DNA of 63,426 nt, counting the filler, from Lenisia limosa (lineage: Eukaryota; Protista; Breviatea), in the NCBI GenBank assembly GCA_001655205.1. It is 13 parts of 13 records of this genome, joined end to end, with 100 filler letters (N's around TTAATTAATTAA, not from the genome) between each part and the next. Parts side by side here need not be neighbours in the genome. Positions count along the whole stretch, not along the records: positions 22,684 to 26,720 come from LPNZ01010378.1; 12 more parts are not named here. The stretch is one strand, 5' to 3'. Positions 1 through 63,426 of this stretch are shown piece after piece. Below the pieces are notes generated by a model. It did no database searches and was not told where the DNA came from. It saw only the letters and a list, made by a program, of their open reading frames with translations. Position 1 is the first letter of the stretch. Each line of letters starts with the position of its first letter. The position numbers were made by a program, and so were the translations under genes.

Positions 1-201
1 CAACTCTGTTGGGGGTAAAATTTGGAAATTTATATTACAAATATAATTATCTTAAACTTAAAAGTTAAGAAGGCACATGAACAATTGACGTTAAAGGCGA
101 ACAACAGTCACAACTCTAGAACAGATACAGTATAAGAAGGGTGGAGGAGGCTGATATTTAGACAAAATATTGTTTTGATGTGAAAAATCCCCCCAACCTA
201 C

Positions 202-3200
202 CTTGCTTCATAGACTTCAGAGTGTAACGGTCTCGGTTAATTCCAGCTAATTCCTCCTGGAGGGCTCTGTGGAATTGATCAGTTGTACTCTCACAATACT
301 AGACACAAAACAAAAAAATATCGGGTTATAAAAGCACCAATATTGCTTATTTACAATTAGACAACTATGTCTGAATGCGAAAATATCGCGATAGTATGGA
401 CGGCTTACAGCTGCTACTTCCTTTTTAATAATAGCTTATATATTACATTAGAATGTTACCAGCAAACGCATTTCTTTCTTCTTTTAACCCACCATGCACC
501 CCTCCCAGCCACCATACCCATACCCATATTCCCTCTTAAGACCCCCCCNNNNNNNNNNNNNNNNNNNNNNNNNNNNNNNNNNNNNNNNNNNNNNNNNNNN
601 NNNNNNNNNNNNNNNNNNNNNNNNNNNNNNNNNNNNNNNNNNNNNNNNNNNNNNNATTCGAGGTCAATTCCTCTACCTAAAGCGAATGATTTAGAAAAAA
701 ATAATATGCTTGTATTTTCTATCATATGAAATTGTAAAAGAGGAGATAATTTCCTTTTGAATTAAGCTAACCATTACTTGTAAATCTTTCAAAAGTCGAT
801 TATCATCCTCATCATCGGTTCACCTTTTGCACTGCTTTTCCACCCCCCCCCCCTCTATCAACCCTCCATACTTGTTGCTCTTTTTGAGATTTCTGCTCGG
901 TCAAAGCTTCGACTAACTTCTGCAAACGCAAAACTTCAGTCCTGGGGGGTGATAGTAAAAAAATGGGAAACTTGTATGAGAAAAAAAAAGAGCTTTTGAC
1001 AAAATATCTGAGAAATACATATAGAGAGAGAGAGCAGAGGGGGGGGGGGGGGNNNNNNNNNNNNNNNNNNNNNNNNNNNNNNNNNNNNNNNNNNNNNNNN
1101 NNNNNNNNNNNNNNNNNNNNNNNNNNNNNNNNNNNNNNNNNNNNNNACTGTAGTGACGCTGCCGTATCTGCCACTTGGGAATGATGACGCACCTTCTTCT
1201 CAACCGAATATCTGGGCGGTCACACTATATCATATATTATCTAGGGCCTCTCATGCGATCGGGAACTATTGAAATGATGACTTATCGAGAAATTCGGTCA
1301 ACAACTATAAACATGTATAGCAATGTGAAATAAAGGTTTTGTCTGGCCGAAGCCGTCTACACCAACATGCTTATAAGAAATATTGGATATTAATATAATG
1401 ATAATACGTACACAACAGGTCACTATATCAAAATAACAAACTAGGGTGTGCAAGGATTCTTCCTGGATTAATCTTGTATCCCCTCCCACCTTAAATCGCG
1501 AAGTTGTATCTTATATCCTTGGCTGACGTTCTGGACTTCTATATTTACATTAAAACAGAGCCGCTAGCCCCTCATATATAAACAGCTCTATCTCCCTCAC
1601 CCCCTCGGAGGCGCTGTACGGCGTCAAAAGCCGTTTTTTCCTGGTGTGACCGGAGGTCTTCAAGGTAAATCGACCTGTAATGTGTGAAATTCAACGAAAC
1701 TACAACTCTTCAAGCACTAACATCAGCACTAGCGTATAGTAGACATAGTTCGTTTAGAATTATTGTATTTTAAAACAATAAAATATATTTTGCATACCTA
1801 AATAACTCTTCACGGACCATCTGCATGACGTTGTGATAGGGTCCGAAGAGCCCGTCCGTCAGCATCGTATCCACCACCTGGGGGGGGGGGGTAAAACTAA
1901 GAAATTTCGATGGAGAGTATTGGTGTAAACGTACGGGGTAATAATAACTGTATTAACATATTTATTTTTTTCAAAAAATATAATCATTTTTGTCTCTGAA
2001 AGTGAAGACCCCGATAACGATATTCTGACAATCCATCATATATTATATTCCACCACCAATCTTCCATAAACATGATGTGGTCACGTAATCAAATGAAACT
2101 GAAAAAATATTGATATCTTTGAAGATTTATTGAGAAATTCCGTTTTTATGGAATTAAGCGCCCCTCTCGCAAACCTGAAAACATGCGTCAGTACGCATGA
2201 TGTGGGGTGAGGCCTAATGGGATAAAAATAAAAACTTGACGAGAAAAAAAAAAAAANNNNNNNNNNNNNNNNNNNNNNNNNNNNNNNNNNNNNNNNNNNN
2301 NNNNNNNNNNNNNNNNNNNNNNNNNNNNNNNNNNNNNNNNNNNNTTTCACACTTGAGAAAAAGAATACATCAAAACAAACACTACCACCCACCTTCCTGC
2401 CAATACTTCACCCCCAACCTCTTCACTTGTAAACGCTTGTGAGAGGGCTATTTCAAACGATAGCGGTTTGGACTTAATCTACGTGTAGGAAATAAGCATT
2501 GAAAAATAAAAGGTAGTATCTGGCCGAAGCCGTCCACCCAATCACGTTGATAAGCGATATTTGTACACTCACATAATCCACAGAACATTTGATTTAGAGG
2601 TAAAATGGTCAAGAATTAGAAAACGCACCCACTCTAACCCCCCCCCCCCCNNNNNNNNNNNNNNNNNNNNNNNNNNNNNNNNNNNNNNNNNNNNNNNNNN
2701 NNNNNNNNNNNNNNNNNNNNNNNNNNNNNNNNNNNNNNNNNNNNNNNNNNNNNNNNNNNNNNNNNNNNNNNNNNNNNNNNNNNNNNAACGGGCTTTTTTC
2801 AGCTGGCTGGGGGATTAATTGTTTAAAAGAATCAACTTTTTTGAAAATCAACTGCGAAAGGATAAGTGGTTAAATATCCTGGGGGGGGGGGAGTAAGCAG
2901 AAAAGAGGGGAGGTTGACTCATTATTGTCTAATAGTGTCCAATCTTCACTCAATCAAAATATATCAAATCTATGTTATGATACAACATATCGATTCAATA
3001 AGTATCCAAGACACCGACACTCACCTTCTGCGTCAATTCACGGTATGACGTGTTATAGTGTCCAAACGCCGGGCCAGCAGTTCGCGGCCGTATTGGTGCT
3101 GGGGAATAGGGAAATGAGAAATAAAAATAGGTGATGTCTGGCCGAAGCCGTCCACATCATATATCATATGTAAATAGCAATGAGAAATAAAAAGTACCTG

Positions 3201-3946
3201 ACCGAAGCCGTCCACACCATCCCTCTTATAAGAGGTATAGGATTATAGTATAATATTTATTCACCCAATCATTTGCCTTACGACTCTGTGCACACAGCTT
3301 TCTGCGTGCCTGTCATATCATTATTGATTAACACTGCCCTCAGCCCTCATATTCCTAAGATTCTATCAAAAAAAAAANNNNNNNNNNNNNNNNNNNNNNN
3401 NNNNNNNNNNNNNNNNNNNNNNNNNNNNNNNNNNNNNNNNNNNNNNNNNNNNNNNNNNNNNNNNNNNNNNNNNNNNNNNNNNNNNNNCCATAAAAATACC
3501 ACATACAAACCCTTTTGTTTGGTCTTCAGCCACAAAAAAAATACCCCATTTTGATGAACCCTACACTGTGTTGATGCAGCAAACGAGGTTTGTGGACGGG
3601 ATGGTGATGACGAAGTTGGAGGCCGGTTTCTGTGGGAAAATGAGTCCATTTAATATGATTTATACTTGTATTTGCATATTACTGCTATTACTCTGTGAAA
3701 GTATCCTTCCCCCAACCCCTCTCTTCATACACAACACACATAATATAATAATATATCCTCTCTCTCCCTCTTTCATAATTTACATCCTCTCCCATCAAGC
3801 TTTATATGAAGTATTTCAACGATTCATTTCCATTCCTCCCAGTTCCCTCTTTCACCCCCCCCCCACCCAAACTCCTTGACAAACGGGGTGATTCCTAAAG
3901 GCTCCCTTTCCCTCATATTGGGACTGTCTGACGACGACATGTCGAC
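202..3946 (-). CDS. Multi-exon gene, uncharacterised, partly coiled-coil (partial)
   Basis: Open GT-AG exons at about 3866-3946 (VDMSSSDSPNMREREPLGITPFVKEF), 3544-3629, 3025-3098 (PIRPRTAGPAFGHYNTSYRELTQK), 2419-2478, 1798-1878 (VVDTMLTDGLFGPYHNVMQMVREELF), 1601-1675, 872-941 (TEVLRLQKLVEALTEQKSQKEQQ) and 202-298. Gaps hide other exons; no family recognised. Confidence 0.6.
3175..3312 (-). mobile_element. Family C near-full-length copy in an intron
   Basis: Plus strand TAGCAATGAGAAATAAAAAG...GACCGAAGCCGTCCACACCATC...ATTCACCCAATCATTTGCCTTACGACTCTGTGCACACAGCTTTCTGCGTGCC. Confidence 0.8.
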
Positions 3947-5036
3947 CTGAAGGTGATGATTGATGTTGTTGATGTTGATGTTGGGTGGTGATGGTGGTGC
4001 TGTACGGTATGGAGCAAAAAAAACAGAGAGAGAAAAATGGAAATTGGGTTAAGTTTGACCAACAATGGTGGACAACACAACAAACGAATCAGTTGGAGGT
4101 GGAGTGGATCAAATGTAGAGCAAACCAACTCTATTGAACGAGTCCCAGCTTTGTCGCCACAAGAAGGCTTTCAATAGGCAGATGACACAGTGCAAACTTA
4201 CAAATAGACATCAATGTGTATTAATCACTGTCACTCCCATCCTAGGATGAGTAAAGGTATCTATCTAATCGCTCCCTTTAATCTACGACTGTTGATAGGG
4301 TTGACCTTGTGTTCCAATTTATTTTCTTCAAACTACTATGTCCTATGTTGTTGCAGCTTTGTTATATAATAGTATGCGCTTATGAGAATACACTGCGAAT
4401 AAAAGAGTTGATATTTTATGCTGGTGTGCCCGTACCGGGCTAACGCCTTTTGCATCAGTATGTGACAACCCACTATCTTCCATCATCGAACTACAATCGA
4501 ACTAACTTGAATTTAAGCAGACAGCCAACCAGACAACTAACACCCTGGGACGATAAATCGGTAAAGCGGCTGGGTAGTGAACTTTCCCGGTACGCACCAG
4601 GCATAATTCCTCCGTTAAGCTCTTGGTCTCGAGGTGGCATACAAGAAACTGAACTGGGTATAAATGTTAACATATCATATATGATATTGATAACAAGTTT
4701 CGAGTTCTCGTAAGATGACGACTTCGCGATGGGATTTATCTCTTGAAAAAGAGCTGCGTCAGTTTTCCGCTCTCCTTTCCCAAGCTTAGAAGGTTGTTCG
4801 TGGTGAAGGATTGAAGCTCTCTGTGTTGTGTTGTCAAGACAGCATTGAACATTTATTGTGGGAAAAGGTGAAGCCGGCATCCCCCTCCACCGCCCGCTTT
4901 TGGTATATCAAACAAGGTGTTCCTCAGAAGCAACATGGTTTTCTGATTATTGGAAATTTCTTCATTCAAATCGAAGTTCTTCTATACCCACATTGAAAAC
5001 AAGAAAGCCATATATATTGAAAACCCCTAAAACAAA

Positions 5037-6423
5037 CTAGATTTCCCCTAATTGCGTAGTTGCACCCCCCGTGTCCGCGTGTGTGTCGTAGAGCGGGTTG
5101 ACAGCCTGGGGATAAAATTGGAAAATTTAGGAAACAAAAAAGCCAAGGTTGAAAAATAAAAGACACCATGATCACAACTCCAAGAAAAAGACCAGGGATG
5201 GGGGTGGTAGATACGTGGAGTCGTGAAAATCCCAATGGTTTCAAAACAGCCTCCCTTCAACAAAAACCATGATACAAAATCTAAAAACCTCCCCAAATAA
5301 CACGTTTTGTTTGAGGAATAGCCCCCCCCCCCTCCAACGTCTTCAACACCACCCTCATAAAGAGTGTTTTCCTTGTCGTTCCATTGCATGCTCTTCTTTG
5401 AGGCGTTGAACTTGGACCATTCGCGCCTGGCCTGCATGGACTTGTAGCCCTTGTACGCCATAGCAGCTCCTTCGGGGGTCAGGAGAAAAAAACAAAAAAC
5501 AAAAACAAACAAAAAAAAAAAACTAATCACAAGGATGGAAGAAAAACAAAGCGTAATGTTACAAAATTGTCCTTTTTACTTTTTAGGGACAATTATATAA
5601 CAGAATTATGTAACAGAATCGTTACATTACCCCCGCCCCCCACCTCCAAGGCCAGCCATGCCTGCGAAAGCGGTCAGGCCCAATGCGAGGACGGTGGTTT
5701 CAACAAAGACTGGCTCGGCAGCTGTGGGAGGGGGCGGGTGAGAATAATTGGAATTTATGAATCAAAAAAGCCAGAAAAATACGTTTTTGGAAAGTTGGAG
5801 AGAAGACTCAGCTTTAGAGGGTCAAAACAAGACCAGTAAAAAACAAAAAAAAAACAAAAAAAACTATAATCCCCCCCACTTGGGCACTCTTCGGTCCTCT
5901 CAACGGTGCATTGCCAGTTCGCCAGGGAGCGACAGTATCCAGATTCNNNNNNNNNNNNNNNNNNNNNNNNNNNNNNNNNNNNNNNNNNNNNNNNNNNNNN
6001 NNNNNNNNNNNNNNNNNNNNNNNNNNNNNNNNNNNNNNNNNNNNNNNNNNNNNNNNNNNNNNNNNNNNNNNNNNNNNNNNNAAGGCCGAATGATGGATGG
6101 TTATGTTGTCAGGAATTGGGAGGTTTGTATTGTGGAGTTTGAGAATGGTTAAATAGGTCTTCCCTGTGTCCCAAAAAGACTGAATATCTCGATCAATCCT
6201 CTTGATCAAGCTCTATTATTGTTTGCGTGATGTGTTGACACATATCGATATTTATCCAGGAATTATGAGAAGATCAAAGGGGTAATGAATGCTATTCTGC
6301 AATAATGCTGCGCGAAAATATTGCAGATGTCCCACCATCTTCCCTCCTGGATTGGCCTTCAATGACAGTTCCGGGGGTGGCGGTTTCTTCGGCTTGGTAG
6401 TCCCCCATGCACCATCCGCATCC
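5037..6423 (-). CDS. 3' part of a type I membrane protein: PSI-like Cys motif, Gly/Ala-rich TM helix, tail with ENTLY and NPLY (integrin-beta/Sib-like)
   Basis: Exons 6336-6423 (GCGWCMGDYQAEE...), about 5880-5946 (ESGYCRSLANWQCTVERTEECP), 5644-5721 (TAEPVFVETTVLALGLTAFAGMAGLG), 5339-5469 (GAAMAYKGYKSMQARREWSKFNASKKSMQWNDKENTLYEGGVED) and 5037-5105 (AVNPLYDTHADTGGATTQLGEI*). Phases are compatible over the last three junctions. Confidence 0.72.
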
Positions 6424-6575
6424 CTAGAAATTATGAAAAAACTCTTCTCGGGGCAGAATTAATAAATTTAAAGTGGATGAAATTGAATGTTCAAAAAAAG
6501 CAGGCTGTTCTGTGACAGCAGCAAGGGATAGGGAAAATCTGCAGTATAAAGCTGTAGCTGGGGTGTACAACAGAT

Positions 6576-6675
6576 NNNNNNNNNNNNNNNNNNNNNNNNN
6601 NNNNNNNNNNNNNNNNNNNTTAATTAATTAANNNNNNNNNNNNNNNNNNNNNNNNNNNNNNNNNNNNNNNNNNNN
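6576..6675. other. Artificial contig-joining spacer (44N-TTAATTAATTAA-44N), first of 12
   Basis: Identical 100-bp spacers also at 13367-13466, 22584-22683, 26721-26820, 29225-29324, 40870-40969, 43819-43918, 45308-45407, 47790-47889, 53774-53873, 56619-56718 and 61723-61822. The 12-mer gives stops in all six frames. Confidence 0.97.
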
Positions 6676-6803
6676 CAAAGCCCAGGCCAGTCGCTTCTGC
6701 TTACGACGTAGATGTATGATAGTGAGAGGGGTAAAAGTGGAAATTAATCATAAAATGTAGAAAATAACAAAAGAAAACCACACCAGATTTATCACCCCCC
6801 CAC

Positions 6804-9800
6804 TCCATCTTATCAGCTCGGTGTTCAGCCTTCTCAGCCTTCTGCTCGTTCTCTATCGCCAGCCAGCGGACTTCCTCCGCCTCCTTCCACAGCTTCAGAT
6901 TCTCGGTCTCGGCTCTACGCATCCGCGCCATTGTGTCGGGCTGGGGGGGTTAAGAATAGTGGTAAATAGAAAATTTATGGGTAAAAATAGAAAATTAATA
7001 GGTAAAATCAACTCTGTTTGCCTTGGGTAGGTGGGGGGTAAGGAAATTTCGATTAAGAAGAGTGGTGCATAATAATCACAAACTGAATAATCTGAAACTC
7101 CAAAAAAGCAAGCAAAAATGAAGCAATAACAAAATGCAAACAAAAAATATCGTGCTATCTTCGCTCATTATTTCGGTGATCATATCACTAGTGGATATGG
7201 GTTAACGTATCCAATACACCCCACCCCCCACATACCTTCTTGCGATACACCGGGGCTGTTTGTGACCTTTTGATGATCATAATCTGAAGAAAATAAGAAA
7301 GCAAAAACAAACAAGCACAAAAAAAGCAAAGAAGAAAGAAAAATATTACACACACACACAAAATAAAGCAAGATAGTAAAAGAAGAAGAAGAAACCCACT
7401 TTAATATCCTTGCCAGGGGGCCAGGACTTCATGGCTTCTAGAATGTTCTCATCAGGACGGAAGTTCAATACCTCTACAATGTTAAGTGCAGGGAGTTTTA
7501 TTAATTTGTTCACACCAGATAATTTTAATTTGTTTCTAATGCCCCTATATGGTACTTCACTTCGGTTCGAAAAAGACCGGTAAAAAAATAATATCTGTAT
7601 GTATATATTTTTTTTTCGAGGATTTATCAAGAAATTCGGTCTTTTTTCGAACCGAAGTGAAGCCCTAACTATGTATGCCGGGGAGACGCAGAAAGTTGTG
7701 TGCACAAAGTTGTTAAGCAAATGATTCGGTGAATTAATATAATTCACTACCTCTTATAAGCGTGATGCTTCGGCCAGATCCAGCCTTATTTTTTTTTAAT
7801 CATTTCTATAGGTATATTAGTCATATGTATTTCACCCCCCCCCCCCCNNNNNNNNNNNNNNNNNNNNNNNNNNNNNNNNNNNNNNNNNNNNNNNNNNNNN
7901 NNNNNNNNNNNNNNNNNNNNNNNNAAACTTGACGTCAAATTTCGGTACGGCTTTGACCAGTAGTTGTTGGGCAGTGGTGTCGTGGTCGATCTCCACTGTT
8001 TTGCACATCTGAAACCGGTTAATTTCGACTGTTTAAAAAAACCCCAAATAAGGCAACTTAAACTCAAAAAGACAGAAAACTCCCAATAACGAACTCGCAC
8101 CAAAAAAGGCAGCTCTACTTATAACTAACCCCAAATAAGGCAATTTAAACTCAAACAAACCTCGGTCTTTTTGTCGGACACTGTGAGGTAGACCTTGACA
8201 AAGAGAAGCCGGCCGATAATGTTGGGGAATGGGGGAGTTTTAACCTGGTAGGGGGGGGGGGGNNNNNNNNNNNNNNNNNNNNNNNNNNNNNNNNNNNNNN
8301 NNNNNNNNNNTTGAAAACAACAAAATAACAAAGCTCAGGCTAGTCGCTGCATATAATAAAGAAAATGTCGATTAAGAATATAACATCACAACACATTGAG
8401 AGACCCTCATAATTTACAATTTGACTTTCAGATGATGAATACTTTTTCGCCAGTATTGTTATGGGAAACAGCCTTCATCCCCCCCACCTCTTTAGGTGGG
8501 CGATTGAAGATCTTCTTAAACACGTTTTTCTTCTTACGGGTGAGGGGCGGCGGCTCTTCACCTGAGATCAGACCCTGTCTTGGTGATTTGGTGGTTGGAT
8601 TATGGTGTGAAGATATAGAAAAGCCATATAATGGTGATGATATGGCGCGATTGTACTGATGTGAATAGATAAAGGAATATTATTGTGATAATAATATATA
8701 GCGTTACTTTAGTGATGTTACGGTATGCATATCGTGCATTGTGATGGTGATAGAAAGTAGGGCTTCATTGTGACAGCTAGCCCCTCCCACGGTATTGGTC
8801 GGTTCCGGCTCGGAATCACTCATACTCATCCCGTCGCTTTCTTCTTCTTCCTCCTCCTCATCATTATCTTGGCTTTCCTCTTCTTCCTCCTCCTCTTCTT
8901 CTTCATCGGAACTCTCCGGCGGCTGATTAATTGCCGGTCTCCGCTCCCGCATTGAGGACCTGCAGGGAAATAATTAAAGCTTCACTTTGGTTAAAAAAGA
9001 CTGAATTCTCGATAAATCGTCGATAAATATCGATATTACAGGTGTTTCAGAACCGAAAGTGAAGCTCTAGGAATTACACATTACAAATTTGATTTAGGCC
9101 AAGGGGAGGGAGGTGTAGCAACGCTAAAACTGGACAAAAACACAAGTTATCAAGCATCATAAATATGATGGGGACCTGATGGCGGTGGGGATAAAATTAA
9201 ACAATGGGGGGTTATACTCTCTAACACATATTATCCCCCCTGCGCGAACCGCATGGGTGCGCCGGTACTATTCCTGCGGCTTGCAGGGTTCGAAATGGCG
9301 ACACTAGCACGCCTGTTGAACGTCGGTGGCATGGACTGTCGGCCAGCCCTGGGAGGATTATATGGTACACCATATCGACAGTGCTATCCTTGATTTCAGC
9401 AGTCTTCTTCTAGTTTTCTTACACGTGTCCTTTCTATGGCTTCTATTTTCTCCCCTTAATCAAAAGTACTGGATCTATTCCTGAATTTATATTTTCTCCA
9501 CCTAAATCAAAAGTATTCCTCAATTCCTGAATATATATTTTCTATCACAAAATATGTCTCTATTCCTGAATTTTTATTTTCTTTCTCTAAAATTCAAGGG
9601 TTTCATTATTCCGTGACTTTGAGGATTCCGTTACAACAGTTAGAGGAAATAAAAAAAGTGACACTCATCCACACAACATGATGAAAAACCGTTGCTCATA
9701 TCTCCTTTTAACATGAAAATATATCACCAAACAACAGCAAATCGACAACAATGACCCCCCCCCCTCCAGTGATCACATCCGGCCAACCTCGGAGTAACCT

Positions 9801-10053
9801 CCTCGCTATCGCTTTCCGATGTTGCTGTCGGGGCTGGACGAGGGCGATACGTCGACACACTAGGTCGCCGACGGCCTTGTGACACCATTCGGCTCTGGGA
9901 AGCTGGTGATGATGATCGAGGCTGGCTGATCCCCATCACTGTCCTGCTGCGACCTGCAGGGCTTGACGGGTTTGTTGGCGGTCGTGCTCGAGAGGGAGGG
10001 ATCAGGGACCCACTCTCCTCCGATGAGCTGTCACCGGGAATGGTTGTTACCAT
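6804..10053 (-). CDS. Ras-association (RA/ubiquitin-fold) domain protein with Ser/Pro-rich N-terminus, acidic tract and C-terminal coiled coil (3' end missing)
   Basis: ATG 10053 (MVTTIPGDSSSEESGSLIPPSRARPP...); exon about 8787-8959 with poly-Glu. Spliced VYLTVSDKKTE|MCKTVEIDHDTTAQQLLVKAVPKFDV..|EVLNFRPDENILEAMKSWPPGKDIK|IMIIKRSQ fits the RA pattern. Exon 6804-6940 is coiled-coil (MARMRRAETENLKLWKEAEE...). Confidence 0.7.
7551..7667. mobile_element. MITE family A copy
   Basis: Long TIRs (G)GGCTTCACTTCGGTTCGAAAAAAG...CTTTTTTCGAACCGAAGTGAAGCCC. Confidence 0.8.
8977..9070. mobile_element. MITE family A copy
   Basis: AAGCTTCACTTTGGTT...AACCGAAAGTGAAGCTCTAG. Confidence 0.75.
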
Positions 10054-10311
10054 ATTTATGAGCTAGAAGCTCCCGGAGGGGCGCTTAAGCTGAGAACAGT
10101 TAGTTCCAGCGTGAGTGTTTCAGTTTATTTCTCACCTAATATTATACACTGAAGCTAATTAAAGACAGCTGCGCTAACTAAAAGAGAGAAAGCGATGGCT
10201 GAAATACTTGCATAAATAAAGCAGTTTCTTGGGGGGTTATACACCTAGTCTTTACGCCGATTTTGGCCCATTTCACACCTTTTGCTGATAGTTTAACTCT
10301 AGATTAGCAAA
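10054..10311. promoter_or_regulatory. Short divergent intergenic region (candidate bidirectional promoter)
   Basis: 258 bp between the RA-gene ATG (10053, minus) and the ZNF622 ATG (10312, plus) on one contig, with no gap. No specific motif identified. Confidence 0.45.
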
Positions 10312-13207
10312 ATGGGACTCTTAGACAGCTATAGAAAGAAGAAGGAACACGAGGAGAATAAAGGTTGGCGCATGGTAGACTGCAACAGCCTCTTTCCTCA
10401 CATCTAGCCACTTATTAACGTTGTAGTTCGTGATTCCAAGAAGCACACTTGCGTATCATGCCGTCTCGCCTTCCCCTCTGTCGACGATCAGAAGTCACAT
10501 TATAAGTCTGAGCATCATCGCTACAACCTCAAAAGAAAGGTCTGTTCCGCATTCAACAGACTGCGTCTTGAGTTTAAGGACTTGAACATTGTGATAACAC
10601 GCTGCAGGTTGCCAATCTCCCTCCTCTCAGCCAGGACGACTTCGCTGCTCGTTTGGAAGGTTGGTGGGTGGCCCTTGGCCCGATTTGTTGTCATTCTCCA
10701 AGGGTATACAGGACCGCTATAAGTCTTGACCGATTTTCCTTGGGAAGTCACATAGAAAATCGGTCAAGACTTATGTTGGTCACGATATATCGATGATATA
10801 CAGATATATAATATAGATATATAGTAGATATATCATATGATATTCAATCTCTATGGTCAGTGTATAGTGTATGTATTGTTGTATCAAATAGATTCAAACA
10901 TCACCATGACGCATCAACTTGGGATTTTCACGTAGTACTTGGGAATTCTAGATATAAACCTGTGTATTGGTAACAACACTATGCTATATAATTAGGGCTT
11001 CACATCAAGAATGAAAATAAGTCTTCTCAAACAATGTGACTCACAGACAATGATGTAACTCTTTGATAGCATATCTATGATGAAAATATGCTACCGATGT
11101 GCAATAAAAATGTTTATGGTAGTTTGTGTAGTTCCGAGTAATTCCCGATGCCATAATATCGACATGTTGCTGAATCAAAATAAATCCTCATTATATAAGA
11201 GTTTTCTTGGTTTTGATGTATATATAGATGATTTTCTTGGTTTTGGTATTGATTTTGCTAAGATGTTTTCTCAAAATTTGGATTTGGGGCTCAGTTAAGA
11301 TTACGTAATGAATCTGGTTTGGAGATCTGCTTTAACACTCCAGCGTATAAGGACAAGGAAGTGGCAACAACGGANNNNNNNNNNGGTCAAGACTTATCCC
11401 GGTCACTCTATTCTATCTTCCACAATACATTACTCAAAAAGTGAGAAGATCTCAGTGTACCATATTTCACTTTTTTTTCTTTTCTTTCACACATGGTACT
11501 GGTGGTTTGGAGATCTGCTTTAACACTCCAGCGTATAAGGACAAGGAAGTGGCAACAACGGAAGAGGCTAACAAGACCCTTTACTGCAAACCTTGCTCGT
11601 GGGTTTTTGTATCCGCATTGGGAGGGGATGTGGGTTATGTTTATCTACATCCAAATCTAAGCATACATGTTTATTGATTACAAGAAGTTCAGTAGTAAGA
11701 TGTCATATTTAGCTGTATATAGTATACTGTACATATGTCTNNNNNNNNNNGGGGAGGGATTGTGAGTTATGTTTATCTACATCCAATTCTATAGCATACA
11801 TGTTTATTGATTGCAAGAAGTTCAGTAGTAAGATGTCATATTTAGCTGTATATAGTATACTGTACATATGTCTCTCTTATAAGCATGATGGTGTGGACGG
11901 CTTCGCCAGATGTAACCTTCTTTTTTTGCCCATCTCTCATATTCACAGGAAGAAGTTCAGTAACAAGAAGTCATACGAGCAGCATATTGCCTCAGCCAAA
12001 CACAAGGCTAACGAGTCCAAAGCAACTAAAGTATCTTCTCCTGGTGGGGGGTTCTATGATATCATATGATTATGGATTTACTTCGGTTTACATAATTCCA
12101 TATGGTGTTACAACCTTGTTTTATATATGTACATATAGTATATATATTTTTTTTCTCAATTCAATTATATACAACGGTGGGTGTAATATACTCATTTTTC
12201 TTACCACTCCCACCCACATAATAGATTTAGACGCCCCCCGCGACCGTAAGCGTGTTGAAGCCCCCGTGCCGGCGAAGGAGATCGCTGACACCATGACCGG
12301 TATGAGGCTCGGATACGTTTTTTTTGAGATCCCCCGTGTTGTCAGCCAACAGAGTTGATTTAGGCTTTTTTGTTTCATAAATTTTCTAATTNNNNNNNNN
12401 NNNNNNNNNNNNNNNNNNNNNNNNNNNNNNNNNNNNNNNNNNNNNNNNNNNNNNNNNNNNNNNNNNNNNNNNNNNNNNNNNNCGTCTGCGACTGTCTCTT
12501 CTGCGTCCACTCCGCTGACGATCTTCAGAGGTGGGATAAACATATAAAGGGGGGAGAGTTCTAGTTTTCAGATTATTCGGTTCGTGATTTTTCATCGATT
12601 TTTCCAATATTACAGTTGTTTTTGGGCTTTTTTTGTTTCATAAATTTTCCAATTTTACCCCCCCAGCAATATTGAGCATATGGCAGCACAACATTCCTTC
12701 TTCCTCCCGTACGTTCAGTTCCTCAAAGAAACTGAAGGATTCATCAAGCGTCTCGGTTAGCAAGTGTTTTTTCTTGACACTGTGCAATTACTCTTTTTGG
12801 GAACTAATTGAAAATATTTCAAACTGAAGTGTCTGAGACTTTTGCTACAATGTGTTCATATTTCACTTCAAATTTTCCAATTAATTTCATGGGGCCCTAT
12901 TGTTTACATTCTTGTAATTTCCTTTCAATTTTGTGATTTTGTTTTTTGTGATTTTGTTTAATTGTGTTATATTGTGTCTTGTTGATTTTGGGCTGTTCGT
13001 AAGTTATCCTTTTACAATATTTCATCGAAATTTCCTTCGTNNNNNNNNNNNNNNNNNNNNNNNNNNNNNNNNNNNNNNNNNNNNNNNNNNNNNNNNNNNN
13101 NNNNNNNNNNNNNNNNNNNNNNNNNNNNNNNNNNNNNNNNNNNNNNNNNNNNNNGCATTAGTTGCAACAAGAACTTTACCACACTCGAGGCCGTCCAAGA
13201 GCATATG
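10312..13207 (+). CDS. ZNF622: ZNF622/Rei1-family C2H2 zinc-finger pre-60S maturation factor (3' end truncated by contig end)
   Basis: Exons 10312-10363, 10427-10539 (HTCVSCRLAFPSVDDQKSHYKSEHHRYNLKRK), 10608-10659 (VANLPPLSQDDF), 11532-11598 (LYCKPC), 11949-12030 (KKFSNKKSYEQHIASAKH), 12231-12299, 12483-12530 (CLFC), from 12667 (NIEHMAAQHSFFLPYVQFLKETEGFIKRL) and 13156-13207 (ISCNKNFTTLEAVQEHM). Confidence 0.93.
10709..10785. mobile_element. MITE family D copy
   Basis: TA-CAGGACCGCTATAAGTCTTGACCGATTTT...AAAATCGGTCAAGACTTATGTTGGTCAC. Confidence 0.75.
12618..12666 (+). mobile_element. Family B 3' module forming a ZNF622 acceptor
   Basis: TTTTTGGGCTTTTTTTGTTTCATAAATTTTCCAATTTTACCCCCCCAG|CAATATTGAG. 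Confidence 0.8.
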
Positions 13208-13467
13208 GTGGGCGGATATGTATCATATAGTATACATATACAGTGACAGGAATAAGTCTTGACCGATTTATTTTATGATATTATATACTACATGTATTAT
13301 GATGAGGGGAGGCTATCTGTACACACGCGGACAAGTAATTGGCCTGGGCTTTGTTTTTTTTTTTTTNNNNNNNNNNNNNNNNNNNNNNNNNNNNNNNNNN
13401 NNNNNNNNNNTTAATTAATTAANNNNNNNNNNNNNNNNNNNNNNNNNNNNNNNNNNNNNNNNNNNNC

Positions 13468-16400
13468 ATGTGGTATTTCGACCTAACAACTTCCACCTGG
13501 ACTGAGGTTGTGTTGAACGGTGTAGAGGCCCCCGCCGTCAATGAGGTGGGTTGCGGTCAATGTGGTGTGAGTGAATTGAACGTGTGGGCTTGGATTTTTC
13601 ATATTTCTCAAAACTACAATAGGTTGGGACTTTCTACTTTATTTCCCAAGAAATTATACTTCTCTGTTTCTGAAGGGGATAACAGATAGACTTTTCATGA
13701 GTAAAGCGAAATATGCACCGTTTGGAGATAATGCTACAAACCTCTCCCCCGCCAAATTACTTCAATTAAAAAAAGCTTGCATTCCCGAGAAGGAAGGCGC
13801 GAGAGAGCATGTTTCAGAGAAAGCCAGGATTGGATGGATTTGGACATTTTCTACCTTTGATTCGATGCACATCGCGTTATACCAATAAACCTCAATAGCT
13901 ATCTAACGCGTTTCTCTCATGTTGACCCTGTAGGCCACCCTCCAGTACAACTCAGAGACTGGGGAGTTCCTTCTCCTTGGTGGGCATGCTCTCCAATCGT
14001 TCAACCCGGGGTATTCATCTATCATCGCCTCAGCTCAACGTTTGAGGGGTAGTGGCAGTCTGTACATTGTTACTATTTGTATTTATTGTGATTCATTTTC
14101 TTTTCTCTCACTACAGCCACTTTTTTCAAAAGTTCATTTTTGCGTTTCCAATAATTTGACTTTTTTTGAGATTTTCTATGCACATCGCCCGACCTCACAA
14201 CGTCTAGATACTATTGTCCTGAAAACAGGTGAAGTCAAACCAATTGAATACAATAAAAGCCCGCTGCTACCAGGTATGATGTGTTTCGCTGTTTGTAAAT
14301 GGATGTCTAAAGGATACTATCTTGTTCACAGAGCAATTTGGTAGAGTGAATTCTTTTTATGAATATGTATCTGCCATACACTCTTTATAAAGTGGGAGAT
14401 GACCCTTCTAACAATACCACATCAGTTTTTCTGAAACATTCCCACATGATGTTGATTTGCTTCCAGCCTTTTTCGATACTGGGTACCTCAAGGGTGCCAC
14501 ATCACTCTCCAATCTTCCCGTCTTCGTGACACCTAGTGGCTACAGCAGATTTGCGTTAGTTGCAGTGGGAGGAGGGGGGGGGGGNNNNNNNNNNNNNNNN
14601 NNNNNNNNNNNNNNNNNNNNNNNNNNNNNNNNNNNNNNNNNNNNNNNNNNNNNNNNNNNNNNNNNNNNNNNNNNNNNNTCTTTCGTTTAAACTTTTAGGT
14701 ACTGACAATTTGACCTTTAACCATTCTTTTTCCATGAATAACTGTTGAGTATCTATAACAGGAATTGTTTTGTATCACACTATTTCAAAGAATGCATTGA
14801 CAGTACATTGACCCCCCCTCCAGTACCCCATGAAAAACATTTGCAACAAGGAGCGCCTCCCTGAAGGTTGTGAACAGTGTCCCAAGGGGCAGTACAACGT
14901 CAATATCTTTGCAGGTTAGTCCATTGAACAATACAAAGTTGATTTTGAATTTTTTTTTTTTTTTTTTTTTACAAATTTTTTATTTTGTTTTGCAGCTGCT
15001 TGGCAATCAAAATGAAATAATATAACTATTTCATCACCGGAATAATTTCAAAATGCTCATCTCTTTATTGGTGTTCTTTTACAACCATTTAGGAAGAATG
15101 TGTGTGGAGTGTCGCGCGGGAGAATACCTAAAAGGTGTGTGTTGGGTTTTTTTAAAATAATATTATAACCATTTATATTCCCATCACTTGTGCGTATGGG
15201 GTTACAACTTCTGATTAATTGCATTGACAATTGCCCAGACGTCTTCTCCCCTTGTGAATACTGCCCTGCCGGAACGTATCAACCCCATGCGTCACAAACT
15301 GAGTGTATCAAATGTGCTGTGAGCAGGGACTGATACTTTTTTAGGGATGGTTTGAACTTCGGTCTTCTTTGGTAAAACTGATAGTATTATTCACTATTAA
15401 GGCTGGGTTTTACAGTAAGAACGTCGGAGCAATCAGTGTTAAAACGTGCATCCCGTGTAACACTGGTGAAACGTCGAACGCGGGGAGTGCGGAGTGCTCG
15501 TAAGAGGGGTTCTCTGAGGAATAGAGCGGTACACATAATTTCATTAAGATTTGATGATACAGGGGATTAATATTTGAGACAGTATTCATATAATATATTA
15601 AACAGTAACCTTATGGAAAAGTAAAGGCGTGGCTTCGACAATTTTTCATAATATTAACATACCGGCTCCTTTTTTGACAATGTAATATATCGTTTCCATT
15701 TATTATTTGTATAATTTTGTATATTTATTATACTCCTTCAGACCTTGTGAAGGAGATTCGTGTGGATTCAGTATCTACTCTATCAACAGCGGAGGTGGGA
15801 GGAGGGGTATACAATGAACCAGATTGTAAGACTATTCTAAACAATATGGACAATATATTGTAGTAATAAATAATACAGTAACACAATGAAAATGGTACTT
15901 ACATTTTGCCCATTTTACTGTATCTTGAGAACCGAAGCTCTGCTGAATCGGTTTAGAGGAGGACGTTGACAGTCAGTTCTCGCTTTCAACCGATCTGGAC
16001 AGTTTTGTCGTGGCTCAGAGACCCTCCGATAAAAGTGATGCTGATCAGAGAACCGAGGTATGTTAATAATCTTGTTGAAAGGAAGAGCTGTAATCCATGT
16101 CTTGATCTGGTCAAAAAATGTTAAACCTGAAAGTACTTGACAATTATTGGTGTCAATACATTCTACCTCTGGTGTTTTGATAATCCTTTTAGGATGCTGA
16201 GGAACGACTCTCATCTCTGATGCCCCTCGTGTTCCTTTTCTTCTTTGTGGGGGGGGGGTGATTAATTGCTTGGGATTTAACATTCTGCTTAGTTATAATA
16301 AAGAATCACATAGTGGCAGTGAATATCATTTTAGACATAAATTTTTGTATGTCGATCTTATTTATCCAGGTGCTCATTGCTGTCTTTTTGACGCTGACTA

Positions 16401-19400
16401 TCGTGAGTTGGTAGAATTGATAAATGGGGCCAATCAATAATATAGACTGCAAATGGTTTTTTTTTATGATAATTCGGTGTGAAGCTTGTAAAATCATTTG
16501 GTATGAATCATTAATGTTTAAAACAGACAAAATACAAGTACAATTAATACTATCATAGTTTGTTGTTTTTTTCGCTTCGAATCTCTAAATCACACTTCCA
16601 ATTCAGATTATCGAATATTCTGAACATTTCAAGTTAACCTTATCATGATATTTCATTGGTTCGGAACCTTTCATGTTTAACCTTCCAGCTGGCCTCACGA
16701 GCCGATTACCCGGTTGAGAAGACACCTGGAATCCTGGGTGTCGCTGGAAGGATGATTTTGAACCTCGATATGTTTAGTCTCAAGCACATGCAAGTGGGTT
16801 GTAGTAATACATGATAGGAACCTGCAAATAAAAAACAGATATAATGTGTAAAGTAAACAGTGTTCTATTAGTGTTTAGAAATTTGGTGATGTCACCTTGC
16901 AGCATCATGTTAATCTTTATACAGCCCCTCAATGCTACCACTCGAATTGCGATCATGACCAGACGCAAGAACCTTTTTGGCGGCCTTTTGGCGATCTTTG
17001 CCTTTTCCATTGTAGCCATCAATGCCACGTCGACTGTCATTGAGTATATGGTGGGTTTCGGGAATGGGAAATTGTCTAAGGATATCATAATGTTAATTTT
17101 AAATATCTCTCTTTCCCGTCTACCACATCAATAAAATACTATTTATGCTGTTGATTCTATGGGATTATAGCAAAATATATTTCAGATTAAAAAGCGTTGC
17201 TGAGATTAAATTGAGACCTCTGACACTTAGAACGCCAACTACTACGTCTCTGAGTCAATTGTTCCTTCACAAGGCAACCAGACGGTCGTGTCCATTTCCA
17301 ACATGGTTGGTACGGTACTCCTACTCATGAGCGCCTCTATATTCGTCCGGGAATACTTACATTTCCAGGTTGCAACAGCAACGCTCAGTGGGTACACATC
17401 TTCCTGTACTACAGATGATACAAACGCGAACACTATTGGTGGGCCTTTGCTTTTTTTTAATACATTGAGTAATGTTATGCAGAATTGCTGTCTCTGAAAA
17501 GATATACTGACCACTTCAGCCACTTGTCACCCCTCCATTGTCCTGACAGCTGATGGAGTCATCTTTAATGTTAGCAAGTAGCAAATGATTATTTACGTTG
17601 ACATATATGCTTACCCTGTTCTCTTTATATTATTATGATTGTATTTCTCCTTCTTTCTGTTGCCTTAATGTCTTCAGAGTCCCATGAAAACCGTTTGCAC
17701 GAAGGTTGTTGGCGGATGTAAGGTATGTGGATTTTCTCTGCTGGTCTCTTAAGCATTTTCTGAATTCAGAGGGTCATCATGCGGATTATTTTATTGTACA
17801 GGTTTCTTGGTTGAGTCAACCTGGAGATTATATCTCTGGTGAAGCTACACTGTCCTTCCAATTTACCGAAACATGTAAGCTTCCTATATTAGTCAACTTA
17901 CCACCTTCCGTTTAAAGCAAGTTAACCGTTTTAGTGTCGTTAGCAAATCAAATTCAGTGGTCAGTTCTTGTTGATTCATACACTGAGAATGAGGTATGAT
18001 ACCACTAGAAATGGAATGTTTTAGTAATCCGTTTTCCCCCAATTATTGCAGTTAATCACCAACTTTTTTTGAGTTATACATATGAAGTGGAGCGATCATA
18101 GATCTAACATTCCAGCCAAGCCGCTTGGACGGAGTCATTAGAGCCCCGGATAATACCGTTTTCAAAGGGTTGGTGCATCTAACCCTCTTCTGAGCTTTAC
18201 AGCCGAAAAATTTCTTGCATTGTATCGCCCTTTGGGTTAATGCTTTTTGCCATTATTCACTTACCCAGCCTTGCCTATAACGAGCGGTCAAGCATCGCTG
18301 CCTCCGCACTTCAAACCGAGGTAGGAGCACCAACTGTCTCATTCGCCTATTAATAGCTATCATTTTTTTGTTGTTTTGCTTTTGTTATGGATATATTCAG
18401 GTTTCTCTAAACACTGATAGAATACCCAGCTTAATTTACCTCGTAGATCACTGGCAGTAGCATTGAAGACTCCTCTGGAATTGTCTTGGATTACTTGTTG
18501 GGGGGTGCAACATTATTCACTGACTACATTATATAATCATTGTGTAAAACTGGCTTCATAATCATTATGCAAGCAAATTTGCTCCATAATCAAAAGTAAC
18601 CTTTGAGTATTTCTGGACTTGTGGTGTTGCAATGATGCACACTGTTTTGAAAAGTCCTTACAGAAATAGCCCAATACACCACCAGCATGATGGTATAGGT
18701 CACAAGATGCTGGGAACACGGTTGAAATCTCGTCCATTGCAACAGCACCGTCCGGACTCGGCGTCGATATTTCAATGTTCGTGGGTTATGCTTTCCAATG
18801 GGTATTGAGTTACCACAATAAATCTGCTATCAAACAACCAAACTACTCCCAAATTTGTACTCACGATTTAGTCGGGTGTCATCATTCTCACTACTGGTTT
18901 GTGAAGGGCTTTACGAAGTACATCTTTTTGATGCTCCAAGGAGTTTTTTGTTTCATAAATTTTCCAATTTTACTCCCCCCCCCCCNNNNNNNNNNNNNNN
19001 NNNNNNNNNNNNNNNNNNNNNNNNNNNNNNNNNNNNNNNNNNNNNNNNNNNNNNNNNNNNNNNNNNNNNNNNNCTCTTTTCATCCCCTCTCCCAGATTAC
19101 AGTCCGACCCTTAAGAACATTGTCATCTATCCTTGCAGAAGTGACAGCTTTGACTTCCCTCGGACTGTTCATTTCGGGACTATTCTTGGTACTAGTCGAG
19201 AAAGTCATGAACAAGGTATATTTATTGGGCCTAGTGTTGCCTATAGCAAAGCAATTCTCTAAATTTATAAGTGAGTGAATGGGGGACATATTTTCTACCA
19301 TATCTAAGCGTTGTGGTGATTATGGAGTCACCCCGATTCTGTAACATTGTACCGAACCCAAATAATAGCATATCGATTACCCCCCCCCCCTTGTGTTTGT

Positions 19401-20001
19401 TTTGTTGTTTTCAACCCTTGAGGATTTCTTAAATACTTAGCCAAAATAATTCTGGGTTTTTAGTTTATGGTTTCATAAATATTCCGGCTTATAAAGTGAT
19501 AAAAGTGGTATATTTATGAACAAATTAAAAATAATAGGTTAATTTTGTAACTCTTTACGTTTTTGTTTCAAAGAGCCACCCCATTATGAGACAAGTCAAT
19601 TATCCATTACCCTCACCCCTCCCAGACATCTTCTACAGCCAATACTGAGAGGTACAGAGCAGGCCTCCAGCTGACCCGGATACTGGACTTGTGGGGGGGG
19701 GGTAGTTAAATACTTGTTTAAAGCAGGCTATAGTTCGAGAAAATTGTCCCGGATATCTGAGAGATTGCTGTGGCTGTAATTGTCGTTCTTTCCTTTGACG
19801 TCCCAGGGGGATCAAAGAAAAGCCCAGGCCAATCAAATTCCAAGAAATGAGTGACATGGAGACACGATCAGAGCTTGAGATGCGTGGTATATAAGTGGGT
19901 GGACTGAACTGCTGATTGGGGATGGGGGGCATAGAGTGACCGTGATAAGTACTGACACGACTGATAAAAGACAGCTCAATATCCGTGTCGCGTCCGTGTA
20001 A
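13468..20001 (+). CDS. Large membrane protein: Kelch-like repeats, GCC2/GCC3 Cys-rich repeats, TM, then a two-TM module (5' truncated)
   Basis: MWYFDLTTSTWTEV and GEFLLLGGH (Kelch-like). CEQCPKGQYN, CEYCPAGTYQPHASQTECIKCAAGFYS...CIPCNTGETSNAGSAEC (about 14825-15498). TM-like VLIAVFLTLTIVSW; LDMFSLKHMQPLNATTRIAIMTRRKNLFGGLLAIFAFSIVAINATSTVIEYMNAN; ITVRPLRTLSSILAEVTALTSLGLFISGLFLVLVEKV. The last exons (to 20001) are tentative. Confidence 0.7.
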
Positions 20002-20404
20002 CTCGAGCTGGTGTACTTTAACAATATAGGGGGGTTTTTTTACAACATCTCAGAATGAAGCATTCTTTTGATTGATTTAGGTAGATGAGAGACGTTTTGT
20101 TTAGTTGTGCTGGGGTTTAATGTTTGAGTGTTTTATGTTTATTGTATCAATATGTTGTTTTAAAAAGAGAATATTCCAGACGCCACCATAGTATTATAAG
20201 CAGTGATGCAAAAACCCCTACGATCCATCGATAAAAGATGTAAGCCTTGGATTCGTGGCAAAATTTGATTCGGGGACAATTCGATGTCTGCCCGGGGTTT
20301 TTCTCGGCTATTGCGAAATGTGTTAATTAGGTCTTACATAAGCCTGTCAGTTGCTGTTCTGGTTTTCTCCTCTGCTTTTTAAATAACAATAATAACAATA
20401 ATAT

Positions 20405-22227
20405 TCATCTAAACATAACATTATAGGAGTCAACATTCAAGGGATTGCTGGTGTACTTCTTCATCCCCATTGTAAAGAAGTAGAAGTCCGGAACTGCCAC
20501 AGTCTGCGGAGTAAAAAGGAAACAATTAAGAGAGAAAAACATCAATATCTGCGAAATAAACAAGCTGAAAACGAAAACAACCAAAGACAAGGGCAATCTT
20601 GGATAAGAACGGTAGAACAACATTCACAGCAAACCAGAGCAAAAGTGGTTCCAGTGCTGACAGAAACACTGTCCTTCAAACAGTCGGACGCGCTGCAGAC
20701 AGGCGTGACATCCTGGTGAAGATTCAGATGAGAAAGCTACCAAATTTGGTAGTATATTGGATCCTGGTGAAATACACCTGATCGTGCGCAAAATCATCAT
20801 CTTGACAAAAGTTCATTAAAACACGGAACCGCCCCCCCCCCACATCATAATAAGGGTTCAAAACACCCTCAGGGAAAGAGTCATAGAGTCGGAAGTTTGG
20901 ATTAGGGGCCTTGCTACCCGCTACAATGGTGAAACGCAATAACTTCATAACTTCCAGTCGAATAAGTAAGATACATTTGATAATTGTGCCGCAAGACCAT
21001 AATAGTGCTTTCCTGAGGTTGTTTTTTTTTTTCAAAAAAAAAAAAAATCTTCATTATATCAAAGAATGACTGCAGANNNNNNNNNNNNNNNNNNNNNNNN
21101 NNNNNNNNNNNNNNNNNNNNNNNNNNNNNNNNNNNNNNNNNNNNNNNNNNNNNNNNNACCACACCCTTGACTTCTAAAACAGTCAAATTAGGAAAGGTTC
21201 TTCATCTTCATGCCATTGATGACTATCTTGTTATTTTGCGGACAAACGTACCGCTAAAAAAGACCTTGAACGAAGAATAGAGGCTGCACCCGCAATGCAA
21301 CGCCTCCCCAGCGGCATTATAATCGCAGGTGAATGCTAGGCTCTCTGAAAAATGTCACCCTGAGCGAAAGAAGCAACTTATTGCTTGTTGGAAGATTATT
21401 ATCAGAATTCCACAAACGAATAATTGAAGTTTGTTTGCATACCAGGGTTAGCGAGACTAACGCCCGTGCAGGCAATACCAGTATTAAGTGTTGAGAGGAA
21501 ATTGCTGGTGAATCTAGACCATCCATCTAAATAATTATAAAAAGGACATCACAAATCGATTTCAATTGTTTTTGAGAAAACAGCCACCCAGACTACATAC
21601 CTCCATAAGTGGCATCGTTGAAGCATTCTAGATCATACGTCCCTAAAATTGTCTCTATTTTTCTTCCATATTGGTTCAAAATAAACACTTTTACAAGATG
21701 AAATAAAATATCAAGTAACATTAGGATCAAGTAAAAGGAACAGCTTTCCACAAATCACCATATTCTGTTGTAAATGTGTAGACACCCGGGTTGGCCCCGC
21801 GATCAACAAGAAGTTCCTTGCATCCAGAAGCTGAGAAGGATAAGACAAGGGGAAGTTATGAGCAAGGCAAATGATCCAAGGCCACAGATAAGAATCGGAT
21901 TTAAATTTTGTAATAATTCCATCAAAGCAAAATAAGGAAGTGAAAAAAAGCTATTTGTGGAATTTTGTCCTACGCATCCATCCACAAACCAGCGTAGATC
22001 GGAGAATAAGATAGTCCGGTATCAAGACTACAGGCAACATCCTTGGGGGTCATTATAACATTATCGAAGGAACACAATCAGCAAAATATCAGTCAGCTTA
22101 CCAAGCTGGAAGAAGAAAGATAGGCAGTTCCATTCAGAGGTGCCAACACGCATGATGATACATGGCTGGTGCTGCATGTGATGTTGGCATTGGCAATTGT
22201 TGGGATGGTGCTGCAGACATTCACTTT
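20405..22227 (-). CDS. Multi-exon Cys-containing, probably extracellular protein (3' part, unknown family)
   Basis: Open GT-AG exons: KVNVCSTIPTIANANITCSTSHVSSCVLAPLNG; ASGCKELLVDRGANPGVYTFTTEY; ECFNDATYG; DGWSRFTSNFLSTLNTGIACTG; ESLAFTCDYNAAGEALHCG; NPNFRLYDSFPEGVLNPYY; final TVAVPDFYFFTMGMKKYTSNPLNVDSYNVMFR*. Confidence 0.6.
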
Positions 22228-22436
22228 CTAGATGATGAGAGGAATGTTAGAGTTTTGAAAAGTGAATTATCCCAATGGTAATACATGAGCAGCGTAGGCT
22301 CCAAACAATCTACCCCCCCCCCATCCCCTGCTAACGCCTTCCAATTCCTCCACTCGAGCCAAAAGGGCAGCAAATCGGGCCTATAATAATCAATGAACAT
22401 TATAAGACCATTTTGAATTCTGTTGAATGTCAGGGC

Positions 22437-22583
22437 AAAAGACATGAGGGAATGACTACTAACGAGTGTAAAAGACATGACGGAATGAAATTCAAGAGTG
22501 TAAAAGACAGGAATGACTATTAAAGAGTGTAAAAGACATGGGGGAATGACTATTACAGAGTGTAAAAGACATGGGGGAATGAC
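22437..22583. repeat. About 33-bp degenerate minisatellite, 4-5 copies, running into the contig end
   Basis: Unit approximately AGAGTGTAAAAGACATGGGGGAATGACTATTAC. Confidence 0.85.
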
Positions 22584-22922
22584 NNNNNNNNNNNNNNNNN
22601 NNNNNNNNNNNNNNNNNNNNNNNNNNNTTAATTAATTAANNNNNNNNNNNNNNNNNNNNNNNNNNNNNNNNNNNNNNNNNNNNTCGATGTGGCTAAGCCT
22701 GTTTTTTCTGAAACTTTCTATTTTGGTAGTTCAGGTTGATGGCCACTTTTTTTTACAATAATATCTATTTTAGGGTATTAGACCTGATCCTGATGAAGGC
22801 CCCCAGGTACTAGACAAGGTTTGATAAGACGATCAGTCTTTGAAATTGAAAACAAAATAACTTTCTTGAATGTGAATTTATCAGCTACAATTTGTCAATA
22901 TAAATAGCCGTTTATAATCCAG

Positions 22923-23625
22923 GAATTTCAAGAAGAATTCAAAGACGTCATCATAAAGGCTAACGATGTGACACTTGACAAGCTAAAACTCATGGATGAT
23001 TCAGATTTGGTCAGTATTAATTCTCCCATTACTCATACTACTTTCCTTTTGATTTTTAAATCAATATGAATAACTATTATTTATCAACAGCTGCTTTTAG
23101 TTATGAGTCACTTCACTTTGTAGATCCAACTTGCAATGTTAACTTTCAGGGATTTAAATCGAAAAAAGGTCTGCTTAAATTTCTGGTTATAGTCGATTAT
23201 TTTACACAATGAACAATGAACGTGAATATTCTCTCCTTATGAATCATTATCATTTACATATTAACAATTATTGCTGACTCGGACATTTTGATTATTTTTT
23301 ATAGGACACGACTGGACCATTCATTTTGAACACACTTGTCCATACAGCTTTGGAAGGTGTTAATTTGGAAGGTAGCGATATTTTCTCCAATTTACTTTTA
23401 GATGCTATTCCCTGTGACTCTGATGATTTCGATACTGACTATGTCAAAAAGGTTTGAAGCCAACAATTTTTGTTATTGTTCCTTACACAACTCAGTTTGG
23501 ATTAGTTATTAAGTCAAAATACTTTTAGAAATACCTACTCTCACAAATCCATTCAGGGAGATGTTATTAAAATTCGGACCGACGTTGGAGATTTTGTGGT
23601 CTCTACCTACTCACCATTAAACGAG
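22923..23625 (+). CDS. Short multi-exon gene fragment, unknown
   Basis: Exons EFQEEFKDVIIKANDVTLDKLKLMDDSDL; AFSYESLHFVDPTCNVNFQGFKSKK; GHDWTIHFEHTCPYSFG; AIPCDSDDFDTDYVKK; GDVIKIRTDVGDFVVSTYSPLNE, each bounded by AG/GT. Confidence 0.5.
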
Positions 23626-23778
23626 GTATGTATAGATGCATCTGTCTTTTAATAAATATCTGTTTTAGTGAGGTTGTACTTCTACTTGTAAAGTTTTTGT
23701 GCTTGTTGTTACCACAGACTATGAAGTCTTGGGGACTTAACTCGTGGGCTCATCAACTATATATGATATATATAATTA

Positions 23779-23829
23779 TATATGCTGCTGCACCAAAACC
23801 GTGTCATTAATTCAAAAACCGTGTCATTA
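23779..23829. mobile_element. Family F: candidate terminal repeat of a DNA transposon
   Basis: TATATGCTGCTGCACCAAAACCGTGTCATTAATTCAAAAACCGTGTCATTA with an internal direct repeat of about 20 bp. A near-identical copy is at 53717-53773 with unrelated left flanks. It lies about 180 bp downstream of the pogo-associated ORF2. Confidence 0.55.
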
Positions 23830-24006
23830 CTTATTTGTGTGAATTTTGCTTTCGTAGAACCCAACAGTTGGTTTTTTTAAAAAAAGTTCTATTCTCTCAT
23901 TAGACACTCAACAGGACATATAGTAAAAACAATTACTTTGCCTTTTTCATTTTTTTTTTCCATTTTGGTGACTTTTTCTGCTGTTGGGCTGAGTAGACCG
24001 CCTCGA

Positions 24007-24494
24007 TTAACCTTCGTGTTTCTTTGACGATCGGGCTTCAAGTCTTCTTTGGACGCAATTATCTGGAGAAATGTCAAAATCTGTTCAGACCTTACCTGTC
24101 CAGACAATCTTGAAGCAATCTGTAAAACCCTTCACTAAAACAAAGAACCGAACTGGTTTTAACACAAGATCCCGTGCTGGTCCAACGTTACTCACAAACT
24201 TGATGGCAGTTTCAATGATTGAGCGCTGCATATCGTCTTCAATAATTNNNNNNNNNNCGGAAGCTGCTCTAGAACACCATCTCATAACGGCAACTGAGGC
24301 TGCAACTCCTTGTAAGAAGCCTTTGTAAGAGTCATCCAACGTTGATGTCCTTTCATCGTTTAATATTGCACTTTTAACCTGAATAGCAATTGCTTGATCC
24401 AATGAAAGGTCTTCTCCAGCATACAGTACTTGGTTTTCTGTACGAAATTCCACAGCCTGTGACGGAGATGGCTTTTCCATAAAAGTAGTTTCAG
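24007..24494 (-). CDS. ORF2: paralogue of the putative C-terminal domain of the neighbouring pogo-like transposase
   Basis: Exon 24096-24494 (TFMEKPSPSQAVEFRTENQV...QGVAASVAVM...SIIETAIKFVSNVGPARDLVLKPVRFF) aligns by eye with the ORF at 25384-25880. Last exon 24007-24063. Possible upstream exons to about 24830 are interrupted by a gap. Confidence 0.65.
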
Positions 24495-25254
24495 CTGGGA
24501 CAGAGAGATAGAGATTAGGAGACTCAATAGGCGCATTAAGGTTCCTCTGACTATAAAGACCTTTTAAATAGCCATGTGTTACAAGAGGATAACCTTCTTC
24601 TGGAGACGGACGGTACAGTTTTCCTNNNNNNNNNNNNNNNNNNNNNNNNNNNNNNNNNNNNNNNNNNNNNNNNNNNNNNNNNNNNNNNNNNNNNNNNNNN
24701 NNNNNNNNNNNNNNNNNNNNNNNNNNNNNNNNNNNNNNNNNNNNNNNNNNNNNNNNNNNNNNNNNNNTAGTGTGACCTCCTTGGTCCGGTCAAAACGGCA
24801 GAATTGATTGCTTCTTCCGAGGGTTTATAATTCTTTTGTAACCTAAAAACAATGCAGAACTAACTTGAGAATACAATTATCTTAAAGATGACAATGAAAA
24901 TTTTTTTAACAAAAATTGCAAACTTAGATAGATAGAGGGGGTGAAAAGGAAAAAAATCTGGCGAAAAGGGAATGAACTGAACTGTGAACTGACCTTTTCA
25001 CTTCAAAAATTTTTTTTTTCTTAAAAGAGTTTTAATGAGGGCTGTAAGGATATTTTTGGATATAGCGATAAAATTGAGGTGCAGGGGTTGGTTTTCTGAA
25101 TTAATGATACGGTGCTCTTTAAAGATGTACATAACCATTCTGATAATTGTATGTCAAAAAATAGTTCATAGTAAAGGTCAAAAGGAAGTACCGTTCTTGT
25201 TGAAAATGATCATACATGTCAAAGAAAAACACAACTCTCAAAAAAAGACCATAT

Positions 25255-26720
25255 CTACAGATTCTTCCCTTTTGCTCTGACTTTACTCGCCTTTCGTGCT
25301 TTGGCTGTAGCCACTAGCTTGGCTGGGGTCACGGTGTGCGGACCCTGAACCGCACCTCGCTTGGTGNNNNNNNNNNTCATTCTACCTGGCCAGGACGAAG
25401 AATTGCCAGCTGTTCACCAGGCTTTGTGATGAAAAACCGAACAGGCTTTTCCACAATGTCTGGGGAAGGACCAATATCTACAGAACGAATGACAGCGTCC
25501 TTAATGATGGAGAAGTGTGATTCTTCGGCAGCTCGGGCGTGAAGGGGTGTGCTCTCATGTGTTTTGGGGAACCGTAATGCGACAACCGAAAGGGCAGCTG
25601 CGACACCTTGACAGTAGGCCTTTTGTTCAGAAGAAATGTCTTGACAGCGTGGGTCATTTGCTACAAATGCTTTTGCTCTGAGAGCAAGTGCTTGTTCGCA
25701 GGCGAGTTCACAATTACCCTTGGCAACATGCAGTGAAGTACGAAACTCAGCAGACTCAAGTACAGACGGAGTGTCGAGAAAGGTTGGTTGGAATGGGGTG
25801 GGTAGATAGAGATTGGGGGCTTGTGGAGGTTTGTTGAGGAATATAGTGCACGGAGGTATTGGGGGGTGACATTGGGATAATNNNNNNNNNNNNNNNNNNN
25901 NNNNNNNNNNNNNNNNNNNNNNNNNNNNNNNNNNNNNNNNNNNNNNNNNNNNNNNNNNNNNNNNNNNNNNNNNNNNNNNNNNNNNNNNNNNNNNNNNNNN
26001 NNNNNNNNNNNNNNNNNNNGAAACAGACGAAAGCAACACTTTCTGAAACGCCCAGTCAGCCCAACAAACCGTTTTCCATTTACTGCATGCCATCTACCCA
26101 ACTCCTTGCTCTGTCTAATGTTCACTTTTGCATGAAAGTAGCTGTCAGCAACCTATTGCGTCAGATACATCTTTCTATAGACCGTCACTTACTTGCAAAA
26201 AATGGCTTGCAAATGCAGATTCAATGACTATAATGACACTAAACAAAGTAAAGGCAAGTAGGGCGACCTAGAACAGTCATGCTTATAGGATCAAGGTAAC
26301 ATAGTAACCCAAGGTCCACCAGCAACTAACCTCCACAGCGACATGAATCTTGGCTCCATCGCATATACAAACGATGGGATGAGAAGGAGATGAATTATGC
26401 TTTTGGGACAGGAGAGCTAGTGATTCCAAAAAGGATTCTTGCTTGAAGTAGGCAGACTTGTTTACGCCTAATAGCACCATGCCGTTATCCGCTGCAGCTT
26501 TTTTTGCAGCTACAGAAGGGACAAATAGCTCGTCATTACACAGAGGATTTTCAGCGTAGGTCTTCAAAGATTCATCAAGGAGCTTGACCCTAGTCTTTGG
26601 AATTGAAGAAGAAATTGAAAGAGTACTGGTTGGAGGGGCTTGGGTGTTTTGTCAAGGAAATCCAATGATGATTGGCCCATTCACAACCTCACCATCAAGA
26701 TTTGAGATTGAGATTGCTGA
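25255..26720 (-). mobile_element. Intron-containing pogo/Tigger-type (DDE_1) transposase gene, 5' part cut by contig end
   Basis: GVNKSAYFKQESFLESLALLSQKHNSSPSHPIVCICDGAKIHVAVE|VALLAFTLFSVIIVIESAFASHFLQ|VADSYFHAKV matches the pogo pattern (S.WM...F..WL...P.LLILDGH.SH...TSH.LQPLD). GT-AG introns at 26268-26330 and 26153-26192. The join to the downstream ORF (about 25384-25880) is inferred across the N gap at 25882-26019. Confidence 0.72.
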
Positions 26721-26820
26721 NNNNNNNNNNNNNNNNNNNNNNNNNNNNNNNNNNNNNNNNNNNNTTAATTAATTAANNNNNNNNNNNNNNNNNNNNNNNN
26801 NNNNNNNNNNNNNNNNNNNN

Positions 26821-29073
26821 GTCAGCTTGTCGATTTCCTTGTCAAGAACTTGCTGGTTGGTGCTGGGGTTAATCGAGCGATACTCTGCTGAACTTGCCTA
26901 ATTGGGTAAATGCCAACTTTTTCCACAATTGGAAGGTAACAACAACAACAAAAACCCCAATTACTTCGGCTTCAATTCGGGCGAATTCGTCAACGCCGCT
27001 GTCTAACGCTGGAAGGTTAAAACTGTTGTTGCAGTCAANNNNNNNNNNNNNNNNNNNNNNNNNNNNNNNNNNNNNNNNNNNNNNNNNNNNNNNNNNNNNN
27101 NNNNNNNNNNNNNNNNNNNNNNNNNNNNNNNNNNNNNNNNNNNNNNNNNNNNNNNNNNNNNNNNNNNNNNNNNNNNNNNNNNNNNNNNNNNNNNNNNNNN
27201 NNNNNNNNNNNNNNNNNNNNNNNNNNNNNNNNNNNNNNNNNNNNNNNNNNNNNNNNNNNNNNNNNNNNNNNNNNNNNNNNNNNNNNNNNNNNNNNNNNNN
27301 NNNNNNNNNNNNNNNNNNNNAGCCGGTTACGTAGACTGGCTATTTCTGCCTGGGAGGAGAGGTGAAAACAAAGCCTAGGCCAATCGCTTCTGAATAACAA
27401 TTAACTAATACAAGGGCATCACATCGGTTCAAAAAAGTCTGAATTTCTCGATAAATCCTCGGAATCAGAACCGAAGTGAAGCCCAGCCATTGCCCCCCCC
27501 CCCCCNNNNNNNNNNNNNNNNNNNNNNNNNNNNNNNNNNNNNNNNNNNNNNNNNNNNNNNNNNNNNNNNNNNNNNNNNNNNNNNNNNNNNNNNNNNNNNN
27601 NNNNNNNNNNNNNNNNNNNNNNNNNNNNNNNNNNNNNNNNNNNNNNNNNNNNNNNNNNNNNNNNNNNNNNNNNNNNNNNNNNNNNNNNNNNNNNNNNNNN
27701 NNNNNNNNNNNNNNNNNNNNNNNNNNNNNNNNNNNNNNNNNNNNNNNNNNNNNNNNNNNNNNNNNNNNNNNNNNNNNNNNNNNNNNNNNNNNNNNNTGGA
27801 CTGACCACAGACGAGGGTTATAACAACAAAACAAATAAAGCCCAGGCCAGTTGCTTCTGCAACACCGCATCCCATCAACCCTAGCATAATCATTTAATTA
27901 CCCAAGAGAACCTGCGGGGAGGCGATTGATTATGGAGGGGGTTGGGGTTGAGGGAAGGGCTTCACTTCGGTTCGAAAAATACAGGTAAAATATCGAGTAT
28001 TGTTCAAGAAATTCAGTTTCTTTTTGAACCAAAGTGAAACCTCAGTTGAGGGGCATCTGTGTTACAATACGGGTAGAGCTTCACTTCCGTTCGAAAAAAA
28101 AAAAAAAGACNNNNNNNNNNNNNNNNNNNNNNNNNNNNNNNNNNNNNNNNNNNNNNNNNNNNNNNNNNNNNNNNNNNNNNNNNNNNNNNNNNNNNNNNNN
28201 NNNNNNNNNNNNNNNNNNNNNNNNNNNNNNNNNNNNNNNNNNNNNNNNNNNNNNNNNNNNNNNNNNNNNNNNNNNNNNNNNNNNNNNNNNNNNNNNNNNN
28301 NNNNNNNNNNNNNNNNNNNNNNNNNNNNNNNNNNNNNNNNNNATGTGTACAAAGCAACAACAATTCCCTCCACAAACCTGGGAGTTGGGGTCTCTCATCC
28401 GTTGGGCAACTTCCTCCTCCACCATTTCGGCCAGACGCTGATGTAACAGGCGCTCAAGCGACTGGTTTTCAACCTGAGGGGTGAGGGGTGAGGGGGGAGT
28501 AAAATTGGGAGATTTCTGAAACAAAAAAGCCCAAAATCAACTCTGGCTGACAACACACGAGGGTTGATAACAACAAAACAATTGAATTTATTCAAGTTTG
28601 GGTTGTTAATAATAGTATATTANNNNNNNNNNNNNNNNNNNNNNNNNNNNNNNNNNNNNNNNNNNNNNNNNNNNNNNNNNNNNNNNNNNNNNNNNNNNNN
28701 NNNNNNNNNNNNNNNNNNNNNNNNNNNNNNNNNNNNNNNNNNNNNNNNNNTCATTCGCAGAGAGAAGTGTGTCTAACAAGGTAAGAGACTGTACAGAATG
28801 TAATATCAATATGATAATGATATTAAGGTCGGAAATGCAAAGGCAGTGTCTCCATTAGTAATGATGTATATCGATATATATAATAGATTATATGATAAAT
28901 GTATCCTAAAGTGATGTATAAATAAGGTTGGTCTTCAAATAGGTAATGCAAATATGAAATAAAGACTTCATTTGACGTGGACAGTTATTAACGACATCTT
29001 TAGCCACCCCCCTCACCTTGGTTAGAACCCGAGTGAGTCTGGAATATCCTGTCTGTCACCAGAGCTGGGGCTC
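26821..29073 (-). CDS. Multi-exon coiled-coil protein fragment, unknown
   Basis: Exons GAPALVTDRIFQTHSGSNQ; SLTLLDTLLSAN; VENQSLERLLHQRLAEMVEEEVAQRMRDPNSQ (about 28375-28473); AEIASLRNRL; LDSGVDEFARIEAE; ASSAEYRSINPSTNQQVLDKEIDKL. Heavily gapped. Confidence 0.55.
27957..28042. mobile_element. MITE family A copy (further copies at 27414-27484 and partial 28076-28110)
   Basis: GGGCTTCACTTCGGTTCGAAAAA...TTTTTGAACCAAAGTGAAACC. Confidence 0.75.
28474..28580 (-). mobile_element. Family B copy at an acceptor
   Basis: Plus strand CTGAGGGGTGAGGGGTGAGGGGGGAGTAAAATTGGGAGATTTCTGAAACAAAAAAGCCCAAAATCAACTCTGGCTGACAACACACGAGGGTTGATAACAAC. Confidence 0.8.
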
Positions 29074-29422
29074 CTGTAATATATAAAAATCATGAAATAG
29101 CCGGATGGTGAATAGAGAAAAAAACACAAAAAACGACATTTCTCACCCATACCACATGAAATAATACATGGCTACACGCACCCCCACATATAGTACTACA
29201 CACACATAATCCCACATAGCCCCCNNNNNNNNNNNNNNNNNNNNNNNNNNNNNNNNNNNNNNNNNNNNTTAATTAATTAANNNNNNNNNNNNNNNNNNNN
29301 NNNNNNNNNNNNNNNNNNNNNNNNCCCCTCAGCAATACCCCCACAACTAAAAGAAAGCTCACTCTCAAACACTCTTCAGCAATCGATAATCCTCGATTGA
29401 AACAGTCTTTGTCAGACCGTAG

Positions 29423-29726
29423 GGAAGCCCTCACTATATCGTCTGTTCTCTTCTTGGTGACAGTTTAGGTTCTTCCTTTATTGAGTGCCTCTTCTACAAT
29501 GAATTAGGTGAGCTGGCTGCTGGCGAACCTTTTCAACTAGGATAGCATCCTCAGGTGCCATTCCCTCATCCCCCTCAAATTACATCCTCCTCATTCTTTT
29601 ATCCTCGGATTAATTTTTCCTACCTACCAATCAGGGTGCCATATTCGGCCCTCTGGTACTTCAGTAACGATCGACAAAATGATCCAAACCGAAGCCCCTG
29701 TCACTCTCACCGACCGACAATTCTAA
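29423..29726 (+). CDS. Possible last two exons of an unknown gene
   Basis: GSPHYIVCSLLGDSLGSSFIECLFYNEL|GCHIRPSGTSVTIDKMIQTEAPVTLTDRQF* with compatible phase. An alternative minus-strand reading also exists. Confidence 0.35.
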
Positions 29727-30290
29727 GCCTTGTGTATACATGTATATACTAGATATCATTTGTAGATCAAGTAGAAATTAAAAGACAAAAAGAGTATTCT
29801 GGCTGAAGCCGAAACGTCATATTAATTGGAGCATTTCATATGATCGTAATATTTACTTGCAAACCGTTGTGCATCAATAATAAAAATATGCAATGAGAAT
29901 AACGTTGTATGGTTGAAGCCGTCCACACCATCACGCTTTAACGAGATATTGAATTAAAGTATAATATTTATCCACCCAATCATTTACCATACAACTCTGT
30001 GCACACAGCTTTCTGCGTGCCTCCCCAGCAAACGATATCATCTGTAAATCAGGTAGAAATGAAAAGACAAAAAGAGTTTCGGATGAAGTGTATTCATAAT
30101 ATTTTTTTACCTGCAAATATATCGTTGCTATAATATCGATATCATATTTTTGTTGGTGCATAAATAATATAAAGAGAAATAACATAATTACTTGGGCGAT
30201 GGAAAGGTTTGGTGTTTTTATCAAATGTGGAATCGTATATTGAACAGAAACAAGAGTATACTGAAGAGAAACAAGAGGGAAGCGAGCAGC

Positions 30291-33200
30291 TTATCGGATG
30301 TAGTACAGGTGGATGGTGTCCTTGTTATTACGCTCAACAGCAGTGTCGTAATCAGTGGCACACATAAACTGAAAAATGAGGGGAAAAGCAATGCTATCCT
30401 CCGACGATCGCTATTAATAATTATAATTAATCATCATCTGTTGAAAAGCAGGGGGGGGGGGGAGGCAAATGGCGGAGAGATTATAACATTTATCATCGCT
30501 AAGATCCCTATTCGCCTTCGTTCCTTTCAGCTTACATTGCCTTGATGGCTCGAAAAGTGGGGTCGCGGTTCTCCTGTGCCCGAAGTAACATAAAAGGGGA
30601 ACTGAGTTATAGCCTGAACATATTAGAGGAGGATTTTTAAGGCAATTCTGCACGAAACCATGAAAAAGAACGTATTCGTTACCAGAATTCGAAATTTCTA
30701 TTCGAGATTCTAAAACGACCGGCTTCCTCCCCAAAATGACTGAATCTCGAATCCTCAATAAATGTCCATATTTTACCGGTCTTTTTCGGACCGTTGGGAA
30801 TTACTAATTTAGAAACGGGTGAGTAGTTGTCCCCTTATGCCCACAGAGTCGCCTTCGTCACTCCAGCCACTGAGGGCAGCAGTTGAGAAGTTATATGTGG
30901 CTCGAGGATACTCCGTGGTAAGGGCCTAAAACGGTCAATCAGTCCAATCTTGCAAATAATCATCAAAGATGTGAAGCAAAATGGGAAAAGTGAATAATAT
31001 TTGCGTTATTGCCCTCTGTCTGAGGGCAAAATCAATAGCCTATCGTGAGGCTTGTGTCATCATACAACCAATCAATGTTGTATGTTTAATAGAAAGGCAC
31101 AAAGAAAGTCGGAGAGTGAGGTGGGTAATAATAAAATATCTATGGCAAAAAGAGAAATGATACAATGTGGAAAAATAACGGGAGTACAGGTTTTTGATTA
31201 TGTTACTCATATACTCTGTATATTATTTCGATATGTACAAGAATAATAGAGCATACAGTACGTATATGGTAGATTGCTTTGATGGATTCTGACTACTATC
31301 TCTTTTGCTATCATTTGAACTTAACCAACTGATTTTGAAATTCATTTAGTTCCCAAATTACTTACAGAGGGGAACAGCCTGTTGCCACAAAAGCCGGAAC
31401 CCGTCGTGAAGTAGGTCACACATTCAGGAACGCTGGTGCTGACATCCACTACGGTGCCGGCTGAGTCCTATACCGTCAAGGGGATAGGAAATCCAAGGAA
31501 GTTTCAACAAAGACTTCTGGGAGGGGGGGGGGATTAAAAAGAAACCCAGACAAATTAACTCTGTTGGTCGATGGAAAAGAAAATTTTGGGGAAAAGCAAA
31601 ATTATATCTCAACACATGATATCATATCACAGCATGATAAATACCTTGCAGTAGAATCTAAACTCCGACGGCTGATAGTCGGCAACTGCAGAGCCCATGT
31701 GTCCCCATTCCTCGGTAATTTCTGGGTGGGGGGGGAGTAAAACGAAGGAAATGTCGATGAAGAATATTGGCGTAAAGGTACAAATCACGAAGCGTAAAAT
31801 CGGAAAATTGATGAAGAAAATTTTGATTTAGAATATTGATGAAAGGGCTTCATTTCGGTTAAAAAAAGACTGAGTTTCAATAAATCCTCGAAAACTATCG
31901 ATATTTTACTGGTCTTTTTGCCCTAGGCTCCTCACCAGAATTGCCTTCTCCAAGTGCCCTCTCCACGAATTTTGGGGGTGAAGAGCGGATAGATTCAACG
32001 TTATCCTAGGAGGTGAAATAAACTAGTCACACATTACCCCAGGTGGATAAGTATTAAAAAAAATACCACAAAAGATGGAACCTGTACTAAAACTTTTGTT
32101 CTTGGGTTTAAGGTGGTTCAGTCTTATTTTTGATTTTGCAAAGGCAATCATAAAAGTGCATGAAGAATTTAAAATGTCCCTAGGATAATTTTTCAGGGTA
32201 GTTTTCCGTATGACTTTCCGCCACCTACTGCATTTGCAAGGTGCTGATAATTACCAATAAGCATCCAAAGGTGGGAGTTCAGAAGTGCACAATAGGCCTA
32301 TATGGTGTAAAGATACAAAAAAGTGAAATCCTAGAACAAGAAAAGTCAAGATTAAGAGATAAACCCTATTTGAAAAAAAAAAAAAAAAAAAAAAAANNNN
32401 NNNNNNNNNNNNNNNNNNNNNNNNNNNNNNNNNNNNNNNNNNNNNNNNNNNNNNNNGGGTAAAAAAAACCCCCGGTAAAATATCGATAGTTTTCGAGGAT
32501 TTATAGAGAAATTCAGTCTTTTTTCGAACCGAAGTAAAGCCCAAAGTATAAGACGTACTTGTACCGGAGTAGCCATTAGATCGGTTTGGATCCAGTAGTA
32601 TCCCTCCGTGGCCTCTGGAAACTATTAGAGCCTGAGAAAAAACTCGTATTACAGCTCCGCTCTGCCTGCCCCGCATTCTTATAATGTATGATATAATGTA
32701 AATGTGCATGGACATATATATTAAAACAGGAATCGCAATTACCCCCCCTCCTACTGTTCCCCGAAATTGAAGCAAAGCAGTCTTCCACATCACCGCATGA
32801 AGAGTGGGGGTTCGCTTCAATTGTTCCGCAAAGGTAATTAGCCAGGGTGTTGAGCTAAATTATTACTTCGGGTCTAAAGCGATAAAAGTTCTTGATACAT
32901 TGAAATACGTACTACATGATATGATACAAAATAAAGAAAACAGTTTACTATATATCTGAAACTGTTCAGTAATACTGATCTTTATATCTGAAATTGTTCA
33001 GTAATACTGATCTTTTGCGCATCTTGAACAAGCGGTTATCTGGACTGGAAGAACCCAGCTTATTATAGATTTTGAACCTAATTTCGAAATTTGATACTAT
33101 ATCGATAAATACGCTTTTCACCCTCTGTGATATATAGCAATGAGAAGTAAAACAATAAGGTTGTATCTGGCCGAAGCCGTCACAACCATCACGCTTATAT

Positions 33201-34256
33201 AAGAGATATTGGATTATAGTGTAATATTAATTCACCCAATCATTTGCCTTACAATAAGAGTATCATATTATGCACGAATATCATATCAATTGAAGTAATC
33301 TTACCTTTTGAGTTGTATTGGAAAGCTCAGATTCCTACATCATAAAACAGAAACATGTTGATAATGTAAAAAAGGTCTTGGCCTTCACAATGAAAAAAGC
33401 TTGGTTGTACTATTTGAAAAATATGTGAGCTTCCCCCCCCCCCCCCCCCCNNNNNNNNNNNNNNNNNNNNNNNNNNNNNNNNNNNNNNNNNNNNNNNNNN
33501 NNNNNNNNNNNNNNNNNNNNNNNNNNNNNNNNATTTATTGTGTATTTTCTTCCTCACAAAAAAAGCAAATGTAATAAACCTCCACCTTTGTTTATTATTT
33601 GGTAGTTAATTGCGCAATTATTTGCGATGATCAGGTAATTAATAAAAAAATAATTGAAAATAATTGCACAATTAACTGCCAATTGAACAAAAGAATGTCC
33701 AATCAGATATCATATCAATCAATTCGCCAGACTTACAATGTTATCAACGTAGCGTTTGTTGGCGACTTCGTAATCAGACGTTGGCTCCAGACTACCTGTA
33801 CCTTTAGGGAGCCTAAATCCATGAGAGTTAGCATTTGCTACATTAATGGCATTTACATATGCCTTTCCGTTAAGCACAGTTTCGAAGAGAATATAAAAAC
33901 CATGGGCAATAAAAACATATGTCACGTAATCAGACATAGTATATTATATTATTATATGACATAATAAATATAGTACATGTATAATCACTATATAGTATAT
34001 GTATATATGATATATATATGATATATGCATGACATAATATATCAAATATGAAAAAATGGTGAAGAAGTGCCATATTATGTAGAAAGGAGAATTAGGGGCA
34101 ATCATAATAAAACGCGGGGTGTATCAGACTGAACATCAACGCTATCACCATGGGAAGTGAACAAGTTTGACAAAAACAATCCACAAAAGCTAACCTTATC
34201 TGGAAACCTAGCACAGCCACACCAAGCAAGATGGGAAGAAAAGCCCTTGTCAGCAT
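30291..34256 (-). CDS. Secreted protein: signal peptide, A.K.YVD motif, fibrinogen-like (SC..G.YW..YC..W) domain
   Basis: ATG 34256 MLTRAFLPILLGVAVLGFQI; exon 33737-33812 LEPTSDYEVANKRYVDNI; NPHSSCGDVEDCFASIS|EATEGYYWIQTDLMATPVQ|AYCALLNSHLWMLIGNY; further exons end ...GEPRPHFSSHQGN|FMCATDYDTAVERNNKDTIHLYYIR*. Confidence 0.7.
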
Positions 34257-35315
34257 TATGACCAGGCCTACAGATCACCTTAGCAATGTAGCTGGGAAAG
34301 TATTTTAATCATTTATTCAAGCCCATGAAGTAGATAACATGTATGCGCCTTATAAGGGATGGGGTAATGCAAAGCTGTGGAAAGTGCTAGTTCACATGTT
34401 TCCGAAATTAATTCAAGAGCACTTAACACAGTTCCAGAGAATACCAACTTATCTAATATATTCTGAATCAATTCTCCTCCCCATGGTTATAAATAAACGA
34501 GTTTACTCCTTATTGACCTACCTATCTGCCTGAAGTCAGAGTCGGAGGTGAGGTTGATGAAAAAAGATATTTGATGCAGGTATGCGGGTAATGATTCGAT
34601 AGATAGAGGCGGAAGAGGGCAAGGGGAGAGCCAGAGAGAACGGAGGAGAGGACAAAGGAAAATGCTGGCGTCATGACGTCATATTCTTTTATTAGTGGAA
34701 TCAATCGGTAAATCGGTAACTAGGGTGTATAGATCACACACATTGTCTCCGAACATCTGCCGAACGTTGTCACGCAAGTGAGCGACTTGTAGCCTTCATC
34801 AGGGACTCTCTCGACACTATCCCCCACGATTAGTAAGCATCACCATCATTTGATATGTGTATTTGGGGGGAATGCGGTAGGGGTCATGTATACCACTACT
34901 TGTTTTTGATAACATATCACTTTTTGAAGTATTTTCAAATTTGTGAACTATCCTACGCAGTAATATGATACCTCGTGTCGGTATCCACTCGTATGATAAT
35001 TGACAGTGATAACTCGACATGAACCCTCGTGTTATCTTCGTTCATCATTTTGACTCGGAAGTCGGTCATATGATCATATCACCGGTGGATATGAGTCAAC
35101 ATATTAAGTTCTGGACATATGTGAATTCCGGAGTCTTGGAGCTTGGAGAGTATATCTATATTATATACAGTATATGTATACCTCCTAGCTTGGAGACTTC
35201 TTTAAATCTGTAACACGCGTATCAAAGTGTTGACAGTCTTTCTTATTTCAGCCATAGCCCCTATCTAACCCTTAGGAAATGACGTCTCAAGGCTAACATT
35301 TTAGATATAAAAGCT

Positions 35316-38300
35316 ATGGCAGGTGCAAAACATCTTCTTGTGGTCTTGGCGTTTGTGTTCTCACTTTGCTTCGGCTTTCAAATTGTGAGGGGAGGGTGTG
35401 GAGGGTGTGGATACCCCTGTTTCTCATTTCCCAAATGGCATATACAGAAAGCTGCGTATACTGAGCTGTAAGGCAAATAATTGGGTGAATTATAGTACAT
35501 GGGATCTGCTGATAACTAAATGGACGATGTGGACGGCTTTGTCCAGTTATTTATTTCTCTCGTCTACAAATATAATAACCTTGTTAAATTGTATTATCTA
35601 CCCTTTTTCTTCCATTTGAATTTGCCAACTATTATATTTTCTAATTTCTTCATAGAACACTGCAGGGCATCACGAGGTATCGTCCCTTGAGTTGGAGGGG
35701 TGGTTATTGTTTTCAGAACAAATAAGGAAACTCTTTTATCTAAAGAAGTTTTTTTTTAGAATAACAGCAGTTCACAGCAGGCTTGTATTATAGATATCCG
35801 ACATAGAACTTGAGTTTATTTCAGGCTATCATTATTCAGGCTAACCTACGACCCAACAGGACCTCGTGAAGCCACGCCGAAGGTAAATGACATTGTCTTT
35901 CATATTACAAGCCTTTAAAATCTCTCTTCAATTTCTGTGATGCTACCTTTGAAGAATTACAGCATAAAACCTCCTTCCTCAAATCACAATCCAGGTCTAT
36001 GTTGATAACGGTCTTGATGCGCTTAGAGTGAGTTTGCTCAAGCAGCTTGAGTATCCGACCCTTTCCCTTCTCATTAGTGTGAATGAAGTTTTAAGAACCT
36101 GAGCTTGTTCAGTAAAGTCTAGACTCTTTTCAGTCCGATACCAGATTTTATTATACCTCACCCATTCTGATGCTATCTTTGGCTGCGTGTGAGGATCTAA
36201 CATTTCACCATATTTCACCATATTTCACCATATTTCACCATATTTCACCATATTTCACCATATTTCAGGCTGAGATTGCTGCCCTAAACGCCACAATTCA
36301 GGTCAGTACCATTTATCAGTTATTGCCAAGAGCAAGAAATACAGTAATAACATTCTATGATATAATATCATATGATAGATTATCATGTATTGTTGTTTAA
36401 CATTTTCTGCAAGCTTCACATTTCTTTTCCATAATGACTTTCCTTCCAAAATCTAAAAATTGGATTTGATTTTTCAGGAGCACGAGTCGTTGTATGGGTC
36501 AATGGTCAAAGTGCATTCTTTTGTTGTGGACTCGCCAACTTCTGAACTCTACACAATTCCTATGGATTTGACTGATCAAATGATCGTTTTAGCGACTGTT
36601 GTGCATGCTACTGAATTGTAAGCAACAACCAATTTCATGCAATAAATTTATTGGGGAAATTGGTTGAAATTTTTTGTAATTCAAGTGCCTGAAAGGGGTT
36701 CTAGTTACAAATGTACCATTTTCAAATTTTCCAATTAATTGCACAGAGTCAAATATTTTGTCATTTTAACCTTGTTTTATTTCTCATCTCAATAAGATAT
36801 ATTCTATGTCCTTATTGAGTTTCACCTTCCTGTGTCCAAATAGCTGAATAACAATTTATATAAGCTATTTTCCCTGGGAATTCACATAGCAAATCGGTCA
36901 AGACTTATCCCGGTTACAGATGCTACACGCTAGTATATGATATCACATATCCTGATTGTATTTATTTGTTTCTCTGTATTTCTACTGTATTATATAATAT
37001 TTCTCTTGTTCCAAAAAATTGACCATTTAGGGCCGCAGTGTCGATCATAAGAAATGGGGCCACAGCACAGGCTTGGACAAGATCACATGACGATGTGCGG
37101 ATGGGTAGTATTATTGTTAGGGCTCCATGTAATTAATTTTTTGAAAATTAATTGACAAAGTTTAATTAAAGTGTCTGAAATGTAGTTCCTATGATAATAG
37201 GTCTCACTTCAATTTGAAATTAATTTTTCAATTAATTGCAGAGCTCTGATTATTGTATTATCAGAATTTGGTGGTATTTCGGATCCTAAATTGTGAAAAA
37301 CGATACACATGTGATAGTAATTATCCTATATTTCGTGCTCTTTTAGGTAAATGGTCTATTGTGTCGCTAACTATGTGACATATGTATATCATATATCGGA
37401 GAGACTATCGATATTTTATTCTGTCTTGGATTGACATTTTTTATCAAACTAGATTGACCTTTTAGCTGGATCTTGTTGCTGACCAAATCAACATTGTTGT
37501 TCTTGACCCTTCTTCTATCAAAGACAGCAGATTTGATGTGAGGGGTTCTTCAACTTTAATAAAATCATATGACTTGTCATTTTAAACTCCTGGATCTCGG
37601 AGGAACCATGGCTATCGTAGCCTGATTTATCACTCAAGGTTTTTGATATCACTACCACCAAAGCCTCCTGCTTAAACATGAATGTTGGACCTTTTGAAGG
37701 GGTGGCGCTTTCAATCCTTACACCCTACTCAGGTCTGCTGGACACGAGCACAGATTGTTAGAGAAATGGGGATCTGTCACTATTGGGAGAATTGAATAAC
37801 TGTAATCAATATTTTGCAAAAACAGATCACTTTTTTTCATCTGTCTTAAACAATTTAGCTACTAAAGACGTGACTTCCGGAATGACTGTGAGCTGGGGGC
37901 AATTTTGAGTGCATGTTGTTTCTTTCCTCTTGATATTCAGAATAAAGAGCAGGCTTAACAGTTTTAGATTCGAAGTGGCTACACAGGGACCAGCTCGAAA
38001 GTTATCTGTATTCTTGCCTGGGATGGCTCGTGTATAGCTACAGTGTTGGGGGGGGGGGGTGTTGTTTGCATTCTAGGCTCCATGCATTTAATTGAAAAGT
38101 TAATTACAAATTTTGAAGTAGGACATAATATAACGAGAACCCGATTACAGACACTTTATTTTCAAATTTTGTCACTTAGTTTCCTCATAAAATTAAATAA
38201 AAGGAGCCCTAGGTTTTTCAAAGTTTAAACTGTGGCCTGGGTTTTTAAAAATTCAAGCTTGAGTCCTCACTACGGCTTCACTTCGGTTCAAAAAAAGACT

Positions 38301-39746
38301 GAATTTCTCGATAAGTCTTCGATAATTATCGATATTTTGCTTGTCTTTTTCGAACCAAAGTGAAGCCCTAGTCCTCACCCATGAATTCAAGGAGATCCAT
38401 CTGGAATCCTCAGGCATTTGGAATACATAAGTGAGGGCCTGGCTTGATATTGAGTACCCTACTGATAGGGTTTCACTCCAGTCAGAAAAATGGCAAGGGC
38501 TTCATTTGTGTTCGAAAAAATATTGCATTTCTCTATAAATCTTCATTCTCGATTTTTTCCGGTCTTTTTGAATTGAAGTGAAGCCCTGAAAATGAGCTAT
38601 TTTTTTTTGTATTTTTTGATAAATCATTTATATTTTTCGATGGTTTGCCGATCTTTTTCGTATACACCTACTGACCATCTTAAGGTCGAACGCCTACATG
38701 CTTGCCATCGATAGTGCNNNNNNNNNNNNNNNNNNNNNNNNNNNNNNNNNNNNNNNNNNNNNNNNNNNNNNNNNNNNNNNNNNNNNNNNNNNNNCAATTT
38801 GGTTCCACTTCCACTGTTTGAGGGGGGGGGGTAAAGAGGAGTTGTATGCTAAATTTTACTGAGTTCTAATCTGTTTTCAAGGTTTTTCTGAATGCTTCCA
38901 GATTTTAGCAGGAGCTTCTGATAGTTCTATTCTATTGAGTTCCATCATCGATCTTAAATTGCTCCTGGTTCCCTCTATACAACAACAAGCCCTCTCATAA
39001 TTTCCTTCAGGGAACAGTGACGTTCAGCAAAGCGTTTGCTGAACCCCCGACTGTCATTGTCACTGTGGCTGAGAATAACAACGCGGGCAAAACAGGAATA
39101 GGTATGGGTGGAGTATGTGGGGAATGAGAGGTCTTTTCTTATTCCGAGTGCTATTGGGTTTCAGGTATGGGGACTAATGATTAGCTTTATTAAATGCAAT
39201 TAATGCAAATCCCTCCTTGCTGGGTGGTACGCAAAAATTGTTGTGCACAGAGTAGTCAGGCAAATGATGAATTAATATGATTCTCCAGCCATATACTACT
39301 ACCTAATATAATATTATCATACACTAGTATGGCATCAGTTGACAGACGAGCTGACTCCCCCCTTAGTTCTCCGCTCAGTGTCTGAGACTGGTTTCACTTT
39401 CACGGCTCATCATTGCGCTGGCTTTGGAGTTGAGGTTGGCTGTTTTGGCTTAATTAGGCAATTTCTTTTTTGAAGGAATTCATTTACAATTATATTTTCC
39501 TCGACATCAGTTAATTTTGAAAGATTGATTGTGGAATTACGAGAACGCTTCACATTATTAGTTCCCTGTTATTTTGAGGAGAATATTGGATTATTAAAAT
39601 ATTGCATAATATTTGTTGATATTTTCCGTGCTTCGTTGGTGCTTATAGAATCATCCATGCTTGAGTTGACGAGTTCCGTTTAACCCCTTCAGGATTCAGA
39701 TTTCCATTGGATTGCTGTTGCCCAGGGCACCAACTACCTTCTTTGA
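35316..39746 (+). CDS. Secreted protein: signal peptide, A.K.YVD motif, C-terminal H-type lectin (discoidin-like) domain
   Basis: ATG 35316 MAGAKHLLVVLAFVFSLCFGFQI; 35840-35882 and 35995-36027 DPTGPREATPK|VYVDNGL; 39011-39101, 39367-39434 and 39693-39746 GTVTFSKAFAEPPTVIVTVAENNNAGKTGI|VLRSVSETGFTFTAHHCAGFGVE|DSDFHWIAVAQGTNYLL*. Confidence 0.75.
36201..36268 (+). repeat. 10-bp tandem repeat (TATTTCACCA)x6 whose last unit forms a 3' splice site
   Basis: The array ends TATTTCAG|GCTGAG at the exon AEIAALNATIQ. Confidence 0.9.
37118..37247. mobile_element. MITE family E copy
   Basis: TAGGGCTCCATGTAATTAATT...AATTAATTGCAGAGCTCT. Confidence 0.75.
38073..38212. mobile_element. MITE family E copy with CTAG ends
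   Basis: CTAGGCTCCATGCATTTAATTG...AAAGGAGCCCTAG. Related copies at about 12783-12898, 36630-36750, 49425-49520 and 60745-60862. Confidence 0.75.
38271..38370. mobile_element. MITE family A copy (another at 38497-38587)
   Basis: TA-CGGCTTCACTTCGGTTCAAAAAAAG...CTTTTTCGAACCAAAGTGAAGCCC-TA. Confidence 0.85.
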
Positions 39747-40022
39747 CGTACTCGTAGTTTATTTCTATAAATGCTCAAATTTTAACAAGTATGGCACATT
39801 AGTTACAGGTTTTGGGGTCAACTAAAAACAGTGAATTATTATAGTGGCAGGGTATGTGTCAGGTATTTTATTGGTGTGAATTTTTACTCTTTCTGACAGT
39901 TTTTTATACATCCATTCCCAGCACTCATGGAATTAATATACTACAATAAAACTACACGCCTTCAAAGCGAGACGAGCTTGGAGGATCCTTGAAGCCCTTG
40001 GATTGAGAAGCGAGAAAAGGGC

Positions 40023-40795
40023 TCAGAAGATGGAGAAGGCTGCCAACACGCGGCGAGCCATCGGCCTGTTACCTGCCGCCTTGTATAACGTACTCAGGGA
40101 TACGGCAGCATCATATCGAACATCCTGGGGGGGGGGGGGNNNNNNNNNNNNNNNNNNNNNNNNNNNNNNNNNNNNNNNNTTTTGGCAAAGAAATATAAAC
40201 ACGTTGAAATAGCAAAAAAGGGGGGACATAATCATCACAGCTGACAGATAGACCTGCCCTTTTACCTGATTTGGTATAGTCGTCATTAATTCAAGTCTGT
40301 CAGCCTTTTCGGGAACCTTGGCAGTGAGAACGGCTTGAAAAAAGAAAACGAACAGCAACAAAAAAAAAAAAAAAAAANNNNNNNNNNNNNNNNNNNNNNN
40401 NNNNNNNNNNNNNNNNNNNNNNNNNNNNNNNNNNNNNNNNNNNNNNTTTTACTCCAAAAATAGATCTGAGTTCTTCAATCGGAACTCTACTATTTCCTCA
40501 ATTACCTGGGCAACAAACATGGGGTCGTCCTCAAGCTTGACCTCGCCCTCCAATGTCCACCCCAGTACTTGGCGATATATCGGCTCGGCTAGGTTTGTCT
40601 AAAACTATTAAACAAGTTGGTGAGCGACACAATAATCACTGGTAAAAAAAACAATTTTCTGGGGATAACTTCTCGTAATCAGGTGCCCCCACCCACGAAG
40701 CCGGATTGGTGCAGTGCCCTGGCCAGATTGTACGTGGCTTCCAGTGGGTGGGTAGCGAGACGTAGGCCGCGATACTCCGTCATGAAGGCAATTGC
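40023..40795 (-). CDS. GTF3C3: General transcription factor IIIC subunit 3 (TFC4/TFIIIC102), C-terminal TPR region
   Basis: AIAFMTEYRGLRLATHPLEATYNLARALHQSGFVG|AEPIYRQVL...|DVRYDAAVSLSTLYKAAGNRPMARRVLAAFSIF* parallels the GTF3C3 C-terminal pattern EAFYNLGRGLHQLG...DLRRDIAYNLSLIYQSSGN. Confidence 0.75.
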
Positions 40796-41124
40796 CTGGA
40801 GTAAAATGGGAAATTAACGAAACAACAAAAAGGCTCAGTAGCAACTCCACCAGGGGGAGAGGGGGGAGTNNNNNNNNNNNNNNNNNNNNNNNNNNNNNNN
40901 NNNNNNNNNNNNNTTAATTAATTAANNNNNNNNNNNNNNNNNNNNNNNNNNNNNNNNNNNNNNNNNNNNGAAAATGTTGGTCTTTATATGGTGTTTATAG
41001 GGTGACGTATTAATATTTTTTGTATTGTTTTTATTGTATTTAGTGTTTTTGATGTCAGTTCACCACTTCATGATATCGATATGTAGTACTATATTATAGT
41101 ATACTTACTACACCAAATTCTCAG

Positions 41125-43568
41125 ACCTTTATTCATTGGAGCTCCTTTATACATAACACTCACACGTGGTAGGCAAGAAAGAGAAGAACCTCAGCTGCCA
41201 ATACGGTCATGGTGACTGTTGTCCTGAGGTTGGCGGCGGAGGGGGGGTATACCTAGGGCTTCACTTCGGTTCGAATAAAGAATGAATTTCTCGATAAGTC
41301 CTAGAAAACTATCGATATTTTACCGGGTTTTTTCGAACCGAAGTGAAGCCGTAATTACTAAAGAACAGATATACTAATTCCCCCTTCTGGATTTTTTTTT
41401 TTTTTTTTTTTTTTTTTTNNNNNNNNNNNNNNNNNNNNNNNNNNNNNNNNNNNNNNNNNNNNNNNNNNNNNNNNNNNNNNNNNNNNNNNNNNNNNNNNNN
41501 NNNNNNNNNNNNNNNNNNNNNNNNNNNNAGCCAATATGCTTATCTAACTCTTCTTTGTTTTACGCCAATATGCTTATCTAACTCTTCTTNNNNNNNNNNT
41601 AACTCTTCTCCGTTTTACACCAATATGCTTATCTAACTCTTCTTTGTTTTACGCCAATATGCTTATCTAACTCTTCTTTGTTTTACGCCAATATGCTTAT
41701 CTAACTCTTCTCCGTTTTACGCCAATATGCTTATCTAACTCTTCTTTGTTTTACGCCAATATGCTTATCTAACTCTTCTTTGTTTTACGCCAATATGCTT
41801 ATCTAACTCTTCTTTGTTTTACGCCCCCCCCCCCAGCGCTGCGTCTCCATCGACTACACTTGTAGTACCAAATTGAAGGCCTGTGCTGCTAAGTGGCTTG
41901 CTCACGCCACCACTCCCCCCACTCCGAACCTTGACGATCCCAATCCTCTCACCCGTGGAGTTTGTGGGGATACTGTGCTCTGATATCATATTTCATTGTA
42001 AACTACACGTGCATTATTTTATCACCCCGATCTTCTCAGTTTATGGGGTTATTATGATAAACGTATGCTGGGGAGGCACGCAGAAAGCTGTATGCACAGA
42101 GTTGTAAAGCAAATGATTGGGTGAATTAATAGTATACTATAATCCACAATCTCTTATCAGCGTTCTATTACTGCAATTTGGTTTATACATTTTCCAATTN
42201 NNNNNNNNNNNNNNNNNNNNNNNNNNNNNNNNNNNNNNNNNNNNNNNNNNNNNNNNNNNNNNNNNNNNNNNNNNNNNNNNNNNNNNNNNNNNNNNNNNNN
42301 NNNNNNNNNNCTTTTTTTTTGGTTCATAAATATTCCAATTTTACCCCCAAACAGGCAAGTTGGCTCTCAGCGTCATATAGTACATCCTTGTCCGACTTCC
42401 GTGGCCACTACATTGTACCGCTCTACGTTGCTGCAGTATGGGAGATATGGGCTCATTTCTCATCTTATCTATCAATGTTACACAAGTGATAAATTCTCCA
42501 ATTTTACTCCCCCCCCCCCNNNNNNNNNNNNNNNNNNNNNNNNNNNNNNNNNNNNNNNNNNNNNNNNNNNNNNNNNNNNNNNNNNNNNNNNNNNNNNNNN
42601 NNNNNNNNNNNNNNNNNNNNNNTGGAAGGCCAGCTATGAGAATGTCCGGGGGGAGGGGGGGTACAGCAATACAGGCTTCCCTACTGTCCGAATAAGACCT
42701 GCAAAATATCGATATTTTCTGAGGATTCATCGAAAAATTCAGTCTATTTTGAGACCCGATCAAAACATAGCCATATTACAACCAAGCCACCCTTAACTTT
42801 TCAGCCCGAAGCCGGCTACGGTGCTGTCGNNNNNNNNNNNNNNNNNNNNNNNNNNNNNNNNNNNNNNNNNNNNNNNNNNNNNNNNNNNNNNNNNNNNNNN
42901 NNNNNNNNNNNNNATCGGTAAAAGGGGGGGGGGCTGCTAGAGATTTCCCTTTTCATAGGGGAGGGTTGACCTTTATTTAGAGAACGAGCAAGAGGATTCT
43001 TTCTTTTTAAGGGGGAAGGGGATTATAAAAAGTGCCTAAGGTGGTATAAAACTCACCTCCTCCCCACCATTTTTTTTAAAATTTACTCCCACCCTTGTGT
43101 GTTGCCAGAGTTGATTTTGGGCTTTTTTTTTTGTTCTTTCAATTATTACTGGGCTTTGTTTGTTTTGTNNNNNNNNNNNNNNNNNNNNNNNNNNNNNNNN
43201 NNNNNNNNNNNNNNNNNNNNNNNNNNNNNNNNNNNNNNNNNNNNNNNNNNNNNNNNNNNNNNNNNNNNNNNNNNNNNNNNNNNNNNNNNNNNNNNNNNNN
43301 NNNNNNNNNNNNNNNNNNNNNNNNNNNNNNNNNNNNNNNNNNNNNNNNNNNNNNNNNNNNNNNNGGCTACTTCGGCTGGGCAATGGCCAGTGCGGACTTT
43401 GACGGCGACGGTCTTGATGATTTGGTGCGGTTTATTAGGGGAATTTTGATGGTGAATGTAAGGATGTGTTCGCCCATAAAATAATTATAATCATAACCCC
43501 TCGCCCCCTGACATTGCAGGCCATATCCGAGCCATGGGCTGGCGGAGGAAGAGTACACCTTTTCATCC
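41125..43568 (+). CDS. FG-GAP repeat (integrin-alpha/GPLD1-type beta-propeller) protein fragment
   Basis: 43365-43424 and 43520-43568 GYFGWAMASADFDGDGLDDL|AISEPWAGGGRVHLFI; an earlier exon reads PLFIGAPLY. Intermediate exons are gapped. Confidence 0.72.
41253..41353. mobile_element. MITE family A copy
   Basis: CTA-GGGCTTCACTTCGGTTCGAA...TTCGAACCGAAGTGAAGCCG-TA. Confidence 0.85.
41530..41824 (+). repeat. 34-bp intronic minisatellite (about 9 copies) directly upstream of a C-run and AG acceptor
   Basis: Unit CCAATATGCTTATCTAACTCTTCTTTGTTTTACG (variant CTTCTCCGTT). Units are contiguous with no spacers; acceptor AG at 41835-41836. Confidence 0.92.
42063..42170 (+). mobile_element. Family C copy starting exactly at a 5' splice site
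   Basis: AAAC|GTATGCTGGGGAGGCACGCAGAAAGCTGTATGCACAGAGTTGTAAAGCAAATGATTGGGTGAATTAAT... Confidence 0.75.
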
Positions 43569-43961
43569 GTAACGCCAATCTGCAGTTTAACGCAGACGCA
43601 CATTCCATTATCGCCTCCGATGGTGGGGGTGCTCGGGTGTTATTAGTATTCTGGACCAGTATTTCTTAAAAGAGTAATGGTGTGGACGGCTTTGGTTAGA
43701 TACTACATATAATCCAATCTCTCTTATTAACGTGATGATGGGGACGGCTTCGGCCAGATACAACCTTGTTTTTTTTCTCTCTCATTGCTAGATGTTATTT
43801 TGGAGAGTGGGGTGCTATNNNNNNNNNNNNNNNNNNNNNNNNNNNNNNNNNNNNNNNNNNNNTTAATTAATTAANNNNNNNNNNNNNNNNNNNNNNNNNN
43901 NNNNNNNNNNNNNNNNNNTTAATGAAAGAAAAGAAAAAAAAAATTTGGGGGGGGGGCTTAC

Positions 43962-45252
43962 ATTGAAACGATAACCCTGGATAGTCTTGGGGGGAGGGTT
44001 CTCGTGGTCGTAGTGGGTCTTGGCGTAGAGATTCCACTCGTAACCACAATGAACACGATTGTAGAACCTTAGAGGTCAGAAATAAACACGATTGATATAT
44101 CTCGCAATGAATAATAAAAAATAAGGTTGATTTATCTAGATATTAGTTAAACTTTAGCCGTTTTATAACAAGCCTAAATAATCGCGGAGCAGCGGAAAAC
44201 TCTATCATCATCCCTATTTCTACATACTATTTAATCTGTCCACTAACTTTGGTTTGCGAGGGGGATGCTCCGAGGCCCATTCTGGGAGTTGGTCGCTGTT
44301 TTCCAGAATAAACTCCTCTTCGAAGTTCTCAGCAAAGAGCTCGAGGTTTGCTTCTTCCTCTACAAAAGGTCAAACACTTCAAAAGCTACTAATGGAAGAC
44401 CATGAGAAGAGGAGGAATGTAATCAACCGTTGACAATAATAAGAAGCGAGTATTTTAACCAAAAATGGGTAATACAAATTTGAAGATCATTAGAAACGAA
44501 AGAGTGTACAATTAGAGCAAATCACATCTCCATCTAATCTCAATAGTGCGACAAAAACACAATAAAGCTCCCACACACCTTCAGGATCGATAATCGACTC
44601 CATTCTTGCCAGTTCCTCAGCCTCATTTCCGAANNNNNNNNNNNNNNNNNNNNNNNNNNNNNNNNNNNNNNNNNNNNNNNNNNNNNNNNNNNNNNNNNNN
44701 NNNNNNNNNNNNNNNNNNNNNNNNNNNNNNNNNNNNNNNNNNNNNNNNNNNNNNNNNNNNNNNNNNNNNNNNNNNNNNNNNNNNNNNNGCAACTTATCTC
44801 TATGTATTGCCTGTTTTTTTCTTTCCCCAATACAATGCCCAGCATCCATGCTCACCATAAGCAGCGATTTCACCTCGCGTGAGTCCTGAGGCCTCGCAGA
44901 TTTCATCCTCTTCTGTTTTCCTGGAACATGTAAAAAAAAAACAAAAAAAAAAAAAGAGGAAATGATGTGCTGAAGCTTTTTAAGCTTCCACAAATCTGTT
45001 TTACATACATCTTGTCGTTGATATAGGCTTGGAGGTTGTCGAGGGTCACTTCAATTCCCTATAGTGTGTAAGGGAAAGACTTACGAGAGAAAAAAAAACA
45101 GATGAACACTACTACCCTCGCAAAACAACAAGTGACATCTGAGATTGAACGTATAAAAAAGCAATCATCTTCACCTGGGATTGGAGGAATTTCACATAGC
45201 GCTTCAGACGGCTAGAGTGCAACTCATCTAAGCGGGAGCACGCCTTGTAGAC
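43962..45252 (-). CDS. CACTIN: Cactin (spliceosome-associated), mid to C-terminal domains, both ends truncated
   Basis: EWASEHPPRKP|(R)FYNRVHCGYEWNLYAKTHYDHENPPPKTIQGYRFN matches the cactin C-terminal signature; upstream VYKACSRLDELHSSRLKRY. Confidence 0.93.
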
Positions 45253-45824
45253 CTAGAAGGAATGATAAGAGCAGTATTAGCAAATATGCATAGAATATAT
45301 ATATTATNNNNNNNNNNNNNNNNNNNNNNNNNNNNNNNNNNNNNNNNNNNNTTAATTAATTAANNNNNNNNNNNNNNNNNNNNNNNNNNNNNNNNNNNNN
45401 NNNNNNNATTGTTTTTAACAGAATCTCAGCTGAGTCTATCTGCAGATCATAAAAACTCGAATATCGGTGTATTTAGAAAGCCCAATCTGGCTGAAAATCG
45501 GAAATGTTGATGAAAATTTGACACTGAGAATGATCACCCCAGGTTTATAATCTTCTATTCAGTTAACAGCGTAAACATAGCAGGTAATCCTGTTCATGGT
45601 TGGGTTTTGTGTTTATTATGACGGGTTGTGTTTATTCTGACTCATATGGCTGGGTTTTGTGTTTATTATGACTCTGCAGCAAACATCGGTTGTTTATGAA
45701 ACCAAACTGACTGTCACTGGCGGATCTAGGTGAGGGGGTGTAATGGGATATGATGTGGTGTATATCATATTATAAGAGAGAGAGAGGGCAACCAGCTTTA
45801 TTTCCCATGCCTAACCGCCCTTAG

Positions 45825-47311
45825 CTTAGGCTACATTCTGCCGGGACGCGACCATAAGACGAACTACTGCCGTGATGTCAATGGCTCTGTCGCTGTAGAA
45901 GTGGGGGGGGGGTAAGCACTGTCAAAACATTCAACCGTATAGTGACCAGGATAAGTCTTAACCGATTTGCTATGTGATTTCCAAAAGAAAATCGGTCAAG
46001 ACTTATCCCAGTCACTGTACATTATCTCTTATAAGCGTAATGGTGTGGAGTGCTTTAGCCCGATATAAGCGTAATGGTGTGGATACTGCTTATTATTATT
46101 GCCCATTCTCATTGTAATTTTTTAGGTGTGGAAGAACGGCGTGTATTACGACCTGGGCTCAACCCAATTTGTTGGGAACTACGATGAAGATTCGAGTNNN
46201 NNNNNNNNNNNNNNNNNNNNNNNNNNNNNNNNNNNNNNNNNNNNNNNNNNNNNNNNNNNNNNNNNNNNNNNNNNNNNNNNNNNNNNNGTCCATACCCAAA
46301 GAATTGCCAACTCACAACTAACACTGAAGGTCGCTGGGGGAACGCCTTCCTTACTCTGACCACCTGTCCTGTTGAGATGAAGGTGAGGGTCAAGGTATTG
46401 GTTTGATAGAAATATACAAACTCTGGTACAACCCGATCAACTTCGTTTTATTGTTGTTGAATTTGATCTCAAGAGAATAGCTCAAGTTATCAACTCAAAT
46501 GCATGCTCCGATATGATATGATATGATAAACTCTCACGCTTTAGACCCTCAATATCGATTCCGGTGAGCTGAGGGTAAGATACTTTTTTGCTGTCATCAC
46601 AATGAGAGAGGAAGGAGGGATAATGGTGTTCTTTTAGGATGATCATAGATTCCCTGGTATGTTTACTGTCCTGACAGTTTAGCGGTGTTTTTATTGGCCA
46701 ATAAACTTATCTACAAGTGGGACTACGATCAAGGTATTTACAGTGTAAGGAGGGAAGTGGTCTTGTCTATAAACGGGCGTTATGCCTTAGACATTCGAAA
46801 CTTGACCTAAGACCTTGTTTGACCTTTTTAGAACAAACGATGCGTCATTGACTGCTCAGTCATGGATAATTTCGCAACGAACGGCTTTACTGTGGGGGGG
46901 CAATTTCGCAACGAAGAGTCAAACGTGTGTTTATCCCCAAGATCTATCCCTCAGAATGTACTCTCCCTTCTTAAAACTATAGAATGTTGAGGTCTTTGCA
47001 AGACGTCTGGACTCGCGAGAGGCAGAGGAACTCCCAAAACTTGGAACAGTGTGTGGAGGGAAGGGGGGCACTCTTGTTTTTATGAAAATACTTGAACGTC
47101 ACTCCAATGTAGTCAACTTCCACTCACATCATTTACTATTGCACTCATTTAGGTCTTCATATAAGCACCACAAAGGAGATACCCATAAATCTCCCCAACT
47201 TAATCCCCCCCCCCCAGGCCGGGAACCCTGCAAGGTCATGTGATGACATCTTTGCTGCCAACGCCAACTCTCCGTCAGGGCCGTATTACGTGTCAGGGTA
47301 CTTCAAAACTG
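45825..47311 (+). CDS. Multi-exon extracellular protein fragment ending in a fibrinogen-like N-terminal motif
   Basis: Exons LGYILPGRDHKTNYCRDVNGSVAVE; VWKNGVYYDLGSTQFVGNY; GRWGNAFLTLTTCPVEMK; NKRCVIDCSVMDNFATNGFT; PKLGT|AGNPARSCDDIFAANANSPSGPYYVSGYFKT (47218-47311). Confidence 0.6.
45940..46017. mobile_element. MITE family D, best copy (about 29-bp TIR, TA flanks)
   Basis: TA-TAGTGACCAGGATAAGTCTTAACCGATTT...AAATCGGTCAAGACTTATCCCAGTCACTG-TA. Half copies near 11385, 13241, 36862-36918, 58580 and 59515-59567; variant at 48626-48708. Confidence 0.85.
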
Positions 47312-48017
47312 GTATGCCTCCACTCCTAAGAGGTATCATCATGTATATGATACAGTATGATATACATAATCATATGTTTTCAATTGTTCCTGGGGTTTAT
47401 ATGGTTTTGAATTGCTCCACACTAGATATTTTATGACATGGACCAAACCTTGGCAGCCTTATTTCAACCAAGCCATAAATAACTTTTAGGGCTCCCGGCA
47501 CCCCATGCTTCCTACTGCAAAATGAATGTCAACAACAAATGTGAGGCTTGCTCTATCTTTTTTTAAAAAAACCAATTTTTCTCCACTCCATAAAAGGCTC
47601 CATCTGGTCCATAAAAGGCGGCATCTGGTTGCGTACTACCCGTTTATCTTAACGATTTGATTTTATTGTCATTAAACAATCTACTATTCACCACCCCCCC
47701 TAGCATCTTATTCCCGCTTTTAGCATGGCAGTTGGCCGCGACTCTATCCGGAACCGAGCCCCTCACAAGAGGCTCAATCCTGGACCTCTNNNNNNNNNNN
47801 NNNNNNNNNNNNNNNNNNNNNNNNNNNNNNNNNTTAATTAATTAANNNNNNNNNNNNNNNNNNNNNNNNNNNNNNNNNNNNNNNNNNNNGACTGGCCTGG
47901 GTTATTTTTGTTTTAGAGTTAATTTTGGGCTTATTTTTTGTTTCATAAATTGTCTAATTGTACTCCCCCCTCCGACTCTTTATATTATTGTTATTTTACT
48001 CCCCTCCCCTACTGCAG

Positions 48018-51000
48018 TTCTCGTACTGTTATGACGGATATGGACCTCTTCCCGGACTCGATGGAGCCCTTCAGCGTTGGAAAAGGACTGATTAACCCTC
48101 CTGGTGGGGGGTGGATGGATTTTGAATGGAGGAACGGTGAAGAAAAACAGAGTAATTTAGAATTCAAAGCAAATTAGAGCTTCACTTTAGGTTCCAAAAA
48201 AGACTGAATCTCGATAATTCTCGATAAATATCGATATTTAATCCGTCTTTTGGAACCAAAAGTGAAGGTCTAGTAGATTGGAGATAAAGCGGTGAAGAAA
48301 ATCAGAGTAGGTGAAATTCGAAGCAAATCATCTCACCAAACACCCAAAAATGGCAGGGGTTGTGTGTGCTATGGGATATCTGTGGGGTGGGGGATATGTG
48401 TATGTATATGTTACTGAGGGGATAGGTTTATTTACGTGTTGGTAAGGGGGAGAGGTAATTGTTTTCTAGGTTGGGGTTGGATAGGGATGAGGACATGGTC
48501 CCACAGGTTAAGGGGGATTTGAAAATGAGCGGGTCTTTTTGAGAATGATATGGGGTGTCAGTATTCGGTTTGTATGAGGGAAGAAATGGTTTTGATAGCA
48601 TTCGTCATGGTGGTGTAGGTATAATATACTGACCTCGGTAAGTCTTGGCACGGATAGTGAGCTTTTTCAGTAGTCAATCGTGTCAGGACTTATCGCCGCG
48701 GTCAGTGTATATGTGTTCTGGGGAGAAGAACTAAAATTTTATTCATCTTGATTTCTCTTATAGACACATAGTATACCTAGTTAGTTTCGTACTTACACTC
48801 CAGGTAATCTTAAAACTCTCCCCGATCTTGCTGGTGCTACATTAGTTGTTCAAGACGGATTGACGGGACACTATATATACAAAACGTGGGGGGTGGGGCA
48901 CGGAAAGCTGCCTATACAGAGCTGTGAGTCAAATGATTGTGTTAATCCTGTTATTTTATATTCCAATATCTCCTATAAGCATGGTGTGGCTAGGTATGGC
49001 CAGATACAACCTGTTTTATTTCTCATTTCTATATAGTATATGATATCGTATGCATATACAAAACGTATGTGTGTGTGTGGGGGGTCTATGTTTGTATATC
49101 ATATGTAGTTAGGGTTTCTTATATCTTTTAAAGTTATTCTTCTGTTTTTCCAAAGGCTTTTTGAAGATGTCAAATATAAATATATAGTAACATATTATTT
49201 ATCGATATAATATGATATCTAGAATGGATTTTTTCTGTGTAGTAAACTCACATAATCTATTCCAGGAAAGTGGCTTCCCATGACAGGACAGCTGGAACTT
49301 TGAAAACGTCGGAGGAGCTGAATAACTCTGGTGAACCCGCACCACTCAGGCGATTCGCGAAATATTACGTGGAAGACAAGGTATGATGGGCGTTAGGAAG
49401 GATATAATATAAGTAGGACTCCCAGCAAAAATATTTTTGAAGAAATTGACATAATGAAAATGAAGAGTCAATAAGTCTCACAAATTTTGCAATTATTTTT
49501 TCAATTGATTGCACAGAGTCAGAAAATATTAATAAGGTGGATGTGTTTCACAAAAATAATGATGGGAATACGTTAAACATATCATGACTTGAGAAAAGGC
49601 GACCCAATAAAGTCATATCACTTTGTTCATTGTTGTCCTCACTTCACTGTTATGTACCGGTTCAATGCTGTAGAATATCGACCCATGTCTTTGTGAATCC
49701 AAATGAATCCCCCCTTCTATAGACTATCTCCTCTTAACATCTGCTGTTAAGTTCCCGGTCCTTTTTCTCTTCTCTTACCCCCACCCCCCACCCAGGTTTC
49801 TTTTCTTGATGCGCCCGGTGAGTATTTCTACGACCCAGCTACACGGATTCTGTATGTATACCCCCTAGAGGTATGATGATGGTGTTCAAGCATGGTTTAA
49901 TTTTGTTTATTGAATACTTTTGGTCTGTCTGCATTCTATGTATAATAGGTATAGTATTTACCCCTCTTCCGAGAGATAGTTCTTCTAATCATAGATATGC
50001 AATACATAATATACAATGTAGTACATATAATATCTGATAGAGGTGTCAGACCTATTGGATTCGTCTTTATTCAGAATATTTATTTTTACTTTTAGAGCAC
50101 CGAGTTTTCGTGGAGCAAGCTTGAATTTGTCCCCAATTCTAATGACGACATTTACGGGTTAGTCACTCAGGCTGAATAAGGAAGGCAACTCATCCAGATT
50201 CATTTTGTTCAACTGAAACATTAGAGATGTTTATACTATGAATCTGGAAACGTTTAGTTTCGAACATAAACGTTTCCAGATTCATAGTTTTACCTTCGAG
50301 ATGTTTAGTTTCTACTTTCACGTTTCCAGATTCATAGTGTCTAACAAGGCCTTCATCACATTGGACAATATTAGACTTCAAGGCTATGATGGGTAGGGCA
50401 TGTTTGTTTATTACATATTTACATATAAAAATATATTAATGCTACCTTCCAGGGGCTCGGAGCAAGCTGTGCCCCTGGAGTTGTGTATCAAGTGTATCAT
50501 TATGATTGGTATAATAAATAGTTTTTTTACTACTATAATTCGTTTATTTTTTCCTCCTTTTGAACTCCCACTCTATTTTTGCTTTTTTTTTTTTTTTTNN
50601 NNNNNNNNNNNNNNNNNNNNNNNNNNNNNNNNNNNNNNNNNNNNNNNNNNNNNNNNNNNNNNNNNNNNNNNNNNNNNNNNNNNNNNNNNNNNNNNNNNNN
50701 NNNNNNNNNNNNNNNNNNNNNNNNNNCGGAGTTCATGTTGGGAGGAGCGTATTTTGTTTTTGATTGATAGATGGATCTTGTTTCATGATAGTCGTTGAAT
50801 TGCATTTATAAGTCGATTTCAATATCACGTGTGTAAACTTATACATGTATAGGTTTGTTCGCAACGCAATTCGAATTGCGCGAGCCTTTTCCGCTGCCAA
50901 CCCCGTCCGCGACTGGAGCATCTCCTGTTCGAATGTGGGTGGTGACAACTAGTGTTCCGTGTAATGCAGTGGATAATGAATTACAACATCTGAAGTAGGA

Positions 51001-51900
51001 CACATACTAATATGTTTTTATTTTGGTCTTTACAAGATCAGATCCTTTCTTTCAATATATTTCACCTTTTTGCACAGAGGCCTTTTTCTTCTGAATGAAA
51101 CCACTAAATATAATAATTAAGGAGTCATTTGGAAAATATGTTATTAGTATAATGTCAGTATGATGAAAAATTGACAAGGTTTCACCCTCTTTTTTATTTG
51201 ATTTCTCGGATTATTTTAACGCTCTCACTATCAAGGTTGAGTACACATTTGGTGAAGCTGTCTACACGCTCAATTGGGGAACAGGTAAATTGGGTTAGTG
51301 GTGTGGGCAGTGGTACACACACGTCGCTATTCTCGTGTGTTATATTATGTATTTATTATATCTTTATAGACGTGAGAAACGATTTTTTTTGCTACAGTGA
51401 TCAGACGTCTTGCTTTGTGTTGATGTCTTCTTATTATCTTTATGCTTGCACAATGATATTTAACTATATTTAATAATATTTGGGCAGTTTTTTTTTATAA
51501 TTTTTCAAGGAACATCACATCGATGGGACTCCGAAGGAAAGTCAAGCATCTACTCCCTGTCTTTCCAAGGCAATACTTTCAGGTTGGCGACTCTCAAGAT
51601 TTGGTCTCTTTGTAATCAAATTGTTGGGAAGGGGTTTTTGAGGGTCTGTGTATTTCATTGGGGAGTTTCCCGCGGGTTGAGAACACCGTTGTAATTCTAT
51701 TGGGAGACTAAATGGTGAGTTGATGGTCACGTTCTTTATCAAGGATTAGTTTTGAAAGTTAATCGTGTTCAGAAAAACACAAAATCGTTTAACTTTTTCA
51801 GTGACTTGGCCCAAGACCCCATGGCTGGCTATGACTCGCGGGTTGGATTTGTGTTCAACCACCCGACTGCTTTGACCTTTACTGATAACGTTGTTACCAG
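48018..51900 (+). CDS. Probable secreted right-handed beta-helix (pectin-lyase-like/GH141-like) protein fragment
   Basis: RRFAKYYVEDK|VSFLDAPGEYFYDPATRIL (49796-49851) matches the LD.PGE(W/Y).D motif; later exons VSNKAFITLDNIRLQGYDG and SRVGFVFNHPTALTFTDNVVT. The exon chain is incomplete. Confidence 0.5.
48175..48273. mobile_element. MITE family A copy
   Basis: TAGAGCTTCACTTTAGGTTCCAAAA...TTTTGGAACCAAAAGTGAAGGTCTAG. Confidence 0.8.
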
Positions 51901-53716
51901 GTTAGCCCCCCCCCTCCCCCTTTCCTACCAACGCTGTTTTTGTTTTTGACTTAATGTCCCTTTTGGTGATTTTGCAGAGTCAAGTCAATCTTCATACTTT
52001 TCTAGTCAAATAGTCTTGTTAATTTTCGTGAAGCGTAATGACAGCCACCTTTTTTTCTTAGTGTATTAGGGTTGCACATAGTGGAATTTGGCTCAATGCA
52101 GGATCTGGCTCAATTGATGGTTTGAAGGGTTGTTGGATTGATATTGTGTTTTTTTCTCTTGGAATGAGATTTTAGTTAACAGTCTCGGTGTATTTTCTGA
52201 TTGTATGTCTTTGAAAGCTATTTCAGTTGTCGCAATTGGAGAATAAATCTTCTCAAGTTGAGAGGGGGGGGGGGGGGNNNNNNNNNNNNNNNNNNNNNNN
52301 NNNNNNNNNNNNNNNNNNNNNNNNNNNNNNNNNNNNNNNNNNNNNNTCACCGCGTTTCTGGATTTGGATCCACAATGGCGTATCACGTTGTAGAATCTTA
52401 AAGTCCAGGATCTTGCCATCTGCGCATACGAAGGTCGGGGTATCGGTTGAATTCCACCCGTTGCATTGAATAAGACTACAATGTGAAAGAAAATAAACTG
52501 ACACCTACATACCTTGTGGACAAAATATAGCCAGTCCATGGGCCACCAGTCTTGTTTCCTACCTCCTCTTTCTCTGCAACTAAATGACACACTTCTCAAA
52601 ATCTTCATCACATTCGCCCTACACGTTTTCAGGTAAATGTTCGCATATAACTATGGAAAATGTTGAATAAACCTTCAACTTTGTCTTTTGATGCCGCTCG
52701 CAGTGATGTGGTACATTTCTACCTGTGAAGTGCACACATCTATATCCATCACACATTAGCGTGAATATCCCTGAAGACCACTCATCAGAAAAATGTGGAG
52801 TATCCGGTTGCCCGGCCTCAATTGGAGACAGAGTTTGATGCAGGCATATCATCCCTGTACGCCTGCGCAATGAGCCACCACCGCTGGCTTTCAAAGCCAC
52901 CGGTCAATTCGGTTTTTTTACGACTTGGGGATCGTGCTGCGGCGTGTCGCCCGTCACATCTAGTATTTTACTAATTTAATACAAAAAAAACTTCAGAAAA
53001 AGCCGGCCACAATCCCATATCCATATTGAAGTGGTTAAGCGTTTATCACAGTTAAATTTATTATTGTTTCACAAGAATAATTCAGCGGAAATCCAGTGCT
53101 TGCTCTCTCAGAACAAAAAAAAACAACACGGACTAGCTATCCTGCAGCGAAACGCCGATGAACTGACGCATTGTCAACAGATAAAGACGAAGACTTATCT
53201 AAAAAAGAATAGTTACATTGGAGAGCCCCACGATCGATGACATGCACGTTATTTTCATCCTCACAGAGAACGTCGCCAACACGGAAGTAGTGAGTAGATT
53301 CCAACAAGTCAAGGGCTATCGGTGGCAGCACCATTGACAGGCCAAGGGCTGAGTGTCTTTGGTGAATAGAGTTGAGCTGAAAATATTTAAACTTATAAAA
53401 CAACCAACTCGATAAAGCCTCTTTGTCCTGGTTGATGCACGCATTTGACACTCATTGACTTTCACTGCATGTCTCAAAACTTCAATTAGTTTTTTTTTTG
53501 TCCGTATCATACCTTTTATAGATAGATCAAATGGGAGCGTTGAAAAACCAGGATACTCTACAACAAATTTTTTGACGATGATCCTCTGTTGTTTTTTTTT
53601 TTATGTACTCACATACAGTACATATGGCTGTTTATCGTTTTTGATTTTGATAGTTGAAGAAATTTGTACAGTTTTTGATTTTTTATTTGCTTAATTTTTT
53701 TTTATATAGCTACATG

Positions 53717-53773
53717 TATATGCTGCTGCACCAAAACCGTGTCATTAATTCAGAAACCGTGTCATTAATTCAG
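53717..53773. mobile_element. Family F candidate terminal repeat, second copy at contig end
   Basis: TATATGCTGCTGCACCAAAACCGTGTCATTAATTCAGAAACCGTGTCATTAATTCAG, near-identical to 23779-23829. Confidence 0.55.
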
Positions 53774-53873
53774 NNNNNNNNNNNNNNNNNNNNNNNNNNN
53801 NNNNNNNNNNNNNNNNNTTAATTAATTAANNNNNNNNNNNNNNNNNNNNNNNNNNNNNNNNNNNNNNNNNNNN

Positions 53874-54544
53874 TTGTAGCCCGCAGTGTCCGATTTGAGG
53901 CTTCCATGGCAGTTGGATTCTTTGACGCCCTCTCATGGGTCAATGATGCCAATTGGATGGAGGTGGGTGCAACGCTGATAGCACACAATTTTTTCAGAGA
54001 GGCAGCATCTATCTGAAAATAAGAACGGCATAGCGAAAGGAAAATACATAACAAAAGGGGGAAAGCCAGAAGAAAAGGGGTCTTTTCCATGATGGTACTT
54101 TTGAATCAAAGCGACTTTTATAGCTAAATCGATCTTTTGTTTCTGTTCTCGGCAGGGTTCCATTGATTGTGCAGGTTTTTGCGTCCACCGCTTACACCCT
54201 GGAGCACCTCCCCCAACCCCAGTCCAAGAAACAACCCGGAACTGGCGAAGCTCTGTTCACTGTTCTCTCTGGATATTGCACGGTATGCTCTTATTGCTTT
54301 TCCTTTCGCCTTCCCCTCCCACCAAAACTGTTGGTTGATATTTTTTTGTTTCATCTTTCGATTTTTCACTGCCCCCCCCCCCCAGGNNNNNNNNNNNNNN
54401 NNNNNNNNNNNNNNNNNNNNNNNNNNNNNNNNNNNNNNNNNNNNNNNNNNNNNNNNNNNNNNNNNNNNNNNNNNNNNNAGGTGCGGTGGCCGAGCCCCTG
54501 CCAAGAAAACGATGTTCGATATGTGGGAGGAAGATGAAGAGTAG
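53874..54544 (+). CDS. 3' exons of an unknown gene
   Basis: VARSVRFEASMAVGFFDALSWVNDANWME|...|VFASTAYTLEHLPQPQSKKQPGTGEALFTVLSGYCT; the frame of the last exon is ambiguous. Confidence 0.45.
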
Positions 54545-54872
54545 TCTTGTATTTTTATATTATGAATTTTGATGTTTCCCTGGAGTAGAGCTGTGATTAT
54601 ATTACATAGTTATAGGACATGCAATAATATCTTATGATATATATATATGCATATATTAAAACGATGCATAAATTTTCTACTAGTTTTTCATAGTAGTATT
54701 GTATGATAAATTTCATATTTCACACTAGTAGTAATCTATTATTACATGCTGTATGCCAATGAAAGGTTGGCTTAAACAACAAGCAAAAGACAACCACAAG
54801 GACAACTTAGGAAGTGTGCATGGTTTTTTAACATTGTGAAGCCAGAAGTGAATGAAATCAGAACAAACGGAG

Positions 54873-56580
54873 CTACTTTTTCAGAGTTCGCTGCTTCTCA
54901 GCCTTCTCAACAATCTGTTCGTGGACCTTCAGACCCTGAAATGTCAGAAGTCCATCTTTTCTCCATTACATACATAATATTTCCTCCTTTTGTAGCTTTC
55001 TATAGGCTTCATATTTGTGCTTTATTTCAAAAAAAGTAGAGCTTCACTTTCGGTTCCAAAAAAGGACTGAATTCTCTATTAGTCCTCAATAACTATTGAT
55101 ATTCGACAAGTTTCTTTGGAACCGACAGTGAAGCTCTTATAAAAAGCAACCCTCACTTTTCGTCTGCGAGTTGCGTTCATCAAGTCTCGAGCTGGGTTTC
55201 GCGACAAATCAAACTCACCGAAATCTTCAAGTTCCTCTGGGAGGGAATTATTGATTGTTATTAGGGATGCCACACGAAAGGATTTAAAAGTGATAATAGA
55301 TTCAAAACAGGATACGACCGAATTAAAGAAGCCACAATACCTTCGGTTGTTGGGATGTGGAAGGGATCATCAGGCATTGTTTCCCAATGGGAGAAAGACA
55401 TTTGTGGGTGGGCGTTGCCCGATGTTCGCGTTCGGAGCACTACACGAATATTAAAAAGAAAACCAATACCTACGATACTACCTTTACTATTCCTCATACA
55501 TGTAAAGGCAACTTTTCATGAACAAACTCATAATGCAGTATTATCTTTATTGAGTTATTTATGTCAGACTATACCATGTGCTAAACCCACGCTGTGCGAA
55601 ACCGAGGGAGTTGAAGACCGGCAACAGAGCAGTGACCACAAACACGTCACTTCCTTCACGGATGTCTTCTGAGAGCACCTTTCCTCGTCTCTGGGCAAGC
55701 ACTGCATGTACCTGTAAACAGTGAAACATGAGTATCAAAAATGACAATTCTATTACAGCTTGTGCTTCACTTCGGTTCGAAAAAAACCAGGAATATAGAT
55801 AGTTTTCAAGGATTTATCAAGAAATTCAGTCTTTTTTTGAACCGATGTGAAGCCCAAATTACAACAGAAACCTTTCAACAGAACAGCGAACAAACCTTCC
55901 CCAGGGACTCGCACGGGGCCTGTACCTCACACTTGAATACGGCTTCGGAGATGCGGNNNNNNNNNNNNNNNNNNNNNNNNNNNNNNNNNNNNNNNNNNNN
56001 NNNNNNNNNNNNNNNNNNNNNNNNNNNNNNNNNNNNNNNNNNCACGCTTATAAGAGATATTGGATTATACAGTAATGTGCAAGCATGTATATCTATACTT
56101 CCAGCTTTTTTGGACTGTTGGGAAACTTTAGCTAATTCAAAATAATGTTCATTCCAAATATCAATAAGAACCCATATAAGAACCCTACACTGTTGAGGGC
56201 TTTGACCATGCCTTCCTTGAATGCTGCAAGAAGTTTTCCTGAAGAAATGCCTAGGACGACTGCGATGGTAACATAATGGAGAGAAGAAGAGACGGAATAC
56301 TGTTTGATCACAATGATCACATGAAGAAAAGAATAGACCCAGCAAACGGTCCTCTTCTGAGTAGACAGGCCCGGCAATAAGAGGGCCTTCGGGGTCATCA
56401 GGGTTGGGGATACCCTCAGACGGCTTGATACTCTCAATCAGCAGTGCTGTGCCCTGTAGTGTTATAATTGCTTGTTTGAGTCGTAAAATTTCCATCAAAA
56501 GCAGAATAGCTACAAAGAACAAGAGCCAACCAAAATGGGTTCTGCACAGAGCGGACCTGCCCGAGAGGAGAGCTGGAATC
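54873..56580 (-). CDS. EFL1: Elongation factor-like GTPase 1 (EFL1/Ria1), C-terminal part
   Basis: GFQLLSRAGPLCAEPIL|GTALLIE...|GKLLAAFKEGMVKAL..RISEAVFKCEVQAPCESLGK|VHAVLAQRRGKVLSEDIREGSDVFVVTALLPVFNSLGFAQ|LRTRTSGNAHPQMSFSHWETMPDDPFHIPTTE|...NPARDLMNATRRRK|GLKVHEQIVEKAEKQRTLKK*. Confidence 0.93.
55037..55139. mobile_element. MITE family A copy in an EFL1 intron (another at 55762-55855)
   Basis: TAGAGCTTCACTTTCGGTTCCAAA...TTTGGAACCGACAGTGAAGCTCTTA. Confidence 0.8.
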
Positions 56581-56766
56581 CTGGGGGTTAGCACTCATAA
56601 ACACACTATACAAGAGTANNNNNNNNNNNNNNNNNNNNNNNNNNNNNNNNNNNNNNNNNNNNTTAATTAATTAANNNNNNNNNNNNNNNNNNNNNNNNNN
56701 NNNNNNNNNNNNNNNNNNAGACATCAACGTATCTATCACTGCTCTCCCATTTCCCCCGTAGCTAAC

Positions 56767-59700
56767 CCCAGAATAACCGCCCATTTGCCCGGCAGGACAA
56801 GTGCGGCAGTAGTGCGGTGACGATGATAAGGAGCGATAGGTGAAAGGGGGACACGCTTCGATGAAGCCTTCAATTGTTTTGAAATGACCAGCTCCAATCT
56901 GATATGGTCAGATATAAACAGACCAAATGAGATTTCTGAAATAAAATACAACTTTAAGTTGACCCGGTCAGATTGTACGTATGTATATTCTCCCCTTAGG
57001 TCAAACTACATTTATGCAATATTATTATATATTATATCTAAGGCTTCTGTACGTTCCCAAAAAAGACCGTATCCTGTAAAAATTTCTCGATAAATATCGA
57101 TGTTTTTTTGGGTCTTTTTTGAACCGTAGGGAAGCCCTAGGAATATCATATGAGGGAAATTGGAAATGTCGTACTTTTCGGAAAATTCGTCATATTTTTT
57201 CAAAACGATCATATTATATTATAAAACAAAGGAAATTGCGTTTCCTTGGGAATATGGCTAAACACGTACAGCCCCCCCCCCTACTTCAACACATTTTCCA
57301 AGGTCCCTGTTATATGCCTTTAGATAACCGCAATGACACGCCAGGTAGTCCTTTGATGATCGCAGCGGAATTGTGGAGTTCGTGGAGAAGTCCCAGCCCC
57401 GTCTGATACAGGTTGCATCTTGCGGATTCTGAGGACGTCACAGGNNNNNNNNNNNNNNNNNNNNNNNNNNNNNNNNNNNNNNNNNNNNNNNNNNNNNNNN
57501 NNNNNNNNNNNNNNNNNNNNNNNNNNNNNNNNNNNNNNNNNNNNNNNNNNNNNACATCCCATCACTCTAGCGCACGTAAAACGAAGGAAATTTCGATTAC
57601 GAATAAAAAAAAGGGGGGAGGGGTGAAAATCTGATGTTTGAAACCAAAAAAAAAGGGCCAAAATCAACTATACTCCCCTCCCCCTTACCATGCCCTCTTC
57701 ATCACAAATACCAAGACCATCACAACTGTGAAGAGCCCCGGATGTGTCAGCATAGTATCCCTTGAATGTTAACGGAGCTATGATGTCGTCCCGAAAAAAA
57801 AAAAAAATTCATTATGGATGGGGGGGGGGGGGNNNNNNNNNNNNNNNNNNNNNNNNNNNNNNNNNNNNNNNNNNNNNNNNNNNNNNNNNNNNNNNNNNNN
57901 NNNGGGTTGATAACAAAGATGGGTGATATTAGGATCTTATACAACAACTAGGGCTTCCCTACAATCCCAAAAAAATAAAACCTCGATAAATATCAATATT
58001 TGACCGGTATTTTTCTGAATGTAGGGCTTCATTTCGGGCGGAAAAGGCCGGGGGAATACTTTCAAGAAGCGTCAGTTGTAGCAAAAATTAACCTTTTATT
58101 TTGTTCTTTAAAAACACCAATTTTACCACTTTGTTTTTTTTTTAACTACAGACCATCCCCTTTTTAGATGAGCCGAAATATCGATAGTTTTCGGAGATTT
58201 TCGAAAACTTCAGTTTTTAGTTGAACCGAAGAGAAGCCCTGATGCAAATGATGAGTCAACAATTTCACCCAATAATAAATCTATGATGGGTTCCCATTAG
58301 TAAATAAATACAGCCTTCCTGTCCCAGCAAACAATAGGGCTTTTTTGAAGACAATCTGACCCCGCGAAGCTATCCGGGCAGATACAGTGGCTCTAAAACA
58401 AGTGATACAAACAGGTTATACCATGCTCTAAAACAGGTAATACTTTACTATAAATAGGATTTCCTTTGGTCCGAAATATATTGATAAAATATCGACAGAT
58501 TTCGAAGATTTATCGAGAACAAACCCGACAAAAGGCTCTTCATTCATAACAATACATATCAAATGAAAACATATAATGAGCGGGATAAGTCTTGACCGAT
58601 TTACTCTGTGAATTCCCCAAGAAAAATGATATACATATGATATATTACGTAACGTGTATATGCATATATAATAGATATGAAATATTAGTACATATTAATA
58701 GATATATGAAAACAGTCCCGTTGAAACAAAAAAAAACTTCATGCCAACCTGAGAATACGAACCGGTGGTGTAGGATGTAATGGAACCACCAGGACACTGC
58801 AGAATAAGGGGAGGGGGGGGGGGTGCAATTGGAAAATTTAGGAAACACAAAAAGACCAAAATCAACCTATTGGCTGACAAAACAAAAGAGTTGATACAAA
58901 GCGAGATAGTAATATAGCATAAGGGGATGCGAGGTTAGTAAAACCAAAATGTCTGTTCAGAAATATACATAGCAATGAGAAATTGAAAACAAGATTGCAT
59001 CTCGCCAAAGCCGGTAAAACATGATGGAAGTAAGGGTTCGGGAAAATATCAATAGCTTGCGAGGATTTATTGAGAAATTGAGTCTTTTCTCTAACCAAAG
59101 TGAAGCCCTAGACGGAAGAAAACAAATAACAACAAAAACCTGTTAGTAAAACAAACAACAACAAAAACACTGTTAGAAAAACAACCAACATGCCAACCTG
59201 TTGACAATAGTCTCGGCCACTGTAAGGTTGGTACGAGTTAAGAGGACAGGTGGTTTTGATGCCATTTGTGCACATGCTGCCCTCGTGACACTATATAGTA
59301 AGAGAGGGGACACTGTATAGTGGCCCAATGGAAAATAAATTCCTTTCAAAAACAAAAGGAAATCCCGTAACCTTCCCCCAAACATTTACTATAAACAACT
59401 TTACCCACCCGCCAAACACTAGAGACTACTCTCTGTCTCTAACATANNNNNNNNNNNNNNNNNNNNNNNNNNNNNNNNNNNNNNNNNNNNTAAGAGTTTT
59501 TACAAAGAAAAAAGAATTTCTATGTGATTTCCCAAGGAAAAAAGGTCAATACTTATCCCGGACACTATATATAATACCTCCCATCCCACGAAATCGCAGT
59601 TCGCTCCATACGTTCCAGGCGGGCACTTACTGAAATTGTGAGAAGAAAATTGGGCGCGGAGGCATGGTAATTTGTTTGTGGTATCCCAATGTATTTATTT

Positions 59701-60637
59701 GTTTCCCTAGATTTCGAATGTATTATTTCTCTTGTTTCAAAAAAAAAAAAAATTAACGTGAACAAACCTTTGGATACAACCCCCCTCCCCCGATGTCAAC
59801 TGTTAACAAGTTTATAAATTGTACTTGACCCCCCTGGTCCAACAATACAATACGGCGCATCGACTTGGAATTCTCATTATTTTCATGGGAATCCCATGTA
59901 TTTTTTATCGAAATCTGAAGACATTTCTCTGATTCCCAAATCTGCCTATGATATAGGTATCCCAAGTCAATGCGCCGTTGTGTGTGACTTCAATTCACCC
60001 AGTTAATTTATCAATTGCTTTGGAACTAAATAGCTGTGATAGTAATAAATGCCATTCATTTTGGAAATGGTCAAATTAATAAGTTGATCAATAGCAATGT
60101 TCGTCTATCCCCCTCACCAGTTTCCTATCACAGCAACTTCACTGGCATAAATAAGGGTGTTACCAGGGCATGGCACACACTCGCCGTTCGATTCGGCGCT
60201 GTGAATGTTAATATTATAATGAAGGGTCTTAAAACAGCATTAATTGGAGTTGTTACTTTGATATTATAGCGAAGGGTCTGAAGAATGCAACATCCAATGG
60301 GAAACCAAACGAAATTACCATAGCACATAATGGAGATGTCCAAACACCCCCAACATACTATATGGATAACATACAAAAACATCTTGATAAAATTAATGTA
60401 CAACATCTTGAGATATTTATAAAATAACAACTTGATATAAATCCCCAAAATACTATGGAATACATCTTGATGAAATATAAATCCCTAACATACTATGGAA
60501 AACATGAGAAGCAACTCCCCTTTGTTCCCATGGCTGTACTACGTCCGAATCCCTCGAGACACTTGGAGCAGACTCCGCCAACCTATAACGTAAATATACA
60601 CAGACACACACATACACACACACATACACACACACAT

Positions 60638-60668
<31 letters not shown>

Positions 60669-61685
60669 ATATATCATATGTATAAATATAGTATAGTATA
60701 TAATATATACATGTATAATACATGAGTGTGAAGTTTTGAAGTATGGTATTATTAGCACTCAGTGAACTTAATTTTTTGAAGAAAGTAATTGACAAAATTT
60801 GAAATGAAAGTCTGAAATAGAGTTCCCATGCGAATATTTTTCAATTACTTGCACGGAGCCCTGGCTATTATGATTGTTTTATAGTTTTTTTTTCTGTATA
60901 ACAATGATAGTATTGATGTTTAGTTGATAATAGTATAATATTAATTCACCAATTATTTGCCTTACAACTCTGTACACAGCTTTCTGTTTGCTCCCACAGC
61001 ATATTAATTCACCCAATCATTTGCCTTACAACTCTGTACACAGCTTTCTGCGTGCATCCCCAGCATACCATTTCATAGCCGTTATCGCAGTAACAGGCGT
61101 CAATTCCTTCATGAACCTCGGGATTTTGTTGCTAAGGGGGGGGGGGGTGGTAAAGTTGGAAGATTTAAGAAACAAAAAAGCCCAAAATCCTCAGTTGGCT
61201 GACAACACACAAAAACAAAACAAAAAAAGCCCCGGCCAGTCGCTTCTGACTTACTCCCTACAGTGGAATGCTCCGGACAAGGGGCGAGAGAGAAGTTGGA
61301 AGCATAGCGGTAGAAGCCTAAATCAGTTATACTGGATGCGTTTTAGAATGTCAGAAGCCTTAAACTCTCTATCCTTGTAAAATCCTTATGCGTTTTATCA
61401 TGAAAGAAGTCAAAAAACAAGTTAAACTGTTAAACTCCTTATGTGTTTTATAATCTAAAAACTTGGAAAATCTTTATGTACGTTATCATGTAAGAAACCT
61501 TAAATACGTTATACCAGTAACATCCTTATGTGTTTTATAATGTTTCTGCCTTTCAGTTCAATAAAACCTATGTGTAGTTCATATGTACTATATGTATTTA
61601 AGTTAGCCCAAACCGTCAGGAGGAGAGTAGCAGAAATCCGTGTCATATCGGTCGCGTATAAGACCCGCAGGGCAAGGCATGCAAT
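56767..61685 (-). CDS. Large Cys-rich surface protein with GCC2/GCC3 and EGF-like repeats (internal fragment)
   Basis: DCMPCPAG..; DACYCDNGYEM|VGGVCSKCLEGF; GECVPCPGN; KCPPGTYGANC; CHEGSMCTNGIKTTCPLNSYQPYSGRDYCQQ; CPGG; HCICPDSFAGSDC; KGYY..CDGLGICD; ACPPFTY..CRTCPAG. Confidence 0.75.
57039..57140. mobile_element. MITE family A variant (CTTCCCTACGGTTC ends)
   Basis: Right end TTTTTTGAACCGTAGGGAAGCCCTAG; a related left end is at 57949. Confidence 0.7.
59853..59977. mobile_element. MITE family G copy
   Basis: CGGCGCATCGACTTGGAAT...ATCCCAAGTCAATGCGCCG; second copy at about 62883-63000. Confidence 0.7.
60597..60672. repeat. (CA)n/(TA)n compound microsatellite in an intron
   Basis: Direct reading. 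Confidence 0.9.
60930..61068 (-). mobile_element. Family C 5' half, tandemly duplicated, starting at a donor
   Basis: GAAATG|GTATGCTGGGGATGCACGCAGAAAGCTG...; two consecutive copies of the segment of about 65 bp. Confidence 0.75.
61132..61254 (-). mobile_element. Family B repeat, most complete copy, filling nearly a whole intron
   Basis: Sense strand GTAAGTCAGAAGCGACTGGCCGGGGC...TTTTGGGCTTTTTTGTTTCTTAAATCTTCCAACTTTACCACCCCCCCCCCCCTTAG. Confidence 0.75.
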
Positions 61686-62097
61686 CTAGTGGTCCGCTTT
61701 TCTCCATGTTCAATGGACAAACNNNNNNNNNNNNNNNNNNNNNNNNNNNNNNNNNNNNNNNNNNNNTTAATTAATTAANNNNNNNNNNNNNNNNNNNNNN
61801 NNNNNNNNNNNNNNNNNNNNNNTCCTTGCGCTAAGGCTTACGTTCATAAGGAAGTTGGGGCAGATTCCACTAAGACATTAGCGGGAGAGAACTTAAAATG
61901 CAAAACGATGTTTATTGACAGGCGAATTAAGGATAACATATCATATAGTATACATAGCAGTGAGAAATAAAAAATAAGGTTGTATTTAGCCGAAGCGGTC
62001 CACATCAACACGCTTATAAGAGATATTGGATTAAAAAAATAATATAATATTAATTCACCCCATCATTTGCTGGTATACAATTATCATAAACACTCAC

Positions 62098-63410
62098 TGA
62101 GCCTTCCCCCGCGCACTTATTCAGCCGTATTTCTGGGGTCACACAGCCATCTGCAGTCTCGAGCTTCAGCTCGTCGGAAACAGCCTTGCCCCACTTCTCC
62201 TTGAAAGTTAATGTGGAAAAAGACGAACGGTGCATTTGAAGGGGGCAGAAAGAATGGATGGACAGGTGGGAAGAAAGGAAAAAGGTTATCGCAGCATACC
62301 TATCACCCCAACATTCTAATAAAATCTAGTATTCCATGCAACATAAATTGGCAGACTATTCTTGTTTGATACCTCATTGTATGCTTGGAACCCCCTCCCA
62401 AACCCCCCCCCCCAAAAAAAAAANNNNNNNNNNNNNNNNNNNNNNNNNNNNNNNNNNNNNNNNNNNNNNNNNNNNNNNNNNNNNNNNNNNNNNNNNNNNN
62501 NNNNNNNNNNNNNNNNNCGCTTGAGTCTCCTGCCACTGGCGACTCTGAACAATGTCAACGATCAATATTTTGTTGATGGTATCCCCGTTATTACCCCTCT
62601 GTGTTGGTTTATATCATGTCAAGTGTCTTTTCAATCATCAATATGTCTGATATGACTTTGATTTAATCTGATAGAGTTTGGCTTACGGAGGAGGAGAAGT
62701 GTCAGACAGGGGTGTAAAGGCTCTGGTAGAGGTAGTGGTACGTTTTCGGCTTCGTTTGGTAGTGGCGTCTGTGCGCACTTCTGAGCGCACTTCTGGGGGG
62801 GGGGTAAGGACGGTCCTCATCACTGTTCCAAAAAAGCTGGTTTTTTTACACTATCTTTGAGAAACATAGGAGAACAAGATGAACAGTGCATCAACTTGGA
62901 ATCCCATAAGTATCTTAAAATTCCCATAAAATTCATTGGGATTATCATGTAAAACAGGGGAATTCCCAAGTTTTCACAGGAATTCCAAGTCGATGTGCGT
63001 AGTGTAACAGTTATTCTCTGCAAACTTTCGCTTGTCCGCTTCTTGAAGAGTCGTGACGGCGGGGTCACTAAGTGGGTAATTTTACTCATTCATAAGGGAG
63101 ATCAGAACATTCAAAACCCATCATGATCAGAAACAACTAGGGCTAAAGTTCGGTTCGAAAAAACTCGGTTAAATGTCGATAGTTTTTGAGGATTTATCAA
63201 GAAATTCCGAAGTTAAGCCCTAGAAACAACAAAAGAATCGCGTTGGATTAGCCGCCGTACTTTCTCTCGCAGGCTTCTTTGCGACTCTTGACGATGACGA
63301 CGGCGACTCAGCCGGCGGCGTAGTCTCCTTCTCCTTCTCCTTCTCCAGCTTCCTCAACCTTCTTCGTTCCGACCGGTCCGGCTTTGGTTCAACTGGTTTC
63401 TTGACCCGGG
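62098..63410 (-). CDS. Low-complexity Lys/Glu/Ser/Pro-rich protein fragment, unknown
   Basis: Exons RVKKPVEPKPDRSERRRLRKLEKEKEKETTPPAESPSSSSRVAKKPARE; VRSEVRTDATTKRSRKRTTT..; EKWGKAVSDELKLETADGCVTPEIRLNKCAGEGS. Confidence 0.55.
63137..63223. mobile_element. MITE family A copy with CTAG at both ends
   Basis: CTAGGGCTAAAGTTCGGTTCGAAAAAA...CCGAAGTTAAGCCCTAG. Confidence 0.75.
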
Positions 63411-63426
63411 CTTGAGGGGGTGGTGT

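Follow-up and report, generated by a model that had tools for sequence, protein, structure and literature searches.

The region at positions 23,779–26,720 of the window, the 63,426-nt stretch of Lenisia limosa DNA that was analysed, holds two related open reading frames (ORFs) on the minus strand, raising the question of whether it represents one transposon with two genes or two transposons lying side by side. The initial annotation favoured the former, a spliced pogo-like transposase followed by a second gene, and its claim that the two ORFs are paralogous was confirmed by BLASTP (34% identity over 154 aa, E = 2e-28, both on the minus strand). Our analysis indicates that the minus strand probably carries two adjacent, independently derived and defective copies, hereafter A and B, of a single family of DNA transposons of the cut-and-paste type. 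Both copies are relics of a poorly known, intron-containing, pogo-like transposon.

The structure of the gene was apparent from L011, a 2.3-kb contig of eukaryotic origin found in the bin of a marine 'Colwellia' metagenome-assembled genome (MAG), which is independent of the window and free of gaps. In this contig, one co-linear gene on a single strand comprises the exons of the catalytic region, the entire C-terminal domain and, at its end, a basic exon, with exon lengths summing to at least ~600 aa. The presence of a spliced transposase with a catalytic region is thus supported. Because L011 carries all these parts in one gene, the ORF at 25384–25880 is exon 4 of the transposase, in agreement with its earlier reading as the C-terminal part of that protein. 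Exon by exon, every similarity between the window and L011 was better than in 1,000 shuffles. L011 is cut at its 5' end. It stops 118 nt past the stop codon and is therefore silent on whether a B-type ORF normally follows downstream.

Copy A begins with the 3' part of exon 1 (26331–26720, minus strand; 54/107 residues identical to L011 exon 1), which contains the second catalytic Asp within CDGAKIH. The edge of the piece cuts this exon, so that the contig does end inside the transposase, as had been proposed, and any N-terminal DNA-binding region would lie beyond it. Intron 1 (26268–26330, minus strand; 63 nt, GT..AG) starts where homology to P0035, P0037, P0038 and L011 stops, exactly at ..E/GT. 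It is followed by exon 2 (26193–26267, minus strand; 75 nt, 25 codons, ending in ..SHFLQ), intron 2 (26153–26192, minus strand; 40 nt, GTAAGT..AG) and exon 3 (26070–26152, minus strand; 83 nt), which opens with VADSY, the site of the third catalytic Asp, and ends at ..AAACG/GTTTGT. Both introns, already noted in the initial annotation, keep the frame, and exons 2 and 3 of L011 have identical lengths (75 nt and 83 nt, the latter at 1129–1211, in the same phase), with 16/25 and 11/27 identical residues, respectively (0/1,000 shuffles). By contrast, the corresponding L011 introns, of 71 and 60 nt, are unrelated in sequence to those of copy A.

Downstream of exon 3, the 5' part of intron 3 (26020–26069, minus strand; placed by L011 and P0001) enters a gap at 25882–26019 that covers the end of the intron and the first ~57 codons of exon 4. 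Comparison with L011 indicates that this gap is ~40–50 nt too short in the assembly, and in P0001 the reading continues for 35 codons beyond the 5' edge of visible exon 4. An open frame 1 flanks the 138-N gap on either side, and a single exon joining exons 3 and 4 was considered and rejected: L011 has an intron at this place, and the agreement in frame is therefore due to chance, given by the number of Ns. The visible 3' part of exon 4 (25386–25881, minus strand) encodes the conserved C-terminal region (64/152 identical to L011 exon 4). The start of intron 4 (25385–25377, minus strand) runs into a 10-N gap (25367–25376) that is really ~100 nt long, as P0001 reads 25 intron codons missing from the window. 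The acceptor of the last exon falls inside this gap, and the 3' part of exon 5 (within the 25255–25385 block, minus strand) encodes a basic tail ending at a stop codon at 25257–25255, matching L011 exon 5 (0/1,000 shuffles).

Copy A is broken in frame at several points when compared with relatives that are 97–98% identical. Relative to P0035, exon 1 has lost ~8 nt near 26660, which introduces a stop codon in frame and removes the conserved GDD of PIIIGGDD, and a further 1 nt near 26620. In exon 4, a 10-nt deletion lies at a 10-nt tandem repeat (25821–25839), where the reading frame therefore shifts. The frame-0 ORF originally read across 25384–25880 is an artefact of this deletion, and upstream of ~25830 the true frame differs. 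Copy A (26720–25255) would accordingly represent most of one transposase gene, cut by the contig edge and presumably inactivated by these three small deletions, although the indels could in part stem from misassembly of a scaffold with many gaps.

The window, P0035–P0039 and L011 share the conserved catalytic motifs FDE, (C/G)DGAKIH and VADSY, and all three catalytic Asp residues are kept in all relatives at hand. In both the window and L011, 36 residues separate the Asp of CDG/GDG from that of VAD (9 + 25 + 2 by exon coordinates), and the distance from the first to the second Asp (D1–D2) is ~141 residues. The second spacing (D2–D3) in pogo transposases ranges from DD29D to DD56D, Mover being DD36D (PMC7386202), so that a DDD triad with a spacing of 36 lies inside the pogo range. 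Among structural neighbours of the ESM-Atlas model of P0035, nine of nine clusters carry DDE_1 (TM 0.59–0.64), some of them also DDE_3, and DDE_1 recurs among the feature neighbours of P0035 in the atlas. An AF2 model of the catalytic piece reached a pLDDT of only 32, and the fold evidence for this region thus comes from one source, the ESM-Atlas.

The DDE_1-type reading of the catalytic region is made plausible by its triad, its spacing and its atlas neighbours, but it lacks the HMM match that the initial annotation had itself required: Pfam DDE_1 (PF03184) gave no match at E ≤ 10 for window exons 1–3, P0035–P0039 or the L011 exons. This search was run on each exon separately, and none of the exons or relatives matched any other credible Pfam family. 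The two upstream exons of the 5'-cut L011 had no Pfam match and no recognised DNA-binding domain. The missing profile match, the long D1–D2 distance and these upstream exons would fit an origin of the catalytic region in a non-pogo DDE/RNase-H-like group, such as another branch of IS630-Tc1-mariner. We regard such an origin as unlikely, given that every structural neighbour cluster is DDE_1 and that the third catalytic residue is Asp at a spacing of 36, as in pogo families. Assignment to pogo/DDE_1, based on the atlas neighbours and triad spacing, is plausible, and the family probably belongs to the pogo superfamily.

Together, these data suggest that the family has one transposase gene, with seven or more short exons and a product of at least ~600 aa. 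The pogo-like DD36D catalytic region of this protein (FDE ... GDGAKIH ... 36 residues ... VADSY) would be followed by a conserved, mostly helical C-terminal region of ~230 aa that may act in multimerisation or in DNA or cofactor binding, and by a Lys/Arg-rich last exon, probably encoding a nuclear localisation signal that would serve nuclear import. The helical domain had no match in Pfam or the PDB, where both sequence and profile searches were negative, and fold searches with its model returned generic helical bundles only (Foldseek E ≥ 0.3); the best VIA match (Z = 7.7) is an unrelated small helical bundle. The family amounts to 34 clusters among 1.84 billion representatives. It includes close, non-identical copies (P0035 and P0036, 97% and 82–90%) and many diverged, often frameshifted fragments (P0010, P0026 and P0028), and exon 3 of copy A had no significant similarity to the N-terminal extensions of the fragments. 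A conserved 'xFR' before 'DM' in the ORF fragments was rejected as coding homology, being a translated 3' splice site. ORF A found no match in the ESM-Atlas, a scan of viral contigs was negative, JGI metagenomes searched with P0007 and a degenerate motif pattern gave chance matches only, and no paper naming SRR2018010 was found in the literature.

Copy B has a different structure at its 5' side. Its exon 4 remnant (24091–24859, minus strand; 63/174 identical to L011 exon 4) contains two gaps, 24626–24767 and 24248–24257, the latter expected to be ~14 nt long, as judged by P0008. Homology begins ~7 codons into exon 4, directly behind a stop codon, and no ATG precedes residue ~60. Compared with P0008, the exon has lost ~11 nt near 24283; the frame break is seen against a relative of 71% identity. 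On the 3' side, intron 4 (24063–24090, minus strand; 28 nt, GT..AG, phase 0) occupies the position of the 68-nt intron 4 of L011, and exon 5 (23889–24062, minus strand; 57 codons and a stop) encodes a basic tail that opens, directly after the AG, at the same codon as L011 exon 5 (15/42 identical, 0/1,000 shuffles). An intron and a short basic last exon had been described behind each ORF. Both copies do have a basic exon 5, but the junctions required correction, and the last junction of copy B is replaced by the phase 0 intron at 24090–24063. From exon 4 through intron 4 to exon 5, copy B is built like the transposase gene at its 3' end. In the tree, copy B falls within a clade of 11 rows (starred; support 98/98) together with ten database fragments, and copy A lies outside it, paired with P0001 (100/99). 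Judged by this tree, copy B is from a different subfamily than copy A.

Copy B is bracketed by ACCGTRTCATTAATTCA repeats. Two tandem copies of the motif lie beyond it at 23798–23834, starting at 23798 and 23818, and the outer copy pairs with an inverted arm at 25090–25113 (24 nt, 92% match), a candidate 5' terminal repeat of the copy B element. Three copies of the motif are present, compared with 0.04 expected. A repeat does lie past the ORFs, where the initial annotation placed a candidate terminal repeat, but its inverted partner is located between the two copies, and the pair therefore encloses B only. No TA-type target-site duplication adjoins these inverted repeats, no ends were found for copy A, and the motif is absent from the 118-nt 3' flank of L011. 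The repeats probably represent transposon ends. Copy B (24859–23889) would then retain only the 3' end of a distant subfamily member, with the larger part of exon 4 followed by intron 4 and exon 5, and would most likely be a non-autonomous element that arose by internal deletion and is terminated by the 24-nt inverted repeats at 25090–25113 and 23798–23821.

DNA transposons that combine a transposase with an accessory ORF do exist, as in PIF/Harbinger. For the present locus, a pogo-like element whose second gene duplicates the C-terminal domain and has a regulatory or cofactor role would account for the location of both copies on the same strand ~400 nt apart on one contiguous stretch (24768–25366), for the long open stretches kept in copy B and for an outermost repeat beyond it, and L011 is too short at its 3' end to rule out a downstream ORF. 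We nevertheless consider this architecture improbable and do not retain it. Copy B does not amount to a complete second gene that has a start of its own and lies inside the ends of the transposase element: it is truncated at its 5' end, frame-broken and enclosed by its own inverted repeat, it has kept intron 4 and exon 5 of the transposase, and its nearest relatives are fragments from other contigs rather than copy A. There is a similarly small chance that the adjacency itself is an artefact, with dispersed repeat copies scaffolded together and the indels reflecting sequencing or assembly errors. The piece does contain four N gaps within 3 kb, at least two of them demonstrably of the wrong size, and one deletion lies in a 10-nt tandem repeat, a type of sequence that collapses readily. 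However, the exon 5 tail of copy A, the 395-nt spacer and the start of copy B form one stretch without gaps, the pieces of copy A consistently match relatives of 97–98% identity, and the 8-nt loss of a conserved GDD is atypical of an assembly error.

Domestication of one or both copies as host genes, which had been raised as an alternative, appears the least probable of these explanations. A multi-intron structure conserved between distant relatives is host-gene-like, no target-site duplications were seen, and the gene resembles the intron-bearing TLEWI, for which co-option has been proposed (10.1101/656579), but frame-breaking deletions in both copies and the 5' truncation of B contradict this view, as do the many decayed database fragments and the close, non-identical copies. 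A bolder proposal, to which we give little weight, is that the family is a deep, Pfam-invisible branch of pogo, defined by its conserved multi-intron gene, its new ~230-aa C-terminal helical domain and its basic tail, in which B-like copies are expressed from an internal Met (in copy B, an ORF of 131 aa at 24480–24085) as trans-dominant regulators. If true, such regulators would constitute a natural two-component system, born of deletion rather than design.

Two adjacent relics of one family remain our preferred explanation, and comparison with known systems places that family near pogo. The pogo superfamily (Tigger, Fot, Passer and Mover, within IS630-Tc1-mariner; PMC7386202) shares the three-Asp triad with a spacing of 36, and its elements carry one transposase gene, sometimes two ORFs (PMC7386202); here too there is a single gene. 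The A/B family differs in having exons that are missed by the Pfam DDE_1 model, at least six short introns at conserved positions, and an extra conserved helical region and basic tail after the catalytic domain. It also shows no TA duplication, only candidate terminal repeats and no recognised N-terminal DNA-binding domain. TLEWI, the intron-bearing Tc1-like elements of bivalves (bioRxiv 10.1101/656579), fall in the same broad transposase group and likewise have spliceosomal introns at conserved positions, low copy number and terminal repeats that are hard to find. They are, however, DD36E proteins of 322–378 aa with a D1–D2 distance of 81–89 aa and a YQDNDSKH motif (10.1101/656579), whereas the A/B family lacks these features and has DD36D, ~141 aa, GDGAKIH, at least ~600 aa and a large C-terminal extension. 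Like internally deleted non-autonomous elements, copy B is a 3' coding end between short inverted repeats, and its breakpoint falls within an exon and not at an exon junction; in contrast to them, its candidate ends lack a target-site duplication and no autonomous partner of its subfamily was seen. CENP-B, which derives from pogo and has gained a dimerisation domain at its C terminus (PMC7386202), similarly joins a pogo-type catalytic core to an extra C-terminal helical module, but there is no sequence or fold match, and A and B look like decaying transposons, not a conserved host gene.

Our results are mainly a correction: an apparent new two-gene transposon architecture resolves into two adjacent relics. 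The family is modestly new, as a spliced, pogo-like lineage with a C-terminal domain for which no relatives are known. The family is seldom represented in public data and occurs as eukaryotic contamination within a bacterial MAG. Standard domain models miss this lineage, and repeat annotation would therefore miss it too. After TLEWI, it provides a second example of conserved intron positions in transposases of the IS630-Tc1-mariner group.

On the minus strand of the piece at 22684–26720 (39% GC, four N gaps), two open stretches at 25880–25380 and 24624–24088 are 34% identical over 154 residues (BLASTP, E 2e-28). They belong to copy A (26720–25255), most of a spliced transposase gene, and copy B (24859–23889); judged by sequence, the copies are clearly paralogous. 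The putative catalytic pieces, read in the initial annotation as a DDE_1 region, lie upstream of copy A's open stretch, and no homology between A and B was found in the catalytic region. An apparent multi-exon gene on the plus strand (22684–23768) is convergent with copy B, with candidate exons near 22775–22806, 22923–23013, 23305–23451 and 23557–23625 and a last exon starting at about 23716. With introns of 100–290 nt it contrasts with the transposon gene, whose introns are much shorter; neither Pfam nor PDB identified it.

A word search returned P0001, 98% identical to copy A, and a two-sequence profile run against 1.84 billion representatives recovered only 34 proteins, all unnamed ORF fragments of 60–314 aa from ENA metagenome contigs, without Pfam domains. 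Relatives of the 5′ exon are P0035 (97%), P0036, P0037 (62%), P0038 (58%) and P0039 (56%); scans of the JGI metagenome and viral collections returned no relatives. P0038 is also in NCBI, and its contig, L011 (CBDLPA010000080.1; 2302 bp, gap-free, 44% GC), was retrieved by scanning a prokaryotic genome collection. This intron-bearing transposase contig (1–2302) was assigned to a bacterial MAG of marine origin, 'uncultured Colwellia sp.' (SRR2018010 bin); it is evidently a eukaryotic contaminant, and the bin gives a hint that the family's host is marine.

All features of L011 lie on one strand. Two upstream exons (1–160 and 201–298) are separated by a 40-nt intron (161–200) and followed by one of 60 nt (299–358). 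Exon 1 (359–922; FDE ... GDGAKIH ... AE), intron 1 (923–993, 71 nt), exon 2 (994–1068, 75 nt), intron 2 (1069–1128, 60 nt), exon 3 (1129–1211, 83 nt, beginning VADSYYH) and intron 3 (1212–1275, 64 nt) precede exon 4 (1276–1960), which holds the entire C-terminal region. Intron 4 (1961–2028, 68 nt) and exon 5 (2029–2184), a basic tail with the stop, complete the gene. Added together, the exons encode at least ~600 aa of protein.

The window gene follows the same plan. Its introns at 26330–26268 (63 nt) and 26192–26153 (40 nt) are GT–AG and keep the frames consistent, and exons 2 (26267–26193) and 3 (26152–26070) have exactly the lengths and phases seen in L011. The introns differ in length between the two loci and share no sequence, and the exon 3 donor reads AAACG|GTTTGT in the window versus AGACG|GTGAAT in L011. 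Identities to L011 are 54/107 for exon 1, 16/25 for exon 2, 11/27 for exon 3, 64/152 (A) and 63/174 (B) for exon 4, and 10/34 (A) and 15/42 (B) for the tails, each beating 1000 shuffles. These matches bear out three proposals of the initial annotation: the two introns, the inclusion of the ORF at 25384–25880 in the same gene as the catalytic exons, and the 36 residues between the last two Asp, found at both loci.

Where exon 4 begins, a seemingly conserved 'xFR' precedes the conserved 'DM' in the N-terminal parts of P0015, P0016 and P0030. We rejected it as coding homology; it is a translated polypyrimidine/CAG|G splice acceptor. Read this way, the three fragments show that intron 3 has kept its position across the family's clades. 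In P0018, P0022 and P0028, of the most distant clade, exon 4 is continuous with the basic tail, which implies a gain or loss of intron 4 during the family's evolution.

Compared with L011 and P0001, the gap at 25882–26019 conceals the last part of intron 3 plus about 57 exon 4 codons, its N count being short by some 40–50 nt. Frame 1, seemingly continuous across it, is open on both sides by coincidence, with intron 3 running into the gap. Roughly 100 nt lie concealed in the gap at 25367–25376, comprising most of intron 4 and the opening ~16 codons of exon 5, and P0001 has 25 intron codons missing there from the window; the acceptor that the initial annotation placed here is therefore spurious. 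To judge from P0008 (71% identical to B), the gap at 24248–24257 would span about 14 nt. Relatives require only ~25 codons at the gap at 24626–24767.

Both copies are dead. Relative to 97–98% identical sequences, copy A has lost ~8 nt near 26660, removing a conserved GDD and creating a stop, 1 nt near 26620, and 10 nt in exon 4. The last loss, which explains the 'ORF' start annotated in frame 0, falls exactly at a 10-nt tandem repeat (25821–25839, 1.9 copies by TRF) where P0001 retains the 10 nt, and has the appearance of a deletion by slippage or of a repeat collapsed in assembly. Near 24283, copy B is missing ~11 nt that P0008 and the family consensus contain. That both copies are domesticated genes, an alternative raised at the outset, is unlikely given these frame breaks.

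The initial annotation favoured a two-gene architecture, with B as a possible regulator or cofactor. B instead has the gene structure of a transposase 3′ end. Its last exon starts at 24062, directly after AG, and the first codons, IIASKEDLKPDR, align with those of L011 exon 5, VIANPEELKADR; this places the end of exon 4 at 24091, at ..GK|GT, the counterpart of the ..GQ|GT found in A, in L011 and in many fragments. The resulting intron 4 (24063–24090) is only 28 nt, versus 68 nt in L011, and is either a micro-intron or was shortened after the copy died. Homology at the 5′ side begins at ~24859, about 7 codons into exon 4, right behind an in-frame stop and without an ATG. Truncated in this way within an exon, B is no dedicated second gene. 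Maximum-likelihood analysis of 27 sequences places B in a starred 11-row clade (98/98) with P0008, P0003-5, P0007, P0009-11, P0016 and P0020; A stands outside this clade, paired with P0001 (100/99), so A and B diverged long before they became adjacent.

The candidate terminal repeat noted beyond copy B is real: its motif, ACCGTRTCATTAATTCA, occurs 3 times versus 0.04 expected, as two tandem copies (23798–23834) and one inverted copy (25097–25113) between A and B. Over its full 24 nt, the inverted match is the sole DNA similarity between the A and B units. With the inverted copy in this position, the repeats bracket B alone, over about 1.3 kb. The arrangement fits an internally deleted, non-autonomous element, which we infer rather than establish because no TA duplication is visible beside B's repeats. 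Truncated within exon 4, from another clade than A and alone inside its repeats, B does not support two genes per element; that architecture, judged here from incomplete elements, keeps a small residual probability.

Assignment to pogo is not established by sequence profiles. Pfam gave no matches at E ≤ 10 for any window piece or relative, the spliced model being searched exon by exon; the DDE_1 HMM match, whose absence the initial annotation had itself listed as refuting its reading, is thus absent at this scope. PDB sequence and profile searches returned nothing. Two motifs recur in the 5′-exon relatives, FDEIAF with the candidate first Asp and, about 141 residues away, (C/G)DGAKIH with the second; the 36-residue spacing falls inside the D2–D3 range described for pogo, DD29-56D (PMC7386202). 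P0035 is present letter for letter in the ESM Atlas, where its model has DDE_1 families as structural neighbour clusters in 9/9 cases (TM 0.59–0.64) and DDE-1 clusters among its feature neighbours. Our AF2 model of the 5′ catalytic piece reached a pLDDT of only 32 and is therefore no use as an independent check on this fold match.

The C-terminal domain is conserved in all clades. Its AF2 model, built from a 34-sequence alignment, has a pLDDT of 74 overall and 87–97 over residues ~100–180, and comprises four helices followed by a beta-hairpin. Foldseek found nothing at E ≤ 0.001, and the top hit of an exhaustive aligner, a small helical bundle (Z 7.7), is in the noise range for helical models. 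The motif S..CG[FY]..G[YF][DH]P at the domain's N-terminus resembles the stretch just past the catalytic domain in Tigger-type proteins, and serves as a lead only. Our best guess is that this domain acts in multimerisation or in cofactor or DNA contact, and the basic last exon in nuclear import. The family is most likely one of cut-and-paste transposons in the pogo group whose transposase gene is unusually rich in introns.
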